Shown: piece after piece, positions 1 to 64,000 of the stretch
Position numbering within the stretch: position 1 is the first letter of the stretch
How the letters are laid out: each line of letters begins with the position of its first letter
Assembly: GCA_018402365.1 (NCBI GenBank)
Contig: JAGYJD010000002.1
Span: 2,859-66,858, forward strand
Source of the DNA: Candidatus Nanopelagicales bacterium
GTDB taxonomy: Bacteria > Actinomycetota > Actinomycetes > S36-B12 > UBA5976
Direction: 5' to 3'
DNA length: 64,000 nucleotides
The notes under the pieces: model-generated
Told to the model about the DNA's origin: nothing
Database searches by the model: none
The model's input: only the letters and a program-made list of their open reading frames with translations
Program-made: the position numbers and the translations under genes

Positions 1-1378
<1,378 letters not shown>

Positions 1379-1382
<4 letters not shown>

Positions 1383-2137
1383 GCGTTACTCTTTCTTCGA
1401 GAAATAGTTTTACCAAGCCATACCAACGGATCGTACTTAGTATCAACTACACGCTCTTTCATCGGAATAATTGCGTTATCGGTGATTTTGATGTGTTCAG
1501 GGCAGACGTCGGTACAACACTTAGTGATGTTGCACATTCCCAAGCCATGTTCGTCTTGCGCTTCACGCTTGCGGTCCATCTCATCAAGCGGATGCATATC
1601 GAGCTCTGCTAAGCGGATGAAGAAACGAGGCCCAGCAAATGATTTTTTATTCTCTTCATGATCACGAATTACGTGACAGGTGTCTTGACATAAGAAGCAT
1701 TCAATACACTTTCTAAACTCTTGGCTTCGATTTACGTCAACTTGTTTCATTCGGTATTCACCAGGCTTTAAGTGAGCTGGACCTTGGAAGGAAGGAATTT
1801 CACGAGCCTTTTCGTAATTGAATGAGACATCTGCAACTAGGTCCTTAATAACCGGAAAGGCTCTTAAGGGAGTGACAGTGATGGTTTCTTCTTCACTAAA
1901 GGTGTTCATACGGGTCATACACATTAAGCGTGGCTTGCCATTGATTTCAGCGCTACAAGAGCCGCATTTTCCGGCCTTGCAGTTCCAACGCACTGCCAGA
2001 TCACCCGCGGCAGTGGCCTGAAGGCGATGAATTGCATCTAACACCACTTCACCTTCGTTAACCTCTACTTCGTAATTAGTCAGGACGCCGGCATCTTTAT
2101 CTCCGCGCCAGACTCTGAAATTGGCTTTGTATCCCAT
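1379..2137 (-). CDS. sdhB: succinate dehydrogenase/fumarate reductase iron-sulfur subunit
   Basis: Three Cys clusters are present: [32 protein letters not shown] and [12 protein letters not shown]. The start shares one nucleotide with the sdhA stop (TAATG). Confidence 0.9.
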
Positions 2138-4029
2138 TAGTTGCTCCCTTGCGAGATGGCGGTTAACTCTGGCTCAGTCAAATACTTTGACAACTCTTCT
2201 CTTTCGAAGAGATTCATCAATTCGGTGGGCATGGGCGGGAGACCTTGGCGTTCTATTTGAATCTTCTCGCCATCCCAAGCAGCAATTATATGAATCTGCC
2301 TCCAAGTTGAATCCATTTTTGGAAAATCATTTCGGGTATGTCCTCCCCGTGATTCTTCACGCTCTAGCGCACTGCGGGCAATTGATTCAGACACCAACAG
2401 CATGCTTTGCAGATCTAGCGCCAGATGCCAGCCTGGATTAAATTGACGGTTTCCTTCAACAGTTACCTGCTTGGCTCTCGCTTTTAGTAATTCTAATTTT
2501 GCTAGCGCTTCGCGCATTTCATCGCCATCTCGAATGATTCCAACCAAATCATTCATTACTTGTTGTAATTCTTGATGAACGGTGTAGGGGTTTTCACCAT
2601 TTTCGTTATTGAAAGCAACTGTGGCATTAGCAATTGCAGCTTCGATAGATTTTTCCGTGACCTTTGGTATTTCGGGTAAAGACAAGACATATTCAGCTGC
2701 ACCAAGACCCGCTCTGCGACCAAAAACTAAAAGGTCTGAAAGTGAGTTTCCACCGAGTCGATTGGAGCCGTGCATTCCGCCCGCTACTTCACCGGCGGCA
2801 TAAAGGCCCACTACGCCCACCGCAGCACCAGAATCGGCATCAACTTGGATTCCACCCATCACGTAGTGGCAGGTTGGTCCAACTTCCATTGGTTGTTTAG
2901 TTATGTCGACATCGGCTAATTCTTTAAATTGATGCCACATAGAAGGCAAACGATTCTTAATTACCTCTGGCTTAAGTCGGGTTGAAACATCTAAGAAAAC
3001 TCCACCATGTGGTGAACCGCGACCAGCTTTTACTTCAGCGTTGATGGCACGTGCCACTTCATCACGCGGTAGCAATTCTGGAGGACGACGGTTGTTTTCT
3101 GGATCCTCGTACCAACCATCAGCTTCTTCTTCACTTTCCGCGTATTTATCTTTAAAAACTGCCGGAATGTAATCAAACATAAAACGTTTTCCATCAGAAT
3201 TTTTCAGAACGCCGCCGTCACCACGTACAGATTCAGTGACCAAGATTCCTTTTACGCTGGGAGGCCAAACCATTCCAGTTGGATGAAATTGCACAAACTC
3301 CATATGCATTAATTTGCTACCGGCTTTTAGAGCTAAAGCGTGACCGTCGCCAGTACCCTCCCAAGAGTTGGAGGTGACTTTGAAGGATTTTCCGATTCCA
3401 CCAGTTGCTAACACCACCGCTGGGGATTCGAATAATACGAATCGTCCGCTTTCGCGGTAGTAACCCAATGCACCAGTGACTTGGTTATTTTCGGTAGTGA
3501 TTTCAGTAATGGTTAATTCTGCAAATACCTTTAAGCGATCTTCGTAATCACCAGTGGCTTCGTAGTCTTCTTGTTGTAAGCCAACAATCCGCTGTTGCAG
3601 AGTTCTAATAAGTTCCAAGCCAGTGCGATCACCGACGTGGGCGAGGCGCGGGTATTCGTGCCCACCAAAGTTTCTTTGGCTAATTTTGCCTTCTTTGGTG
3701 CGATCAAACAATGCACCCCAAGTTTCTAACTCCCAAACCCGATCTGGTGATTCTTTGGCATGTAACTCTGCCATCCGCCAGTGGTTTAAGAATTTTCCTC
3801 CGCGCAAAGTGTCGCGAAAGTGAACTTTCCAGTTATCGCTGTCATTTACATTTCCCATCGAGGCGGCGATTCCACCCTCTGCCATAACGGTGTGGGCTTT
3901 TCCAAATAATGATTTACAGATGATAGCTGTTTTTAATCCCTTAGCCCGCGCTTCTATAGCTGCGCGTAACCCAGCACCCCCCGCACCAATAATTAGTACG
4001 TCGTATTGATGGCGCTCAATCTCAGCCAT
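2137..4029 (-). CDS. sdhA: succinate dehydrogenase/fumarate reductase flavoprotein subunit
   Basis: 630 aa with an FAD fold (DVLIIGAGGAGLRAA), the covalent-FAD His context KAHTVMAEGG, and ESRGGHTRNDFP. Confidence 0.92.
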   Translation of the reverse strand: MAEIERHQYDVLIIGAGGAGLRAAIEARAKGLKTAIICKSLFGKAHTVMAEGGIAASMGNVNDSDNWKVHFRDTLRGGKFLNHWRMAELHAKESPDRVWELETWGALFDRTKEGKISQRNFGGHEYPRLAHVGDRTGLELIRTLQQRIVGLQQEDYEATGDYEDRLKVFAELTITEITTENNQVTGALGYYRESGRFVLFESPAVVLATGGIGKSFKVTSNSWEGTGDGHALALKAGSKLMHMEFVQFHPTGMVWPPSVKGILVTESVRGDGGVLKNSDGKRFMFDYIPAVFKDKYAESEEEADGWYEDPENNRRPPELLPRDEVARAINAEVKAGRGSPHGGVFLDVSTRLKPEVIKNRLPSMWHQFKELADVDITKQPMEVGPTCHYVMGGIQVDADSGAAVGVVGLYAAGEVAGGMHGSNRLGGNSLSDLLVFGRRAGLGAAEYVLSLPEIPKVTEKSIEAAIANATVAFNNENGENPYTVHQELQQVMNDLVGIIRDGDEMREALAKLELLKARAKQVTVEGNRQFNPGWHLALDLQSMLLVSESIARSALEREESRGGHTRNDFPKMDSTWRQIHIIAAWDGEKIQIERQGLPPMPTELMNLFEREELSKYLTEPELTAISQGSN

Positions 4030-4045
4030 TTATTTGATCCCTCTC

Positions 4046-4852
4046 CTAGAAGAAATAAAAATTAGTAATGGTGTCGGTGGCCACCAAGCGAATGTAAACA
4101 TCGGCTCCCCAAACTCCAAACAGGGAAATCCAAGCGTACTTAGGATGATGTTGATTTAACTTTGAAACAATGTTCCAAGCCTTATACCTAACTGGATTTT
4201 TACTGAAGTGCTTTAGTTTTCCACCCAAGATGTGACGACAAGAATGGCAAGAAAGCGTGTAAAGCCATAACCAAAACGCGTTGTTGATCAAAATGAGTGT
4301 TCCCACACTCATGTGACCCCATTCGCCAGTGTTGTCTCTAAAAGCAATCACGGCATCAAAAGTTAAAACCATATTGATTACTATCGCCGCGTAAAAGAAG
4401 TAGCGGTGAGAATTTTGCAAAATCAAAGGAGCGCGAGTTTCGCCAGAGTAAGACTTGTGAGGTTCGGCTACGGCGCAAGCAGGTGGCGATAACCAAAAAG
4501 CTCGGTAGTAAGTCTTGCGATAGTAGTAACAAGTCATTCTGAAACCCAATGGAAAAATTAAAATAATTAAAGCGGGGGATAAAACCCACCATGAACCGAA
4601 TGGTTGACCAAAGTCAGAAGCTCCGGGCAAGCAACTGGTAGCTAAGCAAGGGGAATAAAAAGGAGAGAGCAAGGGAGTTACGTAGTAGTACGCACCTTCG
4701 AATGCCCGCCACGTTGCATAGACGACGAAAGAAAGCAAAAAGAAGACGGTGACAGCTGGCTGGATCCACCACCTATCAGTTCTTAAAGTTCTAAAATTTA
4801 TCTTGGCTCTACCTGGGGCATTGGTGCCGCGCGAAAGGGAATCTAAACTCAT
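4046..4852 (-). CDS. putative Sdh membrane anchor (single large cytochrome b-like subunit)
   Basis: 268 aa and polytopic, with His residues. It lies immediately upstream of sdhA on the same strand. Its size and position match the mycobacterial Sdh1 anchor (Rv0249c). Confidence 0.6.
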   Translation of the reverse strand: MSLDSLSRGTNAPGRAKINFRTLRTDRWWIQPAVTVFFLLSFVVYATWRAFEGAYYYVTPLLSPFYSPCLATSCLPGASDFGQPFGSWWVLSPALIILIFPLGFRMTCYYYRKTYYRAFWLSPPACAVAEPHKSYSGETRAPLILQNSHRYFFYAAIVINMVLTFDAVIAFRDNTGEWGHMSVGTLILINNAFWLWLYTLSCHSCRHILGGKLKHFSKNPVRYKAWNIVSKLNQHHPKYAWISLFGVWGADVYIRLVATDTITNFYFF

Positions 4853-4928
4853 AGTGGGAGTTTATCTATACTTATGCAAGGAGTGCCAAACGAATACTTG
4901 CTTTATTATTTGTGAAGTTAGGCACAAC

Positions 4929-6698
4929 TCAATCTTCAATTTCAACCAGGTTGGCTCCACTAGCAACCACGTCTCCGGCTGAAACCATAATTCGCGATAC
5001 TGTGCCCGATTTGTGAGCCAAAATGGGTTGCTCCATTTTCATGGCTTCTAGCACCAGCACTACCTCACCGCTTTGAATACTTTGCCCCACCTTTACTGCA
5101 ATCTTGACTACCGTGCCCTGCATAGGGCTGGGGATGGAATTTGAATCGATAGCTTGCGCACTGAACTTATGTGGCTTACTACGTGGTGCCGGTTTTGCTT
5201 TGGGTTTGACGATTGAAAGCTCCTGCGGCAAATTGACTTCAAATCTTTTGTTATTTACTTCAACCACAACTGTGTTACGTTGCGAGGGATTTTGACTTGG
5301 GTCCAACTCTTCGTAGCTGAGTAGTTCATTTTTAAATTCAGTTTCAATCCAAGAGGTGTACACCTTAAATTTTTCAGAAGGGTCTGTTGGGGCAAATGCC
5401 TCATCTTCAATAACTGCCTTATGAAAAGGAATAACAGTGGCAATACCCTCAACTTTAAATTCTGCTAAGGCGCGCTTGGCTCGATTTAAGGCTTCAGTAC
5501 GAGTTGCCCCAGTGACAATTAGTTTTGCCAATAAAGAATCAAAGTTTTGACCGATTTGATCATTGACTCTAAAGCCAGTATCAACTCTTACCCCCGGACC
5601 TGCTGGAATTTCAAAAACGCGCAGATAACCAGGGGTCGGAAGAAAGTTTTTGCCAGGGTCTTCACCGTTGATTCGAAATTCAATACTGTGTCCCCGAATT
5701 TCTGGATCAGAAAAATTTAACTTTTCTCCTTGGGCAATTTTAATTTGCCATTTCACTAGGTCTACGCCAGTTACCTCTTCGCTAACTGGGTGCTCAACTT
5801 GTAAGCGAGTATTAACTTCTAAAAATGAAATCATGCCGTCTTGTGCCACTAAGAACTCACAAGTTGCCGCACCTTGATAGTCCGCCTTTTTTAAAATAGC
5901 TTTAGAAGATTTATAGAGTTGTTCAATTTGTTGCTCATTTAAAAAGGGAGCAGGGGCTTCTTCTACCAATTTTTGGTGACGCCGTTGTAAAGAGCAATCC
6001 CGGGTTGAAACTACAACTACATTTCCAAACTGATCTGCTAAACATTGCGTTTCAACATGGCGAGGTTTTTCTAAATATCTTTCAACAAAACACTGACCGT
6101 TGCCAAACGCCGCCTCAGCTTCGCGCACTGCTGATTCAAAACTTGAAACAATGTCTGCTTGAGTCTTGGCAACCTTCAATCCGCGGCCTCCGCCGCCGAA
6201 AGCAGCTTTGATGGCGATGGGTGTCCCAAACTCCTGCGCAAAAGCTAAAACTTCACTGGCGTCTTTCACGGGGTCGCGGGTTCCCGGGGCTAGTGGTGCA
6301 CCCACCTGTGCTGCGATGTGGCGAGCTTGCACTTTGTCACCTAGTGCACTTATTGCTTCAGGGGAGGGGCCAATCCAAATCAAATTTTCAGCTAAAACTT
6401 TTTTTGCGAATTCAGCATTTTCTGAAAGGAATCCATAGCCAGGGTGAATTGCATCGGCTTGAGTTTGCTTTGCCGCATTGATAATTTTTGCCATATCCAA
6501 ATAGGAATCTTTAGCGGTGATCCCGCCCAGCGCGAAAGCTTGATCAGCCATCTCTACGTGCAACAAGTCTCGATCAGTTTCAGAATAAATTGCCACTGCT
6601 TCAATGCCAAGATCATGACAAGCGCGAATCACTCGCACCGCAATTTCACCGCGGTTGGCGATCAAAACCCGTTTAATTTTCATTCCACCCGAGATCAT
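4929..6698 (-). CDS. accA3: acetyl/propionyl-CoA carboxylase alpha subunit (biotin carboxylase + BCCP)
   Basis: [19 protein letters not shown]-grasp biotin carboxylase domain with a C-terminal biotinyl motif EAMKME. The start may be the internal ATG at 6683. Confidence 0.9.
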
Positions 6699-6738
6699 AG
6701 AGCCAAAGGCTTAAGGTCCTGCCGCAGTCAAGCTTAGA

Positions 6739-7710
6739 TTAAAGCAGGCTAGGAATCTTTTGCTCTTCTGCGAGATTAGCGCGACGGAACCAGAAAGTAA
6801 CACCGGTTGAAACCAGCACGATAAACAACGAGTAGAGCGCGGGGATAATTAAGACCAAACCAATAGTTGGGTCACCACTGAAATTCAAAAGCACAATTGC
6901 AATCGCTAGCGGACCATTTTGGATCCCGGTTTCTAATGAGATAGTGCGGGCATTCATGGGGTGAAGTCGTAGTCCTCGGGTGAGTAGGTAGGCGATGGTG
7001 ATGCCAAGAAATCCCAGACCAATCGCCACAACGTAGGTCTGCCAAGGGGTGGAGGCAAGTAGATTCCAGTTTCTTGGCACCCAAGTCGATAATAAGAACA
7101 CAATAAAGAAAAGTCCAAAAAATCCACCAAGCAATTCCAAGACCGCACCGATATTGGCACTTAAGCGCCTTAGCAGCATTCCCAAAATTACCGGAATTAG
7201 CAAAATTACAAGTGTGACGATGATGTTGCGGGGAGGAATTTGTGAAGCCGCGCTACCGTCGGGTGAAATTAATCCTAGGTAAAAATAAAGAACCAAAGGC
7301 GTCATCAAAATCGCCCATAGCGTTGAATTGGTGGTCATGATTACGCTCAATGCCAAATTGCCCTTAGAGAAATAAGTAAAAATATTTGAGGTAGTTCCAG
7401 CTGGAACGCTTCCCATGATCAAAGCACCTATCGCAACCGGAAGCGCATACTCTCTTGGTAGCTGAAATAAAAATGTTACGACTAACAGGTATGCCAAAAG
7501 TGGCATGATGGCAAATTGCGTAACCCAGCCGATTACCAATCCCCAAGGTCGACGCAAGGCCAGACGAAAATCTCTTGGTGTGAGCCCAGCTCCTAAGCCA
7601 AACATAATTACAAAGACCATTACCACCAAAAGCACTTCTTCAAAAGGAGTAACAACATCCTGCTCTGAAACTTGTGCCTGCGCCTGAACCATCAAAGAAG
7701 TGAAAGTCAT
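6739..7710 (-). CDS. bile acid:sodium symporter (BASS) family transporter
   Basis: 323 aa with about 9-10 TM helices. The pattern GSVPAGTTSNIFTYF...ETGIQNG is typical of SBF/BASS proteins. Confidence 0.7.
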   Translation of the reverse strand: MTFTSLMVQAQAQVSEQDVVTPFEEVLLVVMVFVIMFGLGAGLTPRDFRLALRRPWGLVIGWVTQFAIMPLLAYLLVVTFLFQLPREYALPVAIGALIMGSVPAGTTSNIFTYFSKGNLALSVIMTTNSTLWAILMTPLVLYFYLGLISPDGSAASQIPPRNIIVTLVILLIPVILGMLLRRLSANIGAVLELLGGFFGLFFIVFLLSTWVPRNWNLLASTPWQTYVVAIGLGFLGITIAYLLTRGLRLHPMNARTISLETGIQNGPLAIAIVLLNFSGDPTIGLVLIIPALYSLFIVLVSTGVTFWFRRANLAEEQKIPSLL

Positions 7711-9419
7711 TTGGAGTCCTTTTCTAGTGCCATTTTGCGCAATTCGCGTCTAAGAATTTTTCCGATCGGGCTTTTCGGAAGTTCGTCAACAAAGATAAGT
7801 GATTTTGGAACTTTGTAACGGGCTAGGTGTTTTCGGCAGTGTTCAAGGATTTGCTCTTGAGAAGGAGCTGGTGTATCGGTCACAAGATAAGCGCAAACTT
7901 TTTCGCCAGCGACTTCATCAGGTAACCCGATTACCCCGACCTCTTTAACGCCGCTCACGGCTGCAATTTGCTCTTCGACTTCGTTTGGATAAACGTTAAA
8001 GCCACTTACTAAGATCACATCTTTTTTACGATCCACAATCGTGAAAAAACCGGCTTCGTCCATTTGGGCAATATCGCCAGTGTGAAGCCAGCCGTCTTTG
8101 AGGGTATGAGCGGTTTCTTCAGGGTTGTTCCAGTACCCAAGCATGACTTGCGGTCCCTTCGCTACCAATTCGCCAGCTTCCCCAACCCCTAACCAATTAC
8201 CTTGCTCGTCAATTATGCCTATCTCAGTTGAAGGAACTGGTATTCCGATTGAACCAGGTCGACCGGTTCCGTCAAGTGGATTAAAGGACAGCACTGGAGA
8301 AGATTCAGTTAAACCAAATCCTTCAACGATCGGAGTTTTTGTCACTTCTTCCCAGTGAGTGGCGACGGGCTGGTGCAATGCCATTCCACCAGCGGCCGAA
8401 GCACGTAAGTGTGCTGGAGGTCCATCTAGAAACCAACGTTCTTTTAAGAGCGCATTGAAAAGGGTATTAACGCCCGTTACCCAAGTTATTTTGTAATTTT
8501 CGAACGCCCGTTTTAAATTGTTGGGGGGTCGGGGAGTTGGAATTACGATGTTGCGTGCTCCCACGTGAAAAAATGCCAATAAATTTATAGTGAAGGCAAA
8601 TATGTGATAAAGCGGCAGCGCAGTTAAGACAGTTTCTTTACCTGGACGAATAAACGTCCCAACCATTTGCAGCATTTGTAAAGTATTTGCTACCAAGTTT
8701 TTGTGACTTAGCATCGCACCTTTTGAAACCCCAGTAGTTCCACCGGTGTATTGCAGGGCAGCGATTGTGTCCCCGTTGACTTCTGTCAGGTATTTTTCAA
8801 CTTCAGACCGGTTAGCACTAGTGCTACCAAGAGCTACTGCCTTTGCAAAAGAGGTATGTTCAACAGTAATTTTTGGAAGCGAGCGATTCCAAAATTTTTG
8901 AACCAATCGAATTACTCCCGCTACCACGGCTGGAAAGTATTCATTTATTTTTACAGTAATGACTGTCTCAATATCGGTCTTTGGTAAAACTTCTTCAAGG
9001 CGATCGGCAAACATGTCGATTATTACCAAAGCTTTGGCTCCGGAATTAGAAAATTGGTGAGTCATCTCAGTAGCGGTATAAAGCGGATTTGTATTTACTA
9101 AAATGCAGCCTGCTTTAAAAACTCCAAAAGCGACTATTGGATAACTTAAACAGTTCGGCAGCTGAACCGCTACCCGGTCACCAACTTTTAACCCGGCCAC
9201 CTCACGCAAGTAAGCCGCAAAGTCATCTGACTTTTGGTCTATCTGGCGGTAAGAGAGCGATCCGTTCATGCCATTAGGCATACATTGGGTGAAGGCAGTG
9301 GTGTCTGCATATTTTTCGCTGGCGGCACGAATCAAAGCAGGTAAATGCGGCACTGGTAATTCTTGAAGTACTGGGTTTACTTCACTCGGGTAACTAGCCA
9401 GCCAAGCCTGCTGTGTCAT
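7707..9419 (-). CDS. fadD: long-chain fatty-acid--CoA ligase
   Basis: AMP-binding motifs YTGGTTGVSKGAMLSH, GFGLTE and TGDIA...DRKKD are present. The likely start is MTQQAWLASYP; the ORF track extends 20 codons upstream to 9479. Confidence 0.8.
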   Translation of the reverse strand: MTQQAWLASYPSEVNPVLQELPVPHLPALIRAASEKYADTTAFTQCMPNGMNGSLSYRQIDQKSDDFAAYLREVAGLKVGDRVAVQLPNCLSYPIVAFGVFKAGCILVNTNPLYTATEMTHQFSNSGAKALVIIDMFADRLEEVLPKTDIETVITVKINEYFPAVVAGVIRLVQKFWNRSLPKITVEHTSFAKAVALGSTSANRSEVEKYLTEVNGDTIAALQYTGGTTGVSKGAMLSHKNLVANTLQMLQMVGTFIRPGKETVLTALPLYHIFAFTINLLAFFHVGARNIVIPTPRPPNNLKRAFENYKITWVTGVNTLFNALLKERWFLDGPPAHLRASAAGGMALHQPVATHWEEVTKTPIVEGFGLTESSPVLSFNPLDGTGRPGSIGIPVPSTEIGIIDEQGNWLGVGEAGELVAKGPQVMLGYWNNPEETAHTLKDGWLHTGDIAQMDEAGFFTIVDRKKDVILVSGFNVYPNEVEEQIAAVSGVKEVGVIGLPDEVAGEKVCAYLVTDTPAPSQEQILEHCRKHLARYKVPKSLIFVDELPKSPIGKILRRELRKMALEKDSK

Positions 9420-9505
9420 ATCCACTCTTCCGCCGAAGGATTCACCGCCACCAAGAGAGTTAGGCGGAGTTTTGAGCAATCATAACCACGTTCGGAGTGA
9501 ATTAT

Positions 9506-10138
9506 CTAGGCATAAGTGATATTTGCCCAAGCTTTGGTCCAATCAAGACCCACCGAGTTAGTAAGCATTTTTACGGTATTTATGGACAAACCGATCACAT
9601 TATTTGAATCACCGATAACAGATTTCACAAAGGCAGCACCAAAACCATTCAAAGTAAAAGACCCAGCAACTGCTAACGGCTCACCGGTAGCTAGGTAGCT
9701 GGCTAGCTCTTGTTCAGAAATTTTATCCATCAAGACTTCGGTGGAAATTACTTTAGTGGCAACGGACAAGGTGGCTAAATTCATCACGCAGTGGCCCGTG
9801 TGCAAAATCCCGGATTTTCCGCTCATGGCTGAAATCCGAATTTTGGCCTCGCTTAAATCTTTTGGCTTTCCCACAAGTTCATTCTCAAACTCCCACATTG
9901 AATCTGCAGCTATCAGCACTCCTGTTTTCGGGAGTTGAGGTTGCCTCAGCACTGCCTCGGCCTTAGCGCGAGCTAAATTTTCAACTATAACTTGTGGGGG
10001 TTGAGATTTCAAAGTTTCAAATAATCTTTCTTCATCGATATTTGAAGAAATAACGATCGGATTTATTCCAGCTTGCATTAATAAATTTTTTCTAGCTGGC
10101 GAGGCCGACGCTAACACCACCGGCAAGATCTCTGTCAT
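9506..10138 (-). CDS. maf: Maf-like nucleoside triphosphate pyrophosphatase
   Basis: VVLASASPARKNLL motif. ATG at 10138 overlaps the accE stop as ATGA. The position after accD5-accE matches the mycobacterial order. Confidence 0.85.
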   Translation of the reverse strand: MTEILPVVLASASPARKNLLMQAGINPIVISSNIDEERLFETLKSQPPQVIVENLARAKAEAVLRQPQLPKTGVLIAADSMWEFENELVGKPKDLSEAKIRISAMSGKSGILHTGHCVMNLATLSVATKVISTEVLMDKISEQELASYLATGEPLAVAGSFTLNGFGAAFVKSVIGDSNNVIGLSINTVKMLTNSVGLDWTKAWANITYA

Positions 10139-10344
10139 AGCGAATTTAATTGCCATCCTTGAGGCTGAACTACTGGTGCTGCGCGAAAAATATTTTGTGG
10201 TTTTGCCCAGTTGCTACCGGTGCTCACTAGTTCTTGATGAGCAAAAGTACGATTTACTATTTCAGCTAAGGCGTGAGAGATAGCCAGTGATTCCTCAATG
10301 GTGGGTTCACTCTTGCTACAGGTGAAGTCAATTTCTTTTTTCAA
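10135..10344 (-). CDS. accE: acyl-CoA carboxylase epsilon subunit
   Basis: 69 aa. The TTG start overlaps the accD5 stop (TTGA). It has a PT.EE..A....L core and Trp-containing tail, and sits between accD5 and maf. Confidence 0.6.
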
Positions 10345-11921
10345 AGTGGAATATTTCCGTGTTTTTTAGGTGGTAAAGATTCCCGCTTAGTCCTAAGCAT
10401 TCGCAAGGATTTTACAATCTGGGCCCGTGTTTCACTTGGTGTGATAACCGCATCAATCCAACCTCGCTCCGCTGCGACATAAGGATTGTCAAAAGCATCT
10501 TCGTATTCAACAATTTTTTCTTCACGCACTGCTTTAGGATCGGGCGCGGCTTTGAGGTCTTTTCGGTAAAGAATGTTTACCGCACCTTGCGCACCCATTA
10601 CCGCGACTTGCGCGGTAGGCCAAGCCAGATTTACATCTGCACCTAAATGCTTCGAACCCATCACGATATAGGCCCCGCCATAAGCTTTACGGGTAATCAC
10701 GGTAATTAGCGGAACAGTCGCTTCTGCGTAAGCGTAAATTAATTTTGCACCACGTCTTATGATTCCGCCGTATTCTTGGCTTACTCCGGGTAAAAATCCT
10801 GGAACATCCACAAACGTCAAGATCGGTATATTGAAAGCATCACAGGTTCTAACAAAGCGAGCAGCTTTTTCAGAGGCCTCTATGTCTAATGTGCCAGCTA
10901 GTTGCATTGGTTGATTGGCAACTACCCCAACGGAATGACCTTCAACTCTTCCAAAGCCAATCATTATGTTGGGTGCCCAATTAGCGTGAACTTCAAAAAA
11001 CTCATCATCATCCAAAATATGTTCTACCAGGGTATGCATGTCATAAGGCTGACTTGGTGAATCTGGAACCAGCGAATCCATTTCTAAATCATGTTGAGTA
11101 ATTTCAAGTGCCGCTTCTGACGGAAAAGCAGGTGCAGGTTCTGCATTATTTGAAGGCAAGTAACTTAAAAGCAATCGAACATATTCAAAAGCATCATCTT
11201 CATCTTGCGCCATGTAAGAAGCAACTCCAGATTTAGTTGAATGGATGCTGGCGCCCCCTAGCTCGTCAAAAGTTACATCCTCACCGGTAATTGCTTTTAT
11301 CACGTCAGGACCGGTGATAAACATATGCGCGGTTTTGTCAGCCATCACCACAAAGTCAGTTAAAGCGGGTGAGTAAACCGCACCTCCGGCACAAGGTCCC
11401 ACGATTACTGAAATTTGTGGAATCAATCCAGAAGCGTGAGTGTTTCGTCTAAAAATTTCGCCATACATTGCTAGTGAGGCAACGCCTTCCTGGATTCGCG
11501 CTCCGCCAGAATCGTTGATACCAATAATCGGAACACCTGTTTTCATAGCAAGGTCCATGATTTTGACAATTTTTTGCCCCATCGCTTCACCCAGGCTGCC
11601 GCCCATGACTGTGAAATCTTGTGAGAAAACACAAATCGGCCTACCGTCGACTGTTCCAAAACCAGTAATGACACCATCGGATGCAATGCGAGTTTTATCC
11701 ATACCAAAATTAGTTTTTTGGTGTTTGACTAAATTATCGATTTCGTTAAAAGAGTCAGGGTCTAATAATTTATTTATGCGTTCGCGAGCTGAAAGCTTGC
11801 CTTTAGCGTGCTGTTTTTCTTGAGCGACGGCTTCGCCTGAACCTGCAGACTCTTCCCGAAGGGCTAGCAGTTGCGCCAGCTTTGCCTTAGTCGAGTTTTG
11901 TGGCGGGTTGGGCTTACTCAC
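10341..11921 (-). CDS. accD5: propionyl/acyl-CoA carboxylase carboxyltransferase beta subunit
   Basis: 526 aa with carboxyl-transferase N and C domains (GGSLGE..., [18 protein letters not shown]). GTG start. Confidence 0.9.
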
Positions 11922-11968
11922 GGCACACCTTTCTAATACTTTCTCTACTTTGTCGTACGGTAACAGTT

Positions 11969-12769
11969 ATGAACCAGGCAGCGTGGGAAAGATCGCCCTT
12001 AAGCCAAAAACTAATCGTAGATTTAGCAAAAAAAGGCTCGGCTGGGCTGGGTGAAATCATTTATTTGTCTGAAACTTCATCAACAAACCAACGGGCAAAA
12101 GAATTAATCGATGAGGGTAAAACCAGCTTTGCAGTGATTACAGATTTTCAAAATGCCGGTAAAGGTCGACTTGATCGAATCTGGCAGGCGCCGAAAGAGA
12201 GTTCAATTTTAATCTCGATGGTAGAGAAATTAAATGGTGTTAGCAACCCTGGCTGGCTTAACTTATGGGCTGCCACCATCGTACGAAGAGTACTGCTTGA
12301 AAACTTTTTATTTGAAATTAAATTGAAGTGGCCAAATGATTTGGTGGTACCAAATGGTAATTCCTTTCTAAAATTTGGTGGAATTCTTTCACAAATCCAC
12401 AAGGACCAGGTTATTTTTGGAATTGGCATTAATTATTCTCAAGATCAAAATGAATTACCAATTGTCACTGCTACGAGCTTAAAATTATTGACTGTGCAAT
12501 ATCGCCCGCGTGAAGAGGTACTCGCTGATTTAATTTCCACCATGCACTTAAATTGGCAAAGTGAGGCTGCAAGTAGTGAATTTCCGACAGCCGCAACTGT
12601 TCGCGAATATCAAGCTGCCAGCCACACAATGGCAAAAGAAGTTTCAGTATCACTGCCAAATGGCAAAGTGATCACAGGAATTGCTGAAGGCTTAGCCGCC
12701 AATGGTGCGCTCTTGGTAAAAACACAGTCCGGCGAAATTCATACAATAACTGCAGGGGACGTGAATTAA
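11969..12769 (+). CDS. birA: biotin--[acetyl-CoA-carboxylase] ligase (group I, no HTH domain)
   Basis: GKGRLDRIW biotin-binding loop and KWPNDL. ATG at 11969; the upstream 23 codons in the ORF track overlap accD5. Confidence 0.85.
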   Translation: MNQAAWERSPLSQKLIVDLAKKGSAGLGEIIYLSETSSTNQRAKELIDEGKTSFAVITDFQNAGKGRLDRIWQAPKESSILISMVEKLNGVSNPGWLNLWAATIVRRVLLENFLFEIKLKWPNDLVVPNGNSFLKFGGILSQIHKDQVIFGIGINYSQDQNELPIVTATSLKLLTVQYRPREEVLADLISTMHLNWQSEAASSEFPTAATVREYQAASHTMAKEVSVSLPNGKVITGIAEGLAANGALLVKTQSGEIHTITAGDVN

Positions 12770-12770
12770 T

Positions 12771-13916
12771 TTGGATCAATACTTTCCACAGGTTCTAGTC
12801 ATTGGGGCGGGGCAATTAGCACGAATGATGATCGAAGCCAGTACTCGTTTAGGCATAAAAGTGCGGGTACTAGCGAATGAAAAAAGTGAATCTGCCGCTC
12901 AAATTTCAAGTGATAATTTTTTTGGTGATTACAACAAAATCGAGGACTTAATTTCAGCTTGCCAGAATATAGAAGTTGTTACTTTCGATCATGAACACGT
13001 CCCTTTGGATTTATTAGCGCAACTTGAAAAAATAAAAGTCAATGTTCGTCCAGGAATAAAAGCGCTGGCATGCTCTCAGAATAAGATTCATATGCGTGAA
13101 ACCTTAGAAAAAGCAGGAATCAGTAATCCTGACTGGTTAGCAACGAATTCAATAAGTAAAGCGCAAGATTTTTTTCAGGCTCATCAAAAGCAAATAATTT
13201 TAAAAGCGGCCACTGGCGGTTATGACGGTAAAGGCGTCTGGGAGATCACTGAACTCAATCAACTGAATCAATTTTTTACCGATCCCGACAGTCAATGGTT
13301 GCTCGAAGAAAAAGTTAGTTTCATTCGAGAATTAGCAGTACAAGTTGTAAGAAGCCCAAGTAACCAAGTAGTGGTTTATCAGCCGGTTGAAACAAGACAA
13401 AAAAATGGGATCTGTAATGAAGTTATTGCGCCCGCCCCTGAATTAGCAGAAGCTCTTAATATCGAAATTCAACAACTCGGGCTAAAGGTTGCGAAAGAAC
13501 TTGAAATTGTGGGGGTTTTTACAATTGAAATGTTCCAATCGCAAGATGGAAGAATCTTGGTAAACGAATTGGCTATGCGCCCACATAATTCGGGGCACTG
13601 GTCAATCGACGGTGCTGTCACGAGTCAATTTGAAAACCACTTGCGAGCTATCTTAGATTTACCGTTGGGCAGTCCAGCTCCTATTTCTAAATTTACTGTT
13701 ATGGCAAATATTTTGGGTGGAGAATTTTTAGACCTTTATCATCCTTATTTGCATTGCCTTGCGCGTGATCCACATTTGAGGGTTCATCTTTACGGCAAGA
13801 GTGTGAAACCAGGTCGTAAGGTTGGGCATGTAAATGTGAGTGGAGATGATTGGTCAGCCTTGCTTGCGAGAGCTCGCCATGCTGCCGATTACTTCACCGG
13901 AAATATTACGGAGTAA
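12771..13916 (+). CDS. purK: 5-(carboxyamino)imidazole ribonucleotide synthase
   Basis: 381 aa ATP-grasp protein with GAGQLARMM at the N-terminus, [13 protein letters not shown], and GRKVGHV near the C-terminus. Confidence 0.9.
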
Positions 13917-13918
13917 TC

Positions 13919-14404
13919 GTGAATAACCCAAGTGTTTCGATTGTGATGGGAAGTATTTCCGATAAAGAAACTTTGGCGGGTGCCATTGAGATTTTTGAGG
14001 ATTTTCAAGTTAATTACGAAGTGCAAGTTCAAAGTGCCCATCGCAGCGCTGATGAAATGTTGCAATTCGCAAAAGATGCGAAAGGTCGCGGGGTAAGAAT
14101 AATAATTGCGGCGGCCGGTGGAGCCGCTCATTTGCCGGGAATGATTGCTTCGGTAACTACCTTGCCGGTAATCGGCGTCCCGGTTCCCTTAAAAAATTTG
14201 GCAGGACTTGACTCATTGCTTTCAATTGCACAAATGCCAGCGGGTATTCCAGTTGCAACGGTAGGAATTGCTAACAGCAAAAATGCTGCCTTACTAGCAG
14301 TGAGAATTTTAGCTATATCTGACGAAGGTCTCGATATTAAATTGCAAGAATTTCACCTCGAGCAAAAAAAAGTTGTGAAAGAACAGAATAAAAAATTAAA
14401 TTAA
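13919..14404 (+). CDS. purE: 5-(carboxyamino)imidazole ribonucleotide mutase
   Basis: [10 protein letters not shown] and [11 protein letters not shown] motifs. GTG at 13919 lies 3 nt after the purK stop; the ORF-track start at 13850 lies inside purK. Confidence 0.9.
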
Positions 14405-15375
14405 TTAGGGTAGGTAGGTAATTTACCTTGCGAAATGTCCGAGAGAACTTCGCTAGCTGCTGGCTCTACCGGCACCAAAACTGCTCCCACATTCTCAATC
14501 TTTCCACCTGATTCAACCGGAAGCGTACCTGATTTTATTTCACGCAATGCTGCGACCATAAGCAATGAGATGTCAAATGCATTTGTTTTTTCATCAACAG
14601 TGATGGCGCTACCTAAATCCCAGGCGATTCTAAATTGAGCAATTGGATTTAACAAAGTAGAGATACTCGTACTTTTTTTAACTACCGCTTTTATAATTTC
14701 TTGTTGACGCTCCACTCTTCCTAAATCACCTTTAGGATCGGTGTAGCGGGCACGGGAATAGGCCAATGCGGTTTTACCGTCAATCACTTGACAGCCTGCT
14801 GAGAGGTAGAGGCCAGCTTTTTCATCGGCAAAATCTTGATTTGGGCAAACTTCTACTCCGCCCACTGCCTCGACCAGTTTCACTAACCCAACAAATCCCA
14901 CCTCTAGGTAATGCTCTACCTGAAATTCGGCAAAGTTTTCAACTGTTTGCACGCTTAATTCTGGGCCACCAAATGCGTAAGCTGCGTTAATTTTGTTTTC
15001 TCTCACTGGGCGCTCCCCATAAGCCGGAATCTCTACCAAAAGATCGCGCGGCAGGCTTGTCAAAGAAACTCCTGAAAATGACTCAGCCACTGATAACAAA
15101 ATTATGGTGTCGGCTCGAGCGCCTTCAAACTTGCCCAAAGGCACCCCAGCTAAGGCTGGATCTTTTTTATCCTCACGTGAGTCCGAGCCCATCAACAGCC
15201 AGGTTTGGCCAAGCGGGCTGGTCTGTGAGGATTTTTCTGGTAAGGCAGAAATATTATTTAAGCGAAAATTAAAAACTAGCGCCAGTGTCAAAAGCCAGAG
15301 TATTAATAAAATCAACAGTAAACGAAAACGTCGGGGCCAAACAGATTTTTTTGGGGGTAATTCAACTTCGCTCAT
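14401..15375 (-). CDS. LytR-CpsA-Psr (LCP) family cell-wall glycopolymer ligase
   Basis: N-terminal TM helix followed by an LCP core (LLMGSDSRE...RADTIIL...SLPRDL). Confidence 0.8.
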
Positions 15376-15416
15376 ATGGCAATCGTACGGCTTAAGTTGT
15401 AATAGATTGGAGCAAC

Positions 15417-16397
15417 ATGAGTCAAAGTCAACCAGCGGTAAGTGTGATCATGCCAATCCTCAATGAAGAGCGGCATTTAGCCAATGCGGTTGATCAAGTC
15501 TTTGCGCAGGATTATCTTGGTGAGATTGAGTTAATTTTGGCTTTAGGTCCAAGTAAAGACCAAACCAATCAGGTGGCGGCAGCACTTTCAAAAAAATATC
15601 CAAAGATGATTCTGATTGAAAATCCTTCAGGTAAAACGCCCACCGCTTTAAACTTAGCTATCAAGGCTGCTAATCACCCAATTATTGCTCGACTTGATGG
15701 ACACGCTTTAATCGAAAAAAGTTATCTATCTCTAGCTGTTAAAATTTTATTTTCTTCCGATGCTGACAACGTTGGTGGAATCATGAACGCTCAAGGCACT
15801 ACTGATTTTGAAATTGCAGTCGCAAAAGCTATGACAAGTAAATTTGGAGTGGGTAATGCACCTTTTCATGTGGGTGGAGAAGCCGGTGAAGCATTAACTG
15901 TGTACTTAGGGGTTTTCAAAAAAGAAATTTTTAACAGAGTCGGATTATTTGATGAATCTTTTATTAGAGCACAAGATTGGGAAATGAATCATCGCATCAG
16001 AATGAGCGGTGGCAAAATTTGGTTTGATCCAAAATTAAAAGTTACCTATCGCCCGCGACCTAGTTTTGCAAGTTTGGCAAAGCAGTATTTTCAATATGGT
16101 CAAGGAAGAAGAAGGATCACCCAGACTCATCGGGGAACCGCTTCACTTAGGTATCTAGCGCCACCGCTCACTGTGCTTGGGTTGTTGCTCGGTGCTTTGC
16201 TGGGGATGGCCGGCCTCACCTTGGGATTGCCCATTTTAACTTTAGGTTTTCTCGCTCCTGTTGTGTATTTTTCTGCAGTTTTACTAGCAGCTAGCAGCGG
16301 CTTGAAGGGTTTGAGTGTAAAAAGCTCACTTTATTTACCCTTGGTTTTTGTTTGTATGCATATTTGTTGGGGCGTTGGCTTTCTAAAGCGCGCTTAG
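15417..16397 (+). CDS. family 2 glycosyltransferase with C-terminal TM segments
   Basis: VSVIMPILNEE GT-A N-terminus, a DGH/DxD-like region (ARLDGHA), and QDWEMNHR. Confidence 0.8.
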   Translation: MSQSQPAVSVIMPILNEERHLANAVDQVFAQDYLGEIELILALGPSKDQTNQVAAALSKKYPKMILIENPSGKTPTALNLAIKAANHPIIARLDGHALIEKSYLSLAVKILFSSDADNVGGIMNAQGTTDFEIAVAKAMTSKFGVGNAPFHVGGEAGEALTVYLGVFKKEIFNRVGLFDESFIRAQDWEMNHRIRMSGGKIWFDPKLKVTYRPRPSFASLAKQYFQYGQGRRRITQTHRGTASLRYLAPPLTVLGLLLGALLGMAGLTLGLPILTLGFLAPVVYFSAVLLAASSGLKGLSVKSSLYLPLVFVCMHICWGVGFLKRA

Positions 16398-16439
16398 GCA
16401 TTAATCTCAAGACTGACGCAATTGACCGAGGAGTAAAAC

Positions 16440-17201
16440 TTGAAGCATTTTCAAGCGCTTCAACTCTTAGTGGTTAGAGATTTGCAGATTAGATATGCCG
16501 GTACTTGGCTGGGCTACTTGTGGTCTCTCTTGGATCCGCTGTTTTTGGCTTTGATTTATTGGATGGTTTTCACAGTGATCTTGGGCGCCAGAGGTGTTGG
16601 CGAACAGCCCTACCTATTGTTCTTGCTAGCTGGAATTTTGCCTTGGGTTTGGTTATCTTCTTCGCTGAGCGATTCATCGCGAGCGCTGATTACTGAAAAC
16701 CGCTTGGTTCGCTCAATTTCTTTACCCAGAATGTTGTGGGTCATTAAATCAATCACTGCGAAAGCTGCTGAGTTCGTCTTTGCTTTACCAATTTTGATTA
16801 CCGTCGCAATTATTTTTAATAAGAGCGTCAGCTGGGAACTTCTCTGGTTTCCTATAGCTTTTATTTTGCAATATTTCTTGTTAGTTGGTATTGGTTTACT
16901 TTTGGCGCCCTTAACAGTTTTAGCACGTGATGTGAAAAATATAATACGGCTCTTAGTCAGGTTAGGTTTTTATCTAACTCCCATTATTTATTCAGTTTCT
17001 GATATCCCAGAAGCTGCTCAATTTTTAAGTTATTTCAATCCAATGACTGGAATTGTGACCTTATATCGAGCCGGATTTTGGCCGCAAGGAGCCGAAATTC
17101 TTTACCCCTTAATTTCTGCAGTAGTTTGGTCGCTGGGGCTATTTACTCTAGGCGTTATTTTCTTTAGAAAAATTGAAGCTACAGTTTTAAAGGAGGTGTG
17201 A
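16440..17201 (+). CDS. ABC-2 type polysaccharide/teichoic-acid exporter permease (Wzm/TagG-like)
   Basis: 253 aa with 6 TM helices and an RYAGTWLGYLWSLLDPL N-terminal signature. It overlaps the ATPase gene by 4 nt. Confidence 0.8.
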   Translation: MKHFQALQLLVVRDLQIRYAGTWLGYLWSLLDPLFLALIYWMVFTVILGARGVGEQPYLLFLLAGILPWVWLSSSLSDSSRALITENRLVRSISLPRMLWVIKSITAKAAEFVFALPILITVAIIFNKSVSWELLWFPIAFILQYFLLVGIGLLLAPLTVLARDVKNIIRLLVRLGFYLTPIIYSVSDIPEAAQFLSYFNPMTGIVTLYRAGFWPQGAEILYPLISAVVWSLGLFTLGVIFFRKIEATVLKEV

Positions 17202-17944
17202 TGGATACCGTAATTTCAGTTGAAAACGTAGGAATAAGATTTAATCGTAATCGAAAAAGAAAATTTTCAATTCGAGAAATGGTTTTGCAAACTAAAAACA
17301 CAACCCCTAAAGGTGCTTTCTGGGCGTTACGTAACATCTCGTTCGAAGTAAAAAAAGGTGAAGCTGTTGGGTTAGTAGGCGCTAACGGACAAGGGAAAAG
17401 TACTTTATTAAGAATTATTGCTGGCGTCTTGATCCCAGATGAGGGAAGAGTTGCAGTCAATGGTGGAGTTGCGCCAGTAATTGAATTAACTGGCGGTTTA
17501 AAGAGTGATTTAACAGCGCGTGACAATATTTCGTTAGTTGCAAGATTGCACGGTTTAACAAAAAAACAAGTAGCTGAACGCTTTGATGACATTGTAGATT
17601 TTTCGGGAATTGCAGACTTTTTGGATACTCCAGTGAGACATTTTTCTAGCGGCATGAGAGTTAGATTAGGTTTTTCTATTGTTACTGCTTTAGACGAACC
17701 AATTTTGCTAGTAGATGAAGCTTTGGCGGTAGGTGATGCTGAGTTTAAAATTAAGTGCTACCACCGAATGGAGCAGTTGTTGGCGCAAGGCAAGACTTTA
17801 TTTTTGGTAAGCCACAAAGAAGAAGACTTAACCCGATTTTGTAAGCGGGGACTTTATTTGCAGCAGGGACGACTGCTGGTTGATGGAACCCTTAAGGAGG
17901 CGCTAGCCGCCCACCTAACAGAGCAGGGTGCCGTAGATGAGTAA
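17198..17944 (+). CDS. ABC exporter ATP-binding protein (Wzt/TagH-like)
   Basis: Walker A GANGQGKST, signature FSSGMRVRLGF, and Walker B ILLVDEAL. Confidence 0.85.
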   Translation: MMDTVISVENVGIRFNRNRKRKFSIREMVLQTKNTTPKGAFWALRNISFEVKKGEAVGLVGANGQGKSTLLRIIAGVLIPDEGRVAVNGGVAPVIELTGGLKSDLTARDNISLVARLHGLTKKQVAERFDDIVDFSGIADFLDTPVRHFSSGMRVRLGFSIVTALDEPILLVDEALAVGDAEFKIKCYHRMEQLLAQGKTLFLVSHKEEDLTRFCKRGLYLQQGRLLVDGTLKEALAAHLTEQGAVDE

Positions 17945-18707
17945 TTATTCGATAGCTGAGATACGCGAACTAGGCCAGCCAGCCAGTGTGATGAATAGGC
18001 GGGTGGCTGAGCACTGGACTGGTCCAGCCTATCTTCGAAAGTTCTCACCATATGTGAGTTACATTTTTTTAAAACTTCATTTTTCTCCAACTTCCGTGAC
18101 TTGGTTAATGGTCTTGCTGGGTTGGTTGGCTAGTTGGATACTTACTAATCCTGCTTTGTGGGCAGTCTTTTTAGTATTTGTCTTGGCGCAAGTACAAATG
18201 TTGTTGGACTGTTCTGATGGAGAAGTGGCGCGAGTCACTAAAAAATTTAATCCAGCCGGAATTTATGTTGATCGAATTGGTCACTACACAACCGAAAGCT
18301 TTTTTGCGGTGGCATTTGGTATCAGGCTATTTCAAAATGGAGATTTGAGAGATGTTGTCTGGGGGTTGTTGCTGGCACTTTTGATTGTCTTTAACAAACT
18401 TCTCAATGACTTGGTACACGTGACACGAGCACTTTCTGGATTAGAAAAACTTTCAGAAAATCCAAAAGTAGCGGTACCTAATAATATTTTACTAAAATCA
18501 GTAAAGGTTTTATTTAAGCTTCTTCCGATACATAAACTTTTTCATTCGATTGAATTAGCATTTATTTTCTTGATATCGGGGCTAATTCAATATTTCTTTA
18601 TTGAAAATTTTGAAAGATTTACTTTGCAGTTTTTAACAATAGCGGCTTTTGTGGTGGTGGTCGGCCATACCGCGGCAATTTTAAACTCTAATAGATTAAA
18701 GAGCTAA
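17937..18707 (+). CDS. CDP-alcohol phosphatidyltransferase family membrane protein (variant motif)
   Basis: The motif reads DCSDGEVAR-x8-G-x3-D-x3-H, so the last Asp of the family motif is His. The protein is polytopic. Confidence 0.65.
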   Translation: MSNYSIAEIRELGQPASVMNRRVAEHWTGPAYLRKFSPYVSYIFLKLHFSPTSVTWLMVLLGWLASWILTNPALWAVFLVFVLAQVQMLLDCSDGEVARVTKKFNPAGIYVDRIGHYTTESFFAVAFGIRLFQNGDLRDVVWGLLLALLIVFNKLLNDLVHVTRALSGLEKLSENPKVAVPNNILLKSVKVLFKLLPIHKLFHSIELAFIFLISGLIQYFFIENFERFTLQFLTIAAFVVVVGHTAAILNSNRLKS

Positions 18708-18709
18708 TT

Positions 18710-19570
18710 ATGAAAGCCAAATTTGGTTGCGTAGTTTTAACTCAAGGAAAAAGACCAGAACAACTAACTATGGCAATAAATTCTGTTCTTGGACAAATTG
18801 GTGTCGAAATTGATTTGGTAGTGGTAGGAAACGGGTTTGATCCGAAAAGTGAGGTAAGTACCAAAACAGTTTTTTTACCTGAAAATATCGGCATCCCCGC
18901 TGGCCGCAACGCCGGAGTTTCAGCTGTTGTGGGCGATTATTTATTTTTTTTAGATGACGATGTTTTTTTACCCGACGAAGACTTCTTAATACGAGCAGCT
19001 AAAACTTTTGAAAAAAATAATAAAATTGGCTTAATCCAGCCGCAACCTCAAGATCCGCAGGGCTTACCAACTCCTCGCAGGTGGATCCCACGAGTCTGGG
19101 TTGGGGATCCTGATCGCTCCAGTAAAGCTTTCTCTCTTTGGGAGGGGGCAACTTTGATTCGGCGTGAAGATTTTGAAGAGGTAAAAGGGTGGCCGGATGA
19201 TTTTTTTTATGGTCACGAAGGGATAGCGCTGGTTTGGCGAATTTGGAATTGCGGTAAGACTTGTGAATATCAAGCCGACTTAGTTGTAGCGCATCCTATG
19301 GTGGAGCCAAGTAGTCGTCATGCAGACTTTTATTTTTACAACGCTCGTAACCGTCAATGGTTAGCAAATAGATTCTTACCATTTGGGGTAAAGCAAATTT
19401 ATCTTTTTAATTGGTTTTGGTTAACTCGGTTACGATTAGGTGGCAATAAACCAGCTTGGCAGGGGTGGCTTAACGGTTGGCGGGAGGGTAAAACAGATTT
19501 AAATAAAGAGACTCTTAAATTTATAACCTTAATGAGAATTTTGCGTTGGGGAAGATTCTTAGTTATTTAG
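18710..19570 (+). CDS. family 2 glycosyltransferase (WbbL-like by position)
   Basis: GT-A fold with NIGIPAGRNAG and FLDDDV. Its position next to LCP and manC recalls mycobacterial wbbL1. Confidence 0.65.
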   Translation: MKAKFGCVVLTQGKRPEQLTMAINSVLGQIGVEIDLVVVGNGFDPKSEVSTKTVFLPENIGIPAGRNAGVSAVVGDYLFFLDDDVFLPDEDFLIRAAKTFEKNNKIGLIQPQPQDPQGLPTPRRWIPRVWVGDPDRSSKAFSLWEGATLIRREDFEEVKGWPDDFFYGHEGIALVWRIWNCGKTCEYQADLVVAHPMVEPSSRHADFYFYNARNRQWLANRFLPFGVKQIYLFNWFWLTRLRLGGNKPAWQGWLNGWREGKTDLNKETLKFITLMRILRWGRFLVI

Positions 19571-21045
19571 TTTTCATCTACTGGACAAAATAACCCAGTT
19601 TTTGGCGCTCCGGTAGTTTCAGTTGGCTCCACCGTTGGCTCAGGTTCCGGCACCAATTCCACTTCAGGAGCAACAAATTCGCTTGGTGCGTCGTTGCCCA
19701 AAATCACAACTACATCCGCCCCAATAAGTTCAGCATCTTCACTTAGATTCGAAATTTGTAAGGCGTTAGCAACTAACTGGGCTTTTTCTTCTGCGCCAGG
19801 AGCGTAAACCAAAAGTGTATTTGCCGTGTCCTTGTTAGGTGCATTATCAATTTCATCAATTTGAAAACCTTGTGACTTTAAATATTCGCTGGTTGCGGCA
19901 GCGAAGCCAGCACGACGTGTTCCGTTCAACACCGTAACCACAACGTCTGACGCCACTGGGCCGGTGGGAGCGGGAGCTTCCTCAACCGCCTCCTCAGCTG
20001 CTTCTTCAGTAGCAACCGTGTCATCAACTGACGCGGAAACACTTGGTAACGAACTTTGAATGATGTTTTGCCAAAGCGTGTTTGCTTCTTCAGTCCATTC
20101 CACAGTGTTACCACCCGGGGAGAGGACGAAGGGAACTGTTAAAAATGTGATGTCTTTACTTTTTAAACCGCCAACACTTTGAGCAAGTGTGATGAGTGAA
20201 TCAATATTGGCGAGTCCCTCATCCATTCTTAGAGAAGAGGTGGCAGCCGTGGCAACACGATAAAGAGTTGTGAAATCAGTGATCACATTTTTTCTTTGAA
20301 TTTGATCGATCGTGATAGCGAGCAGTTCTTGTTGCCTTTTTATTCTTGCTAAGTCACTTCCGTCAGCCAAGGTGTAGCGAGCTCGCATCAGCCCTAAAGC
20401 ATCACTACCACGCAGAGTCTGAATTCCTGCAGGCAAAGCAATACCGGCACCGCGAGCTGAGGGTTCGTTGATTGGAAAATTTAAACAAACTTCAATTCCA
20501 CCAAGTGCATCAACTACATTTGAAAACCCTAAAAAATCAATTACTACTGCATGATTAATTTCAATTCCAGTTAGACTTTCAAAAGTTTTGATAGTGCAAG
20601 ATGGCCCCGCTAAGGCAAACGCCGCATTAAAGCGATCCACGCGTGAATTTATAACTTGACCGTCTTCACGCGTGCAAACTGGAATTTGCACCATCGAATC
20701 TCTAGGGATGCTAACGATGACCGCAGATTTACGGTCGGGATTTAGATGCACCAACATGGTGGTGTCACTGCGACCTTCCCCACCGTAGTTTTCTTCGCTT
20801 CCGAAATCCCCGCCTTGATCGGTGCGAGTATCGGTTCCCATTAATAGAAAATTAAGGGGACCAGATTCTGGTACTGGGGTAGGTGACTCTAAGACCTTGA
20901 TTGGTTCGATTTTGTCGGTTATTTGCAAGGTGGCATATCCTAAAAAACCCGCGATTACGCTGATAGCTACTACCGCGGTTGATCCAATTGCTAAAGAAAT
21001 TCGGATTTTGGACCGACTCGGCTTATTTTCAGAAAGTTCACTCAT
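19567..21045 (-). CDS. LCP family ligase with a C-terminal LytR_C domain
   Basis: TM helix, LCP core (LLMGTDTR...RSDTTMLV...SIPRDS), an E/A/P-rich linker, and a LytR_C-like domain (VVVTVLNGTRRAGFAA). Confidence 0.8.
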   Translation of the reverse strand: MSELSENKPSRSKIRISLAIGSTAVVAISVIAGFLGYATLQITDKIEPIKVLESPTPVPESGPLNFLLMGTDTRTDQGGDFGSEENYGGEGRSDTTMLVHLNPDRKSAVIVSIPRDSMVQIPVCTREDGQVINSRVDRFNAAFALAGPSCTIKTFESLTGIEINHAVVIDFLGFSNVVDALGGIEVCLNFPINEPSARGAGIALPAGIQTLRGSDALGLMRARYTLADGSDLARIKRQQELLAITIDQIQRKNVITDFTTLYRVATAATSSLRMDEGLANIDSLITLAQSVGGLKSKDITFLTVPFVLSPGGNTVEWTEEANTLWQNIIQSSLPSVSASVDDTVATEEAAEEAVEEAPAPTGPVASDVVVTVLNGTRRAGFAAATSEYLKSQGFQIDEIDNAPNKDTANTLLVYAPGAEEKAQLVANALQISNLSEDAELIGADVVVILGNDAPSEFVAPEVELVPEPEPTVEPTETTGAPKTGLFCPVDEN

Positions 21046-21149
21046 ATTGTGTAGACCATGTTACGGGTGGGCCTTGAAAAGTCACACTTATGTCTGCTTT
21101 TAGGGCGTGCCGCCCCTATCTAAAACTAATCATTAATAAAGTAAAGCGC

Positions 21150-22184
21150 ATGAAAATTAAACCAAATAAATTTGCCTCTCTTTCAGCCCTTCTAGCTCTG
21201 AGTTTGCTTCTTTCCGCTTGCGGGGGTGGCGATACAGCAGAGGAGGCTGCTGAAACACCAACTGATGAAACAAATCAAGAGCAGCCAGCCCCAGCAGAAG
21301 TCTCTGATCTAAATCCATTTACCGGAAAACCCGGTGGTTTGGATAATCCAGTCATCGTTGTGAAGATTGACAATGTGAATCCAGCGCGTCCGCAATGGGG
21401 ATTAGCCGAAGCAGATCTTGTGTTTGTGGAGGAAGTAGAAGCTGGCTTGACACGTATTGCCGCCGTCTTCGCATCTAACCAGCCTGAGAAAGTTGGACCA
21501 GTACGAAGCGCTCGCATCTCAGACTTAGAAATTTTAGAACAGTTTGGCACTCCTGCTTTTGCTTACAGTGGCGCCCAAAGAAGATTGCTTCCAGAAATTG
21601 CTGCCGCAAACATAGTTGAATTAGCGCATGGGTCAAGTGGCGGTGTTTATAATCGCGAAGCCACCAAGCGCGCCCCCCACAATCTAACAATTGACTTAAA
21701 AGAAGCGGGGGCAACATTGGTCGGGGTTTCTACTCCAAAAGATATTGGCCTAACTTTTGATGCTACCGCTGCAACAGGCGGAACTGCTACCAGCACTTTT
21801 AATGCCAAATGGCCAGCCTCACGAGTTGGGGCCGAATGGGATTCGGTCAACAATGGTTGGGTGATTGCGCTAGACAGCGCACCAGCTTTAGATGCAAATA
21901 CTAATGCGCCAATTTTTGCCAACAATGTAATTATTCAGTACGTCAATCAAGGTGACAGTATTTATAAGGACAGTGGAGGAAACTTCACACCACTAATCGA
22001 AACCGTAGGTAGCGGAAACGCAGTAGTGCTCCGTGATGGTCAAAGGTTTGACGTATCTTGGACTCGCCCCACCGCCACTAGTGGCACTATTTACAACCGA
22101 GCCGGAGCTCCGATGGCGTTTGCTCCTGGGCAAACCTGGGTGCTCTATGTGCCGGTCAATTACGACGTCACGTTTGAACCGTAA
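21150..22184 (+). CDS. DUF3048 family lipoprotein
   Basis: Lipobox LLLSAC. NPFTGKP...VVKIDNVNPARPQWGL..ADLVFVEEVEAGLTRIAAVF...GPVRSAR is the DUF3048 signature. ATG at 21150. Confidence 0.72.
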   Translation: MKIKPNKFASLSALLALSLLLSACGGGDTAEEAAETPTDETNQEQPAPAEVSDLNPFTGKPGGLDNPVIVVKIDNVNPARPQWGLAEADLVFVEEVEAGLTRIAAVFASNQPEKVGPVRSARISDLEILEQFGTPAFAYSGAQRRLLPEIAAANIVELAHGSSGGVYNREATKRAPHNLTIDLKEAGATLVGVSTPKDIGLTFDATAATGGTATSTFNAKWPASRVGAEWDSVNNGWVIALDSAPALDANTNAPIFANNVIIQYVNQGDSIYKDSGGNFTPLIETVGSGNAVVLRDGQRFDVSWTRPTATSGTIYNRAGAPMAFAPGQTWVLYVPVNYDVTFEP

Positions 22185-22220
22185 ATAGACCGAGCGCAAA
22201 GCGTTTATTAGATTGGCTAA

Positions 22221-23303
22221 ATGGAGGCAATACTTTTAGTTGGGGGTGCCGGTACTCGCCTGCACCCGCTAACCCTCTCGGTACCAAAGCCACTATTACC
22301 AGTGGTAAATGCGACCTTGATTGAACATCAAATCGCGCTAGCTAAATCCCACGGAATTAATAGGATCGTTTTAGGTACCAGCTACAAGGCTGAAATTTTC
22401 AAAGAAACTTTGAAAGATGGCTCTCACTTAGGGGTAGAAATTGTTTACGCCTTTGAGCCCGAACCACTCGGGACGGGTGGGGCAATCCGTAATGCCGCCG
22501 AGCAATTAATCAGTGGTCTGACCGATCCCGTTGCCATTTTTAACGGTGACATTCTAAGTCAAGTAAACATCACTCAATTAGTACAAGTTTTTTTTAGACA
22601 TAGTGCGGATGTAGTTATTTATTTGACTCGAGTGAAAGACCCTAAATCTTTTGGGCTCGTCCCAACCGCGCTTGATGGTCGAGTTAGCGCATTTACCGAA
22701 AAACCTCAGACGGAATCAGAAATTATCACCGATCAGATTAACGCCGGAGTCTATATCTTTAAGCGCTCTGTAATTGATGAAATACCACTAGGTCAGGTGA
22801 GTTCAGTGGAGCGAGACGTTTTTCCGAGGTTTCTTGAAGATAATTTTAAAGTCTTTGCCGATGTGCAGGACTGTTATTGGTTAGATTTAGGTACTTCCAG
22901 TTCTTTTATAAAAGGAGCTACCGATTTAGTGAGCGAGAAATTTTTTTCGCCACTATTTAACTCAAGTAATTTCGAGGCTTGGGTAGATCCCAGCGCACAA
23001 ATTAATCCCACAGCCTTGATTCGAGGAGCCAGCGTGGTGGGTGGTGGCTGTGCGATCGGGGCAAATAATCAGATTAACTCCAGTGTGCTGATGGACTCGG
23101 TAAAAACTGAATCTGAAGTAATAGTTGAAAATTCAATCATCTCAGCTGGAGTAAAAATCGAACAGGGCGCCAGCGTAGTTGATTCGGTAATTGGAGCGGG
23201 CGCAATTATCAAAAAGGGTGCGGTCTTAGAGTCCTGCAAGGTTTGGCCCGCGGTAGAAGTTTCCGGTGAGTTTCACAATACGGAATCTTTAACCCAAATT
23301 TAG
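22221..23303 (+). CDS. manC: mannose-1-phosphate guanylyltransferase (NDP-sugar pyrophosphorylase + LbH domain)
   Basis: LVGGAGTRLHPLT and EPEPLGTGGAI motifs with a C-terminal hexapeptide-repeat region. It lies adjacent to whiB, as does the Rv3264c-type gene. Confidence 0.8.
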   Translation: MEAILLVGGAGTRLHPLTLSVPKPLLPVVNATLIEHQIALAKSHGINRIVLGTSYKAEIFKETLKDGSHLGVEIVYAFEPEPLGTGGAIRNAAEQLISGLTDPVAIFNGDILSQVNITQLVQVFFRHSADVVIYLTRVKDPKSFGLVPTALDGRVSAFTEKPQTESEIITDQINAGVYIFKRSVIDEIPLGQVSSVERDVFPRFLEDNFKVFADVQDCYWLDLGTSSSFIKGATDLVSEKFFSPLFNSSNFEAWVDPSAQINPTALIRGASVVGGGCAIGANNQINSSVLMDSVKTESEVIVENSIISAGVKIEQGASVVDSVIGAGAIIKKGAVLESCKVWPAVEVSGEFHNTESLTQI

Positions 23304-23345
23304 TGCTCTCAAGCAGTGAAATTCCCTATTTTTTCACTAAACTAC

Positions 23346-23375
23346 TTGACTAGTAGGGTGTTACAAGCGTGTAAT
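23346..23375 (+). promoter_or_regulatory. putative whiB promoter (TTGACT, 18 nt spacer, TGTAAT)
   Basis: A -35-like TTGACT at 23346-23351 and a -10-like TGTAAT at 23370-23375, about 45 nt upstream of the GGAGG-GTG start. Confidence 0.25.
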
Positions 23376-23418
23376 TCTCTATAGTACAAACAGATTGCTT
23401 AATTGGAGGCGTTATTTA

Positions 23419-23682
23419 GTGAGTGACATGTTGCGCCTAGTCGGCACCGAAGAGCTTGATGAAATGGGCTGGCAGGAAAAGGCGTTATGCGCCCAGACCG
23501 ACCCCGAGGCGTTTTTCCCCGAAAAAGGTGGCTCAACCCGCGAAGCCAAAAAAGTTTGTCTCTCTTGTGACGTTAGGTCCGAATGCTTGGACTATGCGCT
23601 AAAGAATGATGAGAGATTCGGAATTTGGGGTGGACTGAGTGAGCGTGAGCGTAGAAGAATTCGCCGCTCACAAGTCGGATAA
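23419..23682 (+). CDS. whiB: WhiB-family Fe-S transcription factor (WhiB2/WhmD type by synteny)
   Basis: The pattern C-x-C-x2-C-x5-C is present (ALCAQTDPEAFFPE...KKVCLSCDVRSECL), followed by GIWGG and an RRR tail. GGAGG lies 9 nt before GTG at 23419. Confidence 0.9.
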   Translation: MSDMLRLVGTEELDEMGWQEKALCAQTDPEAFFPEKGGSTREAKKVCLSCDVRSECLDYALKNDERFGIWGGLSERERRRIRRSQVG

Positions 23683-23750
23683 GTAATTTCACCAATTAAC
23701 TCAAGGCGAGTCTTTGAAGCAGTAATGTCTTTTATTACTAATCTAATTGC

Positions 23751-24110
23751 GTGAGCTATCTTCGAAGGTGTACTCGACAACTTTGTGCAAAATCAGCAGT
23801 TGCCACTCTCACGTACATCTACGCTGACTCAACTGCAGTCTTGGGGCCCTTAGCTGCCATCGCAGAACCACACACTTACGACTTGTGTAAATTGCATTCT
23901 GAAAAATTAACAACCCCGCGCGGCTGGGAATTAGTTAGATTGCAATTGGAGGGTGAATCGCAAGTACCAAATCATGATGATTTATTGGCACTAGCAAATG
24001 CTGTTCGCGAAGCAGCGCGAGTGCCGGTGTCAGATCCCGATGCAGTAACTCAAAAGCCTTTTTTAAGACTGGTGCCACCTGAAAAGATCGAAGAAGAAAC
24101 TCGCTTTTAA
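23751..24110 (+). CDS. DUF3499 family protein
   Basis: RRCTRQLCAKSAVATLTYIYADSTAVLGPL...HTYDLCKLHSEKLTTPRGWELVR matches the conserved whiB2-neighbour gene (Rv3258c type). Confidence 0.7.
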   Translation: MSYLRRCTRQLCAKSAVATLTYIYADSTAVLGPLAAIAEPHTYDLCKLHSEKLTTPRGWELVRLQLEGESQVPNHDDLLALANAVREAARVPVSDPDAVTQKPFLRLVPPEKIEEETRF

Positions 24111-24140
24111 CCAGTACCGAATTGCACTAGAGTCGATGAG

Positions 24141-25535
24141 ATGAATTGGACAATTGAAGAATTAAATCTACTGTTTAAAGCTTACGATGTGCGTGGAATT
24201 TACCCTGAGCAAATTAACGAAGACTTGGTATATCAAACTGGTCGTGCTTTCGTAGAGGTATTAAATATTCGAAGTGAGGCGGGCGGACCAAATAAGGTTT
24301 TAATTGCGCATGACATGCGCCCATCAGGACCAAGTTTGGTTTCAGCCTTTGCTCGCGGTGTCTGCGATCAAGGAGCAGAGGCAATTTTGATTGGCTTAGC
24401 GAGTACTGACGGGCTTTATTTTGCTTCTGGAAAATTACATTTACCCGGCGCCATGTTTACCGCAAGCCACAATCCTGCCCAATACAACGGGATCAAATTG
24501 GCGCGACCGGGTGCAGCACCTGTGGGTAAAGCAACTGGATTGCGAGAAATAAAAGAATTAGTAGCTGAGGGAATTAAAGATTTTCAAGGACCAAAGGGCC
24601 AAACTTCTGAGCAAGAAATGGTTTATGAGTACGCAGACTTTTTAAATTCACTAGTTGATTTAAGTCAAATTAGAAAGTTGAAAGTAGTGATAGACGCAGG
24701 AAACGGCATGGGTGGTTACACAGCGCCTAAGGTGCTGCAGCACAAGAATTTAGAAATAGAAAGTATGTATTTTGAATTAGACGGAAACTTTCCAAATCAT
24801 GAGGCCAATCCCATTGAACCAAAAAATTTAGTAGATCTACAAAAAAGAGTGCAAGAAGTAAAAGCAGATTTAGGAATAGCCTTTGATGGCGATGCTGATC
24901 GAGCCTTTTTTGTAGATGAAAATGCCGAATTAATAACACCGTCCGCGGTGACTGCTTTAATTGCAGAGCGAGAGTTAAAGCGCGAGCCAAATTCTGCCAT
25001 TATTTATAACTTGATCACATCTAGAGCAGTAGCCGAAGTGGTGAAAGAAAATGGTGGAACACCCGTCCGAACCAGAGTCGGTCACTCATTTATAAAACAG
25101 GTAATGAAAGAGCACAACGCTATATTTGGTGGAGAGCATTCAGGGCATTTTTATTTTCGCGATTTTTGGTTTGCAGATAGCGGAATGCTGGCAGCACTTC
25201 ACGTTTTGGCTGCTTTGGGGGAGCAAGACCAAGAAGTTACTATTTCTAAAATGATGAAGCGCTACAACAGGTATTTTGCGTCTGGCGAAATAAATACCAA
25301 AGTTGCTTCACCACAACAAACTAGTGAAAGGGTCAAAGACTTTTTCGCATCCAATTTTGAAGCTCAGATCGATGATTTAGATGGCCTCACCTTTTCCACT
25401 GACGACTGGTGGGTGAATGTGCGAGCCTCGAACACCGAACCTTTACTAAGATTCAATGCAGAGGCGAAAACCCAAGAATTGCTCTTTGAGATTCGAGATC
25501 GGGTTTTAGCAGTAATTCGAGAGGATGAGAAATGA
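24141..25535 (+). CDS. manB: phosphomannomutase/phosphoglucomutase
   Basis: Active-site loop FTASHNPAQYNG, metal loop AFDGDADR, and GGEHSGH. Confidence 0.88.
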   Translation: MNWTIEELNLLFKAYDVRGIYPEQINEDLVYQTGRAFVEVLNIRSEAGGPNKVLIAHDMRPSGPSLVSAFARGVCDQGAEAILIGLASTDGLYFASGKLHLPGAMFTASHNPAQYNGIKLARPGAAPVGKATGLREIKELVAEGIKDFQGPKGQTSEQEMVYEYADFLNSLVDLSQIRKLKVVIDAGNGMGGYTAPKVLQHKNLEIESMYFELDGNFPNHEANPIEPKNLVDLQKRVQEVKADLGIAFDGDADRAFFVDENAELITPSAVTALIAERELKREPNSAIIYNLITSRAVAEVVKENGGTPVRTRVGHSFIKQVMKEHNAIFGGEHSGHFYFRDFWFADSGMLAALHVLAALGEQDQEVTISKMMKRYNRYFASGEINTKVASPQQTSERVKDFFASNFEAQIDDLDGLTFSTDDWWVNVRASNTEPLLRFNAEAKTQELLFEIRDRVLAVIREDEK

Positions 25536-25726
25536 CGTCGGTTATACGTCCTGAGCTCTTAGAAATTTTGGCCTGCCCCTGCCCAGCGCATGCGGCAGTA
25601 GAAGTTTCCAAAGACGATCGCCACATTGTTTGCACTAAGTGTGAAACCAAGTTTCCGATCAAAGATGCAATCCCCGTTATGTTGCTAGATGAAGCCGAGG
25701 CGGGCCCCCGAGGCATCGGCGGCTAA
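25532..25726 (+). CDS. Trm112 family small zinc-ribbon protein
   Basis: 64 aa with LLEILACPC...IVCTKCETKFPIKDAIPVMLLDEA. There is a 4-nt overlap with manB. Confidence 0.7.
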   Translation: MTSVIRPELLEILACPCPAHAAVEVSKDDRHIVCTKCETKFPIKDAIPVMLLDEAEAGPRGIGG

Positions 25727-25729
25727 TAA

Positions 25730-26758
25730 ATGACACCACAACCAAAAGTTGTGAAGGTTAGGGGTTTTTTAAAAAACTACGCTTGGGGACGGCTCAACGG
25801 TTTATCAGAGTTCATGCAAGAGCCTTCACCGCAACCACAAGCGGAGCTTTGGTTTGGCAATCATAAAGCGGGCCCTAGTTTAGATCTTGCAACTGGATTA
25901 TCCGTGGCAATCGAACCTGCCGCACCCTTATTAGTCAAGTTATTAGCGATCTCGCAGCCGCTTTCAATACAAGTACATCCTGATGAAAATTTTGCCAGAG
26001 CTAACTATGAAAAATTAAAATTAAGTGACAAAAATGGAAAAGATGAAATTATCGTTGCCCTAGAAACAGTTTGGGCTTTCGCGGGCATAAAAAGCATGAC
26101 AGAGCGCAAAAGAATTTTGGGACAATTAGATTTATCCACTGAAATTACTGACTTCAAAGAACAAAGTAAAGAAATTTTTTTATTGAATGCCCAACAGGTA
26201 ACAAAAAAAATTGATTTATTAATCCAAAGCATTGAAGACGAAGTCGAACGTAAAGCTTTTAAAGTCTTAGTTGAATATTACCCCAATGATCGGGGAGTTT
26301 TAATTGCTGGCTTGCTGCAATTCCATGTACTCAATCCCGGTGAGGCGCTTCACGTACCACCCGGGTGTCCCCATGAGTACTTAAGTGGAATTGCTCTAGA
26401 AGTAATGACTAATTCGGACAATGTATTTCGAATGGGATTGACGATAAAGCCCCTCGATATTGAACATTCGTTGCAAGTTATTACTGAAAACAAAATTGAA
26501 AAATTTACTAAAGGAGAAAGATATAAACCTAAAGCAATTTTTGAAATACTTGATTTGACCGCTGTAAAATCGATCATTCCAGCAAGTAGTTATCGGGTAT
26601 TACTGTGCTTGGAGGGTGAAGTAAAGATTCAGTCAGGGCCAGCGGGTTATGGCCTCAAAAAAGGCGAGGCATTACTGATTACAGATAGCACAGAAGTAGA
26701 AGTTGAGGTAAACGGCCGAGCCGTAGTTGCTATGACAACAAATGATGGCAGACTGTAA
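25730..26758 (+). CDS. manA: class I mannose-6-phosphate isomerase
   Basis: NYAWG, LSIQVHPD and VPPGCPHEY cupin metal-site motifs. Confidence 0.8.
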   Translation: MTPQPKVVKVRGFLKNYAWGRLNGLSEFMQEPSPQPQAELWFGNHKAGPSLDLATGLSVAIEPAAPLLVKLLAISQPLSIQVHPDENFARANYEKLKLSDKNGKDEIIVALETVWAFAGIKSMTERKRILGQLDLSTEITDFKEQSKEIFLLNAQQVTKKIDLLIQSIEDEVERKAFKVLVEYYPNDRGVLIAGLLQFHVLNPGEALHVPPGCPHEYLSGIALEVMTNSDNVFRMGLTIKPLDIEHSLQVITENKIEKFTKGERYKPKAIFEILDLTAVKSIIPASSYRVLLCLEGEVKIQSGPAGYGLKKGEALLITDSTEVEVEVNGRAVVAMTTNDGRL

Positions 26759-26765
26759 CCCTTGA

Positions 26766-28250
<1,485 letters not shown>

Positions 28251-28940
28251 ATGAAGAAAGTGCAATGGGGAATTCCCAGCGCAATTTTTAGTTTAGTTTT
28301 TACAATTCTGCTAGCACTAGCGGTTGCACAATTCACTAGTGAAGTATTGAAGTTGCCAGTAGCTGAAACGCTTTTATGGAGCCTTGCGGCGCAAACTCTG
28401 GGATTGCTGTTGGTCCCTTTTTATATTTCTTACAAAAAAGGAAACGGCCCTAAACACGATTTTGGGTTACAGCTGCGTAAGAGTGATATCAAAATTGGAA
28501 TAGGGTACGGATTTTTGATATTAGTCGTGGCGTTACTGATTGCCTCGGTACAAATGTCTCTCACTGGAGAGTTTACTTCTGCTGCCGCTAATGCTTCCGC
28601 AGTTTTTTATGAAAATTGGAAGTTACTACTTATTTTTATATTTATGGTAGCAATCGTTGGACCCTTTGTAGAAGAGGTGGCTTTTCGAGGAATGTGGTTT
28701 AGCGCGCTCGAGCGAAAATTTAACAATCAAGCAATTGCAATTGGGGGCTCGGCTTTGGTCTTCTCAGTTATCCACTTAGAAGTTGAGCGAATTTTTCTAA
28801 TTTTTATCACTGGTTTAATTTTGGGTTATTTAAGAGCAAAGACAAAGTCTTTAGGAGCTCCTATTATTGCCCACATGGTAAACAATACGCCAGGCGCTTT
28901 AGGTTTTTTAATCTTAACTACTAGCCCCTTGCCGATTTAA
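28251..28940 (+). CDS. CPBP (CAAX/Abi) family intramembrane metalloprotease
   Basis: EEVAFRG, FSVIHL and HMVNN motifs in a polytopic protein. Confidence 0.75.
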   Translation: MKKVQWGIPSAIFSLVFTILLALAVAQFTSEVLKLPVAETLLWSLAAQTLGLLLVPFYISYKKGNGPKHDFGLQLRKSDIKIGIGYGFLILVVALLIASVQMSLTGEFTSAAANASAVFYENWKLLLIFIFMVAIVGPFVEEVAFRGMWFSALERKFNNQAIAIGGSALVFSVIHLEVERIFLIFITGLILGYLRAKTKSLGAPIIAHMVNNTPGALGFLILTTSPLPI

Positions 28941-29856
28941 GATTCTCTGCAAGATTTTCATGCCTAATTCTTTGATCGGTATAAAGCAAAGCTAAATAGC
29001 TAGCAAAAAAAGCAAGTAATAATGTATAGCCCAAAATTGCGCCGACAGTCTCTATAAATACTGAAGAAGTTGTTAACTCACCTGCCGTAGTAAAGATTTG
29101 TGAAATAATTGAGAAAGGCAATTGAACTAATAGGGCTAATGCTTGAGCCATAATCGTTGCCCAAATGGTTCCAAAGAAAATTCTTGCAAAATTCTTTTTA
29201 ACAAGCGCTCTTGATCTTATTAGAGAGAGCCTGATCGAAGTATTTTCTATTACTAAAATACAAGGAGCTAATAGCAAGCTGGTCCAAATTACAATTAACA
29301 AACCTACCGAAAAAATCAAAGTTATGGACATAATAAAACTTGCCACTACAGGTGAAAATATACTTGAGATTAGTAAAGCCAAAAAAATTGGACCTAAAAA
29401 GCCCGCAACTAAAAATATCATTATTACCAAAGACAATAAAAATAGTTTTCCAATTAGTGGCTTGGTTCTTAACCACGTTTCGTTTCTACTGAGCTTGTTG
29501 CCGGTAATTAAAAAACCAACAGCGGGTGCGATGATTCCAGAAACAATTCCTTGAAAAAAATATAGTGAGAGGGTAAGAAACATGACCACAGTTAAAGTAG
29601 GAAGCAGTGCATTAAAAAGTGCCTCAAGTTGTTCGGGGCTTGGCTGGCTTGAGGTCGAAAGTTGATTGAGCGTTAAATTCAGTGACTGCGGGGAAGGGCT
29701 CAGATAAATCGCGGCTAGTGAAAAAAACCCAAGAATCATTGCAAAATTTAGCGAAATAGCCAAGGTGCCAGCAGGATTTTTGAAAAGAGCCCGCAAGGCC
29801 GCCCCAACGATTTCATTTATTCGTAAGGGTCGAATTTCGATTAGACCTGGTTCCAT
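28921..29856 (-). CDS. polytopic membrane protein of unknown function
   Basis: 311 aa with the N-terminus IRPLRINEIVGAALRALFKNP followed by about 6-7 TM helices. I recognise no catalytic motif. Confidence 0.5.
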   Translation of the reverse strand: MEPGLIEIRPLRINEIVGAALRALFKNPAGTLAISLNFAMILGFFSLAAIYLSPSPQSLNLTLNQLSTSSQPSPEQLEALFNALLPTLTVVMFLTLSLYFFQGIVSGIIAPAVGFLITGNKLSRNETWLRTKPLIGKLFLLSLVIMIFLVAGFLGPIFLALLISSIFSPVVASFIMSITLIFSVGLLIVIWTSLLLAPCILVIENTSIRLSLIRSRALVKKNFARIFFGTIWATIMAQALALLVQLPFSIISQIFTTAGELTTSSVFIETVGAILGYTLLLAFFASYLALLYTDQRIRHENLAENLKSARG

Positions 29857-29912
29857 AGACTTAGATCACCTCCATTACCACCATGCTACGAGAGGGGGCG
29901 CGGGTTTTTCTT

Positions 29913-30581
29913 ATGGCACAGGTACTAGTTATAGATGACGACGCAGCGCTCTCTGAGATGCTGGGAATTGTTTTGCGAGCTGAAGGCTTTCAAGCGCATT
30001 TTTGTGAAGATGGCGTAAAAGCTATGAAAGCCTTTCGAGACTCCAAACCAGATTTAGTTTTATTGGATTTGATGTTGCCTGGGATTGATGGGATCGAAGT
30101 TTGTCGATCTATCCGTAATGAATCGGGTGTACCGATCGTGATGCTTACTGCAAGAGGAGACACACTAGACATTGTTCACGGGTTAGAGTCTGGTGCTGAT
30201 GATTACATTGTTAAGCCGTTTAAGCCAAAAGAATTGATTGCTCGTATCAAGGCCCGTTTAAGAAACGAACCAGTTGTAGTTGAAACTTTAAATTTAAGTG
30301 ATTTAACGATAGATATAGCAGGACATCAAGTCTTAAGAAATAATGTAGAGATTTCGCTTACCCCACTTGAATTTGACCTACTCGCAGCATTGGCAAAAAA
30401 ACCTTGGCAGGTATTTACTAGAGAGCAATTACTTACTGAAGTTTGGAATTACCGTCATCCCGCCGATACTCGATTAGTAAATGTCCATGTACAACGATTA
30501 AGGGCAAAGATTGAATTAGATCCAGATAATCCACAAATAGTTATGACGGTCAGAGGCGTTGGGTACAAGGCAGGTCCGTGA
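29913..30581 (+). CDS. mtrA: OmpR-family response regulator MtrA
   Basis: VLVIDDD...DLVLLDLMLPGIDG receiver domain and the wHTH ADTRLVNVHVQRLRAKIE...TVRGVGYKAGP, nearly identical to the MtrA C-terminus. An alternative ATG lies at 29883. Confidence 0.9.
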   Translation: MAQVLVIDDDAALSEMLGIVLRAEGFQAHFCEDGVKAMKAFRDSKPDLVLLDLMLPGIDGIEVCRSIRNESGVPIVMLTARGDTLDIVHGLESGADDYIVKPFKPKELIARIKARLRNEPVVVETLNLSDLTIDIAGHQVLRNNVEISLTPLEFDLLAALAKKPWQVFTREQLLTEVWNYRHPADTRLVNVHVQRLRAKIELDPDNPQIVMTVRGVGYKAGP

Positions 30582-32191
30582 AATCAATTTCAGCCGCAAG
30601 AAACTTTTGGCGGCATTCTCTACAATTTAGGGTATCCACCACAACTTTTATTGCTTCTTTTGTAGTAGTTGCACTTTTGGGCTGGCTATTAATTTCTAGA
30701 ATTTCAGGCGGAGTATTAACTGGCAAAGAAACACAAAGTATGACTGAGGCGATGTCAGCTTTTAGCGAAGCCCAGCGAATTGTGGCGGCAACAGACACTG
30801 GTGCGGGTTCTATTAATACTAGTTTGATTGCAGACACACTAGTTTCTTCTTTAGTGATTCGGGCAGGCCAAGCAGGTCTCTATGAAATCTTGCTACTGTC
30901 ACCTCGTCAAGAAGGTGCCATCATTCCCGAACGTGGAACAAATTTGGTGGCTGTTACCAGTGTTGACGAAGAGTTGCGAAGTAGAGTTGAAAACGCTGAG
31001 CGTTTGCTTTGGTCTTATACAACAATAAATTACCTAGATGGCCGCAGCTCACCAGGATTGGCTTATGGGGCTCCGATTTCTGTGCCTGGAATTGATACCT
31101 ATCTACTTTTTTTGCTTTTCCCATTAACGCAGGAGCAGCAAACTCTGGCTTTAGTGCAGTCGGCGGTAATTTTCACCGGTTTTCTTTTAGTTTTTTTATT
31201 AGTGGGAGTGGTTAGTTTTGTTATTGGTGGAGTGCTGCGACCAGTTCGAACCGCTGCGCAAGCCGCTGAAAAACTTAGAATGGGTTTGTTAAGTGAGCGA
31301 GTGCCTGTAGTCGGAGATGACGATTTAGCTACTTTGGCACTTTCCTTTAATTCAATGGCAGAATCCTTGCAGCAACAAATTATGCAACTTGAACAACTTT
31401 CTAGCATGCAAAGGAGATTCGTATCTGACGTTTCGCATGAGCTGAGAACTCCACTTACCACCGTGAGAATGGCAGCTGATGTGCTTTATGAGGCGCGAGA
31501 AAACTATGACGGTGAAGTCGCGCGCAGTGCTGAATTATTGTCAAATCAGTTAGAGAGGTTTGAATCCTTACTTAGTGAATTACTCGAAATAAGTAGGTTT
31601 GATGCGCAAGTTGCTGAATTGCAATTAAGTAAGGTAGATCTAGCAGAGGTTACTAATTTAGTTGCTCAGTCGCTATCAGGTTTAATTGAAAAACGTAAAG
31701 CCCCAATTAAAATATCTGGCTCGGTACCTGAAATTTTAGCTGATGCGCGCCGAGTTGAAAGAATTATAAGAAATTTAATTTCTAACGCAGTGGAATATGG
31801 AACCGGTAATCCAATCGAAATTCAATTTGGTTCTAATCTAGAAGCGGTGGCCATGGTAATTCGTGATTTTGGCCCAGGTTTAAAATCAGATGAAACCCGC
31901 TTAGTGTTCAATAGATTCTGGCGAGCAGATCCGGCCAGAACTCGGGTAAGCGGTGGCACTGGCTTAGGACTCTCAATTGCCTTAGAAGATGCTCGACTCC
32001 ACGGTGGGTGGATTGATGCGGCTGGCGCTACCGGTAAGGGCGCTATGTTTCGTCTAACTTTGCCAAAAGAAATACATCTTGAGCTCATTAAGTCACCCTT
32101 AGCTTTAGGTTTCGATGAAGAAAAAACTTTTCAAATTAATACTTTTTTTAGTGTGAGTGAAAAATTAGATGATGCGAGCACTCAGCGATGA
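30578..32191 (+). CDS. mtrB: sensor histidine kinase MtrB
   Basis: Two TM helices, a HAMP domain, the H-box FVSDVSHELRTPLT, and N/G boxes (NAVEYG, GGTGLGLSI). There is a 4-nt overlap with mtrA. Confidence 0.9.
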   Translation: MKSISAARNFWRHSLQFRVSTTTFIASFVVVALLGWLLISRISGGVLTGKETQSMTEAMSAFSEAQRIVAATDTGAGSINTSLIADTLVSSLVIRAGQAGLYEILLLSPRQEGAIIPERGTNLVAVTSVDEELRSRVENAERLLWSYTTINYLDGRSSPGLAYGAPISVPGIDTYLLFLLFPLTQEQQTLALVQSAVIFTGFLLVFLLVGVVSFVIGGVLRPVRTAAQAAEKLRMGLLSERVPVVGDDDLATLALSFNSMAESLQQQIMQLEQLSSMQRRFVSDVSHELRTPLTTVRMAADVLYEARENYDGEVARSAELLSNQLERFESLLSELLEISRFDAQVAELQLSKVDLAEVTNLVAQSLSGLIEKRKAPIKISGSVPEILADARRVERIIRNLISNAVEYGTGNPIEIQFGSNLEAVAMVIRDFGPGLKSDETRLVFNRFWRADPARTRVSGGTGLGLSIALEDARLHGGWIDAAGATGKGAMFRLTLPKEIHLELIKSPLALGFDEEKTFQINTFFSVSEKLDDASTQR

Positions 32192-33867
32192 AAAAACTTG
32201 TTGGATTATTGAGTATTTCACTACTTTTAGTGGGTTGTGTTGGAGTACCAAGCACCAGCACAATTTATGAAGGGGATCCACTCGAAAATCCAGATGCTGC
32301 CTCAGTGGTAAGAGTGATTGCCCGAGGTCCAGAACCGGGAATGAATCAAATTGAAATAGTTCAAGGTTTCTTAAATGCTTCTGCTTCTAGCGAAAACGAT
32401 TATGCGGTCGCTCGGTCTTTTTTAGCACCAATTGCTGCGAGTACTTGGAACCCGTCTCAAGTTATTCAAATTTATGAGGGTGTCGGACGACTAAATTCAA
32501 GTAAAATCAATTCAATAATTTTTACTGCACCTAAAGATGGTGAGATAAACGCAGTAAATCGATATCAATTAGCCCTGGCTCAAGAGGGATTAAGCCAAGA
32601 TTTTCGTTTAGTGCAAATAGCAGGAGAGTGGAGAATACAAAATGCTCCTCGAGGACTACTGATCTCTAAGGCCGACTTAAATCGTGGCTACAGAATTTAT
32701 CCGCTGTGGTTTCCAGATCTGTCAGGGCAAGTTTTAGTTCCAGACCCAGTGATTGTGCCGCAAGCGGTGAGTGGCACCGCTACGTTACTAATGCAAATTT
32801 TGCTAAAGGGGCCAAGTAGAGATTTAGCAGTTGGTGTCAAAACTGCGTTTCCGCAAGGGGTAGAACTTTCATTAGCAGCAGTAACGATCGAAAACTCAGT
32901 CGCTTCGGTGAGTTTAAATGCTGCGGCCTTAAATACTTCCCCTCAACAAAGACTTTTGATGAGTGGGCAGATTACTAAAACCCTCACTTCTTTACCGGGA
33001 GTAAATGCTGTAAGAATCACAGTCGGAAGCCAAGCTTTGCCAATCGAAGATAAGCCGGTGCAACAAACCGCTTCTGATTGGCAAGAACTAATGGCGGACA
33101 CAAATAGAAATCAATCAGCTACCGCGACTTTCAATGGACGCCTATTTCAAGTGGAAGACACTTCAATCACAACCCCGTTTCCAGCTTTTTTGTCCAGACA
33201 GCCATCGAATTATCGCGCTGGAGCGATTGATCGAGCTGGCTCGATTTATGCAGCTTTGAGTAGCGATGGAACCCGTTTGTATGTTGGAAATCTAGCGGGT
33301 ACTGCTGAACCGCAGTTGGTTATTTCGGGTAATTCATTTAGAGATCCAATCATTGATCGAAGTGGCTTTACTTGGATTACTTCACCAGATGGCGTGCAGG
33401 TTGTTAGTGGTGCTGAGGTTAAAAACGTAATCGTTGAAGAAAATTTAGATGAAAACGAAATTGTTGATGTAATTCCTGCCCCAGATGGAGTTAGGGCGGC
33501 GGTTATCCTCAACACCATTTCTGGCAATCAACTGAGACTTGCAACAATAGAGCGCGATGCTACCAGTATTAGATTAACTAGATTCAGAACTGTAGATAAA
33601 GTTTGGAACAATATCGCGCAAGTTAGTTGGCAAACGAATAATATCTTGATTTTACTAGACACAACTGCTGACTTATCGACTGTCGCTTCTATTGATACCC
33701 TTACTAACACCTCTCGGGTAATTGATTTTATCGAAGAGGCAGTAGCAATTAGTGCTTCGCCAGTTTTTCCAACTTTAGTTCAAACACAAGATGGGTCACT
33801 GCTAGAAGCAAGTGAAACCGATTGGCGATATCTGGGTAATTTTCAAAATCCGCAATACCCTGGGTAG
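32188..33867 (+). CDS. lpqB: lipoprotein LpqB
   Basis: Lipobox LLLVGC. It is 559 aa, overlaps mtrB by 4 nt, and occupies the canonical mtrAB-lpqB position. Confidence 0.85.
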   Translation: MKKLVGLLSISLLLVGCVGVPSTSTIYEGDPLENPDAASVVRVIARGPEPGMNQIEIVQGFLNASASSENDYAVARSFLAPIAASTWNPSQVIQIYEGVGRLNSSKINSIIFTAPKDGEINAVNRYQLALAQEGLSQDFRLVQIAGEWRIQNAPRGLLISKADLNRGYRIYPLWFPDLSGQVLVPDPVIVPQAVSGTATLLMQILLKGPSRDLAVGVKTAFPQGVELSLAAVTIENSVASVSLNAAALNTSPQQRLLMSGQITKTLTSLPGVNAVRITVGSQALPIEDKPVQQTASDWQELMADTNRNQSATATFNGRLFQVEDTSITTPFPAFLSRQPSNYRAGAIDRAGSIYAALSSDGTRLYVGNLAGTAEPQLVISGNSFRDPIIDRSGFTWITSPDGVQVVSGAEVKNVIVEENLDENEIVDVIPAPDGVRAAVILNTISGNQLRLATIERDATSIRLTRFRTVDKVWNNIAQVSWQTNNILILLDTTADLSTVASIDTLTNTSRVIDFIEEAVAISASPVFPTLVQTQDGSLLEASETDWRYLGNFQNPQYPG

Positions 33868-33926
33868 TTATCCACAAGTCACTTTTTTAGTTGACGAGTA
33901 CTCGCAAAAAATGACTTAATTACCTA

Positions 33927-34562
33927 ATGATATTTGTCGGTATTAGAGATTTGGTGTTTCCGCGAACTTGTGTTTTTTGCGGGACCGGCAGGGAATACCT
34001 TTGTCAATCATGCTTTAGTAATTACTTTGCCAGGCCACAATTCACTAGCATAGAAAATATCCCGACCCTATCTATGAGTAGATATCAAGATCTAGTGAGA
34101 GAGTTGGTAATTCGACATAAAGATCATCACTTTATAGGAATTAGAAAATTTTTGTCACAGAGTCTTTCGCTAGGAATAAAGTTATTAGATTTACCCCAAG
34201 ACTGCCAGATTATTTCGATACCAACCGCACAAAAAGAAATCCGAAAACGTTTTGACGATCCTGTCCGCTATATGGTTTCCGACGCTGCTTGTATGGTTAA
34301 AAAAAACTATAATAAAAATATTTTGAAATTGAATCGCTCAAAGCGAGATCAGGTTGGTTTAAACCATAATGAACGGGAGATAAATATGACAGACGTTTTT
34401 CGGGTAAATCAGATTGTGAAGCAGGTAATAGTTTGTGACGACGTAGTGACGAGTGGCGCCACGCTACGCGCTGCCACTCGCACACTGAACGAGGCAGGAA
34501 TCGAAGTTTTTGCGAATATTTGTGTGGCAAATACTCCAAAAACCCTGCAATATTTGAAGTAA
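33927..34562 (+). CDS. comF: ComF family phosphoribosyltransferase-like protein
   Basis: An N-terminal Cys pair (CVFCG...CQSC) and a C-terminal PRT loop (VIVCDDVVTSGATL). Its position between lpqB and hpf matches Rv3242c. Confidence 0.7.
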   Translation: MIFVGIRDLVFPRTCVFCGTGREYLCQSCFSNYFARPQFTSIENIPTLSMSRYQDLVRELVIRHKDHHFIGIRKFLSQSLSLGIKLLDLPQDCQIISIPTAQKEIRKRFDDPVRYMVSDAACMVKKNYNKNILKLNRSKRDQVGLNHNEREINMTDVFRVNQIVKQVIVCDDVVTSGATLRAATRTLNEAGIEVFANICVANTPKTLQYLK

Positions 34563-34586
34563 TTGATTCACCAGTAGGTTTGTCTC

Positions 34587-34833
34587 ATGGCACTAAACCG
34601 GGTTCGTGGTTGCGCTGGTGAATTCCAGCAAGCCGAAGCTAGCCGCAGGCAAAACGGTCCACGTAAGTCAAGGAAACTTGTATGAGCACGGTGCGGTTTA
34701 GAAGTAAGTCCTGCCTTGCTGCTTCTTGCAGATCAAGAAGAAAAGCAAGAGACGGTCAGTAGTAATAAAAAGTTGCGAAAACTGCTGCAGGCGGATGTGG
34801 GGACGAAAACCAGGTCGAACGGTGCAGTGCCAT
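34587..34833 (+). ncRNA. candidate structured RNA or structured hpf leader (unclassified)
   Basis: It lies in the 300-bp comF-hpf gap. An interrupted closing helix pairs 34587-34611 with 34808-34833, and a strong hairpin spans 34715-34749. See findings. The strand is assumed from the flanking genes. Confidence 0.3.
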
Positions 34834-34862
34834 ACCAAATCAAAACTCTATGAGAGGTAAAT

Positions 34863-35171
34863 ATGGAAATCACTATTCGTGGTCGACATGCAGATATAAC
34901 CCCAGCCTTTAAGGAGCACGCAGCTGCGCAAGCGGGTCAAGTGGACCGGTTTGGTATCAATATTGCAGTTTTAGATGTTGAAGTTACACACGAAGAAAAT
35001 AAACGCCAAACTAAGCAAGGCTTTAAGGTTGACTTGACGGCTAAAGGGGCGGGCACCTTGCTGCGGGCTACTGCTAAGGCTCCACAAATGACTGCTGCGC
35101 TAGATGCCGCTGTAAAGAAGTTAGAATTGCAATTGCGAAAAGTTTCTGAGAGAAAACAAAATCACAGATAA
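34863..35171 (+). CDS. hpf: ribosome hibernation promoting factor, short form (RaiA/HPF domain only)
   Basis: MEITIRGRHADITPAFKEHA... sigma-54-modulation/S30EA fold; 102 aa; SD GAGAGG. Confidence 0.85.
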   Translation: MEITIRGRHADITPAFKEHAAAQAGQVDRFGINIAVLDVEVTHEENKRQTKQGFKVDLTAKGAGTLLRATAKAPQMTAALDAAVKKLELQLRKVSERKQNHR

Positions 35172-35200
35172 CAACTTTGGCTTGAAAAAGGAGCTCTTTA

Positions 35201-37873
35201 GTGCCAGCCGTATTTGACCGAATTCTGCGCGCCGGAGAAGGGCGACTTCTAAAAAAGCTAGCGGCAATTGTTAAAACTGTAAATGCGCTTGAATCTGATG
35301 TAGAAAACTTAAGCGACGATGAACTCAAAGGATTAACTGAAACTTATAAAACTCGATACCTCAATGGCGAGTCTTTAGATGAATTATTGCCTGAAGCTTT
35401 CGCCACGGTAAGGGAAGCTTCAAAAAGAGTTTTAGGTCAGCGCCATTATGACGTACAGCTCATGGGGGGTGCGGCGCTGCATTTAGGGAATATTGCAGAA
35501 ATGAAAACTGGTGAAGGAAAAACTTTAGTCTCCACTTTGCCTGTTTATTTGAATGCGATTAGTCAAAAAGGCGTGCACGTGGTGACGGTAAATGATTACT
35601 TGGCAAGCCGCGATGCTGAGTGGATGGGAAGAATACACAGATTTTTAGGTCTGACAGTGGGAACTATCACAGCTGACTTAGATAGTGCTGAAAAACGTGA
35701 AGCCTATTTATGCGATATCACCTATGGAACAAATAATGAATTTGGATTTGATTACTTGCGCGACAATATGTCTTGGAGTCCAGAAAAACGAGTACAAAGA
35801 GGACACAATTTTGCGGTAGTGGATGAAGTCGACTCTATCTTGATTGATGAAGCTAGAACCCCACTTATTATTTCTGGTCCAGCTGATGGCACTACCGAGC
35901 AGTACAAAGTGTTTTCAAAACTTGTTTTACAGCTCAAAGCTGAAGAGGATTATGAAGTTGATATCAAAAAGAGAACTGTAGGTGTGTTAGAGCAGGGCAT
36001 TACTAAAGTTGAGACTGCTTTAAAAATTGAAAATCTCTACGAATCTGCCAATACCCCACTAATTGGCTATCTAAATAACGCTTTAAAGGCTAAAGAGATT
36101 TACCGAAAAGACCGTGATTATGTCGTAATGAGCGGTGAAGTCCTAATCATTGATGAACATACTGGAAGAATTTTGCAAGGACGCCGCTATAGCGAGGGTA
36201 TGCATCAAGCAATTGAGGCAAAAGAGGGCGTAGAAATCAAGCAAGAGAATCAAACTTTGGCTTCGATCACTTTGCAAAACTATTTCAGGCTTTACAACAA
36301 ACTAGCTGGTATGACTGGTACAGCAATGACCGAGGCATCTGAGTTCGACAAAATCTACAAGTTGGGAGTTATCCCAATTCCTACAAATAAGCCAATGGCG
36401 CGAGCTGACCTTACGGATTTAATCTTTAGGACAGAAGATGCAAAATATCAAGCGGTAATTGATGATGTTGTCGAAAGAAATAAAAAAGGCCAACCGATTT
36501 TGATTGGCACCGTAAGCGTTGAAAAGTCTGAGTATCTAAGTAAAGCTCTCACCAAAAGAGGAGTTAAGCACGAAGTTTTAAATGCTAAAAATCATGAACG
36601 AGAAGCCATTATTGTGGCGGAAGCGGGTCGCAAAGCTGCGGTAACTGTTGCCACCAACATGGCTGGCCGCGGAACTGACATCATGCTGGGCGGTAATCCA
36701 GAATTTATTGGACGAACTAATTTGGCTACACGCGGGTTAGATCCAGAAGAAGATTTAGCTGGATACTCAAAGGCTTACTTGGAAGAGGTTGAAAAAGCTT
36801 CAGCCCAAGTGCAACAAGAGCATGATGAAGTTGTGGAGCTGGGTGGGCTTTACGTACTTGGAACTGAACGTCACGAATCACGCCGCATCGATAATCAGTT
36901 GCGGGGCCGCTCTGGACGTCAGGGTGACCCGGGAGCTTCCAGATTTTATTTATCTTTGCAAGACGAATTGATGCGTCGATTTAATGCTGAGTTAGTCGAT
37001 GCATTTTTGCGCCGGTTCAATGTTCCAGATGATCAACCAATAGAAGCCAAGATGGTTACAAATGCCATCAAGAATGCACAAACTCAAGTTGAGCAACAAA
37101 ACTTTGAAATTAGAAAAAACGTTTTAAAATATGATGAAGTACTCAACTTACAAAGACAAGTTATCTATGCGGAACGTAAGAGAATTTTAGAGGGCGAAGA
37201 CCTTTCAGCACAAATTCAGCAATTCATTTCTGAAACAGTAAACGATTATGTTACTGCTGCTTTAGGTGATGGCTTTGAAGAAGAATGGGACCTAGAATCT
37301 TTATGGACAGCATTTAAGACGCTCTACCCGATAGGTGTCTCAGTCGATAAAATTCGTCAAGATTTGGGTGGAACGCTCGACCAATTCTCGATTATCGAAG
37401 CCATCGCGGAAGACGCAATTGCTGCTTATCAGGTTAGAGAAGCTACTTTAAGTACATCTGTAATGCGCGAATTGGAACGTCAGGTGATGTTGGCGGTGCT
37501 GGATAGAAAATGGCGTGAGCATCTATATGAGATGGATTATCTGCAAGAAGGAATCGGATTACGAGCAATGGGTCAGCGCGATCCTTTGGTTGAATATCAA
37601 CGAGAAGGCTATGACCTTTTTGCCGCCATGATGGATTCGATAAAAGAACAAGTAATAGGTTTTGTCTTCAATGCTCAGGTTAATCTGAATGACCCGAACC
37701 TTCCAAAGCAAAAAGACGAAAATTTGCAGTATTCAGCTCCGTCGCTAGATCAGGGGACAAATACTGCACCAGAAAGAGTCCCCGCAACCCGTGGCCCAGA
37801 AGTTGGTAGAAATGAACCTTGCCCCTGCGGGTCTGGTAAGAAATATAAAAAGTGTCACGGACAACCGACTTAA
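35201..37873 (+). CDS. secA: preprotein translocase ATPase SecA
   Basis: 890 aa with Walker [10 protein letters not shown], the DEAD-like [20 protein letters not shown], and a C-terminal zinc motif [17 protein letters not shown] start after AAAGGAG. Confidence 0.97.
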
Positions 37874-37944
37874 CGCTAAATTTCATCAAGAATACTGACG
37901 TAGCCTGTTAGGGTTACAACTTAAAACTTTGGGGTGATAAAAGT

Positions 37945-38538
37945 ATGGCAAGACCTCCGAAGGCTGATTATGTTAATTTAATGATTAAATTGGTAAGTAA
38001 AAAATTACTAAATAATGAAGAAGTGAAGATCGCTGATGTAGCTAGCGAATTACAAGTGAGCCCAGCCTTAGTGCATTTTTATTTTCATGATCTTAAGAAT
38101 CTTACTGATGCCGCTTGGCAAAATATATTTATGGCTTTTGTTAATGAAGATCTTGACGCAGTCAATGAATTCGCTCCAGGCAAAGATTGGGATGGTGTAA
38201 GAAATTTAATTAGAGCGATATTTTCAGCAGAGCGAGATGATATTCATTTTTCGCATGCCAAGGCATTAACTAATAGATTTAATTCAGAAGAATTCAATAC
38301 CGTGGTCGGTGAAACCCATCAGGCGCAAATTGATTCTTGGAAAAACCTAATGGAAAAATACACTCAAGCGGGGGTGGTAAAACCAGTAGTTGATACTCAG
38401 GCTCTGGCAATTTTGTTTATCGCGGTACCCCTAGGAGTTGCCTTGGTAAAACCAGAGCTGACCCCAGGGGAGCGCAAAAATCTCTCCGAAGCATGGCTCG
38501 CCATGATTAGAGCTGTTATGGACCCAGACTTAAGCTGA
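37945..38538 (+). CDS. TetR-family transcriptional regulator
   Basis: N-terminal HTH VKIADVASELQVSPALVHFYFHDLKNL; 197 aa. Confidence 0.7.
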   Translation: MARPPKADYVNLMIKLVSKKLLNNEEVKIADVASELQVSPALVHFYFHDLKNLTDAAWQNIFMAFVNEDLDAVNEFAPGKDWDGVRNLIRAIFSAERDDIHFSHAKALTNRFNSEEFNTVVGETHQAQIDSWKNLMEKYTQAGVVKPVVDTQALAILFIAVPLGVALVKPELTPGERKNLSEAWLAMIRAVMDPDLS

Positions 38539-38541
38539 GTA

Positions 38542-39021
38542 TCAGGCAACTAGCAGTTCAGTGCAGCGCCAGCGATCGGATTCAGCGACGAGTCGCATAG
38601 CCATAGCCCTGCCTCTAACTCCCTTTTGGATCACTGCGCTTACATTGATGACATTTTCATTTAGTTGAGAAACCTGAACGCATCTCAAAAGTGGTCGGGC
38701 TCGGTTTCCGGCGGGAGGTGGCCAGATGGCACGACGTTGCACTGAGCAATAGACATCAAAAGCTAACCAACGAATGAGTTGAAAAGCTGGGCGATCTCCT
38801 ATTAACACCTCAGCGATACCAATTGCTAACTTTTCGCTCCATACTTTTGGATCAGGCAGTCGAGACAAAGATTTCGTGCTAATTTCTTGATGATCAAAAG
38901 TTAAGCACAACTCAAGATCGAATTGTTCTTGCAGATACACGGAGTTTTGCTTATCTGGCGTTTCGATGGTTCCTAACACTCTTCCTACTTTGGTGAGCGG
39001 CTTGGTTTTAAGATCTTTCAT
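38542..39021 (-). CDS. Rv3235 family protein (conserved secA neighbour, function unknown)
   Basis: LIGDRPAFQLIRWL...VSAVIQKGVRGRAMAMRLVAESDRWRCTELLVA matches the pattern I recall for this family, and the gene sits next to secA. Confidence 0.65.
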   Translation of the reverse strand: MKDLKTKPLTKVGRVLGTIETPDKQNSVYLQEQFDLELCLTFDHQEISTKSLSRLPDPKVWSEKLAIGIAEVLIGDRPAFQLIRWLAFDVYCSVQRRAIWPPPAGNRARPLLRCVQVSQLNENVINVSAVIQKGVRGRAMAMRLVAESDRWRCTELLVA

Positions 39022-39137
39022 ATAACCCCCTTTAAGGAGCCAGTACTGTCTAACACTTTCTGGGAAAAGTCAAATGAATTAACCGAAAAGTACCTATTTT
39101 TGAAAATAACTTGATTCTCACAAAAAGAACTACCAAC

Positions 39138-39674
39138 ATGTTTCGAATGAAACGAGATTTCTTAAGTCAAGTAGAAAAAAACATAGAGGTTCAAGCCGGT
39201 GGCTTGCTGGCGATGGCGCGGGAAGATCAGGCATTTTCTCAGGCGCGGGGTGAGTTGGCTCGGCTCGAGATTGCAGATCGGTTGCGGGCTAAAATTGGCA
39301 AGTCGATCAAGGTTTTAATAATTGAAATCGGTTGGTTCGAAGGAACAGTTCAGCAGGTATTTTTAGATCACCTTCTGTTAAAAATCCATTCAAAACTTTG
39401 GCTTATCAAGTTTTTTAGCTTACAAGCTGTGCAAAGGCTGGAACAAGGGGTAAAGAAACCTAATCGACTTGAAAAAAATTGGACAATTAGTTCTACGTTT
39501 CGCGACTGGATGATAGATCAGACAAAGGTCACAATTCGAACAGTTCAAGGCTTGTCCATAAACGGAGAGATTACGCGCATCTATCAGGATCATTTAGAGA
39601 TTGGTTCAGCGTTAGAGGTAACGGCAGTACCATTCCAGGCGATTTTAGTAGCAATGAGGAATTATGAAATTTAA
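39138..39674 (+). CDS. hypothetical protein with a helical N-terminus and two tandem beta-rich repeats
   Basis: This is the first gene of a three-gene overlapping set. An internal duplication is visible (KV.I...G.....DHL). ATG at 39138; the ORF track starts at TTG 39111. Confidence 0.5.
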   Translation: MFRMKRDFLSQVEKNIEVQAGGLLAMAREDQAFSQARGELARLEIADRLRAKIGKSIKVLIIEIGWFEGTVQQVFLDHLLLKIHSKLWLIKFFSLQAVQRLEQGVKKPNRLEKNWTISSTFRDWMIDQTKVTIRTVQGLSINGEITRIYQDHLEIGSALEVTAVPFQAILVAMRNYEI

Positions 39675-40260
39675 AAAATTTCCTAAGGCAATTTTGTCAG
39701 ATAGAAGAAAATTAACTGCCACAGTTGGACTATTGCTGATTTTAATTAGTTTTGCAATTATGTATCAAGCTTTACAGCTAGCTCAGTCACGGTCTTTGGT
39801 ACCCATCGCGGTGCGAGATCTGCCATTAGGAAAGTTGGTTGAGCCAGAGGATTTAAAAATGATCTCGGCCGATCTTGGCACTGTCAAAAACAACTATTTT
39901 TCTAATCTAGATGAGATAGTAGGTAAAGCAGTTATTCAAAATATCTCTGCTAATGACTTGATTTCAATAGATGCGGTAGGCAAAAGTCGTGACCTACGCA
40001 CATTAGCTATGAAGCTCTCGTTGGGAAGCGTGCCTCCAGACTTAGCAATTAATGACAAGATTGATATCTGGTGGACTAATCCAGAAAATGCAAAAGCAGA
40101 GAATTTAATTCAAGATGTAAATACCGCTCAAGTCATAAAAGATGGTTCTGGTTATGCCAGCACGATTACAGTGGTAGTCGCAATCCCACCCTGGCAAGTT
40201 GCCAATTTGATCACGGCAGCCAGGACTGAATCTTTGGATGTGGTGAAGCATGAAAACTGA
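39664..40260 (+). CDS. SAF-domain, CpaB/RcpC-like single-pass membrane protein
   Basis: An N-terminal TM helix (LTATVGLLLILISFAIMY) followed by a SAF-like region (VPIAVRDLPLGKLVEPEDL...GKAVIQNISANDLI). There are 11-nt overlaps on both sides. Confidence 0.62.
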   Translation: MKFKKFPKAILSDRRKLTATVGLLLILISFAIMYQALQLAQSRSLVPIAVRDLPLGKLVEPEDLKMISADLGTVKNNYFSNLDEIVGKAVIQNISANDLISIDAVGKSRDLRTLAMKLSLGSVPPDLAINDKIDIWWTNPENAKAENLIQDVNTAQVIKDGSGYASTITVVVAIPPWQVANLITAARTESLDVVKHEN

Positions 40261-41485
40261 AATTCTTCTTGCAATCAATGACTCCGAATGGGAGCTGGAG
40301 CTGGGTAGAGCTATTTCTGAAAGTCCTTATTTAAAAATTTCGAGAAGGTGTGTGGATTTATCTGAAGTACTAACCATGCTTGAAGTTGACAATCATCAAG
40401 CAGTGATTTTTTCTAGTGAATTACCAGGATTAGACCTAGCTGCGGTATCTCGAATAAAAGAAAAAAATTGTCTAGCGCTTGGAGTATTTAAAGAGGGGGA
40501 ATTTGGACAAGCTGAATTTTTATCTGAAATCGAAGTAGCTCAAGTGCTTAGCTTTAACTCTCATTCTAATACTGCATTTATAAATAATCTTATTTTTTGT
40601 TTAAATCAATTTTTATCAATCACTACTCCTGAAGTTAATCAAGGAATAATTCCTGGGCTAATCGCAGTATGGGGGGCGGAAGGGGCACCAGGCCGTACTA
40701 GCCTGGCAATTGATTTTGCCACTAGATTAAACAAAAATAATTCGTCCAGTTTGTTAATTGATGCTGATGTGCAAGCTCCCGCGATCGGTGCCAGCTTGGG
40801 AATCGCCGAAGAAATCTCAGGAATAAGTGCAGCGCTGCACCTTGCCCAAAATGGAAAATTGAATCAACAAACATTCTCTGATTGTCTAAAGCGAGACCTT
40901 AAAGGCATGGCAGTGCTTACAGGAATCATGAATCCCAACCGTTGGATCGAAATGAGAAGCGGCGGATTAGAGAAACTCTTTAAATTGGCGAGCGGTGAAT
41001 TTACCCATCAAATTGTAGATATCAATGCGAGCCTGCCTGATCAGAGAGATTCTAATTTTCCAGAATTTGACTCTACGGTGAGATTTGGACATTTAAAAAC
41101 AATTTTTCGCTTGGCAGAAAAAATCGTTTTTGTCACTAAAGCTAATCCGTTAGGGATAATTAGAACAGCCGAGGTATTACAAAATCAAAGTCTTTTTGAA
41201 GCAGAAAAACTATTAGTAGTAGTTAATCAAGTTAATCAATATTCCTTTGCAAAGTATGGAACAAAGTTGATTGAAGATGTGCTACATAGATTTGTTCCAG
41301 CACACCGAATTTGGTACCACCAAGCTTTTAACGAGGAGTACGCAAAAGCTTGGCTCAAGGGGGTTAGCGGCTATTCCCTACTCAAAGGCGAATCAGATTT
41401 AGACTCAATTTTTGATGAATTAAAATCGCAGGAAGTAAATAAAATTGAACTTTTTGAAAACAAAATCTCTAAGCCTGCCGCTTAA
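40250..41485 (+). CDS. TadZ/CpaE/Ssd-like protein: atypical receiver domain + MinD/ParA-fold domain with a degenerate P-loop
   Basis: A receiver-like N-terminus lacks the acceptor Asp (AVIFSSELPG). The P-loop region reads IAVWGAEGAPGRTSLA, followed by LLIDADVQ. Confidence 0.62.
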   Translation: MKTEILLAINDSEWELELGRAISESPYLKISRRCVDLSEVLTMLEVDNHQAVIFSSELPGLDLAAVSRIKEKNCLALGVFKEGEFGQAEFLSEIEVAQVLSFNSHSNTAFINNLIFCLNQFLSITTPEVNQGIIPGLIAVWGAEGAPGRTSLAIDFATRLNKNNSSSLLIDADVQAPAIGASLGIAEEISGISAALHLAQNGKLNQQTFSDCLKRDLKGMAVLTGIMNPNRWIEMRSGGLEKLFKLASGEFTHQIVDINASLPDQRDSNFPEFDSTVRFGHLKTIFRLAEKIVFVTKANPLGIIRTAEVLQNQSLFEAEKLLVVVNQVNQYSFAKYGTKLIEDVLHRFVPAHRIWYHQAFNEEYAKAWLKGVSGYSLLKGESDLDSIFDELKSQEVNKIELFENKISKPAA

Positions 41486-41957
41486 AAGCAGTCTCTATCA
41501 GCATAAATTCTATTGCAGAAATATCATTCCAGGTTTTTTCAGCAAAATTCTCTATCTTTTCACCAAAAAATGGAAGTGAAGCCGAGATTTCGAGATCAAG
41601 AACTAACTCTGTAGCTGAATTTTTGGGCAATAAGCTCAAGTTTCCAGAGATACTAAGGGGAGCATTTTTAATTTCAATTATGACTTCAGCTGCTGTTAAA
41701 TCCTCACTCCAAACAAATCGTTCGGTGACTGATATTTGATTACCCAAAAAACTTTGTACTATCTCAGGTAGTTCGCGCTCAAAATCTCGGATTAATTCAG
41801 TTGTTATTGAGTCGTCGGTTTGACTCGTAGTGAATTTACTACTTTTGGCGTGAGTAGCATCCCCCTTTTTTAAATTAAAGTCTTTACTCTGCAAGAACTC
41901 TGCCAACTCTTTCACTCTGGCATTAATCACCGTAGTGTTTCTGATTTTTTTACTCAA
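41469..41957 (-). CDS. DUF2505 (SRPBCC-like) family protein
   Basis: About 160 aa. LPEIVQSFLG...ISASLPFFGEKIENFAEK resembles the DUF2505 C-terminal pattern. TTG start. Confidence 0.5.
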   Translation of the reverse strand: MSKKIRNTTVINARVKELAEFLQSKDFNLKKGDATHAKSSKFTTSQTDDSITTELIRDFERELPEIVQSFLGNQISVTERFVWSEDLTAAEVIIEIKNAPLSISGNLSLLPKNSATELVLDLEISASLPFFGEKIENFAEKTWNDISAIEFMLIETAFKRQA

Positions 41958-42061
41958 TTTTTATCCTGAATCCATCCTTAGCAAGAGGCAAATTTGGTAC
42001 ATGATTTATGAAACCTATTTGACTTCAGCAACACTCAAATAATAAAGATAGTGGAGTGTTG

Positions 42062-42838
42062 ATGAAGTATCGTTCATTTAAACTTTCAGCGCGTGATCGA
42101 GTTGCGCAAAATAGAATCTTGGCAGGCTTAGTAAGTGCTGCCATTGTTGATATCTGGCGCAATGTGGTTGGTATTTCGCCCGGATGGGATGACTCTGCAG
42201 TTTTACCTAGTAAATTCTGCGTCGGATCCAGTTCACAATTGTTAGTTTTCTGCCTAGATTCAATAGACAACATGATTCACTCACGCACTTACCTGACCGC
42301 AGAGGATTTGGCGCAAGGTTTAACTCAAACCATCAAGGTATTCGAACGTGGTTTGGCAGACCCTGGTGAATTATGTGCGAATTTTTTAGCTCAGCAGTTG
42401 AGTGAAGTCGTTGTTAAAGAACAAGCATGGCAGCGATTTCGAGCTCCCTTGATTTCACTTAGTGGACGAGAGGCGAACTTTATTGAATACTTGCCGATAG
42501 CGTTTTCAGCCTTGGCGCTGGATTCTAACTGGGGGAGAGCAAAGCAAGTACTTTGCTATCTTTCAGAGAAATTTCAAATTGATTTAAATTGTGAGTATAT
42601 TTGGCAAACCTGGATGGCATTTCATCGTAAAGAAGATTTAATCGTGCGTTACCAAAACTTAGAGAAAATTATTCTGGATTTTGAAATTAGTCCAGCTGAA
42701 GCAATGGTGGCTGCATTCAACTTTGGTCTAAAAGACGGCTTAAAGACTTTTTACAACTCTTGGCCCAACCGAATGGATGTTTTTGAGGCCTTTGAAGTGC
42801 TGGCAAATCGGTTAGTTACGAACTTGAACCATCACTAG
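42062..42838 (+). CDS. hypothetical protein (orphan, probably all-alpha)
   Basis: A 258-260 aa ORF with GTGGAG 5 nt before ATG at 42062. I recognise no motif. Confidence 0.45.
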   Translation: MKYRSFKLSARDRVAQNRILAGLVSAAIVDIWRNVVGISPGWDDSAVLPSKFCVGSSSQLLVFCLDSIDNMIHSRTYLTAEDLAQGLTQTIKVFERGLADPGELCANFLAQQLSEVVVKEQAWQRFRAPLISLSGREANFIEYLPIAFSALALDSNWGRAKQVLCYLSEKFQIDLNCEYIWQTWMAFHRKEDLIVRYQNLEKIILDFEISPAEAMVAAFNFGLKDGLKTFYNSWPNRMDVFEAFEVLANRLVTNLNHH

Positions 42839-43428
42839 TTTGATTTACGAAGTTTTTCAGTGAGTTTCCACGCCGATGGTAGTAAGAGCCCCGCCGCTAT
42901 CGCTTTGGCTATGTCACCGATTATAAAAGGTAGTACTCCTATAGTCAGCGCAGTTATAATTGAAATTTGTGCGTAAAGTGCTAATCCAATTACTCCAAAA
43001 AAATAAATTATGGTAGATCCAACTACATAACTAAAAAAGACATGTTTAAATTTATGAGTGGAGTATTTATTTGCGGCATAGCCAACCGCTAAAGATGCGA
43101 ATATAAATCCCATCAAGTAGCCACTAGTTGCTCCATAGACAGCTGAGAGGCCACCCTGACCATCTGCCATTATCGGCAATCCGGCAAGCGCCAAAGTTAA
43201 GTAGAAAAATTGAGCAATCGCTGCTCTCTGGGCACCCACCGTGGCAGCACCCAGCAAGATTACAAAAGTCTGCAGCGTTAGAGGGACTGGTGTGAAGGGC
43301 AGGTAAATTGCAATTTGGGCTGATATCGCAGTCAGTCCGATCAAAGTAGAAATTTCAACCACTGCTGCAACCTTAGTTTTTTCAAACCAATGATCTACCA
43401 GCACTGACGGCACTATTAGGCTCACCAT
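42835..43428 (-). CDS. bioY: biotin transporter BioY (ECF S-component)
   Basis: 197 aa with 6 TM helices. TPVPLTLQTFVILLGAATVG and GGLSAVYGATSGYLMGF are typical of BioY. Confidence 0.85.
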   Translation of the reverse strand: MVSLIVPSVLVDHWFEKTKVAAVVEISTLIGLTAISAQIAIYLPFTPVPLTLQTFVILLGAATVGAQRAAIAQFFYLTLALAGLPIMADGQGGLSAVYGATSGYLMGFIFASLAVGYAANKYSTHKFKHVFFSYVVGSTIIYFFGVIGLALYAQISIITALTIGVLPFIIGDIAKAIAAGLLLPSAWKLTEKLRKSN

Positions 43429-43466
43429 AAAACTCCTCGAACATACTCTAGCCTTAGGTATTGAAA

Positions 43467-44294
43467 ATGGAATTTCAACTCAGGCTTCTTAAATTATCTT
43501 TTGCGCTGCAAGGATTATTGCAACCAGGTCGCACAATTTTGCGGGCAGTGAAATTGTTTTCTCAACCTCGCAAATATCCTTACAAAGATTGGGAGCAGGC
43601 AGCGCTGATGGTGGCTAAGCGGGGCAAGTTAGCGTCCGGGCTCAGTTACCTGCATTACCAAGTCCCCAATCCTCAAAAGCGAGTGCTGGCACTTCATGGA
43701 TGGGAGGGAAGGGCAACCCATTTTTATAACATCGCCGACTTTCTTAGTGCTAATGCAGTAGAAGTGATTGCTCTTGAAGCGGTAGCACACGGAGAAACGC
43801 CTGGAATAATTTCTCACCCACTATTTTTTAAAAAGGCACTTCTTGAAGCTCAAGCTGAATTGGGGGAGTTCGATTTTGTTTTGGGTCATTCAATGGGTGC
43901 GGGGGCGATGGTGATGGCACTAAACGACGGTTTAAGTGTTAAAAAAGCGGTGTTCATCTCAGGTCCTGCAACTTTTACCGAAGTTATGTGGAGATTCTGT
44001 GAGAGCATAAATCTACCTAAAAAATTATTCTCAAGATTTGGTCAAAAGGTTTCTGAACTTTCTGCAATTACCGAAGCGGTGGTTGATATTGAACACCTGG
44101 TCAGTAATTTGTCGACTACTGGTTTAATCATCCATGATCAAACTGATTTACTTATTCCTTTTAGCGACGGCGTGCGAGTTGCAAAAAAATGGAAAACTGC
44201 TGAGTTTTTTACCACAGATGGATTAGGACATCAAAGGGTGCTGCGGGATCCTGCGGTTTTACATAAAATCCAGGATTTTTTAATCACCAATTAA
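43467..44294 (+). CDS. alpha/beta hydrolase
   Basis: Nucleophile elbow GHSMGAG, HGWEG near the N-terminus, and a C-terminal GLGHQ (catalytic His). Confidence 0.7.
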   Translation: MEFQLRLLKLSFALQGLLQPGRTILRAVKLFSQPRKYPYKDWEQAALMVAKRGKLASGLSYLHYQVPNPQKRVLALHGWEGRATHFYNIADFLSANAVEVIALEAVAHGETPGIISHPLFFKKALLEAQAELGEFDFVLGHSMGAGAMVMALNDGLSVKKAVFISGPATFTEVMWRFCESINLPKKLFSRFGQKVSELSAITEAVVDIEHLVSNLSTTGLIIHDQTDLLIPFSDGVRVAKKWKTAEFFTTDGLGHQRVLRDPAVLHKIQDFLITN

Positions 44295-45225
44295 CTTCAT
44301 CTCGGGTGGGCGGATTTGCCCCAGCTCTAGTACAAGTAATCGCCGCCGCCGCTAATGAATTTGTAATCAGTGACTGCCATTGCTGAATCGAGATTTGTGA
44401 GTTCAATCCAGTATTACTTACCAAGTTAAAATCAATTAGTTGAGCTAAGAGTGCTGCGGCAAAAGTATCTCCAGCCCCAATTGTGTCAATTAAATTTACT
44501 TTTTTTGCCGGAAGAGAAATCTCAAGATTATTTTTCAAAAATAAACTGGCACCTGCTTCTGCTTTAGTCACGATAACAGCGTTAACCCCACTGGCAAGCC
44601 AGCGTTGAGCAATTTGAGCAGGGGTGCTTTCGCGATCGAGCCAAAATAAGTCTTCGTGACTGACTTTTACCAAATCGCTAAAAGCAACTATTCTCTCTAC
44701 CCGCTCTTTTAATGCTGGTGCATCTTGCACCAAAGTGGGGCGAATATTTGGATCAAAACTAATAGTTGCTAATTTTTGTTTCTTTATTTCCCTTGCCCAG
44801 CTCTCAACTGCAGCAGCTCCTGGCGCAGTAGCTGCGGTAAGCGAACCAAGGTGAACCACAACCACACCGGGGGGCAGTGGATCAGCTAATTCTTCTAGGC
44901 TCCAGCCAAAATCCGAACAATCATTTAAGTCAGCAAAATACGCGGCAGAACCATCTGGTTGGATTTTTGCTTCGATCACAAGAGCTTTATCTGACACTTC
45001 AATACTTGCGGAAACGTCAACCCCAGCAGTATTTAAATAATTCTTGATATCTTGACCAGTTGGGTCAAGTGAGATTCTGCCTTTAAAAAAACTTTTCACT
45101 CCTAAACGCGAAATGGCAAGAGCGGTGTTGGCGGGACTGCCACCAAAGATTCGCTCTTGCCTTCCGTTTAAATCTGTAACCTCATCAACTAAGGCTTCGC
45201 CAATAACCAAGCTAGCTTTTTGCAC
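44284..45225 (-). CDS. PfkB-family carbohydrate kinase (fructokinase-like)
   Basis: GGSPANTA near the N-terminus and the ATP-site motif TIGAGDTFAAALL. GTG start. Confidence 0.8.
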   Translation of the reverse strand: MQKASLVIGEALVDEVTDLNGRQERIFGGSPANTALAISRLGVKSFFKGRISLDPTGQDIKNYLNTAGVDVSASIEVSDKALVIEAKIQPDGSAAYFADLNDCSDFGWSLEELADPLPPGVVVVHLGSLTAATAPGAAAVESWAREIKKQKLATISFDPNIRPTLVQDAPALKERVERIVAFSDLVKVSHEDLFWLDRESTPAQIAQRWLASGVNAVIVTKAEAGASLFLKNNLEISLPAKKVNLIDTIGAGDTFAAALLAQLIDFNLVSNTGLNSQISIQQWQSLITNSLAAAAITCTRAGANPPTRDEVNW

Positions 45226-45242
45226 GTTTGGTTGTTGTCCTC

Positions 45243-46304
45243 TTAACTAATAGTTGTCTGTTCCCCGATTGCTGAGAACAAGTGCACCTTGGAAGGTCTC
45301 GCTCGCAACTTAGTGCCAGCTCGGTAACGGTCATTGCCCTTCACCCGAGCAACGATATCGGTGTCAGAACCGTCAACTTTGCCGTAAACGAATGCATCAG
45401 CACCTAGTTCTTCAACCAAGTTAACCGTTAACGGGATACCTTCTGAACCAATTTCAAATTCTTCTGGTCTTACCCCGATTAAAATTTGGTTATTGGTGGC
45501 ATTACGAGCTTCACGCGAAACTGGAATGTCAAAGTCACCTAAAGAGGATCCCTTTTCATTCAGGTCAAGAGTGAAAACGTTCATTGCAGGTGAGCCAATA
45601 AATCCAGCGACGAAAGCATTTGCTGGGTTTTCGTAAAGCGCACGGGGAGTATCAACTTGCTGCAGTAATCCGTCTTTCAAAACTGCTACGCGGTCACCCA
45701 TGGTCATAGCTTCAACCTGATCGTGGGTTACATAAACAGTGGTCGTCTCTAAACGCTTTTGCAAAGCCGCTATCTGGGTACGCGTTTGCACCCGAAGCTT
45801 GGCATCAAGGTTTGAAAGTGGCTCATCCATTAAGAAGACTCGAGGGTTACGCACAATTGCGCGTCCCATGGCGACTCGCTGACGTTGACCACCAGAGAGA
45901 GCTTTTGGTTTTCTTGTTAAGTATTGCTCTAAGTCTAAAAGACGGGCAGCTTCGTTAACCCGCGTCTGGATTTCTGACTTATTCATTTTTTGAATAGTCA
46001 ATGCAAAGGCCATATTTTCAGCTACTGTCATATGGGGGTAGAGAGCGTAGTTCTGGAAAACCATTGCAACGTCTCTATCTTTGGGTGCAACATCAGTGAC
46101 ATCATCTCCACCGATATAGATTGCACCAGCGTTTGTTGGCTCAAGTCCTGCCAACATCCGAAGGCTGGTTGATTTTCCACAACCTGATGGTCCAACTAGC
46201 ACCAAAAATTCCCCTGATTGGACAGTCATATTCAACATGTCTACAGCGGGTGCATGGGTCTTATCATAAATGCGCGTTGCATTTTCAAAACGAACTTCAG
46301 TCAC
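45243..46304 (-). CDS. msiK: stand-alone sugar ABC transporter ATPase (MsiK/UgpC/SugC type)
   Basis: Walker [10 protein letters not shown], signature LSGGQRQR, Walker B FLMDEPLSNLD, and a C-terminal TOBE-like domain. There are no adjacent permease genes. Confidence 0.82.
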   Translation of the reverse strand: MTEVRFENATRIYDKTHAPAVDMLNMTVQSGEFLVLVGPSGCGKSTSLRMLAGLEPTNAGAIYIGGDDVTDVAPKDRDVAMVFQNYALYPHMTVAENMAFALTIQKMNKSEIQTRVNEAARLLDLEQYLTRKPKALSGGQRQRVAMGRAIVRNPRVFLMDEPLSNLDAKLRVQTRTQIAALQKRLETTTVYVTHDQVEAMTMGDRVAVLKDGLLQQVDTPRALYENPANAFVAGFIGSPAMNVFTLDLNEKGSSLGDFDIPVSREARNATNNQILIGVRPEEFEIGSEGIPLTVNLVEELGADAFVYGKVDGSDTDIVARVKGNDRYRAGTKLRARPSKVHLFSAIGEQTTIS

Positions 46305-46397
46305 GGCAAACTCCTGTTCAGGTAAGTGTCCTACCGATTTTGACTTAACTTAGTAGATGCCCCGTCCTGAAACAAGTGCCCGGGGTGCTGTTTTTGC

Positions 46398-47222
46398 CTA
46401 CTTATTAATCCTTTTGAGGATTAATCCGATCAATTTGGCTAAAATCAAAATCACTAGCACCACGCCAATCCACGGCAAAACTAGTCCGAGGTAAGTGGTG
46501 CTGTTACCTAAGGTTTGCAGAACACTTTCTAGACCCTGTCTAAGCCCCGCCCAGAATCCAATTGGTCTTATTGCATCAAGCGCATCTTTTCTTGAAAGAT
46601 TTACATAGATGGACGCCATTTCAACTTGGTCGTCGAGATATTTTTGCTGCGAAAGCAATCCATTTAGCTCAGCCTGTCGTTCTGCTAAGGCACTTTCTGC
46701 TGAGATTAAATCAGAAACGCTAGAAGCTTCAGCTACCAATCCTTCAAGTCGGTCAATTGATGTTTCAAGAGATTGAATTCGGGCATCTAAATCCACGGCT
46801 TGTAAAGTCACATCAGTTTTCGAAGTGTTTAGTGATTCAACATCTCCTAACTTAACTACTTCATCAAGAAAAGGTTTATAATTAGTTTCTGGTATTCGCA
46901 CCAATAAATAAGCACTGGTTACTTTAGATTGAGTTGGATCTGTGTATTCCGATTGATCGTCAACTCGACCTTCCAAACTGTCAACTAGTGCAGTAACAGC
47001 AGCAATACTCTCGGTAATTTCGTCAACTCGAAGCGTGACAGAACCAGTTTGAATCACTTGGCGATCTGGGGGTATTGATTCGGCGCGTCCAATTTCTATT
47101 GAATCAGAGACAACTGCAGAGTCAGCTCCGCCATTAAGAGTCGAGTTGGTAAGTGGTCCAGAGCAGCCAGTTAGAAACAAAAAAACAGTTAATAGGGCCA
47201 GCGTAAATTTGACCTTAGTCAC
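46398..47222 (-). CDS. DUF4349 family lipoprotein
   Basis: Lipobox FLTGCSG, a coiled-coil centre, and a C-terminal TM helix, which is the typical DUF4349 layout. Confidence 0.6.
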   Translation of the reverse strand: MTKVKFTLALLTVFLFLTGCSGPLTNSTLNGGADSAVVSDSIEIGRAESIPPDRQVIQTGSVTLRVDEITESIAAVTALVDSLEGRVDDQSEYTDPTQSKVTSAYLLVRIPETNYKPFLDEVVKLGDVESLNTSKTDVTLQAVDLDARIQSLETSIDRLEGLVAEASSVSDLISAESALAERQAELNGLLSQQKYLDDQVEMASIYVNLSRKDALDAIRPIGFWAGLRQGLESVLQTLGNSTTYLGLVLPWIGVVLVILILAKLIGLILKRINK

Positions 47223-47275
47223 GATGACTCCTTTTTCGATAACTCTAATTATCGTCTGTGAATGAATTGCTTTAA

Positions 47276-47776
47276 CTAGCCTCGCCGCGAGTGGTCGCCA
47301 CCACGCAACTGGTCAAGCGCATGGGGGAGGATTTCTTCTAAAACGGTCATGGCATCGCGGACCCCTCCAATTGAGCCGGGCACGTTAATGATCAAAGTGT
47401 TGGTGCAAATTCCGGCAATTGCCCGAGAAAGCGCACTGTGAAAAACTCCTTGACTGATTCCATAGGCACGAATGGCTTCGCTGATTCCTGGCGATTCTCT
47501 TTCAATTACCTCTCTAGTCATTTCTGGAGTGACATCAGTTGGTGAGTGACCAGTTCCTCCCGTGGTTATCACTAAGTCAAAATTCTGCTTAACTGCCTTT
47601 AATAAGGATTCCTTTACGCTAACTCCATCTGGTATCACTTCGACTGCTTCGCAAGTTAAACCAAGTGAAGTAAGTTTTTCAAAGATCAGCGCGCCTGAAG
47701 TGTCTTGCCAGATTCCTGCCGCAGCTCTAGTAGAGACAGAAATTACTTTTGCGCGAAATGCACTTAGGTCACTCAT
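47276..47776 (-). CDS. MogA/MoaB family molybdenum cofactor biosynthesis protein
   Basis: [19 protein letters not shown] and INVPGS motifs. The ATG overlaps the upstream stop (ATGAGTGA). Confidence 0.8.
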
Positions 47777-49265
47777 TTTCTAGCAGAATTGAGCGGCGCG
47801 GAGTAGCAAATTTGTCACTTATTTCTTGCAATTCATCAGAGACTATTTTTTTTAATCTCTTGTCACTTGCCAAAATGGCCTTTAACTCAGTAATTATTTG
47901 GTTTAATTCTTTCTGCTCTGTTTCTAGTTCAATTCTTGAAGTTTTGGTAAGTCGTCGTAGTGGCATATCCAAAATGTAATTGGTCTGCACTTCGCTTAGC
48001 TTGAATGTCTTAATTATTTTTTCTCTTGCAACTTGAGCATCTTCACTAGCTCGGATAATTTTGATAACTTTATCGATATCAACTATTGCTAAGAGCAACC
48101 CTTCCACTAAGTGAAGTCGCTCATTGGCCTTTTTAAGCCTAAATTCACTGCGTCGAGTTACCACGGCTAATCGGTGCTTTAAGTAAACCTGTAACAATTC
48201 GGCTAGACCCAATGTGCGAGGTCGACCGTCAACCAAAGCGACAGAATTTATTGAAAAAGATTCTTCCATTGGGGTAAGGCGGTAGAGGTCTGCTAATAAT
48301 TCTTCTGGCTCATGACTAGATTTGACTTCAATTACGAGCCGTAGCCCTTTCTCACCGTCGGTCAAATCGGTAACTCTCGAAATTCCTTTTAGCTTCTTGG
48401 AATCCACCAGCGATTTAATGCGATCAATAATTCTCTCAGTACCAACATTGAAAGGTAATTGGGTAATGACGATTGCTTTTTTGCGGGAGGTGACTGATTC
48501 GATGCTCGCGCTAGCTCGGATTTTGAAAGTTCCGCGCCCAGTTGAATAAGCTTCTTGGATGTTGGCTAAATCCAAAATTTGCCCACCACCTGGTAAGTCC
48601 GGAGCTGGAATGTGTTTCATTAAATCAGCTAAAGAAGCTTTTGGATTTTCAATGTAATAACGCAACGCGCTTATCACTTCACCAAGATTGTGGGGCGGCA
48701 TGTTGGTAGCCATTCCAACAGCGATGCCGCTAGCGCCATTAACTAGCAGGTTTGGAAAAGCTGCCGGCAAGACACTGGGTTCAACTTCTCTACCGTCGTA
48801 ATTTGCTCGAAAATCTACGACATCTTCATCCAGCGAGTCAGTCATGCTTAAGGCGGCGGCAGTCAGGCGGCATTCGGTATAGCGCATTGCAGCCGGTCCA
48901 TCATCTAGTGAACCAAAGTTACCTTGACCGTCTATTAAGGGAAGTCGCAATGAGAACGGTTGCGCCATTCTGACCAAGGCGTCATAAATTGCGCTGTCAC
49001 CGTGTGGGTGCAATTTACCCATTACCTCGCCGATTACACGTGCGCTTTTTACGTGACCGCGCTCAGGGCGCAAGCCCATCTCGCTCATTTGAAAAAGAAT
49101 TCTTCTTTGAACTGGCTTTAACCCATCTCGGGCATCAGGTAAGGCTCTAGCGTAAATAACCGAATAGGCATATTCTAAAAAAGATTCACGCATTTCATCA
49201 GAAACATCAATATCGATTATTCGCTCGGGAGTACTAGCATCCAAGACTGTTTTCTTAGGTGACAA
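47769..49265 (-). CDS. type IIA topoisomerase subunit A (GyrA/ParC-like), breakage-reunion domain only, no C-terminal beta-pinwheel domain
   Basis: [36 protein letters not shown] and the active-site [10 protein letters not shown] are present. The ORF stops at residue 498, right after the PRRSI (RRT.I-like) boundary motif. Confidence 0.8.
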
Positions 49266-49276
49266 TTAAATAAGCC

Positions 49277-50170
49277 TTATTCGTTTGTTTTAGATCCCGA
49301 TCCAAACAAAATCTCGTCCCAACTTGGAACCGAGGCACGCTTAGGTTTGGTAGCGGGTTTTTCTTCTTCGGGTTCTTCTTGAGCGACCGATGATTCATTT
49401 GCATTTTCAACTTTAGGTATTTCTTGAGTTGAAGCAAACATCGAGGTGGTAGCTAAATTAGGAGTCGGAATAGGCATGGTTTGAGCCGCTGGGTCAGTTT
49501 GACCTGCGGGGGTGACCCAATTTGGTAATTCAGAATCTTCTTCAAAGGCAACTTCTTTCGGTACTGCCACTAACCTTGGAGTGGTGATTTCTGCGGCTGA
49601 TTCTTCTTCGGGAACATCAAGCAGCCATCTTGCAACATCATTTAATGGGGCAATGGTTGACACCGAAGAATCAAAAACCCAATGAGCTTCACTTTCTCCT
49701 TTTTTGCCCATAAAAGCTAGCGCCACGTTCCAGCGACCATCATCTCTGCGCCAAGCATCCCAACGCATTGAAGAGGGGTTTCCTCCACCATTAACCACTC
49801 TTGACTCAACAATGTCATTAAAAGCAGCGCTACCGCGAGCTTTTCTAATTTCTGTGGCTTTGGCTTTTTGTGAAATAAAATAACGCTCTTGTAAAACCGG
49901 TTGCTCATATTTTCTTATTCTGCTTAGCTCTATTCCGGTAACTTGGGCTAAATCTTCCGCAGTTATTCCACCACGAATACGAGCTTGAATTTCAGCAACT
50001 GTTAAATCTTGATTTTGATCTTGATCCTGTGGCTTTGGTCGTTCTTTCCACTGTCGAATTGCATCACGAATTTCTTCATTTATTTCAACTTGAAATTCGA
50101 TTCCATCGGAATCGCGCAGCTGCAAAAAAGCGCCATCTTCGCTTAGTTTGGCAAATCTTAACGCGCGCAA
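49277..50170 (-). CDS. sepH: cell-division protein SepH (DUF3071)
   Basis: N-terminal MRALRFAKLSEDGAFLQL, the HTH region LTVAEIQARIRGGITAEDLAQVTG, and the conserved C-terminal SVPSWDEILFG. TTG start after AAGGGA. Confidence 0.72.
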   Translation of the reverse strand: MRALRFAKLSEDGAFLQLRDSDGIEFQVEINEEIRDAIRQWKERPKPQDQDQNQDLTVAEIQARIRGGITAEDLAQVTGIELSRIRKYEQPVLQERYFISQKAKATEIRKARGSAAFNDIVESRVVNGGGNPSSMRWDAWRRDDGRWNVALAFMGKKGESEAHWVFDSSVSTIAPLNDVARWLLDVPEEESAAEITTPRLVAVPKEVAFEEDSELPNWVTPAGQTDPAAQTMPIPTPNLATTSMFASTQEIPKVENANESSVAQEEPEEEKPATKPKRASVPSWDEILFGSGSKTNE

Positions 50171-50208
50171 CTGATCCCTTTCAAAAATTAATTTTTCTAA
50201 GCCTAACC

Positions 50209-51435
50209 CTAGACAATTTCTTCAGAAAGTTGGCTTAAGTTGCGATCTGGTTGGTCGGCGCGCCTCAACCAAGGCAGTGAAATCACAGTTAACAAAAATC
50301 CCACGAGCCCCGAGAGTGCCACCAGCCAAAAGGCTGAATTGGAACCCGAGTTATCGATTAACCATCCAGCAAACGGGGCTGACAGCGAAAGCCCCAAGCC
50401 AGCTCCAGTGTTAGCCCAAGCCAGACCCTCCGTTAGCTGATCTTTATTTACTAGTTTTCCAACCAAGGTATAGCCAGTGATCAGGGCAGGACTAATTGCC
50501 AAACCAGCAAGCAAAAGTACCGGAAACATAACTTGAAATGAATCTATGAACGGCAGCACAAATAAAACCAGCGAAAAGAAAAACATAGAAATAGTGAAAC
50601 GAGTCGAGATCGCTCCAGTGAAGTTGGCAGTTCCGAAAATTACCCCAGCCACTAAAGACCCGAACGACCACACGGCAATCAGGGCACCAGCTAAATTCTT
50701 GTTACCGAGTTCTTGCGAGAAAGCCACAACGACAATTTCAGCTGCACCCCAAACGCCGCCAAACAACATAAAAATTAAAAAAACACTAATCATTCCTGGC
50801 ATCAAAATAGCGGGCTTACTTCTTTTTTGCCCAACTGGAAGCGGAGGAGGCTCAGTGGCTCGCTGAGTGGTGAACCAAATACTTCCTACTGTCACTAAAA
50901 AAATGGAAAGCATTAAACCTGACGCGTCAAAAAATGAGACACATAAAATTGTCACAATTGGTGGGGCTAGCACGAAAATAAGTTCATCAACCACACTCTC
51001 AAATGCAAATGCAGTGTTTAGCTGTCGATCAGATTTGGAAATAAACATCCAACGTGCGCGCACCATTGGACCGATAGCTGGCATCGCCAAGCCTGAAAAA
51101 ATTGCCGCAATAATGATCCAGGTGAAATTAGCGTCAAGTAAAACTAATCCAACCAAACTGGTTAGCCCCAGCGAGTGGACGATTAGCACCAAAGGAATTA
51201 CTCGGTGCTGTCCAAAACGATCTGCAAAACGAGAAGATATCGGTGAGCCGACTGCTGCCGCTAAAGATAAAGTCGCGGCCACTATTCCTGCCAGAAAGTA
51301 ACTGTCAGTTCGGGACTGAATCAATAAAACAGTGGCTAAGCCATACATGGCCATAGGGGAGCGGGCGATAAATCCAGCAAGGGAGAATTTTTTACTACCA
51401 GGCAGGCTCAAAATCGCTCTATAGGTTTTGAACAC
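50209..51435 (-). CDS. MFS transporter
   Basis: About 12 TM helices with an N-terminal YRAILSLPGSKKFSLAGFIARSP pattern. The start is uncertain: GTG at 51435 is preferred, while the ORF-track TTG at 51501 would overlap suhB. Confidence 0.72.
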   Translation of the reverse strand: MFKTYRAILSLPGSKKFSLAGFIARSPMAMYGLATVLLIQSRTDSYFLAGIVAATLSLAAAVGSPISSRFADRFGQHRVIPLVLIVHSLGLTSLVGLVLLDANFTWIIIAAIFSGLAMPAIGPMVRARWMFISKSDRQLNTAFAFESVVDELIFVLAPPIVTILCVSFFDASGLMLSIFLVTVGSIWFTTQRATEPPPLPVGQKRSKPAILMPGMISVFLIFMLFGGVWGAAEIVVVAFSQELGNKNLAGALIAVWSFGSLVAGVIFGTANFTGAISTRFTISMFFFSLVLFVLPFIDSFQVMFPVLLLAGLAISPALITGYTLVGKLVNKDQLTEGLAWANTGAGLGLSLSAPFAGWLIDNSGSNSAFWLVALSGLVGFLLTVISLPWLRRADQPDRNLSQLSEEIV

Positions 51436-51477
51436 GAAACAAATGCTACGACTACCCAGTAAGTAGTCTAGGTACCG

Positions 51478-52293
51478 ATGGATACTTCTTTGATAAATCA
51501 ACTGGAATTGATGGCGTTAGAGATCGCACACGCAGCAGGGGATCTTTTGGTCGATCAACGCCCCAGCGTAATGACGGTAGATACCAAAACTTCTGAAACA
51601 GATGTAGTGACCGCAATGGATAAGGCAGCAGAAGCATTCATAATCGAAAAGATTAAAGCTCAGCGTCCCAACGATCTATTTATTGGTGAAGAAGGTACGG
51701 TAAATAATTCTGATAATCCCACCAATGTTAAGTGGATTGTGGATCCAATAGATGGCACTGTCAATTATTTGCACAAGCACCCAATTTGGTCAGTTTCGAT
51801 TGGGGTAAAGGTCGATGAAATAACTCAAGTTGGAGTAGTTCACGCACCCTTGCTTGGTGAAACTTATTTAGCAATTAAAAATCAAGGTGCTTATTTAATT
51901 AATAAAAATGGGCGCGAAAGAGTTCAAATTACGAGAAACACTACGTTGAGTCATACCTTGGTGGCTACTGGCTTTAGTTATGAAAGCGCTAAGCGAAAAA
52001 AGCATGGACAAGTTATTGCAGAGATTTCAGACCAGGTGCGAGATTTCAGAAGAGATGGATCAGCCGCGATAGATTTATGCATGGTTGGGTTAGGTCGCGT
52101 TGATGCATATTTTGAAACTGGCCTACATCCATGGGATTACACAGCTGGCGCATTATTTGTAGAAGAAGCTGGAGGGAAAACTGGTGGGCTTGCTGGTAAA
52201 CCGCTCAGTAGTGATTTAGCGATTGCTTCAAATCAAGGAGTGTTTGAAGAGTTTTCTAATCTAATCAGAACTTGTCACAAGAAATTTTATTAA
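51478..52293 (+). CDS. suhB: inositol monophosphatase family protein
   Basis: FIGEEG, WIVDPIDGTVNY and a WDYTAG-type motif (HPWDYTAGALF). Confidence 0.85.
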   Translation: MDTSLINQLELMALEIAHAAGDLLVDQRPSVMTVDTKTSETDVVTAMDKAAEAFIIEKIKAQRPNDLFIGEEGTVNNSDNPTNVKWIVDPIDGTVNYLHKHPIWSVSIGVKVDEITQVGVVHAPLLGETYLAIKNQGAYLINKNGRERVQITRNTTLSHTLVATGFSYESAKRKKHGQVIAEISDQVRDFRRDGSAAIDLCMVGLGRVDAYFETGLHPWDYTAGALFVEEAGGKTGGLAGKPLSSDLAIASNQGVFEEFSNLIRTCHKKFY

Positions 52294-52808
52294 TCAATTC
52301 GTTTTAGTCCTTTTTTAAATTGTTCGCTTAAGTTGAGGTAGTTTTCTACAGAATCCTTGAAAGCATCTTTTAAAAACGCATTTTCTTTAATTTTTACCGG
52401 TACTCCCATTGCTAAGGCAAACTCTGGAATTTGCTTTCCCGGGGTGATTACTGCTCCCGCCGCGACCAAAGTGCCAGTTCCAACTTTCACCAACTCCAAT
52501 ACCGTAGCCCCTGATCCAATTAAGCATTCGTCAGAAATAATGCATCCCTCTAGATGAGCGTTATGACCTACTACACATCGATTGCCGATGATGGTAGGAG
52601 TTTGCTCGCGGCAGTGAATCACGGTGCCATCTTGAATTGAAGTTTCACTTCCGATTGAGATGTAGCTGCTATCTCCCCTAAGAACCGCACAGGGCCAGAT
52701 TGAAGCATGGTCAGCAATCCTCACATCACCGATAATGACGGCTTCGGGGTGAATGTATACAGTAGAAGCAATCTGAGGAGTCTTTTCAAAGAGTGAGTAA
52801 ATAGGCAT
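52290..52808 (-). CDS. gamma-carbonic anhydrase-like / hexapeptide-repeat (LbH) protein
   Basis: 172 aa with a left-handed beta-helix repeat pattern (IHPEAVIIGDVRIADHASIWPCAVLRGD, GHNAHLEGC). Confidence 0.8.
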   Translation of the reverse strand: MPIYSLFEKTPQIASTVYIHPEAVIIGDVRIADHASIWPCAVLRGDSSYISIGSETSIQDGTVIHCREQTPTIIGNRCVVGHNAHLEGCIISDECLIGSGATVLELVKVGTGTLVAAGAVITPGKQIPEFALAMGVPVKIKENAFLKDAFKDSVENYLNLSEQFKKGLKRID

Positions 52809-52947
52809 GGAATAAATTGTGCCCGTAGGGAGTTCTTCAGTCTTAGGTAGGCCTATTGTGGGTCAACTCACCTAGGTAAAAATATGCAAACATAGGAAAC
52901 TTAGGGCACAATCCTCGCCTATAGAGCAAAAAGGAGATTGAGAAACT

Positions 52948-53244
52948 GTGGCAACTGATTACGATGCCCCCCGCAAAACGGACGAAGAGTTAGCCGAAGA
53001 CAGCCTTGAAGATTTAAAGGCCAAACGAGCTGAAACCAATAATCCTCAAGCCGACGTTGATGAAAACGAAATTTCTGAAACAATTGAATTACCAGGTGCT
53101 GACTTATCTGATGAATCATTATCGGTGAAGGTGGTTCCAAAACAAGCGGATGAATTCACTTGTACAAAATGCTTTTTAGTAATGCACCGTAGTCGCATCG
53201 CAAGTGAGAAAAAAGGTGTATTGATTTGTGACGAGTGCGCTTAA
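52948..53244 (+). CDS. DUF4193 family protein
   Basis: ATDYDAPRKTDEE N-terminus, an acidic centre, and a C-terminal CxxC...CxxC (FTCTKCFLVMHRS...ICDECA). GTG start after AAGGAG. Confidence 0.75.
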   Translation: MATDYDAPRKTDEELAEDSLEDLKAKRAETNNPQADVDENEISETIELPGADLSDESLSVKVVPKQADEFTCTKCFLVMHRSRIASEKKGVLICDECA

Positions 53245-53483
53245 TCCTTATTCTTTTCGAAAAATTTTTGAACCAACATTTGCGCTAAAGCCAGCATGGT
53301 AGCAAGAGCAATGGCCCAGGTGAGGTTGTCTTTGAATGTGCCGGGCGATTTTTTGGTAGGCGGCTTACTTCCGGTTGCTTTAGAGTAAGTGGAAGCAGTA
53401 ATTTTTTTCGCTAATACTGCAGCCAAGGGATTAAGGATTGGCGTCAATAATTTAGCGCTAAATGACTGTGAACTCTTTACCAT
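53241..53483 (-). CDS. small membrane-associated protein (DUF4235-like)
   Basis: 80 aa with a KPPTKKSP..NLTWAIALATMLALAQ pattern. The assignment is tentative. Confidence 0.45.
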   Translation of the reverse strand: MVKSSQSFSAKLLTPILNPLAAVLAKKITASTYSKATGSKPPTKKSPGTFKDNLTWAIALATMLALAQMLVQKFFEKNKD

Positions 53484-53529
53484 AGCCAGTATTCTCGCAG
53501 AGAGCGAATAACTAAGGGAAGGGGCCAGA

Positions 53530-53964
53530 TTGATAGAGATTCAAATCGTCAAACTTGAGCCATCTGCCCAAATTCCCACGCAAGCTAACTCTGGTGATGC
53601 AGGTTTTGATCTTTATTCAGTGGAAGAAGTAACCCTCGCCCCATTTGAACGCAGTGCGGTGAGGACTGGAATCTCTATTGCGTTGCCAGCTTCTACGGTT
53701 GGATTAGTACATCCCCGCTCTGGGATGGCTTTGAATCATGGAATTGCGGTACTTAATTCACCTGGAACAATTGATTCGGGCTACAGAGGTGAAATAAAAG
53801 TTATTTTGATCAATTTGGATCCAAATAAAAGTTTTACAATTAAACCTAAAGACAGAATTGCTCAACTGGTGATTCAAGATTTTAAGAATGCTGAGTTTGC
53901 CTTAGTGGAAGAGTTACCAAATTCGAGTCGCGGTAGTAGCGGCTTTGGATCGACAGGAGCTTAG
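53530..53964 (+). CDS. dut: dUTP diphosphatase
   Basis: GDAGFDLYS, HPRSGMA, GTIDSGYRGEI and a C-terminal RGSSGFGSTG. TTG start. Confidence 0.92.
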   Translation: MIEIQIVKLEPSAQIPTQANSGDAGFDLYSVEEVTLAPFERSAVRTGISIALPASTVGLVHPRSGMALNHGIAVLNSPGTIDSGYRGEIKVILINLDPNKSFTIKPKDRIAQLVIQDFKNAEFALVEELPNSSRGSSGFGSTGA

Positions 53965-53966
53965 TC

Positions 53967-54350
53967 ATGGGTGAGCCAAAGCAAAACTTTTTGGTTAAAG
54001 TAATCGAGAATCTCACGCAACCGGATAATCAACTAGTTGCACAGGAATTATCTAAAGCTGCAACGGCTAGTGGCTCAACGCTGATTCAAGACTTAAAACG
54101 AGGTCAACTAATCCAGGTAAGCGGAGTCATAAATTCAGCCACTACCCGTCCTGAAAAATCTGTACCAGCTTATGAGATAGAAATTTTTGATGGCAGTGGA
54201 ATCATAAATGCGATTTGGTTGGGTCGAAGTGTCGTTAGGGGTGTGATCCCTGGAAAATACATTGCAGTAGAGGGCAGGATTACTTTTTTGAGTGCTAGGC
54301 CAACTATCTATAATCCCTACTACACCTTATTAAGCAGAGAAAATGACTGA
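53967..54350 (+). CDS. OB-fold domain protein (Rv2694c type)
   Basis: 127 aa with IFDGSGIINAIWLGRSVVRGVIPGKYIAVEGRI...YNPYYTLL. Its position between dut and DUF3159 fits. Confidence 0.65.
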   Translation: MGEPKQNFLVKVIENLTQPDNQLVAQELSKAATASGSTLIQDLKRGQLIQVSGVINSATTRPEKSVPAYEIEIFDGSGIINAIWLGRSVVRGVIPGKYIAVEGRITFLSARPTIYNPYYTLLSREND

Positions 54351-54954
54351 ACAAGATCCTGATCGTCAGCTTTTCGAAAAAGCTTTGGGCGGTTGGCGCG
54401 GCTTATTAGATTCAGGATTACCTGCGGCAATTTTTTTAATTCTTTATTTACCTAGCAGAAATCTAGAACTTGCCCTTTATGCCGCCTTGGCAATAGGTGT
54501 GGCAATTTTTATCTGGCGCTTAATTAGAAGAGAGTCACTCTCACAGGTGATAGCAGGATTTGTGGGATTAGGTATTTCAGTGTTCATCACCTATCGCACC
54601 AATAATGCCGCAAACTTTTTCTTAACTGGATTGGTTACGAATGCAATCTATGGTGCAGTATTTGCTGGCTCTATTTTTATTAAAAAACCCTTGATGGGTT
54701 ATTTAATCGGAGCGTTAAGTGGAGACACTAAGGCCTGGTTGAATACGCCAGCCTTAAGAAGAATTTCTATAAATTTAACTTGGTTTTGGGTAGGTTTGTT
54801 TTCAATTCGCTTATTGGTTCAGCTTCCGCTTTACTTCAATCAAGCGGTCGGATGGCTTGGCACTGCTCGACTTTTTATGGGTTGGCCACTTTATCTACTA
54901 GCGGTTTACTTCACTTATCGAATAGCTAAGACAGCCCGCGATACTTATCTTTAA
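54343..54954 (+). CDS. DUF3159 family membrane protein
   Basis: LGGWRGLLDSGLPAAIFLILY N-terminus, 5-6 TM helices, and a position next to ceoC (Rv2693c type). Confidence 0.65.
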   Translation: MTEQDPDRQLFEKALGGWRGLLDSGLPAAIFLILYLPSRNLELALYAALAIGVAIFIWRLIRRESLSQVIAGFVGLGISVFITYRTNNAANFFLTGLVTNAIYGAVFAGSIFIKKPLMGYLIGALSGDTKAWLNTPALRRISINLTWFWVGLFSIRLLVQLPLYFNQAVGWLGTARLFMGWPLYLLAVYFTYRIAKTARDTYL

Positions 54955-55610
54955 TTCTTGCAGAGTATCTTTTTTAGTACTTCAATTTGATCACTTCGTG
55001 TCACGATGATTAATTCATCACCAATTTCTAGTGGATCATCTTGGTGAGGGGTAATTACATGACTGTCTCGCAAAATAGCAACTAGCGATGAATCAGGCGG
55101 CCACTCAACTGCACCCACGCGGGAGCCAATTACTGGTGAGTCAGCTGGAAGTGTGACTTCAACTAAGTCGGCTGCACCTTGGCGAAGCGAAAATAACTTA
55201 ACTAACTGACCAACACTTACTGCTTCTTCTACTAAAGCTGTCATCATCTGTGGCGTTGATACTGCAAAATCCACACCCCAAGCTTCGTCAAACATCCATT
55301 CGTTTTTCGGGTGATTCACTCGCGCCACCACTTTTGGTACGCCGTACTCAGTTTTTGCCAGCAGCGACACAACCAAGTTCACTTTGTCATCCCCAGTTGC
55401 CGCTACCACAATTTGGGCATTTGCTAAATCTGCTTTATCCAATGCGTCGGGCTCACAGGCGTCGGCTAAAACTACAGTTGCCCCGTAACTGCGGGCGCGC
55501 TCTGTCTCTTCAGCTTTTTCATCTATCACTGTTACCTTGTGCCCGTTGCCAATCAAATCTCGAGCAATAGCCTTACCAACGTTGCCAGCACCTGCGATCA
55601 CAATATGCAT
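54951..55610 (-). CDS. trkA: TrkA-family K+ uptake regulatory protein (CeoC position)
   Basis: An NAD fold MHIVIAGAGNVGKAIA plus a TrkA_C domain; 219 aa. Confidence 0.85.
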   Translation of the reverse strand: MHIVIAGAGNVGKAIARDLIGNGHKVTVIDEKAEETERARSYGATVVLADACEPDALDKADLANAQIVVAATGDDKVNLVVSLLAKTEYGVPKVVARVNHPKNEWMFDEAWGVDFAVSTPQMMTALVEEAVSVGQLVKLFSLRQGAADLVEVTLPADSPVIGSRVGAVEWPPDSSLVAILRDSHVITPHQDDPLEIGDELIIVTRSDQIEVLKKILCKN

Positions 55611-55612
55611 TT

Positions 55613-56272
55613 TTATCCTTGGGGGCCGCTAGTGAAAATTTGCTGAACTTGGTCTTTGTCTTCTATTTTGAAAATCGCATGAACCAAGTCGCCTTCTTGC
55701 AAAATGGTGTTTCGGTCTGGCAAGAGTCCGTTACCAAATCTGGTTAATAATGCCACCCGAACATTTGCCGTCTCTGAAAGTTCGCCAACTTTTTTACCAA
55801 TCCAATTTGGTGAGAGATATACCTCTGCTAACACCACAGAACCAGATGGATCCCGCCATTCCTCGTGCGCACCTAGCGGTAACAATCTTCTTAAAACTTG
55901 TTCGGTAGTCCAAGCTACAGACGCGATTGTCGGGATTCCAAGTTTTTCATACACATCAGCTCGTCGCGGATCGTAAATACGAGCTACTACCTCTGGCACT
56001 TTAAAGGTATCTCGAGCAACCCGAGCTGAGAGAATATTTGAGTTATCGCCACTTGAAACTGCAGCAAACGCTTGAGCTTTTTCGATCCCCGCCTCAATCA
56101 AAGTATCACGATCAAAGCCCACACCCTTGATGGTTTGTCCTGAAAAATCATCGCCCAACTTAACAAAAGCGCCAGAATTTTTATCAATTACTGCCACGCT
56201 ATGGCCTAATTGAATTAATCTACTTGCCAGCGCGGATCCAACTCTTCCGCAACCCATGATTACAACGTGCAA
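55613..56272 (-). CDS. trkA: TrkA-family K+ uptake regulatory protein (CeoB position)
   Basis: An NAD fold VVIMGCGRVGSALA plus a TrkA_C domain; 219 aa. It lies 2 nt upstream of its paralog. Confidence 0.85.
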   Translation of the reverse strand: MHVVIMGCGRVGSALASRLIQLGHSVAVIDKNSGAFVKLGDDFSGQTIKGVGFDRDTLIEAGIEKAQAFAAVSSGDNSNILSARVARDTFKVPEVVARIYDPRRADVYEKLGIPTIASVAWTTEQVLRRLLPLGAHEEWRDPSGSVVLAEVYLSPNWIGKKVGELSETANVRVALLTRFGNGLLPDRNTILQEGDLVHAIFKIEDKDQVQQIFTSGPQG

Positions 56273-56323
56273 AATACCTCTTTTTTCTGAGGATTAACTG
56301 GTTCCTACGGTACCTCAATCAAT

Positions 56324-58339
56324 GTGAGCAGTACAACCAATGGTGGCGTAGTGTTTCACTTTGTGGCTTTAATTACGACCGCCGTTAAGCGGGTGCTTTT
56401 AGGTCGAGCGATGCGTAGCGACAAATTGCGCGATCAATTGCTTCCTAAGCGAATTGCCCTACCTGTTTTCTCATCTGACGCCTTGAGCTCTAATGCCTAC
56501 GCTACTCAAGAAATTATTTTGGTTTTAAGTCTGGGTGGAATCCTCTTTCTTCATTACTCGATGTGGATTGGTGTTGCGGTTGCCTTTGTTATGGGAATCG
56601 TGGTTATGAGCTACCGACAGAATGTGCATGCCTACCCGAGCGGTGGCGGCGATTACGAAAACGTGACAAAAAATTTAGGAAAAACTCCTGGGCTAATCGT
56701 GGCTAGTTCCCTCTTAATTGATTACGTAGTAACGGTAGCGGTATCAATTGCAGCAGCAGTAGCAAATTTAAGATCGGGTTTTAATATTTTTGACCAATAC
56801 ACTTTGCTGCTCGCTATGGCTTTAATTATTCTTTTAACGCTATTTAATCTTCGAGGTATTAAGCAAGCCGGCGCAATGTTTGCGATACCAACCTACGCTT
56901 TTATTTTTTCATTAGCCGCCATGGTTTTGTGGGGATTAGTGAGAGTACTGCGCGGAGATACGCTGCGGGCAGAAAGCGCAGAATGGACCATCATTGAAAC
57001 TGACAGCTTTACCGGCTTTGCCTTAGCTTTTTTAATTGCACGTGCCTTTGCGGCTGGATCAACTGCCTTAGCTGGAATAGAAGCTGTGGCCAACGGGGTG
57101 CCCGCTTTTAGAAAGCCCAAGAGTAAAAATGCTGCCACGACACTGCTTTTACTCGGCCTTATTTCAAGTGCGATGTTTCTATCCATCACTTTTTTGGCAC
57201 AACTAACTCAGGTGAGAATTACCAGTGACAACGCCCGGTTGATAGGGATCGAAGAGGGTTATGTTCAAAAAACAGTTATTGTTCAGATCTCTGAAGCAGT
57301 TTTTAGTGAATTTAGATTTGGAACAATTCTAGTTACTATCACTACCGCCCTAATTCTGATTTTGGCTGCAAATATTGCCTATACCGGTTTTCCAGTACTG
57401 GCCAGTGTCTTGGCGCAAGATAAGTATCTTCCTCGACAAATGCACACGCGCGGTGATCGCTTAGCTTTTAGTAACGGAATTTTGATTCTTTCCGTGAGCG
57501 CCGCTTTGATTATTTTTGCCTTCGAGGGCTCGGTAACTCGGATTATCCAGCTCTACATCATCGGTATATTCACAGCGTTCACCTTGGGTCAAACTGGCAT
57601 GGTGATTCACTGGAACCGAGCACTGCGCTCTATTAAAAATGTGAACGAAAGAAAAGCTATTTTGCGTTCTCGCTCAATTAACATAACTGGTTTACTACTT
57701 ACTGGAAGCGTCTTGTTAGTTGTGGTGACAACTAAGTTCACGCAAGGTGCTTGGATCGTGGTTGCTGCGATTCCAATTTTGATGGGACTAATGACACTCA
57801 TTAAGTCTCATTATGATTCCATAAATCGAGAATTAACACTCGAGGATGATGAAGCGCAAACTTTCCCCAGTCGAATCCATGCGATTGTTTTGGTCTCGAA
57901 AGTTCATAAGCCCACCATGCGAGCGGTTTACTACGCTCGTGCAACTAGACCGAACAACATTGAGGCAGTTACAGTCAACGTTTCAGAAAGCGAAACTCAG
58001 GAACTGCAGCGGGTATGGCAAGATAAATCAATTCCAATTCCTTTAAAGGTATTAGATTCTCCATTTCGTGAGATCACACGGCCCGTAATTGATTACGTGA
58101 AGCACCTTCGTCGCCAAAGCCCACGAGATGTTGTCACCATTTTTATTCCAGAGTATGTAGTGGGACACTGGTGGGAGCAGCTCTTGCATAATCAATCCGC
58201 TCTCAGACTCAAAACTCGATTACTCTTTACTCCCGGTGTGATGGTGGTAAGCGTTCCTTGGCAATTGATTTCTAGCGAAAAAGCTGCATTACGGGCAGAA
58301 AGTGAAAAGCAAGTTCCGATCAGACCAGATTCAAATTGA
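56324..58339 (+). CDS. APC-superfamily permease with a long cytoplasmic C-terminal domain (Rv2690c type)
   Basis: 671 aa with about 12 TM helices followed by a soluble tail of about 190 aa. GTG start. Confidence 0.72.
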   Translation: MSSTTNGGVVFHFVALITTAVKRVLLGRAMRSDKLRDQLLPKRIALPVFSSDALSSNAYATQEIILVLSLGGILFLHYSMWIGVAVAFVMGIVVMSYRQNVHAYPSGGGDYENVTKNLGKTPGLIVASSLLIDYVVTVAVSIAAAVANLRSGFNIFDQYTLLLAMALIILLTLFNLRGIKQAGAMFAIPTYAFIFSLAAMVLWGLVRVLRGDTLRAESAEWTIIETDSFTGFALAFLIARAFAAGSTALAGIEAVANGVPAFRKPKSKNAATTLLLLGLISSAMFLSITFLAQLTQVRITSDNARLIGIEEGYVQKTVIVQISEAVFSEFRFGTILVTITTALILILAANIAYTGFPVLASVLAQDKYLPRQMHTRGDRLAFSNGILILSVSAALIIFAFEGSVTRIIQLYIIGIFTAFTLGQTGMVIHWNRALRSIKNVNERKAILRSRSINITGLLLTGSVLLVVVTTKFTQGAWIVVAAIPILMGLMTLIKSHYDSINRELTLEDDEAQTFPSRIHAIVLVSKVHKPTMRAVYYARATRPNNIEAVTVNVSESETQELQRVWQDKSIPIPLKVLDSPFREITRPVIDYVKHLRRQSPRDVVTIFIPEYVVGHWWEQLLHNQSALRLKTRLLFTPGVMVVSVPWQLISSEKAALRAESEKQVPIRPDSN

Positions 58340-59493
58340 AAATTGGCGACGAAGTTACCGTTAGAACAGAAGCCGTAGCGCACGGTGGATTTGTGGTGGC
58401 GCGCAGCAATGGGATTGTGCTGTTTGTGCGGCTAGCACTACCAGATGAACTAGTAAAAGTAAAAATTATTAAGTCGGCGCCCGGTGGTCGCGCTTGGGTT
58501 GGCGAAGCGATCGAAATTCTTGAAGCAAGCCCTTATCGAATTACGCCAAGGTGTGAGTACTTTAAAGCATCGGGCTGCGGCGGCTGTGATTTTCAACATT
58601 CCACAATTGATTATCAACTCGAGATGAAAAAGTTTGTTCTTATCGAACAAATGCAACGTTTAGCAAAATTAGAGGTGGGCGAATTAATACAGACTCATCA
58701 ACTCTCACCTAAAGATTTTAATTGGCGAAGCAAAGTGCGATTAGCTCCGAATGATGCTGGCTTTTTAGGATATCGAAAATTTCGCTCTCACGAAATAATT
58801 AATATCGAAAATTGCCCGATTGCAATTGAACCGATTAATCAAAAAATTAAACAGTTATCGCAAGAGAAATTTAGAAAAGAACAGATTTTTGTTTTGCAAA
58901 ACCAGCTCATCAAGCAGGTTAATGAAAAGAGTGACACTCAAGTTTCCACCACACTGCTCGGTGTGGAATTTACTCATATGGCTTCTGGATTTTGGCAGTC
59001 GCATTTGCAAGCAGCTGAAAAACTGGCTTCGTTGGTGTTAGCAAAAGTTGAATTTCAAGCACGAGCTTTAGATCTTTATGCAGGAGTTGGGGTTTTTGGA
59101 CGATTACTTATTGAGCAACAAAAAATTAGCAAACTTGATTCAGTCGAGCTCGATAAAGCTGCTACCAAATGTGCAATTAGAAATTTTAGAGGCCTAGCAA
59201 ATGCTCGTGCCATAAGCGATCGTGCTGAGAGATTTTTGCTAAACACAGACCAAAAGTATGACTTAGTGATTTTGGATCCACCTCGAAAAGGCTTGGGGGA
59301 GGCAGCAGCTCAGCGCTTAGCCAAAGTCGCTACCTCACAAATCATCTACGTGGCCTGCGATCCAGCCTCACTGGCAAGAGACAGCAGAGTATTGATCACA
59401 GCCGGGTGGCACTTATCACAATTAGATTTAGTGGATGCCTTTCCGCAAACTCATCATTTAGAAACCGTGGCAGTTTTTTCATCCGAGGAATAG
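58336..59493 (+). CDS. TRAM-domain class I SAM-dependent RNA (uracil-5) methyltransferase (RumA/TrmA family)
   Basis: An N-terminal TRAM domain, a Cys cluster (CEYFKASGCGGCDFQH), a SAM site LDLYAGVG, DPPRKG, and the catalytic YVACDP. Confidence 0.8.
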   Translation: MKIGDEVTVRTEAVAHGGFVVARSNGIVLFVRLALPDELVKVKIIKSAPGGRAWVGEAIEILEASPYRITPRCEYFKASGCGGCDFQHSTIDYQLEMKKFVLIEQMQRLAKLEVGELIQTHQLSPKDFNWRSKVRLAPNDAGFLGYRKFRSHEIINIENCPIAIEPINQKIKQLSQEKFRKEQIFVLQNQLIKQVNEKSDTQVSTTLLGVEFTHMASGFWQSHLQAAEKLASLVLAKVEFQARALDLYAGVGVFGRLLIEQQKISKLDSVELDKAATKCAIRNFRGLANARAISDRAERFLLNTDQKYDLVILDPPRKGLGEAAAQRLAKVATSQIIYVACDPASLARDSRVLITAGWHLSQLDLVDAFPQTHHLETVAVFSSEE

Positions 59494-59541
59494 TTTTTGT
59501 TGCCTGCTAGGATTTACTCGTAATTAAGTGATGGAGCAAAT

Positions 59542-62196
59542 TTGAGTCTGGATTCTTTCAAAACCAAGCGTGACCTGACAATAGGTGAACGTACAGTCAC
59601 GATTTTCGATCTGACTAAAATTGAAAGAGCAAATCAGCTTCCCTTTAGCCTTAAAATTCTTTTAGAAAATTTACTTCGCAAAGAAGACGGCTTTAATGTA
59701 ACGCAAGAGCACATACAAGCTTTGATCAACTGGAATCCCCATCAGGAGCCAGATACAGAAATTCCTTACACACCTGCGCGAGTAATCCTGCAAGATTTTA
59801 CCGGGGTTCCAGCAATTGTTGATTTGGCCACGATGCGAGAAGCGATGGCAGACTTGTCAAAAGATCCGCAGTTAGTTAATCCGTTAGCCCCCGCAGAACT
59901 AGTGATTGATCACTCGGTGATTGCAGACGCTTTTGGCTCATCAGCCGCGTTCGGGATCAATGTTGATTTGGAATATCAAAGAAATCTTGAGCGCTATCAA
60001 TTCTTACGCTGGGGCCAAGGTTCATTTTCTGAATTTAAAGTCGTTCCACCTGGAACAGGAATTGTGCATCAGGTAAATATCGAGAATTTAGCAAGGGTTA
60101 TTTTTGAAAAAGATGGGATGGCTTATCCCGACACATTAGTAGGCACGGATTCTCACACCACAATGGTGAATGGTCTAGGTGTTTTAGGTTGGGGAGTAGG
60201 TGGAATCGAAGCTGAAGCAGCCATGCTGGGTCAGCCGGTGAGCATGTTGATCCCCAAGGTGGTTGGTTTTAAATTAACCGGCGCCTTAAGAGAAGGCGTT
60301 ACTGCCACAGACCTAGTTTTAACAATTACCGAAATTCTTCGTAAGCATAAAGTTGTAGGCAAGTTCGTTGAATTTTATGGCGAAGGTTGCCTTTCAATCC
60401 CGTTAGCTAATCGTGCCACCATCGGAAACATGAGTCCCGAATATGGGTCAACTGTTGCGATTTTTCCAATCGATTACCAAACAATTGATTATCTAAGATT
60501 TACCGGACGCTCAGAGTCGCACTTAGCGCTAATTGAAAGTTATGCAAAGGCACAAGGCATGTGGTTAGACCCGCAACACACTCCGCTTTTTAGTGAGCAA
60601 CTTGAGTTAGATTTGGCCTCAGTTGAACCCAGCATTGCCGGCCCACGTCGTCCGCAAGATCGAATTAATCTAAAAGATGCCAAGACTAGTTTTGAAAAAG
60701 TTTTACCTGAATTTACAGAAGAAGTTGCAAAGTCTGCTCAGGTCTCTTTGACAGGCGAGAATTTTGTTCTTAATCACGGCGCGGTAGTAATTGCAGCTAT
60801 AACCTCTTGCACTAATACTTCGAATCCTGAAGTAATGATTGGTGCAGGAATTTTAGCAAAAAAAGCTGTTGAAAAAGGATTAACTAGAAAGCCGTGGGTC
60901 AAAACCACCCTGGCACCAGGCTCGCAAGTGGTAACCGACTACTACCTGAAAGCTGGATTAACTCCTTATCTCGAAAAGTTGGGATTTGACTTAGTTGGTT
61001 ACGGCTGCACGACCTGCATCGGTAACAGCGGCCCTTTGCCTGCAGAAATATCTGAAGCCGTAAATCAAAAGGATCTATCGGTTGCAGCAGTGTTAAGTGG
61101 AAACCGAAACTTTGAAGGTCGTATTAATCCAGATGTAAAAATGAATTACCTGGCCTCACCCCCGCTAGTGGTGGCTTATGCGATCAGCGGAACTATGAAT
61201 ATTGATTTAACTCGTGAGCCGCTCGGGCTTGATTTTGAAGGTAATCCAGTTTTTTTAAAGGACATTTGGCCTACCACTGACGAAATCACTGAAACAATTC
61301 GCTCTGCAATTGATCAAGAAATGTTTACTAAGCGATATGCGGATGTTTTTAAAGGGGACGAAAGATGGCAATCGCTTTCGACTCCTACTGGGGCAATTTT
61401 TGATTGGGATCAAAACAGCACTTATGTGCGCAAGGCTCCTTATTTTGACAACATGCCCATTAAGCCAGAGGCGGTTTCTGATGTTTCGGGTGCAAGAGTT
61501 TTGGCGTGGTTAGGCGACTCGGTTACCACCGATCACATCTCACCAGCCGGAAACATTAAAGCTGACAGTCCTGCCGGAAGGTATTTAACGGAAAATTCAA
61601 TAGCTAATAAAGATTTTAATTCTTATGGCTCAAGGCGAGGTAACCATGAAGTTATGATTCGCGGAACTTTTGCCAACATTCGACTCAGAAATAAATTAGT
61701 GCCTGGAGTCGAGGGTGGGTTTACTAAGAATTTTCTAAACAATGAAACCGTCACAATTTATGAAGCGTCAGAGGCTTATAAAGCTAAACAAGTACCGTTA
61801 GTTATTTTTGCTGGGCAAGAGTATGGTTCAGGTTCTTCCCGAGATTGGGCCGCAAAGGGCACCTCGCTTTTAGGTGTGAAAGCAGTTATTGCTGAGTCTT
61901 ATGAACGAATCCATCGCAGCAATTTAGTGGGAATGGGCGTTTTACCTCTGCAATTTAAAGAAGATCAGACGCCAGATAATTTAGGCCTCACAGGTGAAGA
62001 AGAAATCTCAATCCAAGGGATTACCGAATTAAATTTAGGAGCCATTCCTGAATTAGTTGCAGTCACTGCTAAAAAGCTAAATGGTGAAGTAATTACCTTT
62101 CAAGCCAAGGTTCGAATTGATACCCCAGGAGAAGCTGAATATTTTCGCCATGGTGGTATTTTACTTTACGTGTTACGTCAGTTAGCCGGAATTTAG
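59542..62196 (+). CDS. acnA: aconitate hydratase A
   Basis: 884 aa with GTDSHTTM, Fe-S ligands in [10 protein letters not shown] and [10 protein letters not shown], and a C-terminal swivel domain. TTG start. Confidence 0.95.
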
Positions 62197-63212
62197 TTTT
62201 TGCTAAAAAAACGCAAAGGGCCTTTTTGTTTAGCATTCACCCTGTCACCAACTTTAACCGCAACTGGAGCAGCTACTCGCGCTGAAACTTTTATTTTATT
62301 TGCTAATTCGAGATGAATCAGTGCATCATGTCCAAAATATTCAATTTCAGAAACTTTGGCATTTGACTTTTCTTTTTTGAATGAAATTTCAATTTCTTCA
62401 GGTCGAATAATCACATTCCCGCTTTCACCACGCAAGGGCTTGGTGGCAGAGAGAGCTGTGTAGATCTTGCCAGCTTTAGTTTTTATTGCTGGAACGATCA
62501 AGGCGTCACCGGTACTAATAGCGGTTTCGAGACCTGAGGGGTTGTTGTAAACGTCTTGTGGAGAGCCCAATTGAACAATTTTTCCATTTTTCATGGGTGC
62601 TATCAAATCAGCCATAACTAAAGCTTCTTCTCTATCATGTGTTACTAGCAAAGTCGTAGTTTTGCTATCTTTTAAAATCTTTTTAATCTCGTACCGAAGT
62701 TCTTCTCTGAGCTGTGCATCGAGTGAAGAAAACGGTTCATCTAACAGCATCACATTCGGCGCGGGAGCTAAAGCACGGGCAATGGCAACTCGGAACTGCT
62801 GGCCACCGCTGAGTTGATGGGGAAGGCGATTTTTAAAATCCGCAAGTCCTACTAAGTCGAGCATTTCTGCTATTCGCTTGTGCGAATCTTTACCTTTTGC
62901 CAAACCAAATCCTACGTTTTTAGATACTGAAAGGTGCGGAAACAAGGCTCCTTCTTGAGGAACGTAACCAACATTGCGACGCTCCGGCGGCACTTGCACA
63001 CTAGAAACGCTCATCAAGGTAGAGCCGAATCTGATAGTTCCTGCTTTAGGTGCCACAAAACCGGCAATTGACCTAAGCAAGGTTGATTTTCCGCAACCAG
63101 AAGGGCCCAGCACCGCAACTAAATTTTGCGTTGGAACAAATAATGAAAGTTCGTTCAATACTCGAGTGGTTCCGTAATAAACGGTGAGCCCATCAATGCG
63201 GATGTCGGTCAT
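62193..63212 (-). CDS. ABC importer ATP-binding protein (Fe3+/polyamine type, with C-terminal TOBE-like domain)
   Basis: Walker [10 protein letters not shown], signature [12 protein letters not shown], and Walker [12 protein letters not shown]. Confidence 0.85.
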
Positions 63213-64000
63213 AGGTCTTTATTCTCTCTCATCACTTCTCGCTCTGCCAGATTTGGCCTATTGAGCAAATAGGACGGAATAGAAGCAATCAAAACAAGAG
63301 CTAAAGCAAAGGGAGCGGCTTGAGAATACTGAGAAATTGAGGTAGCGGTCCAAAGTGAAGTAGAGAGTGTTTCAAAACCGGTGGGTTTTAACATTAAAGT
63401 CGCCGGGAGTTCTTTCATGGCAGTTACGAAAACTAAAAGCCAGCCTGCAAATATCCCTGGGGTGGCGATTGGCAAAATTACTCGGCGCAGAGTTTGGCTA
63501 TAGGTTTGACCTAAACTTCGCGCAACTTCATCTAAACGCATTGGAATTTTTTCCAAACTACTTCTCACCGAACCCAAAGAATTTGCAATAAAGAGCAGTG
63601 CATAAGCGAACGCTAAAAGATAGATTGTCTGATACAAACCTGATAGGTATCTAGCCCCTAAGGCAACTAAGGCGAGACCTACCACCACACCAGGTAAAGC
63701 ATGAGTCACCAAGAGGCTATTTTCAATTACTTGTGCAAAGCGAGATTTGAAACGAGCACTCAAGATTCCAACTGGGATTGCCAAAAGTAGGGCCACCGAC
63801 GCACCCAGAAAAGCTACCAATGCAGTATTTGAAATTACCGAAATTAAGTTGCCTATATTTATTGAGTTACCTACAGAAATTGACCTAGAGATTAAAACAT
63901 AGCCAGGGATAACCAAGGTAGCAAAATAGATGCTTAACACAAATAAAAACGCTAAGTGGCGATAGTTACCTATCGCTAATACTCCGCCGCTACGCCCCTG
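63209..64000 (-). CDS. ABC importer permease (FbpB-like), partial; the 5' end lies outside the window
   Basis: The frame stays open from 63940 to the window edge. It has the MetI-type EAA loop region (DEVARSLGQTYSQTLRRVILP) and overlaps the ATPase gene by 4 nt. Confidence 0.75.
   Translation of the reverse strand, partial: QGRSGGVLAIGNYRHLAFLFVLSIYFATLVIPGYVLISRSISVGNSINIGNLISVISNTALVAFLGASVALLLAIPVGILSARFKSRFAQVIENSLLVTHALPGVVVGLALVALGARYLSGLYQTIYLLAFAYALLFIANSLGSVRSSLEKIPMRLDEVARSLGQTYSQTLRRVILPIATPGIFAGWLLVFVTAMKELPATLMLKPTGFETLSTSLWTATSISQYSQAAPFALALVLIASIPSYLLNRPNLAEREVMRENKDL

What the first reader, a model, noticed from the sequence alone, without database searches (positions are those of the whole stretch)
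34563..34862. 300-bp GC-enriched, highly structured non-coding region upstream of hpf (candidate new ncRNA or riboregulatory leader)
This is the longest non-coding gap in a window where most junctions are under 60 bp or overlapping, and it looks richer in G+C than other spacers. ATGGCACT (34587-34594) pairs with AGTGCCAT (34826-34833). The helix continues with ACCG/CGGT (34597-34600 / 34820-34823), TTCG/CGAA (34603-34606 / 34816-34819) and TGGTT/AACCA (34607-34611 / 34808-34812). Together these form an interrupted closing helix of about 21 bp that encloses about 195 nt. Inside is a strong hairpin, CTTGCT-G-CTTCTTG-cagat-CAAGAAG-AAA-AGCAAG (34715-34749). ACGGTGC occurs twice (34688-34694 and 34819-34825), as does GCAGGC (34645-34650 and 34788-34793). 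TCTCAT (34583-34588) can alternatively pair with ATGAGA (34850-34855), which overlaps the hpf Shine-Dalgarno GAGAGG, so an on/off translational switch is conceivable. The rod-like architecture is reminiscent of 6S/Ms1-type RNAs, but I cannot place it in a known family. A 26-codon ORF (34682-34762, MSTVRFRSKSCLAASCRSRRKARDGQ) with an AAGGA SD 7 nt upstream is an alternative or additional reading.
Basis: seen in the sequence. Interest (0 to 1): 0.6.

Follow-up and report, generated by a model that had tools for sequence, protein, structure and literature searches.

The report
Known raiA (ModT) noncoding RNA gene
The 300-base gap between comFC and hpf holds a full-length copy of the raiA-motif (ModT) RNA, a widespread and intricately folded bacterial noncoding RNA that is already catalogued but whose biochemical job is still unknown, so the element is real but not new.

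Summary
The comFC-hpf spacer is the longest truly non-coding gap in the window, it is G+C-enriched, and it holds a conserved, highly structured RNA.

It is not a new RNA. Window 34593-34827 (+) matches Rfam RF03072 (raiA RNA, also called ModT) over the full model, at 147.4 bits against a gathering score of 101.3. It is the only Rfam hit in the window and a single copy in the genome. Every published hallmark is present, and it belongs to the P2+P8 subtype of Nocardioides raiA. Across nine relatives (42-75% GC) the published fold is 92.6% paired, with 34 compensatory pairs.

The 26-codon ORF and the Shine-Dalgarno-occlusion switch are both absent from the closest relative. Nothing supports a 6S/Ms1 likeness.

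Small additions:
- A TAnnnT -10 box sits 17-19 nt upstream of the Rfam model start in 38 of 38 Actinomycetia loci, so the RNA has its own promoter.
- No terminator lies before hpf, whose start is 29 nt downstream.
- The RNA was found in only 3 of 19 genomes of this Nanopelagicales genus.
- No GGDEF gene was found in any of the 19.

This scan has already found raiA RNAs in at least 17 other genomes.

The parts
34575..34580 (+). Probable -10 promoter hexamer TAGGTT (actinobacterial TAnnnT type). It predicts a transcription start at about 34586-34588.
   Evidence: A TAnnnT hexamer starts 17-19 nt upstream of Rfam model position 1 in 38 of 38 Actinomycetia raiA loci (GC 42-75%). Only one other TAnnnT occurs in the 70 nt upstream of any of them. 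Inferred; no transcript data.
34587..34833 (+). raiA motif (ModT) noncoding RNA, about 247 nt, subtype with P2 and P7-P8.
   Evidence: Rfam RF03072 matches 34593-34827 at 147.4 bits (gathering 101.3), model positions 1-209 of 209. P1a extends 6 bp beyond the model on each side. The structure is supported by covariation.
34587..34611 (+). P1 5' strand: P1a 34587-34601, GU bulge 34602-34603, P1b 34604-34606, P1c 34607-34611.
   Evidence: Pairs with 34808-34833. Helix 1 (P1a plus P1b) has 10 of 18 pairs with compensatory changes in relatives.
34808..34833 (+). P1 3' strand: P1c 34808-34812, GGU bulge 34813-34815, P1b 34816-34818, P1a 34819-34833.
   Evidence: The GU and GGU bulges match the conserved bulges described in PMC12968392.
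34614..34629 (+). P2 hairpin (5 bp, loop UGAAUU), the optional stem present in 42% of family members.
   Evidence: It appears as an insertion relative to the Rfam model. Four of 5 pairs covary.
34632..34658 (+). P3a/P3b bent hairpin. Its apical loop GCCGCA (34642-34647) forms pseudoknot PK1.
   Evidence: Pairings verified. Invariant or changed on one side only in relatives. Mapped from PMC12968392.
34659..34680 (+). P4 5' strand (34659-34663, pairs with 34796-34800) and P5 hairpin (34669-34680, GAAA loop).
34688..34707 (+). PK-linker: PK2 strand CG (34689-34690, pairs with 34804-34805), PK1 strand UGCGGU (34692-34697), and the conserved single-stranded UUAGAAGUAA (34698-34707).
   Evidence: The linker matches the published UUAGA(C/A)GUAA (PMC12968392).
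34710..34791 (+). P6 (34710-34714/34787-34791), long P7 hairpin (34715-34749) and P8 (34753-34784) with an E-loop (AGUA/GAA).
33927..34562 (+). comFC-like gene (211 aa: double zinc ribbon plus phosphoribosyltransferase domain), the usual upstream neighbour.
   Evidence: Pfam PF00156 and PF18912. comFC lies upstream in 74% of raiA loci (PMC10861870).
34863..35171 (+). hpf/raiA gene, short form (102 aa, S30AE domain only). It starts 29 nt after the RNA's P1 helix.
   Evidence: Pfam PF02482, 66.3 bits. No terminator-like site lies between the RNA and the gene.

Best explanation
Window 34587-34833 (+) is the gene for a raiA-motif RNA (Rfam RF03072, called ModT in Clostridioides difficile). It sits in the family's canonical place between comFC and the ribosome-hibernation gene hpf. 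The host is a small (about 1.3 Mb, 43% G+C) genome whose two close relatives found in a named genome collection include one labelled as a Candidatus Nanopelagicales MAG. Shown here: family membership, the full published secondary structure including both pseudoknots, covariation, single copy, and gene context. Inferred here: the RNA is transcribed from its own housekeeping-type promoter (-10 TAGGTT at 34575-34580), starting at about the first base of the P1a helix. It then folds into the compact P1-P8 plus PK1/PK2 architecture solved by cryo-EM for relatives. By analogy with the clostridial knock-out and complementation studies, it acts in trans as a stable structured RNA, probably in a ribonucleoprotein, that influences the transition between growth states. 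It is not a riboswitch for hpf. No terminator and no room for a second promoter lie in the 29 nt before hpf, so hpf is probably transcribed by read-through from the RNA's promoter or from the upstream operon. The biochemical activity of the family is unknown in the literature, and this work does not resolve it.
For: The covariance-model match is full-length, at 147.4 bits against a 101.3 gathering score, E=1e-36. It is the only Rfam hit in the window even at E<=0.05. The genome holds a single copy. All published hallmarks are present: P1a/b/c with GU and GGU bulges, P2, P3a/b, P4, P5, P6, P7, P8 with E-loop, PK1, PK2, and the UUAGAAGUAA linker (against PMC12968392 and PMC10861870). On nine relatives, 92.6% of cells pair, against 30-42% in slid controls. 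Thirty-four pairs have changes on both sides, and 0 of 500 shuffles reach the observed values. comFC lies upstream and hpf downstream on the same strand. The family was found in 77 of 151 sampled genomes of the class, always as a single hit. A -10 hexamer sits at a fixed distance in 38 of 38 loci; the chance estimate is about 1e-14 over six lineage groups among the first nine loci. A KhpA gene lies between rpsP and rimM, and a KH-domain gene lies after yidC, cut by the contig end. Trans action is shown in Clostridia (PMC10861870, PMC11706538).
Against: The transcription start, the 3' end, the abundance and trans action are therefore all inferred. The RNA ends only 29 nt from the hpf start with no terminator, which would also fit a leader. 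Rfam still labels the family 'Cis-reg; riboswitch'. The RNA was not found in 16 of 19 genomes of the genus, so it is dispensable in close relatives. Thermodynamic folding alone is unremarkable (z = -1.67).
Confidence: 0.93

Rival explanations
1. The element is a cis-acting leader or riboswitch of hpf. Alternative pairing of TCTCAT (34583-34588) with ATGAGA (34850-34855) would hide or expose the Shine-Dalgarno sequence.
For: The RNA ends 29 nt before the hpf start with no terminator between them. In many Actinomycetia the RNA-to-hpf distance is only about 25-60 nt. Rfam labels the family 'Cis-reg; riboswitch'.
Against: The proposed pairing is absent in the closest relative, where the 5' flank reads GAGGGAT and the 3' flank holds no complementary ATCCCTC. 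TCTC lies upstream of the predicted transcription start. Genus g28 keeps the RNA at about 165 bits directly upstream of secA, with no S30AE gene found in any of its five genomes. The reverse also holds: 8 congeners keep hpf without the RNA. Deletions in two Clostridia are rescued in trans (PMC10861870, PMC11706538), and the authors state that expression platforms are not typical of the family.
Confidence: 0.05
2. The region encodes a 26-residue peptide (34682-34762) with an AAGGA ribosome-binding site.
For: The ORF and an AAGGA 7 nt upstream are present.
Against: The ATG is ACG in the 83%-identical relative, with no in-frame upstream start. In seven other relatives the equivalent codon is TTG, TCG, CTG or CCG, and the frame's end and length vary from 15 to about 95 codons. 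The shared STVRFRSKSC stretch merely reflects the invariant PK1, linker and P6 nucleotides. There is no Pfam match. The AAGGA lies in the P5 hairpin.
Confidence: 0.01
3. It is a new RNA class, or a 6S/Ms1-like rod that binds RNA polymerase.
For: There is a long closing helix and high structure content.
Against: The region is a full-length, above-threshold match to raiA. No 6S or other family matches at E<=0.05. The covariation-supported fold is multi-branched with two pseudoknots, not a rod with a central bubble.
Confidence: 0.01

Closest known systems
raiA motif RNA / ModT (Rfam RF03072). Closest studied example by subtype: the 253-nt Nocardioides sp. Iso805N raiA RNA (cryo-EM, PMC12968392).
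   Same: It has the same eight stems (P1-P8), both pseudoknots, the GU and GGU bulges in P1, the UUAGA(A/C)GUAA linker, the E-loop in P8, and a long P7 (13 bp here, 14 bp in Ns-raiA). It shares the comFC-RNA-hpf gene order and the single copy per genome.
   Different: The host is a low-GC, genome-streamlined freshwater lineage. P2 is short (5 bp). P1a has a 2-nt internal mismatch that is fully paired in the closest relative. A few core positions differ from the relatives' majority: A at 34637 where 8 of the 9 aligned copies have U (mapping to U66 of Ns-raiA), A at 34654 (mapping to G83), and A at 34808 (mapping to G234). The adjacent hpf is the short 102-aa form.
Clostridium acetobutylicum raiA RNA and Clostridioides difficile ModT (PMC10861870, PMC11706538).
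   Same: They share the same family and core fold, a dedicated housekeeping-type promoter, and comFC upstream.
   Different: The clostridial RNAs lack P2. They end at or near their own terminators or exist as short and long isoforms, and they are often not next to hpf. Their knock-out phenotypes (sporulation, aggregation, c-di-GMP level) have no obvious counterpart here. No GGDEF gene was found in any of the 19 genomes of this genus, and sporulation is not expected in this lineage (my own knowledge).

Membership tests
raiA motif RNA (Rfam RF03072) | Covariance-model score at or above the curated gathering score, over the full model. | tested here: met
   147.4 bits against 101.3; model positions 1-209 of 209; E=1.3e-36.
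raiA motif RNA (Rfam RF03072) | Closing stem P1 in three segments, separated by the conserved GU and GGU bulges. | tested here: met
   P1a 34587-34601/34819-34833, GU 34602-34603, P1b 34604-34606/34816-34818, GGU 34813-34815, P1c 34607-34611/34808-34812. Compensatory changes occur in relatives.
raiA motif RNA (Rfam RF03072) | Core of P3a-P3b and P4 with two pseudoknots (PK1, PK2). | tested here: met
   All pairs are complementary in the window. In nine relatives they are 96-100% paired but nearly invariant, so conservation supports them rather than covariation.
raiA motif RNA (Rfam RF03072) | Conserved single-stranded linker UUAGA(C/A)GUAA between PK1 and P6. | tested here: met
   UUAGAAGUAA at 34698-34707.
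raiA motif RNA (Rfam RF03072) | P6 with either a small hairpin or the P7-P8 multi-stem domain carrying an E-loop. | tested here: met
   P6, P7 (13 bp) and P8 with AGUA/GAA are present. P7 and P8 covary.
raiA motif RNA (Rfam RF03072) | Single copy per genome, typically downstream of comFC and upstream of raiA/hpf. | tested here: met
   There is one hit above threshold in the 1.34-Mb assembly. comFC-like and S30AE genes flank it on the same strand.
raiA motif RNA (Rfam RF03072) | Expressed as an abundant, discrete transcript that acts in trans. | not testable with these tools
The only indirect support is the -10 box conserved in 38 of 38 loci.
Riboswitch / cis-regulatory leader | Conserved expression platform: a terminator, or a helix that sequesters the Shine-Dalgarno sequence. 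| tested here: not met
   No terminator-like site was found on the + strand. The proposed SD pairing is not conserved in the closest relative. The RNA and hpf occur without each other in other lineages.
6S / Ms1-type RNA | A match to the 6S/Ms1 models, and a rod with a central bubble. | tested here: not met
   No such Rfam match at E<=0.05. The supported fold is branched and pseudoknotted.

The most novel reading that the evidence does not exclude
The comparative pattern may constrain the unsolved function of raiA RNA. A lineage not expected to sporulate (my own knowledge) keeps a fully intact raiA RNA, although no diguanylate cyclase (GGDEF) gene was found in any of the 19 genomes of its genus. 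At least 8 congeners have lost the RNA yet keep hpf; KhpA was found in 17 of the 18 other genomes of the genus. Another small-genome actinobacterial genus keeps the RNA but has no hpf. This would mean the RNA's core job is independent of c-di-GMP signalling, sporulation and HPF. In addition, in Actinomycetia the RNA may be the promoter-proximal part of a raiA-RNA-hpf co-transcript driven by one conserved promoter.
Probability: 0.4. Interest if true: 0.35.

Novelty: already known. Interest (0 to 1): 0.15.

Why it matters
The element itself adds nothing new, since a standard Rfam annotation would label it. Its modest value is comparative. raiA/ModT is one of the most widespread structured bacterial RNAs that still lacks a known biochemical function. 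A genus of about 1.3-Mb genomes in which sister species have or lack the RNA offers natural knock-outs for gene-content and metatranscriptome comparisons. No c-di-GMP cyclase was found in any of these genomes. The fixed-distance promoter and the terminator-less junction with hpf in Actinomycetia also give a testable transcript model.

Tried and rejected
- **MFE folding:** the z-score was only -1.67, so it is not evidence by itself.
- **Consensus promoter/terminator scan:** it found no promoter-like or terminator-like site on the + strand. The TTGACA/TATAAT-type scan is unsuited to actinobacterial TAnnnT promoters, which I then tested by position across loci.
- **RNAalifold consensus:** it recovered P1, P2, P5 and P7 but mis-folded the pseudoknotted core. 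I replaced it with the published model, mapped by hand.
- **26-codon ORF:** rejected.
- **SD-occlusion pairing:** rejected.
- **Deletion scar:** I tested whether the short comFC-hpf spacers of raiA-less congeners align collinearly to the two ends of the window's spacer. The alignment scores were not above shuffles (z -0.7 to 1.3). The shared TAGGTTT and ACCAAATC strings in two species may therefore be chance, and I make no claim.
- **c-di-GMP machinery:** it does not track raiA presence, because GGDEF was found in none of the 19 genomes.
- **KhpA:** it does not track raiA presence either, being found in 18 of 19 genomes.
- **KhpB Jag_N domain:** not detected. A KH-domain gene after yidC is cut by a contig end, so KhpB status is open.

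Full report
**Observation**

The region 34563-34862 lies between a comFC-like gene (33927-34562; zinc ribbon plus phosphoribosyltransferase domain) and a 102-aa hpf gene (34863-35171; S30AE domain). Upstream are mtrB and lpqB, and downstream is secA.

The exception is the second GCAGGC, which is one base to the left, at 34787-34792.

The gap is 48% G+C, and the RNA proper is 51%. The window is 43% and the other spacers of 60 nt or more are about 40%.

A crude gene call gave three other long 'gaps'. All three turn out to contain ORFs: a 184-aa ORF, an 80-aa ORF and a 64-aa ORF. This is therefore the longest non-coding stretch in the window.

Minimum-free-energy folding alone is unremarkable, with z = -1.67.

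**Identity**

A scan of the whole window against Rfam 15 gave one hit. RF03072, raiA RNA, matches 34593-34827 on the + strand at 147.4 bits against a gathering score of 101.3. The E-value is 1e-36 and model positions 1-209 of 209 are covered.

A permissive scan found nothing else at E<=0.05. The genome (1.34 Mb, 47 contigs, 88% complete) has a single copy.

The two stretches that the alignment treats as insertions are the optional P2 hairpin and a long P7.

**Anatomy**

I mapped the published model (PMC10861870, PMC12968392) onto the window.

| Element | Window coordinates |
|---|---|
| GU bulge | 34602-34603 |
| P1b | 34604-34606 / 34816-34818 |
| GGU bulge | 34813-34815 |
| P1c | 34607-34611 / 34808-34812 |
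| P2 | 34614-34629 |
| P3a/P3b | 34632-34658 |
| PK1 | 34642-34647 / 34692-34697 |
| P4 | 34659-34663 / 34796-34800 |
| P5 | 34669-34680, with a GAAA loop |
| PK2 | 34689-34690 / 34804-34805 |
| Exposed linker UUAGAAGUAA | 34698-34707 |
| P6 | 34710-34714 / 34787-34791 |
| P8 | 34753-34784, with an AGUA/GAA E-loop |

This is the P2-plus-P8 subtype, as in the Nocardioides RNA solved by cryo-EM.

**Relatives and covariation**

The family search found full-length copies in nine genomes of the same order (GC 42-75%), counting this one, plus one copy cut by a contig end. In seven of the nine, the RNA lies between comFC and hpf.

I counted the published structure, with both pseudoknots, on an alignment of the nine:
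- 92.6% of cells form standard pairs, against 30-42% when partners are slid by 1-3 columns.
- 34 pairs have changes on both sides.
- 0 of 500 shuffles reach any of the observed measures.

Covariation is concentrated in P1a, P1b, P2, P5, P7 and P8. The core helices (P3, P4, P6, PK1, PK2) are almost invariant.

In a sample of the class, 77 of 151 genomes had a match, always a single hit.

- **The ORF.** In the closest relative (83% identical DNA) the ATG is ACG, with no other in-frame start. In the other relatives the equivalent codon is TTG, TCG, CTG or CCG, and the frame ends anywhere from 15 to about 95 codons later. The shared 'STVRFRSKSC' simply translates the invariant PK1, linker and P6 bases.
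- **The SD-occlusion pairing.** The TCTCAT/ATGAGA pairing is absent in that same relative. Half of it lies upstream of the predicted transcription start.
- **The 6S/Ms1 likeness.** No 6S-like model matches.

**Promoter**

In the first nine loci, the only TAnnnT hexamer in the 60 nt upstream lies 11-13 nt before the first base of the extended P1a.

With 29 more loci from the class, 38 of 38 have a TAnnnT starting 17-19 nt before Rfam position 1. Only one other TAnnnT occurs anywhere in the 70 nt upstream of any of them.

Background frequencies in these G+C-rich loci are 0.0002-0.016 per position. For the first nine loci, the chance estimate over six lineage groups is about 1e-14.

In the window the hexamer is TAGGTT, at 34575-34580. 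I infer a dedicated housekeeping-type promoter with a start at about 34587. This matches the dedicated sigA promoters reported for clostridial modT (PMC11706538).

**The 3' side**

No terminator-like site lies between the RNA and hpf. The hpf start codon is 29 nt after P1.

Among the 19 loci where a pattern test recognised hpf downstream, the median distance is 32 nt. Only the closest relative has a T-run there.

hpf is therefore probably reached by read-through. This differs from the Clostridia, where terminators or isoforms are described (PMC11706538).

**Distribution within the genus**

Of the two close relatives found in a named genome collection, one is labelled a Candidatus Nanopelagicales MAG. 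The other record is labelled 'uncultured Bifidobacterium sp.'.

Within the genus, only 3 of 19 genomes hold the RNA. The covariance model with normal filters and a direct DNA search agree on this.

Eight other congeners have comFC and hpf assembled side by side, with a spacer of only 46-112 nt and no raiA match even at E<=1. In those species the RNA is genuinely missing while hpf stays.

The converse also occurs. Five genomes of another small-genome genus (g28) have the RNA at about 165 bits directly upstream of secA, and no S30AE gene was found anywhere in them.

So the RNA and hpf are separable in both directions, which argues against an obligatory cis relationship.

I could not show a deletion scar; the alignment scores were not above shuffles.

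**Links to proposed functions**

ModT loss raises c-di-GMP in C. difficile (PMC11706538). Here no GGDEF domain was found in any of the 19 genomes of the genus, including the three with the RNA, which are 88-93% complete.

KhpA, a reported binding partner, is encoded between rpsP and rimM and is found in 18 of 19 genomes regardless of the RNA.

A KH-domain gene after yidC, the usual KhpB/Jag position, is cut by a contig end, and no Jag_N domain was detected.

**Verdict**

The interpretation as a structured ncRNA is right, but the element belongs to a family described in 2017, studied genetically in 2024, and solved by cryo-EM in 2025-2026.

This scan has already met it in at least 17 other genomes. 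It is an ordinary member in its canonical context.

The fixed-distance promoter box, the terminator-less junction with hpf, the patchy presence within one genus, and the lack of any GGDEF hit are minor additions, not a new kind of thing.

Noticed in passing
window 34863-35171: hpf here is the short form (102 aa, S30AE domain only), and secA starts 30 nt later. Most other Actinomycetia loci with a complete downstream frame have long forms of about 196-242 aa. The raiA-less congeners have a different short form of about 120 aa that is only 48-56% identical.
   Followed up: partly
L030-L034 (genus g28, family f18; five genomes of 1.2-1.7 Mb): raiA RNA (about 165 bits) sits directly upstream of secA. 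No S30AE/HPF domain was found anywhere in these five genomes. The RNA is retained after loss of hpf.
   Followed up: partly
all 19 genomes of the window's genus: No GGDEF (diguanylate cyclase) domain was found in any genome; completeness is 62-94%. The genus appears to lack c-di-GMP synthesis.
   Followed up: partly
L003 (G022, same family, another genus): Here raiA RNA follows comFC but is followed, 79 nt later, by a 401-aa ORF with hydrophobic stretches instead of hpf. I did not run this ORF against any protein family library.
   Followed up: no
window 25532-25726 (+): A 64-aa ORF with a Cys-rich N-terminus (ILACPCPAHAAV...CTKCETKFPIKDAIPVMLLDEA) fills a 194-nt G+C-rich 'gap'. It looks like a Trm112/UPF0434-type small zinc-ribbon protein. 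That resemblance is from memory and was not tested.
   Followed up: no
L029 (contig CAZXCT010000004.1): The record is titled 'uncultured Bifidobacterium sp.'. Yet its hpf protein is 87% identical to the window's, and its raiA RNA region is 83% identical in DNA. The other close relative is labelled Nanopelagicales. The organism label looks wrong.
   Followed up: no
G004 contig C21 (L010/L013/L028): The contig ends inside the raiA RNA gene, so the copy is truncated at model position 30. The assembly may have broken at this conserved element.
   Followed up: no

Follow-up and report, generated by a model that had tools for sequence, protein, structure and literature searches.

A secA-linked SAF–TadZ-like gene pair with an arginine P-loop in a streamlined Nanopelagicales lineage and its possible role as a competence-pilus scaffold

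The window, i.e., the whole 64-kb stretch of DNA that was analysed, contains three co-directional genes on the + strand, here called O1 (39111/39147-39674), SAF (39664-40260), and Z (40250-41485). ORF analysis returned the coordinates, strands, and lengths that a first-pass annotation of the same DNA had given. Neighbouring genes overlap by 11 nt at both junctions, which are located at 39664-39674 (+ strand, tATGAAATTTAA) for O1/SAF and at 40250-40260 (+ strand, cATGAAAACTGA) for SAF/Z. The start codons of SAF and Z are each found 8 nt ahead of the stop of the preceding gene and are preceded by Shine-Dalgarno-like sequences (GAGGA at the first junction and GGTGA at the second), a layout that agrees with the translational coupling proposed earlier. 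Two relatives with 52-57% identity (L089 and L090) show the same overlaps. Of 85 loci (84 from other Actinomycetota and the window), 61 have a Z start that overlaps the SAF stop, the overlap measuring 1-11 nt. Upstream, a gene of the DUF6459 (Rv3235) family (38542-39021, - strand; Pfam E = 1.9e-23) is divergent from O1. The synteny survey identified it as a conserved neighbour that ties the trio to secA (35201-37873, + strand), the anchor of a conserved region consisting of mtrA, mtrB, lpqB, a comF-like gene, hpf, and secA. Downstream, a DUF2505 gene (41469-41957, - strand; Pfam E = 6.5e-23) is convergent with Z, the two sharing 17 nt (41469-41485) as previously described, and it recurs downstream in the wider synteny. 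A scan for promoters and terminators gave counts not above those of shuffled sequence.

O1 (39147-39674, + strand) encodes a predicted cytoplasmic protein of 175 aa, in which an N-terminal helix is followed by two tandem Sm-like small beta-barrels. Alternative starts are an ATG at 39138 (178 aa) and a TTG at 39111 (longest ORF); homologues begin at M10 or M13, placing the true product at 175-178 aa. In the AlphaFold2 model (mean pLDDT 81) the helix comprises residues 3-59 and both barrels are five-stranded. An hhalign comparison identifies the two barrels as homologues (probability 96%, E = 1e-9). The helical N-terminus and the two tandem repeats that had been read from the sequence are supported. 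Each barrel has the fold of Sm/Hfq-like small beta-barrel proteins (Foldseek E ~3e-3, TM 0.65-0.8 on target). Unlike in those proteins, however, the barrels are arranged in tandem in one chain, after a helix of ~57 residues, and the likeness is one of predicted fold, not of significant sequence similarity. Matches to Pfam Hfq/LSM were all sub-threshold, the weak Pfam matches of the family being DUF2642 (E = 0.005, three homologues) and Hfq (E = 0.014, one of 18 members), and searches of curated family libraries and PDB sequences delivered only sub-threshold or designed-protein matches. The family spans 359 representative clusters at E <= 1e-3. The earlier statement that the first gene has no recognised counterpart in Tad loci is supported.

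The SAF gene (39664-40260, + strand) encodes a 198-aa single-pass membrane protein, in line with the first description. A basic N-terminus leads into a transmembrane (TM) helix, which is followed by a SAF domain and then by another beta domain. The SAF domain scores above the Pfam cutoff (34.3 bits, cutoff 21; E = 3.4e-8). The only hydrophobic helix (LTATVGLLLILISFAIMYQALQL), at about residues 17-39 and with the basic N-terminus ahead of it, is the predicted TM helix; it is encoded at 39712-39780 (+ strand) and reaches a Kyte-Doolittle mean of 2.11 over 19 aa. Three residues only are invariant in the family alignment (A4), namely M1, G22, and Y78, of which G22 alone is positioned in the helix. 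The protein thereby displays the order typical of CpaB/RcpC, in which the SAF (beta-clip) domain is preceded by an N-terminal membrane anchor and followed by a further beta domain, and can be called distantly CpaB/RcpC-like. The CpaB model TIGR03177 covers only the SAF part and scores 36.7 bits against a cutoff of 71, and the Pfam RcpC model has no match in the protein. The family profile, on the other hand, aligns to residues 23-197 of Pseudomonas aeruginosa RcpC (9gzr; E = 5.7e-4), spanning the SAF domain as well as the domain that follows, and this is its only significant PDB match. Compared with CpaB/RcpC, the SAF protein is shorter (198 aa instead of ~260-280 aa), and its host is a monoderm without a secretin partner.

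Z (40250-41485, + strand) encodes a 411-aa protein with TadZ/CpaE architecture, for which AlphaFold2 (pLDDT 81) predicts an atypical receiver-like domain at residues 1-123 and a ParA/MinD-type domain at residues 137-390. In this model, Z has the fusion of receiver and ParA/MinD domains that is characteristic of TadZ/CpaE. Its top Foldseek match is TadZ of Eubacterium rectale (3FKQ), which aligns over both domains and 386 columns (E = 1.4e-10), and on the level of fold the earlier assignment as TadZ/CpaE-like therefore holds. By sequence, Z is nearer to Soj, FleN, FlhG, and MinD, its best PDB matches, than to TadZ, to which it is ~14% identical. Matches to the Pfam models CbiA, AAA_31, and ParA are weak and stay under the cutoff, and no curated ParA, TadZ, or Ssd model scores Z above its cutoff. 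Like Ssd (Rv3660c; TIGR03815, "helicase/secretion neighbourhood"), Z is an actinobacterial ParA/MinD-type protein of Tad ancestry, but it belongs to a separate family: it scores 25 bits against TIGR03815 (E = 9.3e-6, cutoff 154.45), and its gene neighbourhood is that of secA, whereas the neighbourhood of Ssd contains tadA and a helicase. In contrast to TadZ/CpaE of E. rectale (3FKQ) and Caulobacter crescentus, with which it shares the two domains and the adjacent CpaB/RcpC-like gene, Z has no evident C-terminal amphipathic helix. It also departs from the deviant Walker A motif of ParA/MinD proteins. In the variant P-loop WGAEGAPGRTS (40670-40702, + strand), the Walker-A Lys is exchanged for Arg. 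The signature Lys is absent as well, with A, T, or E at its position in the Z family. The motif GAPGR[TS] is present in 85/85 TadZ-like proteins, with WGxxGAPGR[TS] as the family form, although the search pattern for Z loci stopped short of the Arg. R149, D171, D173, E188, D257, and N326 are invariant in the alignment of the family (A2), in which a Ser occupies the position of the phospho-acceptor Asp in the receiver-like domain. Except for the Lys-to-Arg change, the nucleotide pocket is thus conserved in Z. ATPase activity has probably been lost. Seen side by side, RcpC as the sole significant PDB match of the SAF profile and 3FKQ as the top match of Z indicate a Tad ancestry of both proteins.

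The trio had been described as an orphan module that interrupts textbook synteny. This has to be reversed, as it belongs to the synteny in 84/84 related loci and in every homologue context examined. In the 84 other Actinomycetota loci (from Geodermatophilaceae, Kribbella, Nocardioides, Frankiales, Dermatophilaceae, Jiangellaceae, and others) the gene order is secA, DUF6459, p223, O1, HTH_17, SAF, Z, WS_DGAT, and DUF6912, and this order was also seen in Modestobacter, Demequina, Tetrasphaera, and two metagenome contigs. The search for loci was performed with a 5-sequence alignment, since an 18-sequence alignment was too variable to serve as a query. This neighbourhood survey, which the first-pass annotation had suggested, found SAF and Z together in 85/85 loci and O1 in 71/85. 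O1 does not accompany HTH_17, SAF, and Z in 14 loci (two of which end at a contig edge), largely of the Nocardioides type, where the pair is located away from secA, and the place of O1 in the module therefore has weak support. O1 is a conserved neighbour that forms a separate transcription unit in most Actinomycetota; in the lineage of the window, the HTH_17 gene between O1 and SAF was lost, and O1 was joined into the operon. The SAF gene directly followed by a coupled Z gene of the GAPGR type, downstream of secA and DUF6459, is likewise found in the window, and a relative of Z is present in at least 575 species genomes. Together with HTH_17, also p223, WS_DGAT, and DUF6912 were lost from the window, which represents a low-GC Nanopelagicales lineage. 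An HMM of the strongly conserved HTH_17 family, which finds the gene in 84/84 other loci, had no match at E <= 10 in any of the six reading frames over the full length of the window, and the window thus has no divergent (excisionase-type) HTH_17 gene upstream of SAF. An identification of HTH_17 as BldC was considered and dropped because the BldC sequence appears unlike the family consensus. The ORFs of the trio are full-length, with invariant motifs retained where members of the family-level clade are 52-57% identical and members of different orders 25%. That the three genes stayed intact while four genes next to them disappeared from this streamlined lineage points to selection.

Genes for the Tad machinery are located elsewhere, if they are present. 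T2SSE, T2SSF, Flp, and peptidase_A24 were not found in the 64-kb window, where ~60 ORFs were compared with Pfam (E <= 1e-5, then E <= 0.1 for ORFs without a match) and scanned with P-loop regular expressions and for the Flp motif. The loose P-loop pattern did recover the P-loops of ABC transporters in the window. The earlier observation that motor, platform, pilin, and peptidase are absent from the window was thereby confirmed. Furthermore, none of the 84 loci has a T2SSE-type P-loop within 10 kb of the pair. Unlike tadZ/cpaE genes, which are located in a tad locus, Z is thus found away from cpaF/tadA and tadB/C in the window as well as in the 84 loci (10 kb), and since no Tad gene is near the pair in either, a link to Tad has no evidence from the neighbourhood. 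The literature offers another connection. The tad-1 and tad-2 clusters of Micrococcus luteus are without tadZ and rcpC, and transformation of this species depends on Tad pili (PMC4322843). Planktophila genomes encode CpaF and TadBCG in the genomic island GI2, and ComE/F occurs almost throughout the order to which Planktophila belongs (PMC12817590). The first-pass annotation had preferred a stand-alone positioning module, to be given up in favour of displaced Tad parts if a tad locus without its own cpaB and cpaE exists elsewhere in the genome. Published work (PMC4322843, PMC8467076, PMC12817590) suggests that this may well be so, and the stand-alone reading is weakened by the tad clusters without tadZ and rcpC.

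The closest experimental parallel is "cluster 13" of M. luteus, described by Torasso Kasem et al. in 2021, in which Mlut_14660 (HTH_17) is divergent from Mlut_14650 (a SAF protein, RcpC/CpaB-like) and Mlut_14640 (CpaE/TadZ-like). Deletion of Mlut_14650 lowered transformation 10^4-fold and raised comEA/EC promoter activity, and the substitution G27D lowered transformation >10^5-fold; the same arrangement was reported for Geodermatophilus and a rearranged one for Nocardioides (PMC8467076). As in the window, the SAF gene of cluster 13 shares an operon with the CpaE/TadZ-like gene immediately downstream of it, at a site apart from the tad clusters. G27 is located in an N-terminal hydrophobic segment, where the SAF family holds its invariant Gly, and G27 and V31 fit the TM consensus G-V-L-L-V of the family, of which the Gly is the invariant residue. 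Both genera named in that study, Geodermatophilus and Nocardioides, are among our 84 loci. Given the gene arrangement, the shared genera, and the matching residues, we infer that Mlut_14650 and Mlut_14640 are probably orthologous to SAF and Z. Of the mutated residues in the M. luteus HTH_17 protein, S27 and R64 can be placed on the family consensus with a single offset, but S46 cannot, and this mapping was set aside as evidence. Unlike cluster 13, the window has no HTH_17 gene, and its operon has taken in O1 by fusion. Neither O1 nor the secA link nor the Arg P-loop is described in the M. luteus paper (PMC8467076).

Taken together, we hold with moderate confidence that the trio is the form taken in Nanopelagicaceae by an actinobacterial cluster that is ancient, inherited vertically, and fixed beside secA and DUF6459, that the translationally coupled SAF-Z pair is the core of this cluster, and that SAF and Z most likely act as the trans-membrane scaffold of a Tad/competence pilus whose other genes are elsewhere. 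The SAF protein would have its basic N-terminus in the cytoplasm, cross the membrane once, and place the SAF and second beta domains outside, where it could form an outer ring. Z, with the invariant Arg at its Walker-A Lys position, would be cytoplasmic and form a nucleotide-bound dimer or ring with slow or no hydrolysis, onto which the CpaF/TadA motor could dock. The two proteins would thus align and localise a Tad/Flp competence pilus, the association with Tad being presumed, whose motor, platform (TadB/C), pilins, and peptidase would be encoded at other sites in the genome. In Caulobacter, CpaB is an inner-membrane-anchored alignment cage and CpaE dimers ring CpaF (PMC13170226). The state of the module might also feed back on com-gene expression, as in M. 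luteus. Competence in Actinomycetota is poorly understood, and a single genetic screen in M. luteus had implicated a SAF/CpaE-like locus separate from the tad clusters. The present analysis shows that a locus of this arrangement is part of a secA-anchored cluster that is very widely conserved, with at least 575 species carrying it, and that Z always has Arg for the Walker-A Lys. A minimal three-gene form without the HTH_17 regulator is retained by the most abundant lineage of freshwater bacterioplankton. This form defines a natural minimal module, an incremental advance and no new kind of system, and SAF and Z become concrete, testable candidates for the CpaB and TadZ that are missing from actinobacterial competence pili.

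The M. luteus phenotype could also be regulatory, as the deletion alters com transcription as well. In that case SAF and Z, along with the divergent HTH_17 protein in loci that have it, would mainly respond to the state of the envelope or of nutrition and regulate the transcription of com and tad, with no structural part in the pilus. In M. luteus, the EMS mutations that relieve repression of the comEA/EC promoter are concentrated in Mlut_14660, Mlut_14650, and the region between them, the HTH_17 gene appears essential, and the divergent transcripts overlap (PMC8467076). The strong conservation of HTH_17 in 84/84 non-streamlined loci and the receiver-like domain of Z fit this explanation too. 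It is nevertheless quite unlikely, because the window lineage lost HTH_17 and kept SAF and Z intact, so that the pair must have a function independent of HTH_17, and because the receiver-like domain is without the phospho-acceptor Asp. A further explanation is that the Tad-descended trio now works free of any pilus as an envelope-spanning positioning or signalling device, for example, in cell division, at the Com DNA channel, or in wall assembly; SAF would then anchor a nucleotide-locked Z scaffold to the membrane. The pair is not beside Tad genes in the 84 loci, yet it stays beside secA across orders; it belongs to the core genome, while the tad genes of Planktophila are in a flexible island (PMC12817590). 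The invariant P-loop change and the separation of the family from Ssd/TIGR03815 point in the same direction, as do the very high expression of the M. luteus operon and the altered comEA/EC promoter activity upon deletion (PMC8467076); the TadZ of the Mycobacterium tuberculosis Tad locus is annotated as septum-site-determining protein (Ssd) in the name of the NCBIfam model. However, the sole experimental phenotype is lost transformation, which is Tad-pilus-dependent in the same organism (PMC4322843), the closest characterised relatives of SAF and Z are Tad-specific parts, and a division or envelope phenotype is unreported, which makes this explanation rather unlikely. In a bolder form, to be considered speculative and somewhat less probable still, O1, SAF, and Z would be a self-sufficient pilus-free machine that positions or gates the ComEA/ComEC DNA-uptake channel or serves another envelope process. 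The Arg P-loop would keep Z permanently in the state of a nucleotide-bound scaffold, with SAF connecting it across the membrane and O1, through its tandem Sm-like barrels, linking it to a partner that is either a nucleic acid or a protein. If true, this would explain why genomes of ~1.3 Mb keep the trio beside secA while the tad genes are in a flexible island.

The idea that the trio is a horizontally acquired island or a decaying pilus remnant, currently functionless, is effectively refuted. Weak scores against curated models, a GC content slightly under the window mean, and one very GC-poor stretch could be cited in its favour, but position and gene order are constant across the phylum, the ORFs are full-length with invariant motifs at the identities given above, GC3 falls inside the range of the neighbours, and genes of mobile elements and tRNAs were not found nearby. 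Foreign origin was rejected as a candidate, as GC, GC3, window percentiles, and the tRNA-gene search gave no support for an island. The trio had been described as more AT-rich than its flanks, which stands in a mild form for GC (39.7% in the module and 43.2% in the window, the 4th percentile of same-size windows) but not for GC3, where the values of the trio (0.29-0.42) overlap those of its neighbours (0.31-0.43). The segment at 40561-40620 is indeed GC-poor, although the 20% once estimated for it was too high: its measured GC content is 15%, the lowest of any 60-mer in the window.

The first-pass annotation had described three co-directional ORFs that overlap by 11 nt at their junctions and converge on a DUF2505 gene with a 17-nt overlap, and this layout was recovered in full. 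ORF1 (39111-39674, +, as the longest ORF; product O1), ORF2 (39664-40260, +; the SAF protein), and ORF3 (40250-41485, +; product Z) share exactly 11 nt at each junction, where the downstream ATG is located 8 nt ahead of the upstream gene's stop and is preceded by a Shine-Dalgarno-like sequence (aatGAGGAattATGaaatttaa at junction 1 and gtGGTGAagcATGaaaactga at junction 2). ORF3 and the opposite-strand DUF2505 gene share 17 nt at their 3' ends. The 5' side of ORF1 faces a divergent DUF6459 (Rv3235-family) gene, before which lie a TetR-like gene (37945-38538, +; weak TetR_C_25 and BetI matches) and then secA. In the longest ORF, homologues of ORF1 point to M10 or M13 as the start, which gives an O1 product of 175-178 aa. 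The layout is preserved, down to the two 11-nt overlaps and the convergent 17-nt one, in two metagenomic relatives (L089 and L090) with only 52-57% protein identity, so the three genes are real and under constraint.

The module was also thought to be AT-rich. Its GC content is indeed 39.7% compared with 43.2% for the window (4th percentile), and 40561-40620 is the window's lowest-GC 60-mer (15% GC), but the GC3 of the module genes lies inside the range of their neighbours. The 15%-GC stretch is found inside ORF3 rather than between genes, encodes an N/F/I/L-rich helix that joins the receiver-like and ATPase domains of Z, and is no sign of an island.

Relatives of Z (400-450 aa, about 25-29% identity in word-based homologue searches) are found in, among others, Geodermatophilus, Modestobacter, Blastococcus, Nocardioides, Demequina, Tetrasphaera, and Frankiales. 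The Modestobacter muralis locus runs lpqB, comF-like, hpf, two further genes, secA, DUF6459(-), p223(-), a 183-aa gene(+), HTH_17(-), SAF(+), Z(+), WS_DGAT, glutaminase, and DUF6912, the 183-aa protein being an O1 homologue (E = 2e-7). A scan that sampled each GTDB species by one genome identified at least 575 genomes encoding a Z relative, of which the best 80 were retained, and an ORF and HMM survey covered 84 loci of relatives and the window. SAF is present in all 85 loci, HTH_17 in 84, O1 in 71, DUF6459 in about 67, and secA in 55, a count limited by contig ends. The order secA+, DUF6459-, p223-, O1+, HTH_17-, SAF+, Z+, WS_DGAT+, DUF6912+ is near-invariant, often with DUF2505- further downstream, and is matched by four additional, independently looked-up contexts. 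Since the window's flanks are the textbook region of mtrA, mtrB, lpqB, comF-like, hpf, and secA, the module belongs to the core synteny. The proposal that it interrupts that synteny is contradicted by the order in the 84 loci, with which the base composition agrees.

Between DUF6459 and O1, 64 of the 85 loci encode p223, a protein of about 220-275 aa without a match in Pfam (e.g., L001:7495-8166, minus). HTH_17, whose place is between O1 and SAF, is present in all 84 loci from L001 to L084 (e.g., L001:8836-9081, minus). Its strongly conserved product (RFLxLxDVAExLNISxxQxYALVRxGELPAIKIGGRGQWRV) is a candidate for a regulator of broad importance in Actinomycetota. In 14 loci, largely of the Nocardioides type, HTH-SAF-Z is situated away from secA and O1 is absent from its neighbourhood (two of these loci end early at a contig edge), so the ancestral breakpoint falls between O1 and HTH_17. 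As DUF6459, p223, and O1 stay with secA where HTH-SAF-Z sits elsewhere, they may constitute a separate unit. One 17-kb contig with complete secA, DUF6459, p223, O1, HTH, SAF, and Z is labelled as a Spirochaetaceae MAG (L007, JAJAYQ010000022.1) and is probably a mis-binned actinobacterial contig. On two metagenome contigs (L093 and L094), secA, WS_DGAT, and an aldehyde dehydrogenase gene are each broken into fragments, which look like assembly frameshift errors rather than real pseudogenes.

The window is the sole HTH_17-free locus among the 85, and when all frames of the 64 kb were searched, the HTH_17 HMM gave no match at E <= 10; p223, WS_DGAT, and DUF6912 are missing as well. The low-GC relatives L085-L090 lack the same four genes and carry the TetR-like gene, which at this site is confined to low-GC Nanopelagicaceae loci (the window and L085-L090). 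O1, HTH_17, SAF, and Z are all retained in L033, a Nanopelagicales-assigned MAG of high GC content (64%). It follows that the regulator gene lying between O1 and SAF in other lineages was lost in the streamlined Nanopelagicaceae, and this loss gave rise to the overlapping three-gene operon O1-SAF-Z.

The SAF protein consists of a basic N-terminus, one strongly hydrophobic helix (residues 17-39), and a SAF domain whose score clears the Pfam cutoff (E = 3.4e-8); the full protein stays under the CpaB equivalog cutoff (36.7 vs 71 bits). When a family profile built from 21 members was compared with PDB sequences, the sole significant match was RcpC of P. aeruginosa (9gzr, E = 5.7e-4), with an alignment spanning the SAF domain and the next beta domain. 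Z gave only weak matches to the ParA, CbiA, and AAA_31 models and 25 bits against the Ssd model (cutoff 154). Its AlphaFold2 model (pLDDT 81) comprises a flavodoxin-like receiver-type domain (residues 1-123), in which the alignment of the Z family places Ser at the position of the phospho-acceptor Asp, and a ParA/MinD-type domain (residues 137-390). Foldseek ranked Eubacterium rectale TadZ first (3FKQ, E = 1.4e-10), the only low-E-value match that spans both domains.

Z has the sequence WGAEGAPGRTS in its Walker A region. Alignment with Soj, MinD, and RecA places Arg at the catalytic Lys position, and Glu in Z, or Ala or Thr in its relatives, takes the place of the deviant Walker A motif's signature Lys. 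GAPGR[TS] occurs in all 85 family members of the surveyed loci, the window included, and because the pattern used for collecting loci stopped at GAP, the Arg was not selected for. Other residues of the nucleotide pocket are likewise invariant: D171 and D173 (switch I), E188, D257 (Walker B), and N326. The earlier label of pseudo-ATPase is reasonable, though unproven; judged from the residue pattern, a protein that would bind nucleotide and hydrolyse it slowly or not at all fits better.

O1 matched none of the curated families, with sub-threshold matches to DUF2642 and Hfq only. AlphaFold2, given a 9-sequence alignment, predicted a helix (residues 3-59) and, after it, two five-stranded barrels (mean pLDDT 81), which Foldseek groups with Hfq/Sm proteins (E about 3e-3, TM about 0.7 on target) and which are homologous to each other (profile-profile alignment, probability 96%, E = 1e-9). 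An exhaustive profile search placed 359 representative clusters in the family, nearly all of 170-210 aa. The functional tie of O1 to SAF and Z is drawn only from the neighbourhood and from this lineage's operon fusion. Taken together, these results bear out the first-pass annotation's three domain calls for fold and architecture.

Genetic data are available from Micrococcus luteus, where Torasso Kasem et al. 2021 (PMC8467076) screened for altered comEA/EC expression. Nearly all derepressed mutants carried SNPs in a 550-bp region over Mlut_14660, an HTH_17 excisionase-family protein whose deletion was not obtainable, and the divergent Mlut_14650, a SAF protein (RcpC/CpaB-like) co-transcribed with the CpaE/TadZ-like Mlut_14640 (PMC8467076). 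With Mlut_14650 cleanly deleted, the com promoter was more active and transformation dropped 10^4-fold, and G27D caused a drop of more than 10^5-fold (PMC8467076). The same arrangement was noted in Geodermatophilus, Rothia, Jonesia, and Cellulomonas and, in rearranged form, in Nocardioides (PMC8467076); Geodermatophilus and Nocardioides show exactly this in our survey. G27 and V31 of M. luteus match the transmembrane consensus G-V-L-L-V of the SAF family, whose Gly is one of just three invariant residues in the alignment. From arrangement, shared genera, and residue fit, the M. luteus genes are very likely orthologs of the families described here.

In Caulobacter, cryo-ET shows that CpaB forms an alignment cage anchored in the inner membrane and that six CpaE dimers surround the CpaF hexamer (PMC13170226), which makes a CpaB-plus-CpaE pair plausible as a self-contained trans-membrane scaffold. 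Neither the tad-1 nor the tad-2 cluster of M. luteus has tadZ or rcpC (PMC4322843). In a 2025 isolate study, a Planktophila flexible genomic island carries CpaF and TadBCG, and ComE/F are found nearly everywhere across Nanopelagicales (PMC12817590). We lean toward SAF and Z being the trans-membrane alignment and localisation scaffold of a Tad/Flp competence pilus encoded elsewhere. Motor, platform, and pilins would then be supplied from elsewhere in the genome, Z would be a dimer or ring that holds nucleotide and hydrolyses it poorly, the module's state would feed back onto com expression, and O1 would be accessory.

Several observations speak against such a scaffold: the SAF-Z pair stands beside Tad genes in no surveyed locus, the M. 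luteus operon is expressed unusually highly, and its authors call a direct part in pilus formation unverified (PMC8467076). A positioning or signalling module independent of Tad, close to the stand-alone device first suggested, is a credible though rather unlikely alternative. A mainly regulatory role seems less likely still and is weakened by the window retaining SAF and Z despite the loss of HTH_17. That the module is a foreign island or decaying remnant is highly improbable given the layout kept at 52-57% identity, the conserved synteny, and the neighbour-like GC3.

The SAF-Z pair is already known from the genetics of one organism and from its arrangement in a handful of genera. In the literature searched, we found no earlier description of the secA/DUF6459 anchoring and the spread over at least 575 species, the invariant Arg P-loop of the Z family, the tandem Sm-like O1 family, or the minimal HTH_17-free version in Nanopelagicaceae. 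These findings add useful detail to a poorly characterised cluster and do not constitute a new system.

Elsewhere in the window, a 498-aa protein (47769-49265, -) contains a DNA_topoisoIV (GyrA/ParC N-terminal) domain alone, without the C-terminal domain, and no GyrB/ParE-like partner was seen within the window; a DUF3071 gene (49277-50170, -) adjoins it, an arrangement conserved in L089 and L090. ORFs of 311 aa (28921-29856, -; between a CAAX protease gene and mtrA) and 268 aa (4046-4852, -) have no significant Pfam match. The same applies to a 260-aa ORF (42056-42838, +; a single weak match at E = 0.097), which is flanked by the DUF2505 and BioY genes and conserved in L085-L089.

Follow-up and report, generated by a model that had tools for sequence, protein, structure and literature searches.

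The window analysed here, a stretch of 64,000 nucleotides from a Candidatus Nanopelagicales bacterium, holds a gene for the A subunit of a type IIA topoisomerase whose product stops at the boundary between the N-terminal breakage-reunion domain (NTD) and the C-terminal domain (CTD). The locus raises the question of whether such a protein is a working enzyme in its natural form or what is left of a longer one. Our reading, to which we assign a probability of about 0.8, is that its product is a functional ParC that has no CTD by nature and that, together with an intact ParE, makes up a minimal topoisomerase IV. The features of the locus are given in Table 1.

Table 1 Features of the parC locus, in coordinates of the window
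Feature	Position	Strand	Details
parC, NTD-only form	47769..49265	(-)	498-aa topoisomerase IV A subunit; TTG start; from the ORF list
Codon of catalytic Tyr129 in AAMRYTE	48879..48881	(-)	Motif starts at residue 125
PRRS (residues 489-492) and 6-residue tail ILLENE	47772..47801	(-)	NTD/CTD hinge and protein end; from ORF and alignment
moaB/mogA-like gene	47276..47776	(-)	166 aa; PF00994, E 9.5e-26; start ATG 47776-47774
Overlap of moaB start with parC stop, ATGAGTGA	47769..47776	(-)	8 nt; also in G004 and 4 SRA assemblies
Spacer, sepH stop to parC TTG start	49266..49276	(-)	11 nt
sepH	49277..50170	(-)	297 aa; upstream neighbour, same strand; NF040712 195 bits, PF11268

The protein comprises the winged-helix, tower, coiled-coil and C-gate parts, and the beta-pinwheel CTD is absent. 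In a Pfam search its residues 40-480 match the PF00521 profile over the entire length (positions 1-432 of 432, E 4.7e-155). An alignment of 35 sequences contains 150 or more invariant columns, which include the catalytic Arg-Tyr (R128 and Y129, followed by the equally invariant T130 and E131) and the metal and DNA-gate motifs. Aligned full-length relatives run on past PRR(T/S) into the linker and the first beta-strand. Comparison with PDB sequences aligns ParC residues 14-492/494 with residues 6-485 of the 490-residue chain of the S. aureus GyrA core, and the same stretch aligns with S. pneumoniae ParC55 and with the M. tuberculosis GyrA NTD (E 1e-155). The AF2 model, whose last helix spans 468-486, is confident at residues 190-498 and poor at residues 1-187, a weakness of no importance given the sequence identity to the solved cores. 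The original prediction had described a full breakage-reunion domain that ends exactly at the NTD/CTD boundary; the PF00521 match and Tyr129 in AAMRYTE agree with the former, and a stop six residues past PRRS, which coincides with the ends of the crystallised constructs, bears out the latter.

The DNA beyond parC is filled by moaB, a DUF4349 gene and an ABC ATPase gene, and holds no CTD-coding sequence. It had been pointed out that a MogA/MoaB-family gene starts inside the end of parC and that no CTD ORF follows; the 8-nt overlap was indeed found, and the absence of such an ORF extends to the rest of the genome. By synteny, subclade A is the only part of the genus in which moaB follows parC, and the remaining Moco genes of this genome are on contig C1. 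On the upstream side, the 11-nt gap suggests that sepH and parC may be co-transcribed, and a scan for promoters and terminators around the locus gave signals at chance level. The suggested link with sepH stands as same-strand adjacency but is not particular to the truncated form. In the sister-genus locus L026 sepH adjoins a full-length parC, and in a second family with short ParC (f39) it lies near parC without being adjacent; the adjacency is thus uninformative on the truncation.

Recognition of the protein as a ParC is firm. It scores 744 bits against the NCBIfam model NF004044 (cut-off 654), covering model positions 2-479 of 738, and misses the GyrA equivalog models NF004043 (682 bits, cut-off 902) and TIGR01063 (666 bits, cut-off 877). 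Over residues 1-497 it is 64-71% identical to the ParC of its relatives, compared with 47% to the GyrA of its own genome. With the sepH/MFS/reductase/parE context, these values identify it as an orthologue of actinobacterial ParC; the earlier description as GyrA/ParC-like was right about a type IIA A subunit and too generic beyond that. The GyrA-box six-blade CTD and the gyrB-gyrA locus that define DNA gyrase subunit A are both missing, and so is the CTD of PF03989 blades without a GyrA-box that belongs to the definition of a topoisomerase IV A subunit. Membership in the family of TopoM, the A-like subunit of M. smegmatis TopoNM, is unlikely because of the orthology to canonical ParC.

The short form is a property of the whole genus. 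In all 15 same-genus genomes with an assembled 3' end a stop is reached no more than about 25 codons past PRR, leaving open frames of 498-531 aa. Logan assemblies from four separate SRA runs each contain a 92%-identical 498-aa ORF with the same 8-nt moaB overlap. Among clusters at 90% identity, about 20 others (NCBI, ENA, JGI, Logan) measure 498-501 aa, and over 40 independent ones measure 498-517 aa. Full-length ParC (800-972 aa; about 820 aa with the beta-pinwheel CTD) occurs in six sister genera and in nine other families of the order. Pairwise dN/dS is 0.021-0.063, with dS up to 1.8. The truncation had been judged settled rather than fresh, with a comparison of orthologue lengths proposed as the check, and the result agrees: the whole genus shares it, purifying selection on the gene is strong, and the sister genera lack it.

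The same truncation recurs outside the window's genus (g1): f39, represented by dozens of closed genomes of 1.3-1.5 Mb and by over 120 90%-identity clusters from metagenomes, has it, as does a third, metagenomic lineage. The short forms end +24, +6, +3 to +5 and +6 residues past PRR(T/S). The 3' neighbour of the gene is moaB in subclade A and a reductase gene in subclade B; in f39 it is either parE or a gene of the phosphodiesterase family. Two residues are near-invariant in full-length ParC, G232 (100%) and A322 (94%). A322 is replaced in all four short lineages and G232 in three, lineage 2 being variable (A/D/G).

These lineages could descend from a single CTD loss, after which the short parC spread horizontally among planktonic actinobacteria and replaced the resident gene. 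The maximum-likelihood tree of the ParC NTD points this way, as it joins the window's genus to both of the other short lineages (UFBoot 77 and 76); the log-likelihood drops by 86 units when the two GyrA-like placements are enforced together (AU p = 0.035), and the ParC/GyrA divergence ratio is lowest, 1.03-1.11, for g1-f39 pairs. However, neither constraint taken singly is rejected (AU p = 0.065 and 0.128), and the trees of GyrA and ParE give a different picture. The GyrA tree joins g1 with the CTD-bearing g2, g4 and g7 (support 99) and places G390 of f39 elsewhere. In the ParE tree, read with disregard of the tips G033 and G032 (mistranslated high-GC sequences), g1 stands beside g2 (97), g4 branches next, and f39 groups with g5 and g6 (87). 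The end points, moreover, differ between lineages, and every locus retains its ancestral synteny. On the basis of the ParE and GyrA trees we favor independent CTD losses, and consider one loss followed by transfer unlikely.

The joint proposition goes further, in that streamlined freshwater actinobacteria would have lost the CTD repeatedly and independently, with convergent change of G232 and A322 marking the former CTD-docking surface; we see the chances for and against it as evenly split. If true, these abundant bacteria would constitute a natural experiment on the segregation of small chromosomes, in which chirality sensing and processivity by the CTD are dispensable or otherwise replaced. 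Several candidates were rejected in the course of these comparisons. The net charge of the NTD (-3 to +6 in short forms, -15 to -1 in full-length ones) does not speak for compensation: GyrA from the same low-GC genome is shifted alike, so the difference is compositional. A general rate acceleration of ParC relative to GyrA was discarded (medians 1.25 and 1.23, no overall difference); the ParC/GyrA divergence is raised only in comparisons with the nearest species relatives. Three apparent short forms were set aside: P0052 (505 aa), on a 2.6-kb contig beside a sister of 831 aa, is probably fragmentary; P0077 (642 aa), whose relatives measure 812 aa, ends in a frameshift-like tail; and the frame of G501 (578 aa) runs into a contig end.

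The genome encodes the partner subunit. An intact ParE of 687 aa, with the domains HATPase_c, DNA_gyraseB, Toprim and DNA_gyraseB_C, is found on contig C43; of the 18 other genomes of the genus, 16 keep it at 79-91% identity. In subclade B parE lies about 1 kb downstream of parC, in convergent orientation. parE adjoins parC in both the g1 and the f39 lineages, yet the ParE tree separates the two. A GyrB-like gene on contig C13 (799-aa ORF) was considered as a long B subunit and dismissed as a contaminant, the contig having a GC content of 0.68 against about 0.43 for the genome. Gyrase is complete as well: gyrB and gyrA (818 aa, six blades, GyrA-box QKRGGRG at 534) are on contig C5, and the GyrA-box is missing from the ParC CTDs of the relatives, which are PF03989-positive. 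The statement that no B subunit is nearby holds for the window's contig (C12), where PF00204 has no match, but not for the genome. Likewise, that the short enzyme could not supercoil as gyrase does is correct insofar as the CTD is absent, and beside the point where a gyrase with its GyrA-box exists.

A genome search for gyrA, gyrB, parE and a stand-alone beta-pinwheel ORF had been suggested; the three genes were all found intact, and the stand-alone ORF was not found. In the window's genome (G000) PF03989 blades occur within gyrA only, and tblastn with the ParC CTDs of five relatives has the gyrA CTD as its sole match, an absence that at 88% completeness is not absolute. The gyrA CTD is again the sole match in the 18 other genomes of the genus, and five closed f39 genomes each have six PF03989 blades, all inside gyrA.

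A minimal enzyme can be outlined from these components. Two 498-aa ParC and two 687-aa ParE chains would assemble as (ParC-NTD)2(ParE)2, which would bind and cleave the G-segment via Tyr129 and pass the T-segment under ATP control. Having no beta-pinwheel, it would lack what that domain normally adds to DNA binding, to processivity and to telling the handedness of supercoils apart, and the predicted behavior is therefore that of a distributive ATP-dependent relaxase/decatenase. Supercoiling would be left to the separate gyrase. Loss of the CTD lowers DNA affinity (PMC8216471) and makes supercoil geometries harder for the enzyme to tell apart (PMC10342825). A CTD-deleted Topo IV of E. coli has been reported to be less active, which makes it doubtful whether such an enzyme could serve as the main decatenase. 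The minimal decatenase/relaxase of the original prediction is the most reasonable function. As to its origin, the CTD coding region would have been deleted in the ancestor of the genus; the 24 residues of linker and first strand in subclade B would be a persisting remnant, and a later rearrangement in subclade A, the window included, would have set moaB at the 3' end and cut the tail to six residues.

The holoenzyme would not be minimal if the function of the CTD were supplied in trans, by another DNA-binding protein that docks on the ParC core, be it an unrecognised partner or a product derived from the GyrA CTD. Such a compensating partner could be invisible to sequence searches, Borrelia reportedly makes a free GyrA-CTD protein, and the replacement of G232 and A322 in the short lineages could mark a remodelled surface. 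Against this, neither G000, nor the other genomes of the genus, nor the five closed f39-family genomes contain an extra PF03989 blade, and no conserved new neighbor accompanies the short parC across lineages. We give supply in trans only a slim chance.

It is very improbable that the short parC is a decaying remnant or a repurposed non-catalytic protein, with gyrase alone decatenating as in the mycobacteria that lack Topo IV. Some actinobacteria do dispense with Topo IV, and dispensable DNA is lost under genome streamlining. Yet dN/dS is 0.02-0.06, the catalytic motifs are intact and invariant, and ParE is co-retained; a useless 1.5-kb gene with a 2-kb partner would not last in genomes of 1.2-1.4 Mb across 18 or more species and dozens of closed genomes. 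An assembly or frameshift artefact that hides a CTD at the 3' end has a negligible probability, for although the window's assembly is in 47 contigs, 88% complete and about 2% contaminated (contig C13 is foreign), the identical gene structure recurs in the four unrelated SRA assemblies, in two more species of the same subclade, in subclade B on a contig of 913 kb, and in closed f39 genomes. Downstream, moreover, moaB reads in frame with homologues of its own and leaves a CTD no space. Independent assemblies, genus-wide frame closure and low dN/dS argue that the short parC is neither an artefact nor a pseudogene.

Our preferred reading of a naturally CTD-less ParC can be set against known systems. 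Canonical actinobacterial ParC (NF004044; about 820 aa; Streptomyces, Kribbella and the sister genera) is orthologous, has identical catalytic motifs and shares the context MFS-sepH-parC ... reductase-parE, whereas the window's protein is without the entire CTD of about 310 residues, which is PF03989-positive in relatives. At the sister-genus locus L024 (g6), whose ParC has 806 aa, a Suc_Fer-like gene overlaps the parC stop by 4 nt; it is absent from the g1 loci. Engineered cores (GyrA59, ParC55, the S. aureus GyrA core and the M. tuberculosis GyrA NTD) have boundaries near-identical to the natural end of this ParC, but those were cut short in the laboratory, while the present form is wild type and fixed across whole genera. 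Such cores form cleavage-competent complexes with B-subunit fragments. The short Topo IV A subunits of spirochaetes and Bacteroidota (NF007209/PRK09631; about 630 aa) likewise have a reduced C-terminal region relative to ParC of about 750-820 aa; they form a distant family, against which our protein scores 243 bits (cut-off 644), and retain a partial CTD where ours has none. The expected functional analogues are the topoisomerases II of phage T4 and of eukaryotes, which as type IIA enzymes relax and decatenate DNA with no beta-pinwheel to wrap it; their subunit organisation is different and their sequences are distant.

A further counterpart is the ParC of Chlamydia, which is known to have zero CTD blades (PMC8216471) and is likewise a natural Topo IV A subunit with the breakage-reunion domain only. 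NF007208/PRK09630 (479 positions) may, judging by its length, be the curated family of the Chlamydia protein; the window's protein matches it at positions 3-318 only, with 156 bits against a cut-off of 598, and nests among actinobacterial ParCs, which marks its origin as independent. The hosts differ as well, Chlamydia being obligately intracellular and the present organism a small, free-living planktonic actinobacterium of freshwater. The window's ParC is thus an independently derived case of a kind known from Chlamydia, for which, as far as we found, there is no report in free-living actinobacteria.

The CTD of ParC is credited with the DNA affinity and the processivity of Topo IV and with its bias toward positive supercoils and catenanes. 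A natural enzyme lacking it, kept by purifying selection throughout entire clades of free-living bacteria, offers biochemistry a minimal bacterial type IIA topoisomerase for comparison with sister-genus orthologues of about 820 aa that are 64-71% identical. It also poses the question of how chromosomes are decatenated in tiny, slow-growing planktonic cells. For annotation, the calls of "DNA gyrase subunit A" of about 500 aa in these lineages correspond to real ParC genes and not to fragments. Drug-target inferences are unaffected, because quinolones act on the retained core, in which the ten-residue motif concerned is intact.

The window protein is a real, conserved topoisomerase IV A subunit (ParC) lacking the C-terminal beta-pinwheel domain (CTD), and it is very probably functional. 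Its PF00521 match spans all 432 profile positions (432/432; E 4.7e-155, Pfam). Among NCBIfam models NF004044, "DNA topoisomerase (ATP-hydrolyzing)", scores best (744 bits, cut-off 654), with the match limited to positions 2-479 of 738; both GyrA equivalog models score under their cut-offs. The catalytic tyrosine is residue 129, in the AAMRYTE motif that begins at residue 125, and the chain ends with PRRS at 489-492, followed by ILLENE and the TGA codon. Crystallised breakage-reunion cores in the PDB match residues 14-492/494 end to end (E down to 5e-155), including S. pneumoniae ParC55, the M. tuberculosis GyrA NTD and the S. aureus GyrA core chain (490 residues, of which 6-485 align). The AlphaFold2 model is confident over residues 190-498, with a final helix at 468-486; residues 1-187 are poorly predicted because of a shallow alignment. 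The start of the moaB/mogA-like gene sits within the last parC codons (ATGAGTGA, 8-nt overlap), and sepH (NF040712) stops 11 nt upstream of the parC TTG. Thus the original prediction had described the frame, its catalytic tyrosine, its end after PRRS and both neighbors accurately.

Features of the parC region in the window
Feature	Position	Strand	Remarks
parC, NTD-only	47769..49265	minus	498-aa ORF, TTG start, TGA stop
moaB/mogA-like gene	47276..47776	minus	166 aa, PF00994
Residue 232 of window ParC	about 48570-48572	minus	Gly in full-length ParCs
Residue 322 of window ParC	about 48300-48302	minus	mostly Ala in full-length ParCs

A search of the rest of the genome (1.34 Mb, 47 contigs, 88% complete), as originally proposed, located gyrA beside gyrB on contig C5 and a second B subunit on contig C43 (687 aa; HATPase_c, DNA_gyraseB, Toprim and DNA_gyraseB_C). 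The gyrA product has 818 aa, six PF03989 blades and the GyrA-box QKRGGRG at 534. No stand-alone CTD gene was found: a profile search of this genome gave no PF03989 blades outside gyrA, tblastn with the ParC CTDs of five relatives matched the gyrA CTD only, and a search of the 18 other genomes of the genus (g1) with one relative's ParC CTD matched only gyrA CTDs. A third GyrB-like match, a 799-aa ORF with a long C-terminal extension (L010, 406..2805, minus strand), was set aside as a B subunit of this genome on account of the GC content of its 23.8-kb contig C13 (0.68 vs ~0.43 for the genome), which is probably bin contamination.

The short form extends throughout the genus. The parC frame closes at 498-531 open-frame residues in 15/15 g1 genomes with an assembled 3' end, three others having the gene cut by contig ends. 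Within the family only g1 has a short ParC. The length comparison suggested beforehand sets this genus against 800-972 aa elsewhere (800-920 aa in the family's genera g2, g3, g5, g6, g7 and g21; 816-972 aa in the order's other nine sampled families). The extra ~310 residues of the full-length proteins are PF03989-positive and have no GyrA-box, and are therefore true topoisomerase IV CTDs. One protein from a clade of 812-aa ParCs (P0077; 642 aa, 130-kb contig) is normal as far as the first CTD blades, after which a low-complexity Ser/Pro/Arg tail follows; this looks like a frameshift inside the CTD. Two subclades divide g1. Subclade A (the window, G004 and G006) has ParCs of 498-500 aa and a rearranged 3' end, at which moaB abuts parC. 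Subclade B (at least 10 species) has 517-aa ParCs ending PRRT.LVSESGKIISEA.KK.DELVxx, a tail that corresponds in the alignment to the linker and first beta-strand of full-length ParC.

Proteins of 496-508 aa with ~70% identity came up in the protein search as well. In lineage 2, outside the window's order, ParC ends PRRTRIA or PRRTRIGKE; the lineage spans >120 90%-identity clusters, and its species representatives number at least 19, with genomes of 0.9-1.5 Mb. Among 401 genomes sampled across the class, it corresponds to family f39 (genera g79 and g198). Open frames of 505-607 aa in which the match stops at query residue 492-494 occur there in at least 23 species representatives (e.g. G783, G758 and G640; loci L162-L164); of these, all except one are closed genomes of 1.3-1.5 Mb. 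Five closed f39 genomes each have exactly six PF03989 blades, all within gyrA. Arrangements of parE and parC vary in f39 (L032, 747..4297, vs L031, 6001..9808; ParE of 686 and 739 aa), being either overlapping and co-directional, with the parE stop and parC start sharing base 2807, or convergent. Lineage 3 (two clusters and two contigs) has a 508-aa ParC ending PRRTELTAA, with a reductase gene next. The class sample gave no further short ParC; one candidate, G501, was rejected as a gene cut by a contig end.

Whether the CTD was lost once or several times was addressed with trees of three subunits. The maximum-likelihood tree of the ParC NTD unites g1 with lineages 2 and 3 (UFBoot 77 and 76), its backbone being otherwise unresolved. 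The GyrA tree places g1 with the CTD-bearing g2, g4 and g7 (support 99) and separates from it G390, a lineage-2 genome, which groups with f6 (100); the ParE tree has g1 beside g2 (97), g4 branching next, and unites f39 with g5 and g6 (87). Transfer of parC alone between lineages, to which the grouping in the ParC tree would lend itself, seems less likely than independent loss. In AU tests on the ParC data, neither GyrA-like placement alone is rejected (p = 0.065 and 0.128) and the two jointly are marginally rejected (p = 0.035, delta lnL 86), from 5,000 resamplings, a number that IQ-TREE flags as too low for reliability. Two core positions changed in the short forms. Gly232, invariant (100%) in 33 full-length ParCs and matched by Gly in the GyrA core of S. 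aureus, is replaced in both g1 subclades and in lineage 3 and is A/D/G in lineage 2; Ala322, 94% conserved in the same 33, gives way to other residues in all four. Both are candidate former contact sites of the CTD or linker. Our reading of the trees and of these two positions is that the CTD may have been deleted independently, with convergent change in the ParC core afterwards. Such recurrent loss across abundant freshwater actinobacteria, if true, would raise the significance of the finding. Streamlining alone is insufficient as a cause of the CTD loss, because g2 and g6 are equally small (1.2-1.7 Mb) and keep the CTD.

A pseudogene is ruled out by the constraint on the gene and the retention of its partner. 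Subclade B pairs give dN/dS of 0.021-0.063 for parC at dS 0.2-1.8 (Nei-Gojobori); in subclade A dS is saturated and dN only 0.08-0.10. A 35-sequence ParC alignment has >150 invariant columns, including R128-Y129-T130-E131, and ParE is kept in 16/18 other g1 genomes at 79-91% identity, the two without a match being 62-71% complete. Against an assembly artefact, four Logan assemblies from separate SRA runs each contain a 498-aa ORF, 92% identical, that overlaps moaB in the same way and has the same neighbors, and ~20 further 90%-identity clusters (NCBI, ENA, JGI, Logan) are 498-501 aa long.

The catalytic core is intact, the partner is intact, the searches gave no ParC CTD and the constraint is strong. 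Loss of the CTD reduces DNA affinity (PMC8216471) and weakens discrimination of supercoil handedness (PMC10342825), and a gyrase deprived of its CTDs still relaxes DNA, passing strands in an ATP-dependent manner (PMC8216471). From these published effects, the window enzyme would be expected to act as a minimal ATP-dependent relaxase/decatenase, probably distributive, beside a normal gyrase. CTD-less ParC is already known as a kind of protein, zero-blade ParC having been reported in Chlamydia (PMC8216471). Judged by its sequence relationships, the window ParC arose independently among actinobacterial ParCs and became fixed in free-living plankton; it differs from the 479-position NCBIfam ParC model NF007208, reaching 156 bits vs a cut-off of 598. 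Our literature search (Nanopelagicales plus topoisomerase IV) found no paper on a CTD-less ParC of this group.

The original prediction had also raised a possible link of the short form to division, with sepH apparently co-transcribed. The adjacency stands, with its 11-nt gap; a tie of sepH to the short form does not, as sepH lies directly upstream of full-length parC in g5 (locus L026, 40-nt gap). In lineage 2 sepH is close to the short parC and not adjoining, and in Streptomyces and most other actinomycete loci no sepH was detected up to 4 kb from parC. What the adjacency reflects is local synteny, present beside full-length parC too. The short gap makes co-transcription plausible; a promoter and terminator scan stayed at chance level. 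Upstream of parC, subclade B retains the family's MFS-sepH-parC order, and a Pyr_redox_2 reductase and convergent parE follow downstream. Between parC and convergent parE, the g6 locus L024 (3247..9971) carries a Suc_Fer-like gene (4-nt overlap with the parC stop), a Pyr_redox_2 reductase and a beta-carbonic anhydrase, and L026 (3206..9937) a TspO-like gene, the reductase and a putative carbonic-anhydrase-like ORF; apart from the reductase, these genes are absent from the g1 loci. In the window's genome the reductase-parE pair is on a different contig, adjoining an unrelated gene cluster. In NCBIfam the moaB/mogA-like gene matches best to a bifunctional MoaC/MoaB model, in its MoaB half, and the other Moco genes (moeA, moaC, moaA) lie apart, on contig C1 (57024-58816 and 85158-85535). 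In one subclade B locus (L159, 7594..9673; 913-kb contig, GCA_964202785.1) parE is called as two pieces of 532 + 169 aa, owing to a frameshift or to an error in long-read assembly; it is intact, at 692 aa, in L160.
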